Shown in pieces: positions 1-32,000 of a stretch of DNA of 32,000 nucleotides. Source of the stretch: Candidatus Saccharimonadota bacterium (lineage in GTDB: Bacteria; Patescibacteriota; Saccharimonadia; Saccharimonadales; UBA4665); the NCBI GenBank assembly GCA_016699935.1, contig CP064992.1, forward strand, positions 750,001 through 782,000, written 5' to 3'. Made by a program: the position numbers and the translations under genes. The stretch's first letter is position 1. Each line of letters opens with the position of its first letter. A model generated the notes under the pieces. It searched no databases. It was not told the DNA's origin and was given only the letters and a program-made list of their open reading frames with translations.

Positions 1-2
1 CT

Positions 3-260
3 CGGGCTATCGTACGCCAGCCAAAAATTCTTATTGCCGACGAGCCAACTGGGAATCTTGATCCAAAACACGCCTGGGATGTTATTACCGTACTCGAAAA
101 AATCAATCGTTACGGTACTACAGTTTTGTTGACGACGCACAACCAAGATATTGTGAATAAGCTAAAACGGCGGGTAATAACAATCAAAAACTGTCGAGTG
201 GTTAGTGACCGTGCAAATGCCCAGTATAATGAAAAACCGCCAGTCGTGAGGAGCGTCTAA
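3..260 (+). CDS. ftsE: Cell-division ABC transporter ATP-binding protein FtsE, C-terminal part (5' end lies outside the window)
   Basis: Frame 3 reads ARAIVRQPKILIADEPTGNLDP...YGTTVLLTTHNQDIV... up to TAA 258-260. This shows the Walker B (ILIADEPT) and H-loop (TTHN) of an ABC ATPase. ftsX starts 4 nt later. Confidence 0.85.
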   Translation, partial: RAIVRQPKILIADEPTGNLDPKHAWDVITVLEKINRYGTTVLLTTHNQDIVNKLKRRVITIKNCRVVSDRANAQYNEKPPVVRSV

Positions 261-264
261 CGTA

Positions 265-1212
265 ATGGGCAGACGAACGACAACAACGGGCAGAATAATA
301 CGCACAGGCTTCTTGTATTTTGTACGTAACGCTTGGCTTGCAGTTGCAGCCATGGCGACTATGATTATTACGCTGTCGATTATCTTGTTCTCTATTATCG
401 TTAACGCGACTTTTGCGAATCAAGTCGATCAGATTACCAACAAGATTGACATATCGGTATACCTAAAAGATACGGTTACGCCTGCACAAGCGAAAAGTTT
501 CGTAGCAAAGGTAGAGCGGCTTTCAAATGTTGAACAGGTGACATACCTTGATAAAGCTGCGGCACTGAGAGCCTTCATAAAGCAAAATTCTGGAAACGAT
601 AAGTTGCTTGCTGCCGTGAATGAAACCGATAATCCACTGCCTGCCACAGTCAAAATCAAGCCAAAGGACCTCAATAAAATGGACGAAATCCGCTCATTCG
701 TCACAAAGCCAGAGTGGCAGAAACTCCAGTCCGATCCTATCTCTGACAGTGGTGAGCGCCGAGCCACGATAGATAAAATCACTCATGCCACCAACATCCT
801 GCAGCGAGCCGGTATTATTGCGGTTGCTGTCTTTGCGCTGATTTCGGTGCTTATCATTTTCAACACGATTCAGATGGCAATATTTAACCGCCGTGATGAG
901 CTGCAAATAATGCGACTGCTCGGTGCGAGCACAGGTTATATCCGTGCACCATTCGTAGTCGAAACTGTTATTTACGGGGTGTTTTCGGCAATTATTTCTA
1001 TACTCATTATCAACGCGCTGTTTATAACGGCATCAAGCTCTTTGCAGGCGACGAGTTTGGGGTTACTTGAAATTAGTTACAGCCAACAGTATTTTCAGGA
1101 ACGGTACTGGCAATTGTTGCTCATGCAGCTTACGCTTGGTATACTCATAGGAGCTGCATCGTCCATGATAGCCACGCAGCGGTATCTCAAATTCAAAACG
1201 CCAAAGAAATAA
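265..1212 (+). CDS. ftsX: Cell-division permease-like protein FtsX
   Basis: Intact 315-aa ORF with AGGAG upstream. It has an N-terminal TM helix, a ~150-aa extracytoplasmic loop and a C-terminal three-helix FtsX-type bundle (RRDELQIMRLLGAS..GYIRAPF). It follows ftsE directly. Confidence 0.85.
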   Translation: MGRRTTTTGRIIRTGFLYFVRNAWLAVAAMATMIITLSIILFSIIVNATFANQVDQITNKIDISVYLKDTVTPAQAKSFVAKVERLSNVEQVTYLDKAAALRAFIKQNSGNDKLLAAVNETDNPLPATVKIKPKDLNKMDEIRSFVTKPEWQKLQSDPISDSGERRATIDKITHATNILQRAGIIAVAVFALISVLIIFNTIQMAIFNRRDELQIMRLLGASTGYIRAPFVVETVIYGVFSAIISILIINALFITASSSLQATSLGLLEISYSQQYFQERYWQLLLMQLTLGILIGAASSMIATQRYLKFKTPKK

Positions 1213-1413
1213 AGACACGCTCCAGCTTATTCTCAGATAGGATCGAGAATACTTTTCTGGTCTTGAACGTTAGCCGTCACTGCTTGACGGGGATTACCTA
1301 TCAGGGTGAGCGACAAAAATAGAAAAAAGCACAACGTTTTATCGGATATAAGGAGGGTTGCCAATGGTGCTCAGTTGTGATATCATAAGCATGTTCAGGC
1401 AAACATAGAAATT

Positions 1414-2610
1414 ATGCAAAAAAAAGTCTCTCACTCTTTCTCTCGTGTACCGCTGCGTCCAGCGCGATTTGGTCTACTTGTCGCCGCTAGTATATTTTTG
1501 GCAGTAGCGACACTCATACCTACGTGGCGGCACATGGTCTGGGCTGATGAATATCAGGCACAAATAAACGCTTTGACGGAGCAAAACGCAGCAAATCGTT
1601 CTGCGTTAAGTGAGCTTGAGTCTGTCGCTCAAAGCTATGCCGACGCTATTCAGAAGCTCCAACAGCAAATTGATGGGTTACAAGCTTCTATTAATACCAA
1701 TTTGGATTTGCAGGCGCAGCTACAGAAGCAGATTATCGAAGCACAGGCTGAGATAGACCGTCAGCGAGCTATTCTTGCCGAGGATGTAAAGGCAATGTAT
1801 GTCGATGGCACGCCGAGTTCGCTAGAAATGCTGGCGAGTAGCCGTGACTTTAGTGATTATGTCGATAAGCAAGAATATCGATCACGAGTTCAAGCCAAAC
1901 TGCAGGATACATTAAAGAAAATTGCTGAGCTACAAAAACAACTGCAAGTCCAAAAAGCAAAAGTAGAGCAGCTTATTAGAGATTTACAGGTCCAACAGAG
2001 CCAGCTCAATGCCGATCGTGCCAAGCAGTGGGAATTACTCAACATGAATGAAGCTAAGCAGGCCGAGTATGATGCTCAAATAAAGGCGAACAATAGCAAG
2101 GCCGCAGAGCTTCGTGCCGCGCAGGCAGCCGCCAACCGCCGCTTGAGTGGTGGCTCTCCTGGGGGTGTTGTTGCGGGCGATCCTTCACATGGTGGCTACC
2201 CTGCCTCATCCCGTAGCCCGTGGGGCGGATATTGGGGTACCAATTACTCACTCGATAACACCATAGACAACTGGGGTATGTACAATCGTGAATGCGTAAG
2301 CTATACCGCCTGGAAGGTTTATAGCACCTACGGCTACATGCCGTACTGGGGTGGCGTTGGCAATGCAAACCAATGGCCGGGGAATGCTGCGCGGGCAGGG
2401 ATACCAACGAGTTCAACTCCTCGAGTTGGTTCGGTTGCCGTCTGGAATGTTGGCTACTACGGTCACGTTATGTGGGTAGAGGCGGTTAACAATGACGGCT
2501 CAATTTGGATAAGCCAGTTCAACTACGACTTTAGAGGCAACTATAGCGAAATGCTTATCAGCGCCGGTATGGCCTCAAACCTTACGTACATCTATTTTGA
2601 CGAAATGTAG
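1414..2610 (+). CDS. Secreted coiled-coil + CHAP-domain peptidoglycan hydrolase (PcsB/CwlO-like architecture)
   Basis: Intact 398-aa ORF. It has an N-terminal membrane anchor, about 200 aa of Q/A/L/E-rich heptad sequence and a G/S/P linker. The C-terminal CHAP-like domain has Cys in NRECVSYTAWKV and His in GHVMWVEAV. It sits next to ftsEX. Confidence 0.75.
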   Translation: MQKKVSHSFSRVPLRPARFGLLVAASIFLAVATLIPTWRHMVWADEYQAQINALTEQNAANRSALSELESVAQSYADAIQKLQQQIDGLQASINTNLDLQAQLQKQIIEAQAEIDRQRAILAEDVKAMYVDGTPSSLEMLASSRDFSDYVDKQEYRSRVQAKLQDTLKKIAELQKQLQVQKAKVEQLIRDLQVQQSQLNADRAKQWELLNMNEAKQAEYDAQIKANNSKAAELRAAQAAANRRLSGGSPGGVVAGDPSHGGYPASSRSPWGGYWGTNYSLDNTIDNWGMYNRECVSYTAWKVYSTYGYMPYWGGVGNANQWPGNAARAGIPTSSTPRVGSVAVWNVGYYGHVMWVEAVNNDGSIWISQFNYDFRGNYSEMLISAGMASNLTYIYFDEM

Positions 2611-2679
2611 CCGCGCTGTTCCACCGCGCATACCTAAAAACAAATAACATTCTAGCGCCCCACAGCAGGAGTGAGCGCC

Positions 2680-4678
2680 ATGCAAATACCGGTTTACCAA
2701 AAGAGCAAAGTACAACGAATTCGCATTCGTCGTGTCACGCCGCTAGAGAATTCTCCGACAAACTCCATACGAGGTCTTCAGGCTCTAAAACAAACAATAC
2801 ATCGCAGAGTTGGACGTAATCCGCTTCTTCGTCGCAGTTTTCGTTGGCCGATTGCTTTCGTGGGTGAACGAAGGAAAGCCTTATTCAATATTGGCTTATT
2901 CATTGGGTTCATGGTCGGTTACATCGGTGTCACGAACGGCATTGCCTATGCTCATCAAACCGTCCGCGCCGAACATGTCGTGAATCACGCAGTCAACGAG
3001 CCAATTCGCGTTGTGTTTAGTCGTCCTGTGAAAAGTGGGCTGCAGTATGGCTGGCAGGAAAATATTAAAGGTTCATGGCGCTTCGAAAAACAGCTGGGTG
3101 GTGTGCGGGCGCTTGTATTTACTCCTAAAGCGACCCTTACTCCGAACTCGGTGTTGCACCTTCGACTTAAAAAAGTGCAGCCAACAGCCGATATTATGAG
3201 TAATACGCCGAGCGAGCAAATAGTCCAGGTTGTCATGGAGCGTGCGCCTCGTGTCACGGCTCAAACTCCAGCGAAAAAAGCGGCGCTGGTCCGTCCAAAC
3301 AGTGCAGTGTCGGTTCGCCTGAGCGGGCCAAATAAAGGTCTTCGCGCACTTGTCTTAAGTGGTGATATACCTGTTGTGTCACCAAAACCATCTAGCCGAG
3401 ACGACATGCTTTTCCAGTGGAAGCTCAGTAAGGCTCTCGACCAAGGTAAAATGTACCACGCTGAGGTGAGAGACACACAGCAAAGCGGCGAGAAACAAGT
3501 TGTTGCAGTGTTTGATTTTACGACCGTCGCAGAGCCGCGGGTAACAACGAACGCCAGTGGGTATTTAGGCCCAAACCAAACAATTATACTTAGTTTTGAC
3601 CAAGATATGGTAGCGACTGCAAATACGGTGCAGTTCACCATGCCCGGGAAGGGTGCTTGGGACAGTAAACGCCAGTACAGCTTCACTACGAGTTTAGTAG
3701 TGCCGGGTACGACCTATAGCTATAAAGTAAGCAGTGGGACGAGCTCGGTACACGGTGGGGTCATGACAACTGAAAGCGTTTTTTATGCCCAAACTCCGGG
3801 CAATGTTAAGGTAGCGAGCGCCCAACCATCAGGAGCTCGTGTTCCTCTTGCGACCTCACTCAGCCTCACTTTTGACCAGCCAGTCGATAAAAATAGCGCC
3901 GAAAACGCATTTTATATCCAACCAAAGGTAGCAGGTAGCTTTAGTTGGTCGGGCAACACCATGACCTACCGGGTGTCCGGTTTGAGTGAGCAGACCACAT
4001 ACAGCTACGGTGTTGCGCCAGGCATCAAGCCCGTATTTGGTCTTGTAGGCATCGCTTTCGATAAGCAGTTCACGACAGTTCCACCGATTCGTAAGCTTGC
4101 TGTGCCGTTTTATCGCCAGGCTCATAGTCTCAGCTGCGAGTCGGCGTCATTGCGTATGGCACTCGCTTCGTACGGTGTTATGACAAACGACGATGAGATA
4201 CTTGGGCGAGTCGGCTACAGCCCGCAACCGCGCGATACAGCTCACGAACACTTGGCAAGATCCGTACCTGATGTTCGTGGGAAGTGTGGACGGCAAAATT
4301 GGTGTGGATGGCTGGGGTGTTTACTCGGGTCCGATTGCCACGGCGGCTCGGTCATTTGGGCGCAGCGCAGATGCGATTACCGGCGTGTCAGCAGGGCAGA
4401 TTGCTACAGCAATTCACAGCGGAAACCCGGTAGTGCTCTGGGGCGTGAGCGGCTGGGCAGCCAAAGAAGATAGCTGGAATACGGCTACGAGCGGTGTCGT
4501 CCGTGCGCCGCGAAATGAGCATGTTCGCGTGGTGTACGGAGTGGAGGGCAGGGCAGATGCGCCACTCGGTTTCTATATATACGATCCGCTCGGTACAAGT
4601 AGTGGGCTGTATTGGACGGTCGCTCAGCTCCAAACCAATTCTGCCGCTGGTGGCGGTCATGCGGTTATCGTCCGCTAA
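2680..4678 (+). CDS. Membrane-anchored protein with Ig-like repeat region and C-terminal C39-like (YvpB-type) cysteine peptidase domain; one frameshift near 4235-4250
   Basis: AGGAG lies 8 nt before ATG 2680. ORF 2671-4473 continues in ORF 4193-4678. The text FYRQAHSLSCESASLRMALASYGV...GYSPQPRDT in the first frame is followed by NTWQDPYLMFVGSVDGKIGVDGWGVY...NEHVRVVYGV in the second. Together they read as one peptidase_C39_2-like domain. The upstream part consists of repeated beta-rich segments. Confidence 0.55.
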
Positions 4679-4683
4679 ACTAT

Positions 4684-5696
4684 TCACCGGAGCGTTTTAT
4701 ACAGCTTGAACAGGGCGTACTGCAATGGCTTGTAGACAAAATCTATCGGGTTCGCGTGATCAACGCGGTAGCCACCGAAACGTTTTTTGAAGCCAGTCAC
4801 CCCACCGAGGTCATGGCCTTTGACGTCATCGGTCACTCCGCCGAAGTTAAAGATGGTGCAGCCACGTTTTTGGCTTCTTTCACTGCAGTCCAGATGACGG
4901 TGTAGGCCGGGGCAATCTTGCGAAAGTCGTTGCTAGAGCCAGCAAAGACATAGTGCGCCTGTCTATCATAGACCACAAAGAGTCCAGCGGCGGCTGGCTT
5001 ACCGTCTATGTTTACGAGTACCACAAACCCTTCGTCGTCGTTAAGGGTTTTTAGGTAGGCACCGTAGTAGTTTTTATCGAATATGCCAAAACCATCACGC
5101 TCGCTGGTTGTCTTCATGAGAGAATAAAATGTTTCTAGTGGTGTTTCACGTGGTTTTAAGACGACTATGGATGCTCCCGCGCGCTCGGCGAGGCGCACAT
5201 TGTAGCGAGCATGTTTATGAAAACCCATCCAGATTGTCTCTTCGTCTGGCGAAATGTTCAGCACCCATTCAGCACGCGGCTGTAAACTCGCCGTGCGGGC
5301 AATTTTACCTGGGATGGGTTTTTTTACAGAGATTTGTTTTACCGCATCGTTATCTAAGCGCACAAATGCACAGCCGAGTCTATCTGCTAAAGGTCTGAAA
5401 AATGCTTCAAGATCTATTATGAGTTCTTGCTGCCATTCTTGAGAAACTGGTCCGTACGGACAGTAGAGGAACGTAAGGCCACCCGGCGCGTGGTAGACGA
5501 CTCCTAGCCCGAAACCGATTATCTCACGTTGCTTCATAATGCGCACATAGGCGACGTCTTTGCCGCTACTTGTTTGCAGTTTGCCATACAACGGCGCCTG
5601 TAAGAACGACACAGGCTCTTGTTGCCGCCCAAGATATGACTGGCTGGCTGCCTCATAATCTTCGACTGAACAACTCTGGATTGTATATACGCCCAT
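4684..5696 (-). CDS. FemAB-family peptidoglycan interpeptide-bridge aminoacyltransferase; one frameshift in the T5 run at 4867-4871
   Basis: The 287-aa ORF 4833-5696 has a FemAB/FemX-like N-terminus and core. Lengthening the run 4867-4871 by one base continues it as ..EAKKRGCTIFNFGGVTDDVKGHDLGGVTGFKKRFGGYRVDHANPIDFVYKPL.. up to TGA 4684-4686. That is the typical FemAB C-terminus. Confidence 0.7.
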
Positions 5697-5746
5697 GAGT
5701 ACTATTGTAACCCTAGCTCTTAGAATCGCAGCACATTACGGACGCA

Positions 5747-7010
5747 TTGAGTATACTCGCATCTAGCAAGACGAACATGTATACTACTAACTACATGCAA
5801 AACGCACATAAAGAGGCAAAAATAAGGAACTTATTCACGTGGCAGCGTCTCGCTGGCGTGTGGGTACTATTGGCCGTTTTTGCTGGTGGGGTGTTTATGG
5901 GACAGAGCGGTTTCTTACCCGTTCGTCAGGCCTTCAACTCCAGGACAGACTTGCCAAAGACAGTTGACTATTCTCAGGTCGACAGGGTCTATCAGGCGCT
6001 CAAAGACAATTACGATGGTAAGCTCACTGAAGAACAAGTCTTGAATGGGTTAAAACACGGGTTGGCTACCAGCACAAAAGACCCATACACTGAGTTCTTT
6101 ACCGCAAAAGAGGCGGAAGAGTTTAGTAATGATTTGCAGGGTACAATCACGGGTGTAGGGGCAAAGCTAGAACTTGATCAGGACGGCAATATTGTCATAG
6201 TTGCGCCCCTGAGTGGATCACCGGCCGAGGCAGCGGGGCTACGCGCAAAAGATATCATTACCGCCATCGATGACAAAAGCAGCTACGGCCTTACCGCAAC
6301 TGAAGCGGTACTGAAAATACGGGGGCAGAAGGGAACGAAGGTAAAACTGACTATCGTACGTGACGCAAAACAGCAGCTTGAATTCACCATAACTCGCGAT
6401 ACCATTCACGTTCCATCGGTCGAATCGAAAATCCTAGAAGACAATATTGGGTATATACAAGTCAGCCAGTTTAGCGATGATACTGATGAACTGGCGCTGA
6501 AGGCCGTTCAGTCATTTCGTGATGCCGGGGTAGAAAAAGTGATCTTGGACTTACGCGATAACCCCGGTGGGGAGGTTTCAGCTGCAGTTGGGATTAGTGG
6601 CTTGTGGCTGACGAACGGACAAACGGTTGTGCAGCAGCGCCGTGGTAGCAAGCCGTACTCGACCGATACCGTTTCGGGCAGTTTGTCACCCCTGAAGGGC
6701 GTGAAGACGGTTGTGCTTATGAATGGTGGGTCAGCCTCTGCTTCGGAGATTGTTGCTCTAGCCCTGCGTGACCAGGCTGGGGCCCGAATTATAGGTGAAA
6801 AAGTTATGGCAAGGGTGTCGTGCAACAGCTTGTTTCGTTCGATGATGGTAGCTCGCTCAAGGTGACAATTGGTCGTTGGTACTCGCCAAAAGGTACCAAC
6901 ATAGACAAAACAGGCGTCAAGCCTGACCAAGAAGTTAAACCAACTGAAGACGACATAAAAACAAAAACGACATCCAGCTCCAGGCCGCCCAAAGCTGGCT
7001 AGGACAATAG
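5747..7010 (+). CDS. S41 carboxy-terminal processing protease (PDZ-containing); about 2 frameshifts. Start uncertain (TTG 5747 or ATG 5777)
   Basis: It has a TM anchor, a PDZ region (GVGAKLELDQDGNIVIVAPLSGSPAEAAGLRAKDIITAID) and an S41 core (LDLRDNPGGEV..., NGGSASASEIVA). Adding one A to the A5 run 6798-6802 restores GEKSYGKGVVQQLVSFDDGSSLKVTIGRWYSPKG. A second shift in the A-rich stretch ~6955-6970 gives ..DIQLQAAQSWLGQ with stop 7008-7010. Confidence 0.8.
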
Positions 7011-7086
7011 CTTTGCCGGTTCTGGTCGTGTTGGTGGCCAATCCCAAGGGTTAAAACTCAAGGTACAATGACCACATCCCAAGCAC

Positions 7087-7183
7087 CAATGACCAAGCAG
7101 CTTACGAATGACATCATTAATGAATTTGGAGCTCGAAGCCTCCCATTCATTCATTTAGACCGTTACTCATTGCTTGGTCATTG
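7087..7183 (+). promoter_or_regulatory. Long nested hairpin in the pyrG 5' leader (candidate attenuator or regulatory element)
   Basis: The outer stem is 13 bp and perfect: caatgaccaagca (7087-7099) pairs with tgcttggtcattg (7171-7183). The inner stem pairs aatgaat-tt-ggag (7119-7131) with ctcc-c-attcatt (7140-7151). A TACAAT -10-like hexamer sits at 7064-7069. The pyrG GTG is at 7282. Confidence 0.45.
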
Positions 7184-7281
7184 AGGCTTGTTGCTTGCTG
7201 CTCGTTCGTTCAGAGCGCTTGTTGTTGCGCTTGCGGCTAAAACAGCGTATGATTGGTGAGATAAACGGGGAGTGTACAAGC

Positions 7282-8889
7282 GTGAGTGAGAAGCAAACGA
7301 AGTTTGTGTTTGTAACAGGTGGAGTGCTTTCGGGGCTTGGAAAGGGCATTACTGGCGCGTCTATCGCAAATCTGCTTAAAGCGCGCGGTTTATCCGTAAA
7401 TCTTCAAAAATGCGACCCGTATCTCAATGTCGATGCTGGTATGCTTAACCCTCGTGAACATGGTGAATGTTTTGTCACGAAAGATGGTGCTGAGACCGAC
7501 CTTGACCTCGGCCACTACGAACGGTTCATCGACCAAGAATTAACGCGCGAAAGCTCGCTCATGAGCGGACGCGTGTTGCTAGGAGTTATCGAGGCAGAAC
7601 GAAGCGGTAAATACGGGGGTAATACGGTCCAGATCATCCCACACGTCACGCGGGCTATCCAAGAGCATGTTCTCGCGGCAGCCGAAGGGTTTGATGTCCA
7701 TATTGTCGAGATTGGCGGAACAGTAGGGGACTATGAGAGCCTGTCGTTTGTTGAGGCTATCCGGGAGCTCAGGATGCGAGTGGGGAGGAAAACTGCCTCT
7801 TTGTCCACGTTGTCTACATGCCGTACCTCGGCGCAAGTCATGAGTTCAAAAGCAAGCCAGCTCAAAACTCCGTTCGTGAATTGCGCGGCCTCGGTATAGC
7901 TCCAGATATACTTGTGTGCCGAAGTGAAGACAAAGCCCCCTGAGAGCATAAAAGATAAACTTAGCCTCTTCACTGGCGTGGGTCCAGAGGCAATTGCGCT
8001 GCTCCCAAATGCCGAAAGTATCTACCAAGTACCACTCACTCTCGAAGATACTGGTATCGCCGATGTTATTAGTAGCAAGTTATCGCTAAATGTAACCAAA
8101 CCAGACCTGCGGGAATGGCGAGCTGTCGTCGACAAAGCACTTGCTAAACCAAGCCAGACCGTTCGGGTTGGTGTGGTTGCGAAGTACCTCGACAACGCCG
8201 ATACGTACATGTCTGTTTTTGAAGCAATTCGTGCGGCTGCCTGGGCAAATGATGTGGCAGTTGAGATTACCTGGATTGATGCGCCCAAGCTCGAAACAGC
8301 AACAGATGATGAAGTGGCGGCTGAACTGACGAAGGTCGATGGTATCGTCGTGCCTGGTGGGTTTGGTTCGCGTGGGGTAGAGGGCAAAATTCGTGCGGCG
8401 CAATATGCGCTGACGCACAAACTGCCATATCTCGGACTCTGTTATGGGCTGCACATGATGGTTATTGCAGCAGCACGGCTACATGGGTACGAAGATGCGA
8501 ATACCACAGAGGTGAACCCCGACACCACGGCCGCAGTTATAGACACCATGGAAGGCCAAAAAGGCAAAGAAAACACTGGTGGCACTATGCGGCTCGGTGA
8601 CTACGCTTGCCATTTTGAAGCCGACAGTCTGGCCGCCAAACTGTATGGTACGCAGGATATCGTGGAGCGACACCGGCACCGGTATGAAGCGATGGGTCAG
8701 TATGTTGCCGAGTACGAAAGTTGGGGGATCCGCGCGAGTGGTATGAACCCAGACAACGGGCTTGTTGAGGTAATAGAAGGCGTTGATCATCCGTTCCTGA
8801 TGGCGAGTCAGTACCACCCCGAATTCAAGAGTCGCCCCAATCGCCCACACCCTATGTTCCAGGGTTTCATTGCCGCTCTTAAGAAATAA
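7282..8889 (+). CDS. pyrG: CTP synthase; two frameshifts (G4 run 7782-7785 and C5 run 7936-7940)
   Basis: [23 protein letters not shown]... is the canonical PyrG N-terminus. The segment [52 protein letters not shown] reads in a third frame between ORFs 7174-7899 and 7912-8889. The C-terminal glutamine amidotransferase domain shows [10 protein letters not shown] and YHPEF. Confidence 0.9.
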
Positions 8890-8902
8890 TGTATCTGTGC
8901 GC

Positions 8903-9084
8903 TTGTCATTCCCGTACCCAACCGAGCTGAGGATAAACTCCGGCGGGAATCCATGTCTTTTACGTTCCGTCATCCTGAATTCGTTTCAGCATACTTACGT
9001 CACCACTCACAACCATCCTGTCATCCTGAACGAAACGAAGAATCTTCCCTGCATTTGTCATTCCCGCACAGGCGGGAATCCATG
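8903..9084. repeat. Cluster of short GC-rich palindromic (REP-like) intergenic repeats
   Basis: ttgtcattcccg...cgggaatccatg occurs twice: at 8903-8955 with a 26-nt insert in the loop, and at 9055-9084 as a tight hairpin attcccgc-acag-gcgggaat. gtcatcctgaa occurs twice, near 8969-8990 and 9020-9047. The order is A-B-B-A. Confidence 0.6.
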
Positions 9085-9185
9085 CGTTTGCTGGCGCTTG
9101 TACACACCATGCTCAAGTATCTCACTAAACTTCACTGTCACCAGTAGTTCTCGGACTGCCAGGCCGACCAAGTTATTTTGCTGCC

Positions 9186-9215
9186 AAAATCAAAATGCGG
9201 GCTTTCGCGCCCGCA
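9186..9215 (-). terminator. Rho-independent terminator (minus strand)
   Basis: On the minus strand the sequence reads tgcgggc-gcgaaa-gcccgca followed by TTTTGATTTT. That is a 7-bp GC stem, a 6-nt loop and a U-tract. All neighbouring protein genes are on the plus strand. Confidence 0.7.
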
Positions 9216-9470
9216 CTACGAGAAACTTTTTTGGTGGCAAAAAAGTTTCACAAAAAAGCCAGGCACATCTCCAACCTCTCGGTGACTGTTGTGACGTGCT
9301 ACAACGCGAAAATACTAATTGGATACGCATTTTCGCACTTGTTGTAGCGAGTCACAACAGTCATGCCGGGAGGTCTCCGCAGTGCCTCTACTAGCAATAT
9401 CGCTATCGCGACTGTAATTACTAGCGGACTGCGGCCGCGTCTTAGGTCTAAGCTCTACCATCTGAGATCT
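9186..9470 (-). ncRNA. Candidate structured small RNA of unknown family. The 3' end is defined by an intrinsic terminator; the 5' end is uncertain
   Basis: No ORF of 60 aa or more lies on this strand. In minus-strand order there is a hairpin at 9391-9424 (8 bp, enclosing a tcgc-GATA-gcga tetraloop hairpin). Next is a 127-nt rod at 9261-9387 (aggcac/gtgcct, cctctcgg/ccgggagg, then about 28 bp of stem). Then comes a perfect 11-bp hairpin at 9222-9249, and finally the terminator at 9186-9215. Confidence 0.4.
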
Positions 9471-9479
9471 ATTTATTTC

Positions 9480-9508
9480 TTGACTCATGGCCTTCAGGGA
9501 AGTACCAT
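9480..9508 (+). promoter_or_regulatory. Sigma70-type promoter placed for a leaderless transcript of the receiver gene
   Basis: TTGACT (9480-9485), a 17-nt spacer and TACCAT (9503-9508). ATG 9516 follows 7 nt later, with no Shine-Dalgarno sequence. Confidence 0.45.
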
Positions 9509-9515
9509 TAGCAGT

Positions 9516-9908
9516 ATGGATGACACACTAGCACCAAAACTAAAAAAGATACTTCTTGTCGAAGATGATGATGCTCTGGCGAATACCTATATAACCCGTT
9601 TGCAGGCTGAAGGGTTCGATATACGGCGTGTTGCAAACGGCGAGGAAGCGCTTGCTGCTGCCCGGGAGTACAAACCCAACCTCGTGGTGCTCGATGCCAT
9701 GATGCCCAAAGTGAGTGGGTTTGACGTACTGGACATATTGCGTAATACCCCCGAAACAGCCAATCTCAAGATCGTCATGCTCACCGCGCTTAGCCAGGAA
9801 AGCGACAAACAGCGCGCCCAAGGCCTCGGCGTCGATGACTACATGGTCAAAAGCCAAGTCGTCATGAGCGACGTAGTAGACCGCATCAAATACCACCTCG
9901 GCGTGTAA
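9516..9908 (+). CDS. Single-domain (CheY-like) response regulator receiver
   Basis: MDDTLAPKLKKILLVEDDD...LVVLDAMMP...VMLTAL...DDYMVKS. All canonical receiver residues are present (acidic pocket, phospho-acceptor Asp, Thr, Lys). There is no output domain. The ORF-track start at 9363 reads through non-coding structure. Confidence 0.85.
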   Translation: MDDTLAPKLKKILLVEDDDALANTYITRLQAEGFDIRRVANGEEALAAAREYKPNLVVLDAMMPKVSGFDVLDILRNTPETANLKIVMLTALSQESDKQRAQGLGVDDYMVKSQVVMSDVVDRIKYHLGV

Positions 9909-9916
9909 GCTAGTAT

Positions 9917-10876
9917 ATGGTTGCTCAAGGAGAACAATCTCACACTCCTGAGCGAATTGTTGTTGTGCTTGGGCCAGAGCTACCCTTACTTCATAAGGTT
10001 GAGCTTGGCGAAAACCATCAAGACAGTCCAGTTATGGTTGGCGAAAAAACCAGTATATACTCTGGTCCGGATAAGCAAAAAATTGTTTCGGAAGCAGAAG
10101 TTATTACGGATTACTATGACTTTCTTTCGCGAGTACAGTCTACTGCAGAAAAAGACTCAGGTGCAAAAGCAGAAACGGCGCTTGGAGATGCGAGGCGATT
10201 TGCGTCTGAAACTGTATTTATGACAAAGACTGAACGAGAAGACGCGACAAGAGGTTTGGCGGCGCACTACGTCAAATATCTTGCAGGAGATAGTACGCAC
10301 GAGTTATTGCTTTTTGTGCCGATACGTCGGCATGATCACAGCCAAGGTTTTGTATCAAGGGAAATAGCTGCGCAGATCAAAAATCTTGACCCCACGCTTG
10401 CAGGCCGAGTTCATATAACTTCGCTGGAAGAGGGAGACGATACGACAGAAGACCTCAAGAAAATACCAGAGAAGAACACAAAAATTGGCATTTTTGATGA
10501 CTGGTCTGTCACCGGTAATCACCTTGCAAATGCACTAGCGCATGCTGCCCAGTCATTAGATCGAGAGGGGTTGGCACGATTCAAGTCAGCGCTTGAGGTA
10601 GGCCTTTTGGTGGCCCGCGACGATCAGTTGCAGGGGGGGTTTGATGCTATTATGCAAGATGTTGAAGCATCTCATGGACTATCAGGAGTACCTGTAGTGA
10701 GCTATTTTAAGTCTCCAGCCCGTCAGCAGTATCATGGTCCGATGCCTACCGGTAGCCACGCTTCAGTAGATTATGGTTTTGAAGGTCGCATTCAGGCAAT
10801 GCGCGATTATCTCGCTGAGGTGACGCATGTGGACGAACGTCTACCCTGGATGGCTGCAATAGTTAGACAGTACTAG
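9917..10876 (+). CDS. Hypothetical protein with a phosphoribosyltransferase-like (PRPP-loop-like) motif
   Basis: Intact 319-aa ORF starting 8 nt after the receiver gene. KIGIFDDWSVTGNHLANAL resembles the type I PRTase PRPP-binding motif (a hydrophobic strand, two acidic residues, then x-x-T-G). I recognised nothing else. Confidence 0.6.
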   Translation: MVAQGEQSHTPERIVVVLGPELPLLHKVELGENHQDSPVMVGEKTSIYSGPDKQKIVSEAEVITDYYDFLSRVQSTAEKDSGAKAETALGDARRFASETVFMTKTEREDATRGLAAHYVKYLAGDSTHELLLFVPIRRHDHSQGFVSREIAAQIKNLDPTLAGRVHITSLEEGDDTTEDLKKIPEKNTKIGIFDDWSVTGNHLANALAHAAQSLDREGLARFKSALEVGLLVARDDQLQGGFDAIMQDVEASHGLSGVPVVSYFKSPARQQYHGPMPTGSHASVDYGFEGRIQAMRDYLAEVTHVDERLPWMAAIVRQY

Positions 10877-10965
10877 TACATATATACGTAGAGAACATTT
10901 TATACAACTTATGCTACTATTTATAGTTCTCACAAATTAAAAAATTAAAGGATAAAAAAACAAAA

Positions 10966-11216
10966 ATGACAGAAGTACCACTAGGTATAAAGACGCGCTT
11001 GATGCTCAACGCGCTGAAGATGTACCGATACGGCTGAAGCCGAGAAACTTGCGTCCATCAGAGTTGCTCGCATCACGCGAGATCGGATTGCGGACGAGCA
11101 TGGTAAGTGCTGGGATCGCGGAAGAGGTTATCCGCGATCAACCATCATTGGACCCATCTGCGGGATCTCAGATGGTGGATGCTCTCGGTCCTAATGTCAT
11201 CAACAGAATTTGCTAG
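10966..11216 (+). pseudogene. Possible small ORF (~83 codons) with a broken start frame
   Basis: ATG 10966 with AAGGA upstream opens a frame that stops after 23 codons. A different frame stays open to TAG 11214-11216. It reads ..YKDALDAQRAEDVPIRLKPRNLRPSELLASREIGLRTSMVSAGIAEEVIRDQPSLDPSAGSQMVDALGPNVINRIC and has no start codon of its own. Confidence 0.25.
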
Positions 11217-11410
11217 CAAGATATAATACTTCAAGTTGTTGTCGTCATACCCCAGTTATTGGCTAAGCTGGCATCCATGATTTGTTATTAATCAGGATAC
11301 TAGTTTCGTAGCATAGAACAAGTGTCGGTATCTTTGGCTGCTATTGAGATAACTTCACAGCAGAACAGAGTATTAATAACTTGGCCTTTATGTTTGCGTG
11401 GTAGAAGCGC

Positions 11411-11500
11411 TTATTCGACGGTGACTTCGGTGCGGCGGACGGATTTGTCGCTGAAGGTGCGGATTTTGCGGATCTGTATTCTCTGCCTTCTAGCCGACAT
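11411..11500 (-). other. Duplicate of the rpmA 3' end, readable as a 29-codon mini-ORF
   Basis: The reverse strand reads MSARRQRIQIRKIRTFSDKSVRRTEVTVE*. Positions 11412-11471 match 12290-12349 (the rpmA C-terminus SRKIRTFSGRSVRRTEVTVE*) at 53 of 60 positions, including identical blocks of 29 and 14 nt. Confidence 0.8.
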
Positions 11501-11536
11501 TTTTCCCCGAGCCAAGATCCCCATATATGAAGAAAA

Positions 11537-11563
11537 CTGTCCCAGCTGGGACAGAAATGTAGA
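11537..11563. repeat. Left copy of the palindromic repeat (partial palindrome)
   Basis: ctgtcccagctgggacagaaatgtaga is identical to 12169-12195. The core tctgtcccagctgggacaga is self-complementary. The outer left arm diverges from the perfect right copy. Confidence 0.85.
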
Positions 11564-11650
11564 TTATGGTGACATTACGCAAGCGAATCGGTGGCTATCG
11601 AGGCAAGTAAAGAACAAATGAGGAGATGTCAGGTTTTTAGGCGGACACTT

Positions 11651-12146
11651 TCAAAAGAACTGCACACAGCCCTCTATGTCCAGCTCTTTAATCGCAAGTC
11701 GAATAGTCTCGCGGTGGTCAAGGTTGGTCGCCCAGACGCTTTGTTGGACAAGTTCGAATTCAAGATTGTGCAAAAGTCGCTTCAGGGCTCTCCGTTCGGA
11801 TTCCATGTGTTCGGAGGTATGTCGTATATCAGTAAAACTAATCGGGCGTTGTTGCCGAGTTTTTGCGCAATGTAAGGCTTTATTTTTGCCGACCATGGCT
11901 GGTGAGCCGGGGAATTGTGTCTTCAGTAATGAGTCCGCTTTTGCGCGCCCGGTAGAATGACTGCTGCAGAGTTTGTTGCTTGTAGCCGGAGACTTTGGAG
12001 AGCTCTGCAAAAAACAGACTGGGTTTGAATGAAAGCAGCACGTTTTCTCGCGTGGGAGGGAAAAGACCACGTAGCACGTATATGAGGGCAGGGTGCTTCA
12101 TGTTCTTGTACTTTTCCAAATGACTCCAATCGTACTGCTGTCTCAT
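11651..12146 (-). CDS. PaaX-like small regulator (N-terminal winged-helix region + C-terminal Cas2-fold domain); one frameshift in the run 11883-11887
   Basis: ORF 11880-12149 (MRQQYDWSHLEKYKNMKHPALIYVLRG...FYRARKSGLITEDTIPRLTSHGRQ) joins ORF 11651-12070 (..KALHCAKTRQQRPISFTDIRHTSEHMESERRALKRLLHNLEFELVQQSVWATNLDHRETIRLAIKELDIEGCVQFF) if the A5/T5 run is shortened by one base. The C-terminal pattern matches the beta-alpha-beta Cas2-like/PaaX C-terminal domain as I remember it. Confidence 0.6.
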
Positions 12147-12160
12147 CAACTGACACTATA

Positions 12161-12194
12161 CTACATTTCTGTCCCAGCTGGGACAGAAATGTAG
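12161..12194. promoter_or_regulatory. Perfect 34-nt palindrome over the promoter of the PaaX-like gene (candidate operator or element end)
   Basis: ctacatttctgtcccag/ctgggacagaaatgtag is fully self-complementary. On the minus strand it abuts TATAGT (12160-12155). ATG 12146 follows 8 nt later, which is a leaderless geometry. Confidence 0.6.
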
Positions 12195-12222
12195 AATTTA
12201 TGGGGGAGTGTCCTGTTACACT

Positions 12223-12250
12223 AAAAAAGGCCAATGTCTTGGCCTTTTTT
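12223..12250 (-). terminator. Bidirectional intrinsic terminator downstream of rpmA
   Basis: aaaaaa-ggcca-atgtct-tggcc-tttttt. It is enclosed by an 8-bp inverted repeat, gttacact (12215-12222) / agtgtaac (12275-12282). A tandem 12-mer tagatatgagag x2 lies at 12250-12273. Confidence 0.75.
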
Positions 12251-12288
12251 AGATATGAGAGTAGATATGAGAGAAGTGTAACTAGCTA

Positions 12289-12561
12289 CTATTCGACGGT
12301 GACTTCGGTGCGGCGGACAGAGCGGCCGGAGAAGGTGCGGATTTTGCGGCTGGCCATTTTGACGGTGCCGTCTTTGGCAGCGTGGATAGTGAAGTTGCGG
12401 CTAAGGGTGGTGCCTTTGCCAGCCCGCTTGCTTGCGCCAACTTGGCGGACGATAACTTGACCAGTTTTTACGGCTTGGCCGCCAAAAAGCTTGACGCCTA
12501 GGCGTTGGCCTTGGCTATCGCGTGTATTTTTACTTGTTCCACCGGCTTTGACATGTGACAT
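12289..12561 (-). CDS. rpmA: 50S ribosomal protein L27
   Basis: MSHVKAGGTSKNTRDSQGQRLGVKLFGGQAVKTGQVIVRQVG... is the canonical L27 N-terminus. AGGAG lies 6 nt upstream of ATG 12561. The 13 extra codons in the ORF track (start at 12600) are leader sequence. Confidence 0.92.
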   Translation of the reverse strand: MSHVKAGGTSKNTRDSQGQRLGVKLFGGQAVKTGQVIVRQVGASKRAGKGTTLSRNFTIHAAKDGTVKMASRKIRTFSGRSVRRTEVTVE

Positions 12562-12782
12562 AGTTGCTCCTGGATATGCGGCCCCTCGGAGGCGGCGCAT
12601 TGCTGCGTTATCCGCTCCTGCATTCTCGCTCTCCGTACCGAGGTACGGTTCGCTGTGGGTGCCGAGCGGCTGCCTTGCACTGCATCCACCCTCGAGGGGC
12701 CTTGACAGTGGTCGGTTGACGCTTAGGTTTTTAAATAAAGAGGAAGAAAGGTGGTGACCGTCCTTGCCTCAATCTCCTGAGG
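12562..12782 (-). promoter_or_regulatory. ~220-nt GC-rich structured 5' leader of rpmA (possible r-protein autoregulatory leader or separate ncRNA)
   Basis: It lies between a strong promoter and the rpmA SD. It contains the hairpin ccgtac-CUCG-gtacgg. It also has 9-nt long-range complementarity between ggcccctcg and cgaggggcc, the latter just upstream of the SD. There is no L21-like reading frame and no rplU gene here. Confidence 0.4.
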
Positions 12783-12812
12783 ATTATACTAGAAACCACC
12801 CCTGAAAGTCAA
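12783..12812 (-). promoter_or_regulatory. Near-consensus sigma70-type promoter for rpmA
   Basis: The minus strand reads TTGACT (12812-12807), an 18-nt spacer and TATAAT (12788-12783). Confidence 0.6.
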
Positions 12813-12817
12813 TGGTA

Positions 12818-13477
12818 CTAACGTGATTTATCGGTGCGGAGGAAGCGGACGCCAGCGTAAACAATAGGAGTAGTCAGTAGTGATAAACCACAGCGAAGGA
12901 GCCAATAAGGAATGAGTAAGCCGACGATGAACGAAATATTCTCGCCAAAACCCACGTTTAGGGCAAAAAATGCAGCCGTTAGAAATACGGCAGAATCGAC
13001 GAATTGTGAAACGAAGTTTGAGGCGTTATTGCGGAACCACAGGGCGCGTTTGTGCATGCGAGCGCGGAGTTTTGCAAAGATGGCTATGTCAAGGAAGGCC
13101 GAAGAGGCAAAGGCAATTAGGCTGGCGACAGACATACGGATGGAGTTATGAAACACGCTGTCGTAGGCTGCCTCGTTACCCTACCGCCGTGCGCTGGGCG
13201 GGAGGGCAGTTGCGAGCGTGGTGTAGAAAATGAGCAGGACTATGACGGCTAGACCAGAAAAGACCATGCTGCGTGCTCGTTCACGGCCGCGTACCTCGGT
13301 CACAACATCGGTCAGGGTAAACAGGAGAGGCATGAGAAAAATCGCCACGCTCGCACGAAGGGTATAGTCGCCAAGGTGGCCGATAACGAACGTCTTCGCG
13401 CCCATCAGCTCAGCGGCCATAATGCCAAATATATACAGTGCAACGACGAGGTCGGCCGGACGAATTAGTTTATTCAC
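12818..13477 (-). CDS. Queuosine-precursor transporter family (YhhQ/DUF165) membrane protein; one frameshift near 13157-13185
   Basis: ORFs 13181-13477 and 12818-13156 together read like a YhhQ-type protein: ...FLMPLLFTLTDVVTEVRGRERARSMV... then ...FLDIAIFAKLR...WFRNNASNFVSQFVDSAVF... Confidence 0.6.
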
Positions 13478-13545
13478 CCTGTTAATTTATCCATAATGTC
13501 ATAGTGTACCTCATGTGCGTACCAAAGTCACGAGCTCGCGCCCGA

Positions 13546-14754
13546 CTATCTGCCCCTCGCGGTGATAAATGAGGTCTTCGTTTGCTGCGTGTTGGAACCG
13601 GGTGCGCTCAAACCCATATCTGACAGATGTGCGAGTAGTGGCAGGTGCTTTTGCTCTCGCCCATCGAACCAACAAGGCAAAGCGAGGCACAGACGAGTGC
13701 CAGGCAGCAGCTGCGGCTTGATGTTTTGCAAAAATCGCTTCAGTATAAGGTTGACTTCAGTAATTGTCTGAGACAGTATGGCCGAAGTGGGTCGTTCAGT
13801 GAAAGGGCGGCCGAGGTAGGTTTCACAGGCAATAACAACATTGGTTGTTGATGATTGGTTGTTGAGCGATTTCCATTGGTAGGTGGTCGCATCGGCGGTC
13901 TCTAGGGTATAGGGCATAGGGCTAAGGGCATAGGTTTGTTGGAGCCAAGTCAGGTTAGCTTTTGTGTAGTCAATCATGCGAGGTTCAAGGTCGGTGCCGT
14001 AGGCTTCGTAACCCATAAGCAGTGCTTCCTGTAGCACAACACCTGTGCCGCAGAATGGATCCAATATGGTAGGTGGGGTTTTGAGGATCTCGTCTCCGAT
14101 TTGTCGGCTGCTATCTAATCCAATCTGGCTATTCGCCAGATTGATAATGACTTGCGCGAGCTTTGGGTGGCAGCATGCCAACGCGGGCATCGCGCTTTTG
14201 ACGTCCGCGGTCACGCAGTGTATAGCTCTCAATATCTTGAATCGCAATCGTTCTGGCGATAATGGTTTTGTTCTGGGAGGCAATGATCAGGAATTCTGTA
14301 CCGTTTTGTTCGGTGAGATGACCGTGAATGACCTGAGCGGCGCCAAGCTCTACGTCATTGTTTGGCACCAGCCGGACGGAACCCTCATGGCGCGAGCGCA
14401 AAACTTTTTGAGCGTTAAGCCCAGCGCGTTGAGCTTGGCGGGCGATATGTCGAATCCGTAGGCGGATAATCCCAGGTGAAACTTACCAGAGGCGGGAAGG
14501 GTAAATGCGGTTGAATCAGTAAGCCCTATGAGGGCTTTTTCAACCTGTTTGAAATTGACACTTGGCACCTCACCTATGACACTGGCGAGCCGTGTACTCC
14601 CGCCCAGACGACTAAAATCAATGGCGGTATGATCTAGGGTAAGTCCTGCAACGCTAGGAGCTACCACCGAAACTGCCTCCGCAGCATACAAACTCTCTAA
14701 TTCAGCCAGTCCCAGTGCTGGCTGTCGCCCCAAAATGCAAACAGATTGAACCAT
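13546..14754 (-). CDS. Putative SAM-dependent RNA (UPF0020/Trm11-like) methyltransferase; two frameshifts (~14400 and ~14200)
   Basis: Three minus-strand ORFs chain together (14350-14754, 14129-14401, 13546-14283). The SAM motif I is ILDPFCGTGVVLQEALLMGYEAYGTDLEP. The N-terminal domain resembles the substrate-binding module of these methylases. Confidence 0.5.
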
Positions 14755-14777
14755 AGCTGTATAATAGCATGTAGATT

Positions 14778-15836
14778 ATGACAGAGCCTTCGTTTTTTCG
14801 GCGGAACTGGAAACTGTTACTCAATGTCGTAACAGTCTGTGCTCTGATTGTTCTGGTTGTGGCCATCCGCGATCAGTTTACGGCTACATTCGAGAACTTA
14901 TTCAAGGTACATGTATGGGCGCTCTTGTTGATTCCGTTCATACAAGCGTTGAATTACGATGCACAGACGCGTCTGTACCGCGACCTCTTTGCAATAGTCG
15001 GGAATAAGCTCTCTTACAAAGAGCTGTACAAGAGTGCTCTGGCGCTCAACTATGTGAACACCGTGTTTCCGAGTGCTGGGGTAAGTGGCATATCGTACTT
15101 TGGGGCGCGCATGAAGGGCGATAATATCACTGGGCCAAAAGCGTCTGCCGTGCAACTTTTTAAGCTTGTGATGTATTTTCTCAGTTTTGAAGGCCTGATT
15201 GTCATCGGTGTGTTTGCGCTGGCGGTGCAGGGGCATATAAACAGCATTGTGTTGCTGCTGGCTGGCTCTATTGCAACGGTGGTTATCATCGCCACGCTAG
15301 GAATGGGCTTTATCATAAGCAGCAAAGAGCGTATATCGGGCTTTTTTGCCTACATGACAGGGCTTCTGAACCGTATGATTAAAGTGGTACGCCCCAAACA
15401 CCCAGAAACTATACGGACAGAGAAAGTCAGGCATGTGTTTGATGACCTGCATGAAAACTACATGCTCATGACACGCGATTGGCGAAAGCTCAAGCGGCCA
15501 TTTATGTGGGCGATGCTCGCAAGTTTATGGGAGGTTTTGACGATATACGTGGTGTATGTGGCGTTTGGAGAGTGGGTGAATATAGGTTCGGTTATCCTCG
15601 CCTACGCTATTGCGAATTTTGCGGGGCTTATTAGCGTTCTACCGGGCGGGATAGGGGTGTACGAAGGTCTTATGACATTGACATTGTCAGCCACAGGCAT
15701 TCCATCGCGGCTCAGTCTGCCGGTAACGGTCATGTACCGCATGCTTGCCATTAGCGTACAGCTTATCCCGGGAGCATACTTCTACCACGAGCATTTAGGG
15801 CAAAAAGAACCGCCTTCGGTGGAGGTAAAAACTTGA
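14778..15836 (+). CDS. Polytopic membrane protein, UPF0104 / LPG-synthase-TM (flippase-like) family
   Basis: Intact 352-aa ORF with about 8 predicted TM helices and a basic N-terminus. The family assignment is from overall pattern only. Confidence 0.45.
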   Translation: MTEPSFFRRNWKLLLNVVTVCALIVLVVAIRDQFTATFENLFKVHVWALLLIPFIQALNYDAQTRLYRDLFAIVGNKLSYKELYKSALALNYVNTVFPSAGVSGISYFGARMKGDNITGPKASAVQLFKLVMYFLSFEGLIVIGVFALAVQGHINSIVLLLAGSIATVVIIATLGMGFIISSKERISGFFAYMTGLLNRMIKVVRPKHPETIRTEKVRHVFDDLHENYMLMTRDWRKLKRPFMWAMLASLWEVLTIYVVYVAFGEWVNIGSVILAYAIANFAGLISVLPGGIGVYEGLMTLTLSATGIPSRLSLPVTVMYRMLAISVQLIPGAYFYHEHLGQKEPPSVEVKT

Positions 15837-15949
15837 TCAGCATGTCACCATGTACCTGTCGCCTGGCTCTAGCCTGCAAGGTGTCGCCATTGATGCGAGA
15901 TCCACAACTAACGGATAAAGGATAATGTATTGTGACAGGTGACAGGCAA

Positions 15950-17080
15950 ATGACTAATCCCATCTTTTCCGTCAGTGATTTCGTGGCAGTGCTCAATCAG
16001 ACGCTGGAGTTTGCGTATCCCTTCGTAGAAGTCGAGGGTGAGCTCAGCAACTTTCGTGTCAGTAAAAACAAATGGGTGTATTTTGACCTCAAGGACGAAA
16101 CGGCGAGCCTGAAGTGTTTTGCAACTGTCTATGCGCTGCCTGGTCCGCTCGAGGACGGCATGGTGGTGCGAGTGGTGGGGTCACCGCGGTTGCACCCGCT
16201 ATACAACTTTAGTTTTCAGGTGCAATCTGTTGTACCAGTTGGCGAAGGGGCGCTTAGGCGGGCGGCAGATATGCTGGCAGCTAAGCTTGAAAAGGAAGGA
16301 TTGTTTGATTCGAGTCGGAAGCGTCCACTGCCGTACCCACCACGACGAGTGGCGCTCATTACTGCCGGAGATTCGGCAGCCTACGCAGATTTTGTGAAGA
16401 TTTCGAATGCACGGTGGGGTGGGCTGCATATAGTCCACTACAATGTGCTGGTACAGGGCGAACAAGCGCCGGGAGATCATCGCCGCCCTCAAAAGGGTGA
16501 ATGAATCAGATGTAGCGCCCGATGTGATTGTTATGGTTCGCGGCGGGGAGTACTGAGGATTTAGCGGCGTGGAGTGATGAGCGAGTGGTGCGGGCGGTGG
16601 CAGGGAGTCGCGTGCCAACATTGGTCGCTATAGGCCACGAGGTAGATGTGAGCCTTGCCGAGCTCGCGGCCGATTGCCGTGCCAGTACGCCGAGTAATGC
16701 CGCGGAGCTTCTTGTTCCCGATAGAAACAGAAGAGCGACGCCATCTGCGAGCCTACCGCCGCCGGCTTGATGAACAGCTCGCAGTACGTATTGTGCACCG
16801 CCGCACTGGCTTGGTGATGCTCACCGAACGCATGGATGAAGAACTGCGGAGGGTTGCCCGGCTTGCACGCCAACGGTTTTCAGTCGCGACGGCATTGCTC
16901 GCAGCTTTCGACCCGGTTCGTCCGTTGAACCAGGGCTATGCTTTTGTGCAGACCCCCGCAGGCAAAACGCTAACTCGCGCCGCTCAGTTACATGTAGGTG
17001 ATGACATCCAGGTTAAATTTATAGATGGTACAGCGGAATCCCGGGTGAAATCAGTACTGGCAAATAAGGAGGTTATATGA
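15950..17080 (+). CDS. xseA: Exodeoxyribonuclease VII large subunit; at least 3 frameshifts (~16468, ~16548, ~16725)
   Basis: The N-terminal OB fold reads MTNPIFSVSDFVAVLNQTLEFAYPFVEVEGELSNFRVSKNKWVYFDLKD. Later segments read ..IIAALKRVNESDVAPDVIVMVRGGGSTEDLAAWSDERVVRAVAGSRVPTLVAIGHEVDVSLAELAAD.. in shifted frames. The gene overlaps xseB at ATGA 17077. Confidence 0.85.
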
Positions 17081-17277
17081 ATAAAAAAAGTACTCAGTTT
17101 GACTATGCGGCAAAAACCGAAGAGCTTGAAGGCATACTCGCGCATTTGCAGGCAGAAGACATCCAGCTCGATGAAGCTCTCCGACTTCACGAGGCTGGTA
17201 AGCAGCTCATAACAGACATTGAAGACTACCTGCAGCATGCTGAAAATGAGGTGAAAAAGCACCTCGCCAAGGACTAG
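17077..17277 (+). CDS. xseB: Exodeoxyribonuclease VII small subunit
   Basis: 66-aa helical ORF (..LEGILAHLQAEDIQLDEALRLHEAGKQLI..) that is translationally coupled to xseA. Confidence 0.85.
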   Translation: MNKKSTQFDYAAKTEELEGILAHLQAEDIQLDEALRLHEAGKQLITDIEDYLQHAENEVKKHLAKD

Positions 17278-17280
17278 TTG

Positions 17281-17760
17281 ATGGAGTGGCTGATTGGACT
17301 ACTGCTGGCGTGTTTTGGTGCCTTTGCGGCGGTTATTTTCTTTGGTGCGCCGTACTTACCGACGCTACTACCGCAAATAAAGGCAGCGTTTGATTTACTT
17401 GAGCTCAAGCCGGGGCAGACCATTTTGGAATTGGGGTGTGGGGACGGAAAGGTGTTGATCGCAGCGGCGCAAGCTGGGTACCAAGCAGTTGGCATAGAAC
17501 TCAACCCCTTGCTGGTAGTTGCTGCATGGTTCCGGACACGTCAGTATAAAGGAGCCATCCGCGTCCACTGGGGTAACTACTGGCGTATGTCATGGCCGGA
17601 AGCCGACGGCGTCTTTGTATTCTTACTTGACTCGTACATGGCGAAACTCGATGCGCGTATGCAAGGGTATAAAAAACCTCTTGCCAGCGTGACATTTCGT
17701 ATTCCGAACCGCAACGTCGATGCCGAGAAAAACGGTGTATTTCTATATATATACCGCTGA
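17281..17760 (+). CDS. Class I SAM-dependent methyltransferase with an N-terminal membrane helix
   Basis: Motif I is ILELGCGDGKVLIAAAQAGYQAVGIELNP. The ORF is intact. Confidence 0.7.
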   Translation: MEWLIGLLLACFGAFAAVIFFGAPYLPTLLPQIKAAFDLLELKPGQTILELGCGDGKVLIAAAQAGYQAVGIELNPLLVVAAWFRTRQYKGAIRVHWGNYWRMSWPEADGVFVFLLDSYMAKLDARMQGYKKPLASVTFRIPNRNVDAEKNGVFLYIYR

Positions 17761-17780
17761 CGCCTTGCATATGGGGTGGC

Positions 17781-18464
17781 ATGTGCGTTACCATGAGCAG
17801 TATGAACAGCATACGGGACGAACGGGGTTCGGTGATTACTCTGGTAAGCATTATTCTGCTGTGCTTATTTTTGGTCGGTGCCTTAGGGTTTGGCAGCTGG
17901 GCGTACATGGGTCGGCAAGACTATAAAAAGAATGTCGATGCCAAAATAAAGGTAGCAGTTGCGAAGAACACGAAAGAAGTGCAGCTCAAAGATGCAGCCG
18001 ATTTTGCCGAGGCTTCAAAGCAACCGCTCAAACCATACACTGGCCCTGAATCTTTCGGGAGCGTGAAGATTAATTATCCGAAAACATGGAGCGCTTATGT
18101 GGTAACGACCGCGGGCGGACAACCGCTCGATGCGTACTTTAACCCCGACTTTGTGCCATCAGCCAGTGACCAAAAATCGGTTTTTGCGCTGCGCGTCCAG
18201 ATTGTATCCAGCACCTATAGTCAGACGTTGACACAGTTTCAAGGCTTGCAGAAACAAGGGAAGGTAACCGTAGCGCCCTACGCGCTGCCCAAAACACCCA
18301 CCCAAGTCGGTGTGCGGATAGACGGCCAACTAACACCGACAAAGCAGGGCAGTATGGTGGTGCTACCGGTTCGGGATAAAACACTAAAATTGTGGATTGA
18401 ATCAAATCAGTTTGTGACCGATTTTAACAACATCATCTTGCCAAACGCTAGTTTTTCACCATAA
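17781..18464 (+). CDS. Hypothetical membrane-anchored extracytoplasmic protein
   Basis: Intact ORF with an N-terminal anchor (RGSVITLVSIILLCLFLVGALGF). The remainder is beta-rich and I recognised no motif. Confidence 0.6.
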   Translation: MCVTMSSMNSIRDERGSVITLVSIILLCLFLVGALGFGSWAYMGRQDYKKNVDAKIKVAVAKNTKEVQLKDAADFAEASKQPLKPYTGPESFGSVKINYPKTWSAYVVTTAGGQPLDAYFNPDFVPSASDQKSVFALRVQIVSSTYSQTLTQFQGLQKQGKVTVAPYALPKTPTQVGVRIDGQLTPTKQGSMVVLPVRDKTLKLWIESNQFVTDFNNIILPNASFSP

Positions 18465-18538
18465 TTTTCACAATATTCACGCACGGCTTGCTCGGCTATA
18501 CTGTATAGACGATATGGTAGCGTAACTGAGGGTAGTTA

Positions 18539-19267
18539 GTGCAGCGAGATCATCGAGCGAATGAGTTTAGTGAACAGGAGAAGCTTTTTGTAAGCTTAGC
18601 CGATGGCATGAACAACACCATGCTCCAGCTTGCGCTTCTGAGTGAGCAGGCCGGTACTGTACCACCGAAATCCCAGAACGTCCTCTGGCAAACGGTGCAC
18701 GATGTGAGTCGGGCGTCGCTACAACTCCTTGAGGGCTATACGCTCACCATGCGTCTGCAGGGTGGCACCGCCGAGCCAGAACTTGAGGCCGTGGCGGTGA
18801 CGAGCCTACTGTATGACACGCTTCATTTACTTGAGCCCTACGCGAAACAACTGCAGGTAAGTCTTGTGTTGGATGTGCCCGCAAAGTTGCAACCAGTTAT
18901 CACCGACAGGGCTATTCTGCAGTCAGCACTGCTGAGCCTTGGGCACGTTTTCATTACCGCTCACTCAGAAAGTGATGCTACGAATAAAACAGTCAAGATA
19001 GGTGCTCATATGAGCGGACATGGTATTGTTGCAGGATGGTACGGACAAAGTATCCAGCTAACAACTCAAGCGCTTCGGCGAGCCCGCCGGCTTGGTGGTT
19101 GGGCGCAGCAGCCATATGGTGAGCTTGTGAGTGGCCCAGCGACAGGGGTATTTATAGCCGATAGTTTGCTATCGACGGTATCCACTCGTTTACATGTGGC
19201 ACGGTATCATAATGCTTCTGGTCTAGCGGTGACGTTGCCAGCATGTCGGCAGTTGCAGCTGGTATAA
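18539..19267 (+). CDS. Degenerate histidine-kinase-like protein (DHp/HATPase-like, catalytic signatures missing)
   Basis: The H-box position reads FVSLADGMNNTMLQL, with no His. The N-box position reads DRAILQSALLSLGHVFITA, with no Asn. No DxGxG is present. A G2-like segment SGPATGVFIADSLL..GLAVTLP is retained. There are no TM segments. Confidence 0.5.
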   Translation: MQRDHRANEFSEQEKLFVSLADGMNNTMLQLALLSEQAGTVPPKSQNVLWQTVHDVSRASLQLLEGYTLTMRLQGGTAEPELEAVAVTSLLYDTLHLLEPYAKQLQVSLVLDVPAKLQPVITDRAILQSALLSLGHVFITAHSESDATNKTVKIGAHMSGHGIVAGWYGQSIQLTTQALRRARRLGGWAQQPYGELVSGPATGVFIADSLLSTVSTRLHVARYHNASGLAVTLPACRQLQLV

Positions 19268-19269
19268 TT

Positions 19270-19650
19270 ATGCACGTATTGCTTATAGAACCAGATGTTC
19301 TCCTCGCTAAAACGTACATGGCGGCTCTGCGTAAACAAGGTCACCGTATATCTCATTCGGTGACGGCTCAGCAAGCTATCGCTGCAGCTGATGCTCGGCA
19401 GCCAGATGTAGTGGTGCTTACGTTTGCTATAGCCCGGCACAATGGGGTTGAGTTTTTGTATGAGTTTAAAAGCTACACCGAATGGCGCGATGTTCCGGTT
19501 GTCTTACTCGTATCACAGCTCAATCACGATATGGCCCAGCGAGAAAGTTTACGCCACGAACTTGGTGTGCGAGAAGTGTTGATAGTGTCGCAGCTGACGC
19601 TAAAGAAGCTATGTGATGCAGTCGCGAATGTGGGGCGTCCAGCACTATGA
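19270..19650 (+). CDS. Pseudo-receiver domain protein (lacks the phospho-acceptor Asp and conserved Lys)
   Basis: The receiver-fold periodicity is present: MHVLLIEPD...PDVVVLTFAIARHNG...VPVVLLVSQ...EVLIVSQ. Thr occupies the position of the phosphorylated Asp. The gene starts 2 nt after the kinase-like gene and overlaps recO at ATGA 19647. Confidence 0.6.
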   Translation: MHVLLIEPDVLLAKTYMAALRKQGHRISHSVTAQQAIAAADARQPDVVVLTFAIARHNGVEFLYEFKSYTEWRDVPVVLLVSQLNHDMAQRESLRHELGVREVLIVSQLTLKKLCDAVANVGRPAL

Positions 19651-20339
19651 TCCAAAAAAAGACGGCTGCAATTATCCTGAAGCGCATTGATTACGGCGAA
19701 GCTGACCGTATATTGACTGTACTCACGCCGGACGTCGGCAAGCTCAGTCTGATTGCGAAGGGTGTGCGAAAAGTTAAAAGCAAGCTCGCGGGCGGTATAG
19801 AACTTTTGAGTACAAGCGAAATAAGCTACATTCCTGGACGAGGGAGCGTGAGCACGCTTGTGTCGTCGCGGTTAATTCGCTATTATGGGCAGATTATTCA
19901 AAACATTGACCGTACTATGCTTGCCTATGAACTGATTAAGCTTCTCGACAAGGTCACTGAGGATCAACCTGAAGCCAGTTATTACGAGTTGCTCGAACAA
20001 GCCTTTTGCGTCCTGGATGACAAAAACGTATCTGTTGACTTCATCCGGGCGTGGTTTAGTGCGCAGTTGCTTCGACTAGCTGGCCACACGCCAAACTTGC
20101 AGACCAGCGCGCAAGGGCAGAAGCTCAGTGTCTCTCAGCGCTATGATTTCGACTATGACAGTACGGCTTTTACGCCACGTGATGAGGGTACGTTTGGCGC
20201 GAATGAGATTAAGTACGTGCGCCTCCTTTTTAGCGCAAACCGCGCAGAAACGATAGCCTTAGTGCAGGGGGGCGACGAGCTCGCGCCATTTTGCGCCCCA
20301 CTTATTCAAACCCTCCGCCAACTCCACCTCCGAGTCTAA
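19647..20339 (+). CDS. recO: DNA repair protein RecO
   Basis: MIQKKTAAIILKRIDYGEADRILTVLTPDVGKLSLIAKGVRKVKSKLAGGIELLS is a typical RecO OB-fold N-terminus. The ORF is intact at 230 aa. Confidence 0.85.
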   Translation: MIQKKTAAIILKRIDYGEADRILTVLTPDVGKLSLIAKGVRKVKSKLAGGIELLSTSEISYIPGRGSVSTLVSSRLIRYYGQIIQNIDRTMLAYELIKLLDKVTEDQPEASYYELLEQAFCVLDDKNVSVDFIRAWFSAQLLRLAGHTPNLQTSAQGQKLSVSQRYDFDYDSTAFTPRDEGTFGANEIKYVRLLFSANRAETIALVQGGDELAPFCAPLIQTLRQLHLRV

Positions 20340-20390
20340 AATGCTGCTGCTTGCATCTGATAGCTCGTCTCGTTAAAGTGCATAGCATAT

Positions 20391-20975
20391 ATGAAAACAC
20401 AGGATTTGCGCTGTACTGCAGAAGAGGGTAATTTTCACCACCTTGATGTGCTGCGCGTAGCTGAAGACAGAGGAGCATTGTCGGTCGTTCGCAATCAAGT
20501 AGCCATTCCGTGCACTAAATATGCGCGTTTGCGAACGCTTCTTGGGCTTTTTGTTTGTGCTGGCGATGCGGCAGACTTGGAAGAGAGTGTCTTGACACCG
20601 GTGCCAATAACAAAAAGGGATTTTTTGCCGTGGCGGCTACTACCTGTAGCAGTGAGTGTTGGTAGGAGCTGTCTAAGTGGGGAGGTTAGGGACACCATAC
20701 CGGAAAGTATGACTAATTTCGTCCTTAGCCTACAGGAACCAAGGTTGTTCCTATCAAAGACACGAAAACAATGGTGTCTGCTGATTGGTGACACCTCTCG
20801 CCTCATTCAGCGAAATGCTGCGCGAACCACACATATCCTTTGCTGTCTTGCCGGGGTGGAGCCCGATAGCGTGACTACTGTCATAGAGGTTGCGCGAAGA
20901 GGAATGCACGTACGATTCTTGCCCTTTTTCCACCGCCCGATCTCGAGATGGGCGGCTCTGTCTATGTGGGCTTGA
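20391..20975 (+). CDS. Orphan 194-codon ORF of uncertain reality (alternative reading: a structured non-coding region)
   Basis: This is the longest open frame in the 700-nt recO-glyQS spacer. It has no SD and no recognisable domain, and it is Cys/Trp/Arg-rich. Three antisense ORFs of 72-103 aa overlap it, and the region carries several strong local and long-range complementarities. Confidence 0.3.
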   Translation: MKTQDLRCTAEEGNFHHLDVLRVAEDRGALSVVRNQVAIPCTKYARLRTLLGLFVCAGDAADLEESVLTPVPITKRDFLPWRLLPVAVSVGRSCLSGEVRDTIPESMTNFVLSLQEPRLFLSKTRKQWCLLIGDTSRLIQRNAARTTHILCCLAGVEPDSVTTVIEVARRGMHVRFLPFFHRPISRWAALSMWA

Positions 20976-21051
20976 CACCGAGCGTGAAAATCATAAACGA
21001 AATAAAATTGCCGGGTAGTTATCAACCGTAAAAAAAGCTATACTGACTCGT

Positions 21052-22540
21052 ATGAGTGATAAGGAAAATACTGCAATAAATGAGGTGAAATTGAAGATAT
21101 TGTGTCGCTGTGTAAGCGGCGCGGATTTATTTTTCCTGGTAGTGATGTTTACGGCGGTTTGGCGGGGACATGGGATTACGACCGTTTGCGGCACTGAAGC
21201 GCAATATTATGCAGCTGTAGGAAGATGTTTGTCGACGAGCGCGACGATATGTATGGCGCAGACGCGGCCATACTCATGAACCAAAAGTCTGGCAGGCCAG
21301 CGGCCATGTCGATACCTTCACCGACCCACTAGTGAATGCGGTAATTGTAAGGGGCCGTTTCCGCGCCGATCATCTTATAAGAGATTATGAAGCCAAACGC
21401 GATTCGCATGATGATATAGAGTCAAAAGTTGACGAGCATGGTCGTGATTACGAAAATAAAACGTGAAGAACCGAACTTTTCAAAGAGCTTATGGAGCGCG
21501 AGATGGGCCCAGATCCAATGACCGGACATTGATGATGAAGAAATTTTGGCAGGTATCCAATGTCCAACATGCGGTGAGCGTGAATTTGGTGAACCACGAC
21601 AGTTTAATATGATGTTTACTACTCATGTCGGGCCCGTTGAAGACGAGAAATCGATATTACCTGCGGCCGGAGACGGCGCAGGGGATTTTACAAATTTTAA
21701 GAATGGTCGATGTACCATTTACCCGGATGTGTTGTTTGGGATTGCCCAGCAGGGCAAGGTTCTGCAATGAAATTTCGCTGCGACTTTGTGTTCCGTAGCC
21801 GTGAATTTGAACAAATGGGGCCAGAATATTTTGTGCAGCCAGATAAATAATAGCGTTTGAGCAGTGGCGACAACAGTGGCATGCATATTTTGTAGCACTG
21901 GGGCTGCCGGCAGAGAGCATACATGAACTCTTGAAGTGCCAGAGGCGGACAGAGCTCACTACAGCAAGCGTACTGTTGATTTCGAGTTCGATTATCCCAT
22001 AGGCAAGGAAGAACTAGTGGCGGCCCGGGCATACCGTACCGATTCTCGACCCGATGAACATCCAGAATGCAGCCAAAAGAGTATGGAATATCGCCCGAAA
22101 GACGGGCGGCGCGGCGTACGTACCGCACGTAATTGAGCTAACAATTGGTGTGGAGCGCGCTGTCATGGCTGCACTGACTGCAGCTTACTGGAACGACACC
22201 GAAAACGACCGTTGTGCTACGTCTACCATATGATCTAGCACCGGTGAAGGTGGCGGTCTGCCCACTGGCTAAAACAATCCTGAACCCTGTGGAAAGCGCG
22301 CGATATATATGCCAAGCTCAAGAAGAAATCGGCGCAGTCTTATGGATAGACAGCGGTAACATCGGTAAAAACTACCGCAAAATGGACGTAGCTAGGGGTC
22401 CCTTATGTAGTAACAATGACTTTGATACTCTAGAAGGCGACACCAAAGACACCGTCACCGTCCGCCCCCGCGACACGACTGAACAACAACGCTCCAAAGT
22501 CATCAATCTCATAGCCCTACTAAGCAGCACACAGTCGACG
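21052..22540 (+). pseudogene. glyQS: Glycine--tRNA ligase (alpha2 GlyQS type), heavily frame-broken as sequenced; 3' end approximate
   Basis: Recognisable segments are scattered over all three frames. They include [145 protein letters not shown] and DTKDTVTVRPRDTTEQQR. I see at least 8 frame switches and apparent in-frame stops. Confidence 0.8.
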
Positions 22541-22554
22541 CTTCACGATAAACA

Positions 22555-23084
22555 GAAAACGGTTTATGCGCTTATTGATGCCTCAAATCTATGGGCTGTT
22601 CAAGGCAAAAGGCAAAACTATTTGATTTAGCGGAGTTAAAATCATTTCTTAAAACGGCACATGACGCAACGGACATAAAAGTGTATTACTCGATGTTTAT
22701 CCGGATCCGAGCACAAGAGAATATAGCGTTAGGCTGTGTATTTCGATTCTATGTTTATCTGAAAAGCCTTTGAAATTTATTGTTCGAAAAAAAAAGGCTT
22801 TAAAGCAGATCAAAGTTGCTACTGAGCGGGGTTTTGTGATTGAAGAAAAGGGTAATATGGATGTTGAAATGACCATTGATATGGTGAATCAAATCCATAG
22901 TTACGATGAAGCGGTACTATTTAGTGGTGACTCAGACTTTATATTTTGTGAGATTTATAAAAACAAGGGGGAAAAAGGTATACGTTTATTCATCGCGGAA
23001 TAATGTATCTACCGAACTACGCACTGGCGCCGATGACATACCGATGTACCTAGTATTGCTGATGATATATGGAGCATGTGCTGA
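22555..23084 (+). pseudogene. NYN-domain (LabA/DUF88-like, PIN-related) protein, frame-broken; boundaries approximate
   Basis: The segments are KTVYALIDASNLWAVQ, FDLAELKSFLKTAHDATDIKVYY, GNMDVEMTIDMVNQIHSYDEAVLFSGDSDF, KGKKVYVYSSRNNVSTELRTGADD and DVPSIADDIW. They lie in different frames, with at least 4 switches. Confidence 0.6.
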
Positions 23085-23102
23085 GGAGAGAGCTCATAAA
23101 AA

Positions 23103-23124
23103 CAACCCTCAGTGATGAGGGTTG
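23103..23124 (+). terminator. Hairpin downstream of the NYN gene (weak terminator candidate)
   Basis: caaccctca-gtga-tgagggttg forms a 9-bp perfect stem. It is followed by ctcttg, which is only a poor T-tract. Confidence 0.35.
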
Positions 23125-23266
23125 CTCTTGATGTAATTCCTCGACAGTTGAATGGTTTTCAACCATTGGATACATGAATTATAGCAGAAATTTATATAAC
23201 ATTCAAGCCATAAGAGTCAAGCTCACGCAAGCTGAAGAGAAGGCATTACAGATAGGGGTTAAACTT

Positions 23267-23692
23267 ATGATCATTTATTTCACAGATGGCAGTGCGGAGT
23301 CCGAACGAACCCGGGGCCTGGGGGTTTGCGGTGGTGAGCGAGGGGAAGCCGGTGGTGTTGGGGGCGAACCAAGCGGGAAGTGACTACCAATATCTGCATG
23401 GAGGGCTACGCGATACTATCGGCGTTAAAGCTACGCCGGTGGTCAGCCTTGCAAGATACATACCGATAGTGAATTCTGGATAAATGTCATTACCAAATGG
23501 GCTCCAGGCTGGGAAGCAAGTGGCTGGAAGAAAAAGGGCGGAGAGATAAAGAATCTCGACATTGTACGAGAAAATTTGTGTACTTTACAGAGAAGCCAGG
23601 CATAATCTGGGTACGTGGCCACGTTGGACAATGAAGGCAACGAACTCGCCGACTATTGGGTTAACCAAGTTCGCACCGGCGAGCGGGTATAA
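23267..23692 (+). pseudogene. rnhA: Ribonuclease HI, frame-broken (at least 3 switches)
   Basis: MIIYFTDGSA / VRSPNEPGAWGFAVVSEGKPVVLGANQAG / TNNICMEG / W..GWKASGWKKKGGEIKNLDIVRE / GYVATLDNEGNELADYW read as an RNase H fold across three frames. DGS, the E of MEG and NE.AD correspond to the catalytic D-E-D-D context. Confidence 0.7.
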
Positions 23693-23846
23693 TCGCGGCT
23701 GTTGATGCAACTGGTGCCGACGAATATAACCTGCCGCGCTTCCACGAAATCAGCCATGACTAATATTAGTTAAAATATAATATTGAAAAATGTTACGAAG
23801 ATGTGCTAATATACTAGCAGGTTACTAACTACCAGAAAATAAAAAA

Positions 23847-24153
23847 ATGCAACCAAAAGAATTTCTAAACCGTATCCTGCAAACGCAATTCCTGATGACT
23901 TTGCGCCAAGACCCCTTTCAAGTGCAACTGAGCCTGAACTTGCAGAAAATTTTTTCACGTGCTCTTTGCGCCGTTGTGGGAAGATGGTCTGACCCTGGTA
24001 GATATGTGGTGCTGTTTGCGTCAAGTTCCTACGCCTGATGGAACACTTCAGCCGCTCAGTTACACCGGGCCTGATGGGCAATTGGTAAAACCTACCTTCG
24101 AAATATGTCATGGGGGTTATTACTGTAGAGTAACGGGCAATCAAAAGGATTGA
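23847..24153 (+). CDS. Hypothetical ~100-aa protein; one frameshift in the T6 run 23950-23955
   Basis: ORF 23847-24038 and ORF 23959-24153 join as ..SLNLQKIF|HVLFAPLWEDGLTLVDMWCCLRQVPTPDGTLQPLSYTGPDGQLVKPTFEICHGGYYCRVTGNQKD if the run is shortened by one T. The gene sits in visibly AT-rich DNA. Confidence 0.4.
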
Positions 24154-24253
24154 GAGGGGAGTTGAACAAAATATTCAATGACTATAAAAAGAAATTATTG
24201 ATGCTTTACCAGACGTAACAAGCTATGGATCATTCTTAGAAAATCTTATAATA

Positions 24254-25300
24254 TATGATGAAGATGTGCAGATGGACCCGTGTTGAAGCGGTATTCAGGC
24301 TGCCCGGTTATTGGCGGAAGAGGCCGGTGTTGAGACGGCATTTCACCAGATGACGCTTAGCTTTATGCCAATGTGGCAGTCTATGCTTGACGGCGAGTGG
24401 CCCAGGAGAAATGTAAACGAGCCTAGGGAAAAAGACAAATTCTGGTGGATCACTAAGGTTCAGCAGGATCTTGCTATGCATGGTGTTCAAGAATTGAATC
24501 GCAGAATGAAAATGGCTATGGGGGCAGGTCAAGAAAACTTTTTCTCAAAGGCAAATAGCTCAGCTAGGGGGTTTTTAGAGGGCAAAGGTGCGGAGTTAGA
24601 CGTGGCTATACTGCTACTAGAGATGGTCAAGCAGGCGATGATTGAAAATCCAGAACTTGAGTTAACGGTTATTCCCGCACCTCCGCAATTTGAAAAGAGT
24701 GATTATAGAGAAATGGCCACAGACGAAGAGAAACCAAAAAACCCAAATGTAGATTTTCTGGTTATAAACTTAAGAACTCATCAGGTAGCAGGTGTGCAAG
24801 TAAAAAGTACTCGAGGGGGAAAAGAAGCTCAGTATGATACCCAAAGTGGCAGAGTAACTATACTGTACGGCGAAGACATCGCTCCGCCAGTGATGATAGG
24901 GGTGCCAAACTACAACCAGTTCACTCGCAGCGGTAAGCCTGTTATACATCAAAAACCACATTCATGGTACGGCAGGCTTTGTGTAGACATAATGCAGTCA
25001 CTACCAACTTATGGTATGGATGCCGCCCGAGTGTTTCCGTTTCGAATAGAACACCAAGGCTTCTCGCGTAGGGATGGTTCTAGTAGACCGCGCCTACCCG
25101 GAGAGCAGATCGAGTTAGCGGTTCATAAGGCCCAAATGAAATTGCTCGTTAGGGCTGTGCTTTCCCACGCAAATAGTATCATCGGTGCTGAATGGCCTTC
25201 TGAGAAAATCAAAGGACAATCTCAAGCACAAACATCATTACGCTCAGATAAAGTACAACCAGCAATACAAAGGATTCTTGCAGAGGTCGGCGCTGCTTAG
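24254..25300 (+). CDS. Hypothetical protein with a PD-(D/E)xK / Mrr-cat-like nuclease motif. Start uncertain (ATG 24254, or TTG 24311 as in the ORF track)
   Basis: The ORF is intact. The central segment reads GKGAELDVAILLLEMV ... NPNVDFLVINLRTHQVAGVQVKSTRGGK. This gives the order E ... hydrophobic-D ... QxK that is typical of restriction-endonuclease-fold cores. I recognised nothing else. Confidence 0.55.
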
Positions 25301-25569
25301 GCTGTAAAAACCGTTCAAGATACTTGTGGTACGATGACGGGGAGGGCTTCGGCTGAAATGCCTAGGGCGAAGGCGAGGCGGTCTAGCTGCTGGAATTTGC
25401 CATATTATATGGGCGTGCCATTTGTATGGTAAAGTCGGTAATAAACGGTCGAAATGGCGTACCTTGCCTTTAAACGTTTGAGCGGACGTAAGCTCATTTA
25501 TGTGGCATATGTACCAGCAGGGTGGTTCATGTGCCAGAATACGCTAAATTTTGCATAGTGAATAGACAC

Positions 25570-26160
25570 TTATAAACTAAATTTAAGGTAATAGAGAAAA
25601 GCAAAAAGCAGGGAGTAGAGTATCCATAAAAATGTGTCAGCCCCGCGAGAAAAACTGCGCTGCAAACCGTCACGTATAGACTTCTTCAGGGGTAAATCTA
25701 CGGCATTTATTCGTAGCCAGCCCCAGTTTATAAGGATGACTCCGAAGTAGCAGGCGATACAGTATATGCATAGTGAGCCGACAACAAAGATAGTTTGCGA
25801 AATGTACCAAGCGCCAAATGCCAAGAAAAAGAGTGAGAAAAACTGTGCGACTAGCCGTGCGTTTTTACTCAAACGGTCGGCTCCAAGCGCGGCCAACCCA
25901 AAACCAAGCATTACAGCAAAAAAAGCTACGCAGAGCAGTGAATTTGAAAAGCCAAAGACGGATGATTGCCATGCACCGAACACGCTGGAGCAACTAAATG
26001 AACCACTTAAGTCACACGCAAGCTGTTTGGGCGCAGCTAGTTGCTCGCCCCAGGTTATCCTTTCTATGGCTTGCATGAAAGATGCCGCACCGCCAATGAA
26101 CGAACCGAAAACTATTGCAAATAAATACGGTTTGAAAGGGCTTTGATTAGACTTTTTCAT
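25570..26160 (-). CDS. Vitamin K epoxide reductase (VKOR) family membrane oxidoreductase
   Basis: 196 aa with 4-5 TM helices. It has a loop Cys pair (CDLSGSFSC) and the membrane CxxC (SLCIYCIACY), as expected for bacterial VKOR homologues. Confidence 0.75.
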   Translation of the reverse strand: MKKSNQSPFKPYLFAIVFGSFIGGAASFMQAIERITWGEQLAAPKQLACDLSGSFSCSSVFGAWQSSVFGFSNSLLCVAFFAVMLGFGLAALGADRLSKNARLVAQFFSLFFLAFGAWYISQTIFVVGSLCIYCIACYFGVILINWGWLRINAVDLPLKKSIRDGLQRSFSRGADTFLWILYSLLFAFLYYLKFSL

Positions 26161-26229
26161 AACCTACTATAACGCCCGCGATTTTATATGTGCAATGATT
26201 TGGATTACACCTGAGGTATACTGAGTATT

Positions 26230-26699
26230 ATGAGACAGGCTGTTTTTGATTTTCTTAAGTCCCAGGGTATTAACTATAGGTTGCAGGAACATGAGGCGGT
26301 GTTTACGGTAGCGGAGAGTAGTGTGAAGCTGCCGGAGAAAGTGCCGGAAAACACTCTTAGTTACCGACGACAAAAAGCAGCACGTTTGGATGGTAGCGAT
26401 GCGGCCTACATCGGCTCGATATGAAGAGTCTTGCGCGGGCATGCAGTAAAAAAGATGCAATTTGTGCGACCAGAACGGGTCGAAGATCTGTGGGGGTTCG
26501 TCCGGGAAGCGTCAGTATCTTCGGTCTGCTTCACCCGGGAGCTCAAAACATCCAAGTTATCGTGGACGAATCGCTCATGCAGGAACCAGAACTCGGCTTC
26601 CACCCCAATGACAACACCGCCTCGGTATTTCTGAAGCCCGATGATGTCGTGAGAGTCATAACTATCACAAACCACGACTATCGTATACTAGCATTATGA
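26230..26699 (+). pseudogene. YbaK/ProX-type aminoacyl-tRNA editing domain protein, frame-broken (at least 3 switches)
   Basis: MRQAVFDFLKSQGINYRLQEHEAVFTVAESS.. / KTLLVTDDKKQHVWMVAM / LDMKSLARAC / KKMQFVRPERVEDLWGF / PGSVSIFGLLHPGAQNIQVIVDESLMQEPELGFHPNDNTASVFL fit a ProX/PrdX-like domain across frames. Confidence 0.65.
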
Positions 26700-27304
26700 T
26701 TCACGAAAATTGGGCCTACGTGGCTGCTGCGATAAATGTGTTGGGCACGATTTCGTATGTGGTAGCGGTGTTTCAGGGTAAAGCACGACCAAATCGCGTA
26801 ACGTGGGGTGTGCTAACGATCGCGCCGATGATAGCGTTTGCCTCGATGTTGTCACAGGGTGTTAGCGTAGCACAGAGTATAGTGACATTTAGCTTTGGGT
26901 TTTCGCCGTTCATGATTTTTGTCTCAAGCTATCTAGTGAAACATCCGGCTTGGCAGATTAAACGCTTTGACATTGTATGTGGCGCGCTCTCGCTACTTGG
27001 TCTACTTCTGTGGTGGTTTACGGGGGAAGGGAACGTCGCAATCGTGTTTAGTATAGTGGCTGATGCCCTGGCATTTTTACCGACGCTCGTTAAAGCTTAT
27101 TACCACCCGGAAACAGAAAGTCCGTGGACGTTCATGGCAAGCGAGCTTGCAACTATCATGGGGCTAATGACGGTCACCATGTGGAATTTTGAGCATGTCG
27201 CTTTTCAGGTTTACATATTGTGTGCAAATATTGTCGCAATAGTATTCATTTATTTCCGTTTTGGGGTATGGCTCGAGAAGCGGAGAAAACACAAAACATT
27301 ATAA
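26696..27304 (+). CDS. Integral membrane protein of unknown function (about 6 TM helices)
   Basis: Intact 202-aa hydrophobic ORF. It overlaps the previous stop (ATGA). I could not make a confident family assignment. Confidence 0.6.
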   Translation: MIHENWAYVAAAINVLGTISYVVAVFQGKARPNRVTWGVLTIAPMIAFASMLSQGVSVAQSIVTFSFGFSPFMIFVSSYLVKHPAWQIKRFDIVCGALSLLGLLLWWFTGEGNVAIVFSIVADALAFLPTLVKAYYHPETESPWTFMASELATIMGLMTVTMWNFEHVAFQVYILCANIVAIVFIYFRFGVWLEKRRKHKTL

Positions 27305-27326
27305 TAATATTGTAATGTTTTGTGTT
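27288..27326. promoter_or_regulatory. 14-bp inverted repeat between the membrane gene and the TA operon (terminator and/or antitoxin operator)
   Basis: aacacaaaacatta (27288-27301) pairs with taatgttttgtgtt (27313-27326) across an 11-nt AT loop. It spans the stop codon at 27302-27304 and lies 13 nt upstream of the antitoxin start. Confidence 0.5.
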
Positions 27327-27338
27327 GTGTGGTAGCAT

Positions 27339-27566
27339 ATGGGTATGATGTTTACGACAGTACAGAAAGCTATCAAAATCGGGACAAGTCGCGGTGTTAT
27401 TTTGCCTGCAAAAGAGCTGAAAAGACTTGGCGTCGCCGAAAACGATGAGCTCGAACTAGTTGTTCGTAAAAAAACCGCTGCGGTCACAAACGAAGAACTT
27501 ATGGCAACCGCCGAAGGAATAATGACCAAATACCGTAAGGCGTTTAAAAATCTCGCTGAGCGATGA
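27339..27566 (+). CDS. AbrB/MazE/SpoVT-fold antitoxin (partner of Doc)
   Basis: VQKAIKIGTSRGVILPAKELKRLGVAENDELELVV is a swapped-hairpin AbrB-type motif. The stop overlaps the toxin start (ATGA 27563). Confidence 0.75.
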   Translation: MGMMFTTVQKAIKIGTSRGVILPAKELKRLGVAENDELELVVRKKTAAVTNEELMATAEGIMTKYRKAFKNLAER

Positions 27567-27958
27567 GCTTCAGATCACTTACAATTGAGCAGCTTTTAAT
27601 GCTGCACGCATATGTGCTTGCAGAAACGGGTGGTGGTGATGGTCTACGTGATGTAGGTCGTTTGGAAGCGGCGATCGCAACGCAAACGCAGGAAGTCTTT
27701 GGGTCGGAGCTGTACGCGACAGTCTATGTAAAAGCTGCTGCCATAGTACGTGGGATTGTGGCTGACCATCCATTTATAGATGGAAATAAGCGAACGGCTA
27801 TGCTTGCTGGTCTTACATCCATGGGTATCAACGGTATAAAGCTAGAGTCGACAAATCAAGCGCTGGAGGATTTTGCGGTAAGGGTAGCGGTGGAGCATTT
27901 GAGCGTCGAGACCATCGCAGAGTGGCTAGAGGCGCATAGTCAGGGAATGACGGCGTGA
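27563..27958 (+). CDS. doc: Death-on-curing (Doc) family toxin, Fic fold
   Basis: HPFIDGNKRTAM matches the Doc variant of the Fic motif, HxFx(D/N)(A/G)NKR. The protein is 131 aa. Confidence 0.85.
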   Translation: MSFRSLTIEQLLMLHAYVLAETGGGDGLRDVGRLEAAIATQTQEVFGSELYATVYVKAAAIVRGIVADHPFIDGNKRTAMLAGLTSMGINGIKLESTNQALEDFAVRVAVEHLSVETIAEWLEAHSQGMTA

Positions 27959-28475
27959 AGTCGATAGTCCTGGGGGGAGGGTGTTTTGGTGCACAGAAGC
28001 GATTTTTAAACGAGTTGAAGGTGTATTAAGTGTTGTGCCAGGCTACGCTGGTGGCGATGATGCCGAACCCTACATATGAACAAGTATGTGGTGGTAAAAC
28101 TGGTCATGCCGAAGTGGTAAAGGTAGAATATGACAATACAAAAGTAACGCTAGAGCGCTTGCTGTACATCTTTTTGCCACGCACGATCCGACCACACCAA
28201 ACAAGCAGGGCGCGGACGTCGGGACGGAATACCGTTCAATTATTTTATACACTGAAAAGGCCGATGCGGTAAAAGCTCAATCTGTTATACACGAGCTCCA
28301 GGGAGAAACCGCAGCTGCTATTGTGACCGAAATTGCACTGCTAGAGACATTTTATGAAGCTGAGGCGTACCACCACAATTACTTCGAGGAGCACCCCTGA
28401 ACAAGCCTATTGCCAGATGGTTATCAACCCAAACTCGACAAATTGCGAAAGTTTCTGCGCGATTATCCCGGTTGA
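27955..28475 (+). pseudogene. msrA: Peptide-methionine (S)-S-oxide reductase MsrA, frame-broken (at least 4 switches)
   Basis: VKSIVLGGGCF then, after adding one T to the T4 run 27984-27987, ..[26 protein letters not shown]. Further on: [79 protein letters not shown]. The stop is at 28473-28475. Confidence 0.8.
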
Positions 28476-28515
28476 TTAGCTATAATGAAATCATATAAAA
28501 AGAGAGGCTTTAAGA

Positions 28516-28818
28516 ATGATAGCAAAATGGAATGGTCAAGTTATTGCCGAGGCCGAAAAGGATGAGTTGATATATATAGAGGGGAACTGGTATTTTCCGC
28601 CGACGGCGATTAAAAAGGAGTTCTTCATACCGTCCGAAACCCATACTACTTGCGCCTGGAAGGGTGAGGCTAGCTACTATAATGTCGTAGTTGGTAGCGA
28701 ATCAAATAATGATGCTGCTTGGTATTACCCAGTGCCAAAAGACGGTTCGATCGAACGCGTCCATAAAGATTACACAAATTATGTGGCCTTTTGGCGAGGA
28801 GTGGAAGTTAATGGATAA
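28516..28818 (+). CDS. DUF427 domain protein
   Basis: The 100-aa sequence ...GNWYFPPTAIKKEFFIPSETHTTCAWKGEASYYNVVV...AAWYYPVPKD...VAFW fits the DUF427 pattern as I remember it. Confidence 0.65.
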   Translation: MIAKWNGQVIAEAEKDELIYIEGNWYFPPTAIKKEFFIPSETHTTCAWKGEASYYNVVVGSESNNDAAWYYPVPKDGSIERVHKDYTNYVAFWRGVEVNG

Positions 28819-29979
28819 CGATTGGGATTCGGTACAGCTCAGAAAAATAGCTGCGGAGCAGGGGACGCCGCTGTTTGTTTATTCGCGGCAGCTACTAGTA
28901 GATCGGGCAAACCAAATCGCTAAGCTAGAGCTACCATTTGGTTACACGCCTCGTTATGCCATGAAAGCCAATAATCACCCAGAAATTATACGAATGTTTC
29001 ACGAACTTGGGTTGCATTTCGACGCAAGCTCAAGCTACGAGGCGAGTGAATTATTAGCACAAGGAATCCCAGGTGAAAGTATCAGCTTGTCGAGCCAACA
29101 GCCCGCACATAATTTGGAAGAATTTTGCAAGCGGGGGTAAATATGTGGCGACTTCTATGCATCAACTAGAATTGGTTTTGCAAGAAAACAATGCCCACAA
29201 CAGATAGGACTACGTGTCAATCCCGGTATTGGGGCAGGACACAATAATAGGCTGATGACAGGTGGAGCGAATAGTAGCTTTGGACTGTGGAATGCCTATG
29301 TACCCGAGGCGCTACAACTAGCTAATAAAAATGGGGTGAAGATTGATCGGCTGCATGTTCATATTGGTTCTGGGGCAGACCCGAAAATGTGGGGTAAAAT
29401 ACTCGAAACAGCGCTCGGTATAGCAGAAATAATGCCAGATGTAACTAGTCTCGATTTGGGAGGGGTTTCAAAATACATCGCTACGGCGATGAACATGAAG
29501 CTGATATGGAAGCTATCGCAGCTGAAATTAGCCATCACCTGCAGATATTTGCTGATAAAACGGGTCGAAAACTGCAGATGGAGCTTGAGCCGGGCACCTG
29601 GCTGGTTGGTCATGCCGGAGTTCTGCCGGCAAAAATAGTTGATATAGTCGATACCGGTGCAGACGGCCATACGTTTTTACGGCTTAATACCGGTATGAAT
29701 GATTTTGCTAGGCCAGGTATGTACGGTGCGCAGCACATCATCGCAGTACTAAATGATGCGATTGATACTCAAGAGTATGTCGTCGTGGGTCACAACTGTG
29801 AAACTGGTGATATCATCACTCCGGCAGCCGGTGACCCAGAGGGGATTGAGTCTCGCGAGCTTAGGCAAGCTAATATTGGTGACGTAGTAGTTATCTATGA
29901 TACGGGCGCCTACTGTCGGACGATGTCTCATAAAGGATACAATAGTTTCCCAAGTGCTAAAGAAATATTCATAGATTAA
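28811..29979 (+). pseudogene. PLP-dependent Orn/DAP/Arg decarboxylase family enzyme (lysA-like), frame-broken (at least 3 switches)
   Basis: GTPLFVYSRQLLVDRANQI..YAMKANNHPEIIRMFHELGLHFDASSSYEASELL (with the PLP Lys in YAMKAN), GLRVNPGIGAGHNN, LHVHIGSGADP, SLDLGGG-like, ELEPGTWLVGHAGVL and VVGHNCETGDII..GAYC chain across ORFs 28691-29140, 29255-29638 and 29506-29979. Confidence 0.65.
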
Positions 29980-29993
29980 CGTATAATACTAGA

Positions 29994-30643
29994 ATGAAGA
30001 GTGGGCAAGCGAACGAAAGCCATAAGATAAGACTGTTACGAAAACATCCTGTGTTATGTTTGATACTTTTCTGTACGGCAGTTATTTTATGGTGGCCGAC
30101 AGTTTATACCAATCTCGTAACACGCTCTGAGCGGTTTGAGCTAAGCCGCTATTCTATGCAAAAGCTACCAAAAAGACTACGGCATTGTGCTAGGCGCGGG
30201 TTTAAAAACTCTGGCACCGAACCATCACCATATTTACAGTGGCGAATAGAAACAGCCGTCAAGCTGTACCAAGCAGGTAAGGTACACAGGCTACTAATGA
30301 CCGGCGATGGTAGCTATGCAGATCACGACGAGCCAAACATTATGAAAAAGGTAGCTCTGGAGCTTGGTGTGCCGGAAAATGATATTGAGGTTGATAAATT
30401 TGGCTTTGATACCTATGATTCCTGCGTTCGGGCACACGATAGGCGTGAGGTAAAAGCGCCATCGTGGTGACCCAGGGCTACCACCTGCCCAGAGCTGTTT
30501 ACACGTGCCAATCTGCTGGAATTGACACGATTGGCGTAAATGCTCAAACTGGATCGGGTAGGTCGGTTTCGGCCTATGATGTCTTTCGGGAATGGCTGTC
30601 TACGGATAAACTATTTGTTCAACTTTTGAAAAATAAAGTATAA
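29994..30643 (+). pseudogene. SanA/YdcF (DUF218) family membrane protein, frame-broken (at least 2 switches)
   Basis: It has a TM anchor, then ..PSPYLQWRIETAVKLYQAGKVHRLLMTGDGSYADHDEPNIMKKVALELGVPENDIEVDKFGFDTYDS. It continues in another frame as VVTQGYHLPRAVYTCQSAGIDTIGVNA..REWLSTDKLFVQLLKNKV up to stop 30641-30643. Confidence 0.6.
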
Positions 30644-30746
30644 AAATCTTCTGTTTGCGTGTGCAAAATAAGGAATTTTACAGATATGATTACAACAAAG
30701 CGTATAATACTTGATTGCTCCCAAACAAAATGAGGAAGACAATAAA

Positions 30747-31244
30747 ATGAGCAAAACTATTACTGTAATTGACACACTGCAGAACTACCAATACCAGCTG
30801 GATGCCCCAGAGGGACGGCAATTTGCTGATGATTTCAAGCCAGACTTAACGCCACGACAAATGCTGGAGCTGGGGGTTTTTAGCCACTATTTTGAGGGTG
30901 AGCAGGCAGAGTTTCCCGCAAAATGGTTTGCACATGCGCGACTATCAGCTATTCACGACCCCAAAATAAACTACTTTCAGGTAGATGCTAGCCAGACTAG
31001 GGAGGAATGGCAGCGAAAGGGTTGGATATATGCCGAAGATCCCAGGGGATGGTTCCAGTGGTACTGCCGATATTATTTGGGTCGCCGGATCCCAAGTGAA
31101 GACACCAGACAGATCAACAGATGGAAAAACATGTCACGGCACGTTTCCCAGGTGAAAAAGTACTGTAAAGCCGGTGATGAACTGTGTCGCCCGCGTCAGC
31201 GCCAAGCATTGTTACATTGGGCATATGACAGCCGCAAACTATAG
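30747..31244 (+). CDS. Conserved hypothetical cytoplasmic protein
   Basis: The ORF is intact, with GAGGAAG 8 nt upstream of ATG 30747. Strong protein-like blocks are present (DPRGWFQWYCRYYLGRR, RQALLHWAYDSR), but I cannot name the family. Confidence 0.7.
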   Translation: MSKTITVIDTLQNYQYQLDAPEGRQFADDFKPDLTPRQMLELGVFSHYFEGEQAEFPAKWFAHARLSAIHDPKINYFQVDASQTREEWQRKGWIYAEDPRGWFQWYCRYYLGRRIPSEDTRQINRWKNMSRHVSQVKKYCKAGDELCRPRQRQALLHWAYDSRKL

Positions 31245-31304
31245 TAAACGAGGGTAGTTTAAAAGACGTAAGGTGTGTACAATAGTTGGAAAAGAGGAGC
31301 AAGA

Positions 31305-32000
31305 ATGGCGACGAAAAATAATCGGTCTTTGAGTAATAAAAATATGGGACAGAAACTACGTCCTTTACAGAGATTTGCAATGTTTTTCTTTAGCCGTTCG
31401 AAACTGACGGCCGCTATGGCTCTGACGATTGCAGCCTTCGGTGTGCTGAGTTATACGACATTGCTGAAACGAGAAGGCTTCCCACCAATTAGTGTGCCTT
31501 ATGCCATTGGTCAGGCTACTTATTTTGTGAATGATGCCAGTCAGGTTGACCGTGAGCTAGCCAAACCAGTCAGCGAATTTCTGATGAAGCAGTCAGACGT
31601 CAAGACGGTCCAGACCAACAGCTTGGGCAATTTTGCGACGGTAATCGTACAGTACAAAGAAAAACAGATTCGACCGGTCGTAGTCTGGCTCTGCAAAAGC
31701 CATGGTTGAAAAGGGTATATTGCCAGCTGGAGCAAAACTAAAGTTTGAAGCAGCACGATTTGGTTTTACCGAGCGTGGCGATGATGCAGTTGTGTCCTTT
31801 TTCTCGACAAAAAATGCTGCTTTACCAGAACCAGATCTTGTCCCGGCTGCCTCACAGGCTGCCAAGTTTATAAAAGATCAAAAGCTAAGTTTTGTTAAGG
31901 ACGCTTCGATCATTAACCCTATCGAGCAAGCGCAAAATCCCATTACAGGTGAGACCCAAAATGTCCAGAGCCGTTTCGAAAGATTTGGTGAGCGTTCTGG
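31305..32000 (+). CDS. RND/MMPL-superfamily efflux permease, N-terminal part (continues beyond the window); one frameshift near 31670-31700
   Basis: AGAGGAG lies upstream of ATG 31305. TM1 (LTAAMALTIAAFGVLSYTTL) is followed by REGFPPISVPYAIGQATY.., typical of the RND periplasmic porter start. The reading frame changes near 31680 and stays open to the window end. Confidence 0.65.

Follow-up and report, generated by a model that had tools for sequence, protein, structure and literature searches.

An old insertion scar at the 3' end of rpmA in Saccharibacteria, tentatively attributed to homology-anchored gene stacking

Introduction

How does the end of a ribosomal protein gene come to stand twice in a Saccharibacteria genome, once in the gene and once beyond an unrelated gene downstream? 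An original prediction, made from the letters of a 32-kb stretch of DNA (32,000 nucleotides, called the window below), saw in this arrangement the possible footprint of a small element targeting the 3' end of rpmA. We find that the locus is best explained as an old insertion scar at the rpmA 3' end, kept recognisable by gene conversion and formed by homology-anchored, integrase-free stacking, a reading to which we give slightly less than even chances. It is not the scar of a demonstrably mobile element.

The rpmA repeat

The rpmA gene, encoding ribosomal protein L27 (90 aa), is on the minus strand at 12289–12561, ends with a TAG stop codon at 12289–12291 and matches Pfam Ribosomal_L27 (E=7e-22). 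Its product is 61–90% identical to the L27 of 80 Saccharibacteria loci. The right copy of the repeat comprises the functional last 20 codons of the gene (12290–12349, minus strand), and the left copy is an orphan rpmA 3' end with a TAA stop (11411–11471, minus strand; nhmmer E=1.2e-14). As predicted, 11412–11471 and 12290–12349 agree at 53 of 60 positions (88%), a match without a counterpart in shuffled sequence; both copies retain the reading frame and a stop codon (the left copy reads ..RKIRTFSDKSVRRTEVTVE*), and the right copy is the working gene end. This is the longest direct repeat of the window, and its 27-nt core occurs exactly twice there and in none of 100 shuffles. The identical blocks had been given as 29 and 14 nt. 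The stop-proximal block is indeed 29 nt, but the other measures 19 nt, and all seven mismatches are confined to a central patch of 12 nt. The 29-codon orphan ORF was recovered by counting from an inner ATG, the full ORF having 37 codons.

The right copy is of the 'GR' allele type (..FSGRSV..) found in the closest relatives, and it matches L001 at 58 of 63 positions and L002 at 57 of 63. The central patch of the orphan is of the 'GK/DK' type and reads AGC GAC AAA TCC, between blocks identical to the resident gene copy. Inspection of the 60-nt copy by eye for a dif/Xer-like or integron attC-like site showed no dif-like core and no hairpin. An assembly duplication artefact, which had been named as a possible refutation, is excluded because independent short-read assemblies of other lineages have the same architecture.

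The rpmA gene is followed by an intrinsic terminator hairpin (AAAAAAGGCCAAGACATTGGCCTTTTTT; 12221–12252, minus strand) consisting of a perfect 14 + 14 nt inverted repeat (100%; RNA fold z=-4.3). Between the stop codon and the terminator, a 12-mer (TAGATATGAGAG, repeat family D7) occurs twice in tandem at 12250–12273; by eye, lineage L098 has a similar tandem of two copies of CTCTCTATCCATC. The window terminator is homologous to the sequence after rpmA in L081 (z=6.5), and the L081 terminator in turn matches the sequence that follows an rpmA-end copy, c3, in L088 (z=13). A possible remnant of a second rpmA terminator follows the orphan at 11375–11389 (minus strand; repeat family D4), where the string AAAGGCCAAG is shared with the real terminator, a marginal match (z=3.0, reached by 1.3% of shuffles).

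The HTH-Cas2-like gene and its palindromes

The original prediction listed a terminator, two palindromes and one PaaX-like gene between the two copies. All of these are present, with the amendments that the second palindrome is partial (27 nt) and that the frame of the gene is broken three times. The gene, a kind of 'mini-PaaX' with an HTH and a Cas2-like domain, was placed at 11629–12149 (minus strand) by three-frame translation, alignment and its match to Pfam PaaX_M. The reconstructed product scores 39.8 bits against PaaX_M (E=5e-10; cut-off 24) and also matches Cas2, and its homologues P0003 and P0007 exceed the cut-off of Cas2 TIGR01573 (26.9 and 30.7 bits; cut-off 24.5). The protein is 51–86% identical to P0001–P0007, the intact homologues being 155–170 aa long. 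An AlphaFold model built on seven aligned sequences was of too low quality to be used (mean pLDDT 46.8), and the Cas2-like fold is a prediction from the domain matches.

The three frame disruptions are located at ~11883–11887 (an A-run, -1), ~11813–11816 (+2) and ~11653–11656 (a T-run, +1), so that two of the three fall in homopolymer runs. Many other conserved genes are split in the same assembly, at least one of them at a homopolymer run, and sequencing error is therefore as likely a cause as pseudogenisation. With its N-terminal HTH and Cas2-like domain the protein resembles the PaaX-family regulators and Cas2. However, its size is half that of PaaX and it lacks the PaaX C-terminal domain. 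Its gene has no nearby cas1 or CRISPR array and carries flanking palindromic direct repeats of its own.

The upstream palindrome (12158–12197, perfect over 34 nt at 12161–12194; fold z=-7.0) is followed by a -10-like TATAGT. It is probably an operator that overlaps the PaaX-like gene's promoter, and the mRNA is probably leaderless, since the start codon is only 5–8 nt past the TATAGT. The downstream copy (11537–11563, minus strand), recovered by repeat finding, is 27 nt long with its right arm replaced by a T-run; it was the only terminator-like match of a terminator scan and is terminator-like for the PaaX-like gene. The upstream palindrome is kept 5' of every homologue with a lineage-specific core, and the downstream palindrome is found 3' of the gene in all homologous modules. 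Palindromes of this kind were seen only beside this gene family, and their core varies with the protein (L096, L097 and L043). Because of this co-variation they appear to be the protein's own operator and terminator, and the candidate reading of them as mobile-element ends was rejected.

Within each clade the module holds one chromosomal position. In another clade the same module, with its palindromes, is found between aspS and a CBS-domain gene, and in L043 it is near rpmA without adjoining it; neither location has duplicated gene ends. The suggestion that the PaaX-like cassette is an element targeting rpmA, for which copies of the palindrome or the ORF at other sites should also abut duplicated 3' ends, is contradicted by these examples. 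A metagenome scan with the cassette protein yielded three short contigs only.

Distribution and age of the duplication

Empty sites predominate. In ~80 other Saccharibacteria species representatives the rpmA end is single and the cassette is absent. This is the comparison that the original prediction had proposed, and its claim of an insertion at the rpmA 3' end, bracketed by the duplicated ends, is upheld. The cassette gene occurs downstream of rpmA in four further lineages, with ~70–76% nucleotide identity to the window where measured; the cassette-bearing sample is thus small, at five lineages including the window. An orphan at the same position is present in three of the four (~74–76% identical to the window where measured). 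A profile search returned significant extra rpmA 3' copies only in the window (E=1e-14), L088 (6e-17 and 1e-12), L081 (4e-5) and L098 (4e-8), with none in the ~80 other species and no detectable orphan at the L086 locus.

An AGC-GxC-AAA-TCC patch is common to the window and L098 orphans; its AAA (Lys) codon is missing from the rpmA gene of either lineage. The patch of the window orphan matches the AGC GGC AAA TCC of the real gene in L008 and L012, an allele type missing from the nearest relatives of the window. The orphan thus descends from a functional rpmA allele whose type is absent in those relatives. The duplication is ancient and inherited, because three other lineages have their orphans in the corresponding place and one of them shares the codon patch; a recent or private insertion does not agree with this distribution. 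The divergence of the cassette gene is about that of the flanking core genes. These comparisons show that an insertion in an ancestor of at least four present-day lineages duplicated the last 60–75 nt of rpmA. The inserted block consisted of an rpmA-type terminator and the HTH-Cas2-like regulator gene, which is self-contained in that its operator and terminator palindromes come with it. One copy of the gene end keeps rpmA intact, and the other became the orphan beyond the insert.

The resident rpmA has since overwritten part of the orphan through gene conversion. A window-specific ATC codon occurs in both the gene and the orphan, and the corresponding codon is GTC or GTT in both copies of L081, L088 and L098 and in the gene of L086. 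In addition, the perfect 19-nt and 29-nt blocks of the window orphan flank a patch that remained unconverted. In other lineages the orphans have decayed, undergone internal deletion or been lost. The L081 orphan has a 24-nt internal deletion and the L098 orphan has lost its stop codon.

The orphans are 69–82% identical between lineages, and both of their flanks are at random level. In all four orphan-bearing lineages the orphan starts 76–78 nt past the centre of the downstream palindrome, and the spacer between them (65 nt in the window, 11472–11536, minus strand) keeps a length of 63–65 nt in the four lineages without keeping its sequence, spacer identity being at shuffled level between the window and the others and between L098 and the others. 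This conservation of orphan and spacing above that of neutral flanks hints at an orphan function that homology-anchored stacking would not explain. The orphan might act as an element of RNA or DNA set at a constant distance from the second PaaX-type operator, or encode a small L27-tail peptide, and the absence of any non-synonymous change in L088 copy c3 could be taken in the same sense; its five codon differences from its own gene are all synonymous, which is the level of gene-to-gene divergence between lineages. We regard such a function as very improbable. Seven of the eight codons that differ between the window and L098 orphans are non-synonymous differences, and by a hand count the frame upstream of the orphan differs by 1 nt between L081 and L088. 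Together with the lost stop codon and the 24-nt deletion, these changes rule out a conserved small ORF, and a selection check of the 29-codon ORF, which had been proposed, found no conservation as a protein. The orphan region also shows no RNA structure (z=+1.6), an Rfam search of the region gave zero matches even at E<=1, the orphan is located after a terminator-like hairpin, and it is undetectable in L086.

Stacked inserts and the origin of the cargo

In L088, three copies of the rpmA end delimit two stacked inserts, a pattern typical of a recurrent insertion site. The stacked gene encodes a protein of 399 aa. It has homologues in the gene that immediately follows rpmA in L002 (E=4e-15) and in the gene past the orphan in L081; L081 and L088 have their blocks in different orders. 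A further gene has thus been stacked in L088 in the same way as the cassette, and it is an ordinary rpmA neighbour in another species. Since this gene adjoins rpmA in L002 and the L081 terminator matches the sequence following c3, the cargo is chromosomal neighbour DNA of relatives and not a set of element genes. Searches of the stacked and variable neighbour genes against Pfam, PHROGs, PADLOC and NCBIfam gave nothing informative, and the 399-aa L088 gene has no recombinase signature. The stop codon is the limit of every copy, and what follows it differs from one copy to another. The left boundaries fall at about -57/-60 (window, L098 and L088 c2), -63 (L081) and -75 (L088 c3), positions that are blurred by decay and conversion and represent only ~2 independent events.

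A repeat finder also marked degenerate extra rpmA-end copies at 404–431 and 477–504 of L081 and at 5820–5844 of L086. These were set aside as non-significant in the profile search (E=0.45 or unreported), and the homology of their flanks with L088 c2 was likewise non-significant (z=1.2).

Could the repeat have arisen without foreign DNA? A local tandem duplication that began at about -60/-75 in rpmA and took in the downstream gene, with one interior copy later deleted or replaced, would leave two gene ends. It would fit the terminator-like AAAGGCCAAG after both window copies, and the weak L081 and L086 repeats, which follow the terminator with a spacing of ~85 nt, could be old units. We consider this decidedly improbable, given that the orphan patch matches a natural allele of other lineages and not that of the nearest relatives, that seven changes in 12 nt are unlike random drift, that the extra copies do not reach significance and that the terminator similarity is marginal.

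Integrase searches and the possibility of an att site

The original prediction had noted that no integrase is visible nearby, and wider searches agree. No integrase or transposase was found in the 32-kb window, and no integrase at the related loci of the five cassette-bearing lineages. Among 88 ORFs downstream of rpmA, integrase families are absent from the 25 most frequent of 29 Pfam families. Viral contigs contained no match to two degenerate rpmA-end patterns or to the cassette protein, and tblastn searches of phage and plasmid collections found no cassette copy. A literature search brought up nothing relevant on rpmA as an att site or on integrative elements of Saccharibacteria.

The main rival to homology-anchored stacking is that the rpmA 3' end is a true att site whose recombinase is encoded elsewhere or has been lost, the window being an integrase-less remnant like a CIME and L088 a tandem accretion of two such elements. 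Such remnants and their tandem accretion are well documented (PMC5704250). As expected of them, the direct repeats contain the 3' end of the target gene, rpmA is intact and empty sites exist in ~80 species. At least two events have occurred at one site, with three copies in L088, and the difference in block order between L081 and L088 would be expected if any copy can serve integration. On its other side the slot is flanked by the conserved response-regulator gene, whose 3' end was found in a second copy at 0 of 63 loci. However, no integrase was found in the window, at the related loci or beside rpmA in ~80 species, the scans of viral contigs showed no attP-like copy, and the left boundaries vary from -57 to -75. 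The cargo, moreover, is ordinary chromosomal neighbour DNA of relatives, and the insertion is ancient and vertically inherited, with a cassette gene diverged about as much as the flanking core genes. An att site is therefore an unlikely explanation, though one to be taken seriously.

A further alternative would make the rpmA 3' end the platform of an undescribed gene-stacking system, in which cassettes that start or finish with a copy of the gene end are inserted, reordered and exchanged by a recombinase in trans or conceivably with the help of the HTH-Cas2-like protein, and the conserved orphan, at a constant distance from the second binding site of this protein, is a working recombination site. 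The protein is found in every lineage with the duplication. We consider such a system improbable.

Homology-anchored stacking as the proposed mechanism

According to the preferred reading, homology-anchored stacking, rpmA and the response-regulator gene convergent with it would enclose a hypervariable gene slot. The conserved rpmA end would serve as a homology anchor through which DNA of related Saccharibacteria recombines, either through a single crossover that integrates a circularised fragment or through homology-anchored recombination in which one junction is illegitimate. Occasionally the incoming rpmA end and its neighbour would be added in front of the resident downstream DNA in place of substituting for it, and a copy of the gene end would be displaced. 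The repeat would be homologous only as far as the stop codon because the lineages share no conserved sequence past that point, and a dedicated integrase would be unnecessary.

Several observations weigh against this mechanism, which we infer from the comparisons above. Both routes are rare, but this one site has seen no fewer than two events with the same geometry. A homology-driven process might also leave scars of the response-regulator end, which occur at none of the 63 loci. Finally, it is possible that a recombinase encoded outside the 32-kb window acts in trans.

Relation to known systems

Streptococcal integrative elements and CIMEs are found at the 3' ends of rplL, rpsI and rpmG, with repeats of 12–54 bp (PMC4701971, PMC5704250). 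As at rpmA, the direct repeat is the exact 3' end of a terminal ribosomal-protein gene and brackets foreign DNA with the gene intact, and the CIMEs are integrase-less remnants that accrete in tandem to give three or more att copies. However, the rpmA repeat is longer (60–75 nt) with variable left boundaries, its cargo is a neighbour gene of relatives and its insertion dates far back. A matching element with an integrase was not found, and is not known, for either rpmA or the Saccharibacteria. In Dehalococcoides, horizontally acquired islands stand in tandem at the tmRNA gene ssrA (PMC3146451). The likeness is in the use of one conserved gene end as insertion site; the rpmA target differs in being a protein-coding gene at which no integrase was found. 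The ssrA end is repeated between successive Dehalococcoides islands, and site-specific integrases are carried by the islands or adjoin them.

The staphylococcal SCC and pseudo-SCC elements at the 3' end of rlmH (orfX) include recombinase-less cassettes, often stacked in composite arrays. As at rpmA, the stacked cassettes lack a recombinase and lie between repeated ends of a conserved gene related to the ribosome. The SCC repeats are 15–18 bp sites of the CcrAB serine recombinases, enzymes that are present in the population, whereas no CcrAB equivalent was identified for the rpmA cassette. Campbell-type single crossover duplicates the anchor on both sides of an insert and needs no integrase. 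In homology-facilitated illegitimate recombination during natural transformation, one homologous anchor suffices to add foreign DNA. Both mechanisms were described in the laboratory, and both share with the rpmA locus a single conserved anchor and no integrase. We know of no description of a natural, repeatedly used gene-end anchor that stacks alternative neighbour genes.

The genomes of Saccharibacteria are tiny, and their mobile elements and ways of gaining genes are poorly known. The rpmA locus would be a concrete route of gain, in which the end of an essential ribosomal-protein gene is a recurrent entry point where foreign genes are added or swapped with the gene undamaged. If the process is driven by an enzyme, it would represent a new attachment-site specificity in a phylum with none described, and a potential handle for genetic tools in bacteria that are hard to manipulate. 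If it is driven by homology, the locus would be a clean natural case of stacking at a conserved anchor, in which a short pseudogene fragment is maintained via gene conversion.

Duplication of the rpmA 3' end

The L27 protein places the window in Saccharibacteria, and a protein encoded nearby is 100% identical to one with an IPL68_ locus tag in a Saccharibacteria MAG. The last 60 nucleotides of rpmA (12290–12349; the gene itself, a match to Pfam Ribosomal_L27, occupies 12289–12561 on the minus strand) recur at 11412–11471, and self-comparison of the window finds the two copies identical at 53 of 60 positions. This is the longest direct repeat of the 32-kb window, where its 27-nt core occurs exactly twice (0 occurrences in 100 shuffles). 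All seven mismatches cluster in a 12-nt patch at the centre of the repeat; on either side of it the copies match perfectly, over 19 and 29 nt. The original prediction of a duplicated gene end bracketing a cassette is thus confirmed. Read in rpmA orientation from the true gene end (the gene copy) to the displaced one (the orphan), the interval contains a tandem 12-mer, a strong terminator hairpin (12221–12252, z=-4.3), a perfect 34-nt palindrome (12161–12194), the single cassette gene, the palindrome again in incomplete form (11537–11563, flagged as terminator-like by the scan), and a 65-nt spacer (11472–11536).

The duplication is no assembly artefact, as the same architecture is found in independent short-read assemblies of other lineages. 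Many conserved genes of the window are split or bear stops (7174–8889, 13181–13183, 13511–13690, 15932–17080 and 28691–29979). CTP synthase carries a frameshift whose position was not placed, the Orn/DAP decarboxylase is in three pieces, the C-terminus of a methyltransferase lies in another frame, and the Vut_1 gene has an in-frame TAG. The sole break that could be placed, in the exonuclease VII large subunit, coincides with a homopolymer run (a short G-run near 16545), which points to indel errors left over from long-read sequencing, and not to decay of the genome, as the probable cause of the splits. Given these split genes, the homopolymer at the placed break, and the location of two of the three cassette-gene frameshifts in A- or T-runs, the latter are no proof of a pseudogene.

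The cassette gene and its palindromes

With its three frame disruptions repaired, the cassette product has a domain match to PaaX_M (E=5e-10) and a weaker one to Cas2; two of its homologues exceed the NCBIfam Cas2 cut-off. The N-terminal half resembles a helix-turn-helix (HTH) of the sigma-factor region-4 type. Every examined member of the family is flanked by direct repeats of 27–47 nt with a palindromic core, 535–632 nt apart (11537–11563 and 12158–12197 in the window). The core is GTCCCAGCTGGGAC in the modules of close relatives, GTACGGCCGTAC in locus L096 (repeats at L096:322–358 and 861–897) and TCACCGATCGGTGA in L097 (L097:1284–1330 and 1819–1865), and the palindrome of L043 is centred on GGCGGCCGC (L043:3929–3961 and 4545–4577). 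The core differs between lineages, both copies changing together and with the protein. In another clade (L093, L095, L096) the module lies between aspS and a CBS-domain gene, without duplicated gene ends. A second, shortened HTH-Cas2-like member (P0008, IPL68_02445; 93 aa) seems to be present elsewhere in the genome that contains the window, and is closest to this aspS-associated type.

The upstream palindrome overlaps a -10-like box just before the cassette start codon, and the mRNA is probably leaderless. The downstream copy terminates in a T-run. Together with the variation of the core with the protein, these features identify the palindromes as the predicted operator and terminator of the cassette gene itself. 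The proposal that they are the ends of an element targeting rpmA can be dismissed on the same grounds. The joint change of a lineage-specific core in both flanking repeats suggests that this mini-PaaX gene is a self-regulated, solo Cas2-like module to which no function is assigned.

Relatives with and without the duplication

Empty sites, which the original prediction called for, are common. Among 80 rpmA loci from different Saccharibacteria species, neither tblastn (second L27 C-terminus, 0/80) nor a nucleotide profile covering 75 nt of the rpmA end found a significant second copy. In many of these loci a convergent response-regulator gene and then CTP synthase come straight after rpmA, and in others one reverse-strand gene, with no function assigned, intervenes; the interval between rpmA and the response regulator is thus a variable gene slot. 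The slot (9917–11410 in the window, and the corresponding intervals of L001–L088) is hypervariable, and its reverse-strand genes belong to no known family. Two families recur, one of 341–399 aa (L002, L081, L088) and one of about 450–550 aa (L021, L033, L042, L088, L098). For the 319-aa slot gene of the window, a set of 5.8 billion proteins contains just two homologues, both distant.

Close homologues of the cassette protein (70–86% identity) were traced by genomic location, and the cassette gene follows rpmA in four further lineages (L081–85, L086–87, L088–92 and L098–99). Where contigs suffice, the wider synteny is alike: Vut_1, rpmA, cassette, variable genes, response regulator, CTP synthase. 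L081, L086 and L088 share about 71–76% nucleotide identity with the window and with each other, and the cassette-less L001 and L002 are roughly as distant. Among all loci examined, significant extra rpmA-end copies occur only in the window (E=1e-14), L088 (6e-17 and 1e-12), L081 (4e-5) and L098 (4e-8); the profile search found none in L086.

Upstream, a Vut_1 transporter gene of the queuosine-precursor/vitamin uptake type (12818–13477, minus strand) and a leader lie between the methyltransferase gene and rpmA in the window, L083, L086 and L088; L001, L002 and L004 have no room for them, a second insertion difference adjoining rpmA. The conserved, structured leader of about 150 nt (12562–12715, minus strand), preceded by a promoter-like TTGACT-18-TATAAT (12812–12783), is common to the window, L086, L088 and L008. 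The consensus fold of these four sequences (RNAalifold) has 35 predicted pairs, 15 with compensatory changes, and Rfam gave no match even at E<=1. The leader is a candidate for a ribosomal-protein leader or riboswitch-like element of a kind not yet described.

Age and origin of the orphan

The orphan begins 76–78 nt past the centre of the downstream palindrome in the window, L081, L088 and L098. The spacer is 63–65 nt long in all four (11472–11536; L088:4607–4670; L081:1209–1271; L098:859–921), and its sequence similarity is at the level of shuffled sequence except in the close pair L081/L088. Neighbouring non-coding stretches, unlike this spacer, vary by 50–200 nt in length. The window and L098 orphans share a codon patch, AGC-G(A/G)C-AAA-TCC (Ser-Gly/Asp-Lys-Ser). 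All gene copies of the cassette lineages have an Arg codon (CGN) at the AAA position, and in most the Ser codons also differ (TCC GGC CGC TCT in the window gene). Divergence of the cassette gene is on a par with that of the core genes on its flanks and so gives no sign of recent transfer between cassette lineages. From the shared position, the shared patch and this divergence, we infer that the insertion had one origin, predates the split of the cassette lineages and was inherited; it is not a recent event private to this genome.

The sequence AGC GGC AAA TCC is exactly that of the real rpmA genes in L008 and L012, and all nearest relatives of the window have the Arg form. The orphan thus derives from a functional rpmA allele of a type that the nearest relatives lack. 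A lineage-specific ATC (Ile) codon is present in both the gene and the orphan of the window; the codon is GTC or GTT in both copies of L081, L088 and L098 and in the L086 gene. The shared ATC codon and the perfect 19- and 29-nt blocks around an unconverted patch show gene conversion, with parts of the orphan replaced by sequence of the resident gene. Conversion explains how 60 non-coding nucleotides have kept 88% identity to the gene despite randomised flanks. It may not be a full account, as the unconverted patch and the constant spacing are kept better than expected. A functional orphan is very improbable, and less likely than either recombination model discussed below. The L098 orphan has 2 synonymous and 6 non-synonymous differences and has lost its stop, and copy c2 of L088 has 2 non-synonymous differences, both copies showing decay; the L081 orphan has lost 24 nt, in frame, between two GTCCGC repeats.

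A second event and the nature of the cargo

In L088 the rpmA gene end (2205–2277) is followed by a reverse-strand gene of 399 aa, copy c2 (3670–3742), the cassette gene between its palindromes, copy c3 (4655–4727), a terminator, and a reverse-strand gene of 549 aa. The five codons that differ between c3 and the resident gene are all synonymous. Real rpmA genes of different lineages differ similarly (4–8 synonymous versus 0–1 non-synonymous codons), so that c3 looks like another functional allele and not a drifting duplicate. Local tandem duplication as the source of the extra ends is improbable, and again less likely than the two models below.

Domain and family searches gave no assignment for the 399-aa gene. 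Its homologues include the gene immediately downstream of rpmA in the cassette-less L002 (E=4e-15) and the gene past the L081 orphan. The 549-aa gene has homologues directly after rpmA in L021 and L042 and past the L098 orphan, and the sequence following c3 is clearly homologous to the terminator after the L081 gene copy (z=13). On these homologies, each stacked unit is an rpmA end together with the gene that ordinarily lies downstream of it in other lineages. L081 and L088 carry the same blocks in different orders.

Every viable model has DNA integrating at the rpmA end and that end becoming duplicated; the models differ in the enzyme. We tentatively lean towards recombination anchored in the conserved rpmA end, which would have required no dedicated integrase: the cargo consists of ordinary neighbouring DNA such as related chromosomes carry, the left boundaries are not constant (-57 to -75), the homology ends exactly where conservation between lineages ends, and no integrase was seen. 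No integrase, resolvase or transposase family is present in the 32-kb window, and no recombinase was called in the cassette-bearing loci. In relatives and cassette lineages, 88 ORFs downstream of rpmA hit 29 families, and the 25 most frequent of these include no integrase, resolvase or transposase. Neither the rpmA-end pattern nor the cassette protein was found in viral contigs, phage genomes or plasmids. The serious rival, that the rpmA end is an att site for an unseen recombinase, seems rather unlikely. It would account for at least two events with one site and one geometry, for blocks reordered between lineages, and for the lack of such scars at the other conserved flank of the slot, on the response-regulator side.

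The same general geometry is well known for rplL, rpsI and rpmG, at whose 3' ends both remnants without an integrase and tandem accretion occur; literature searches yielded no account of attachment at rpmA or of an integrative element from Saccharibacteria. The original interpretation is partly supported: of the integrative element envisaged, an insertion scar at the rpmA 3' end remains; the event is ancient, the palindromes belong to the regulation of the cassette gene, and no recombinase was found in the window or the cassette-bearing loci. By its sequence, the locus is a genuine scar of insertion at a gene end that has been used more than once; the scar is old, was passed on by descent and has been kept recognisable through gene conversion.
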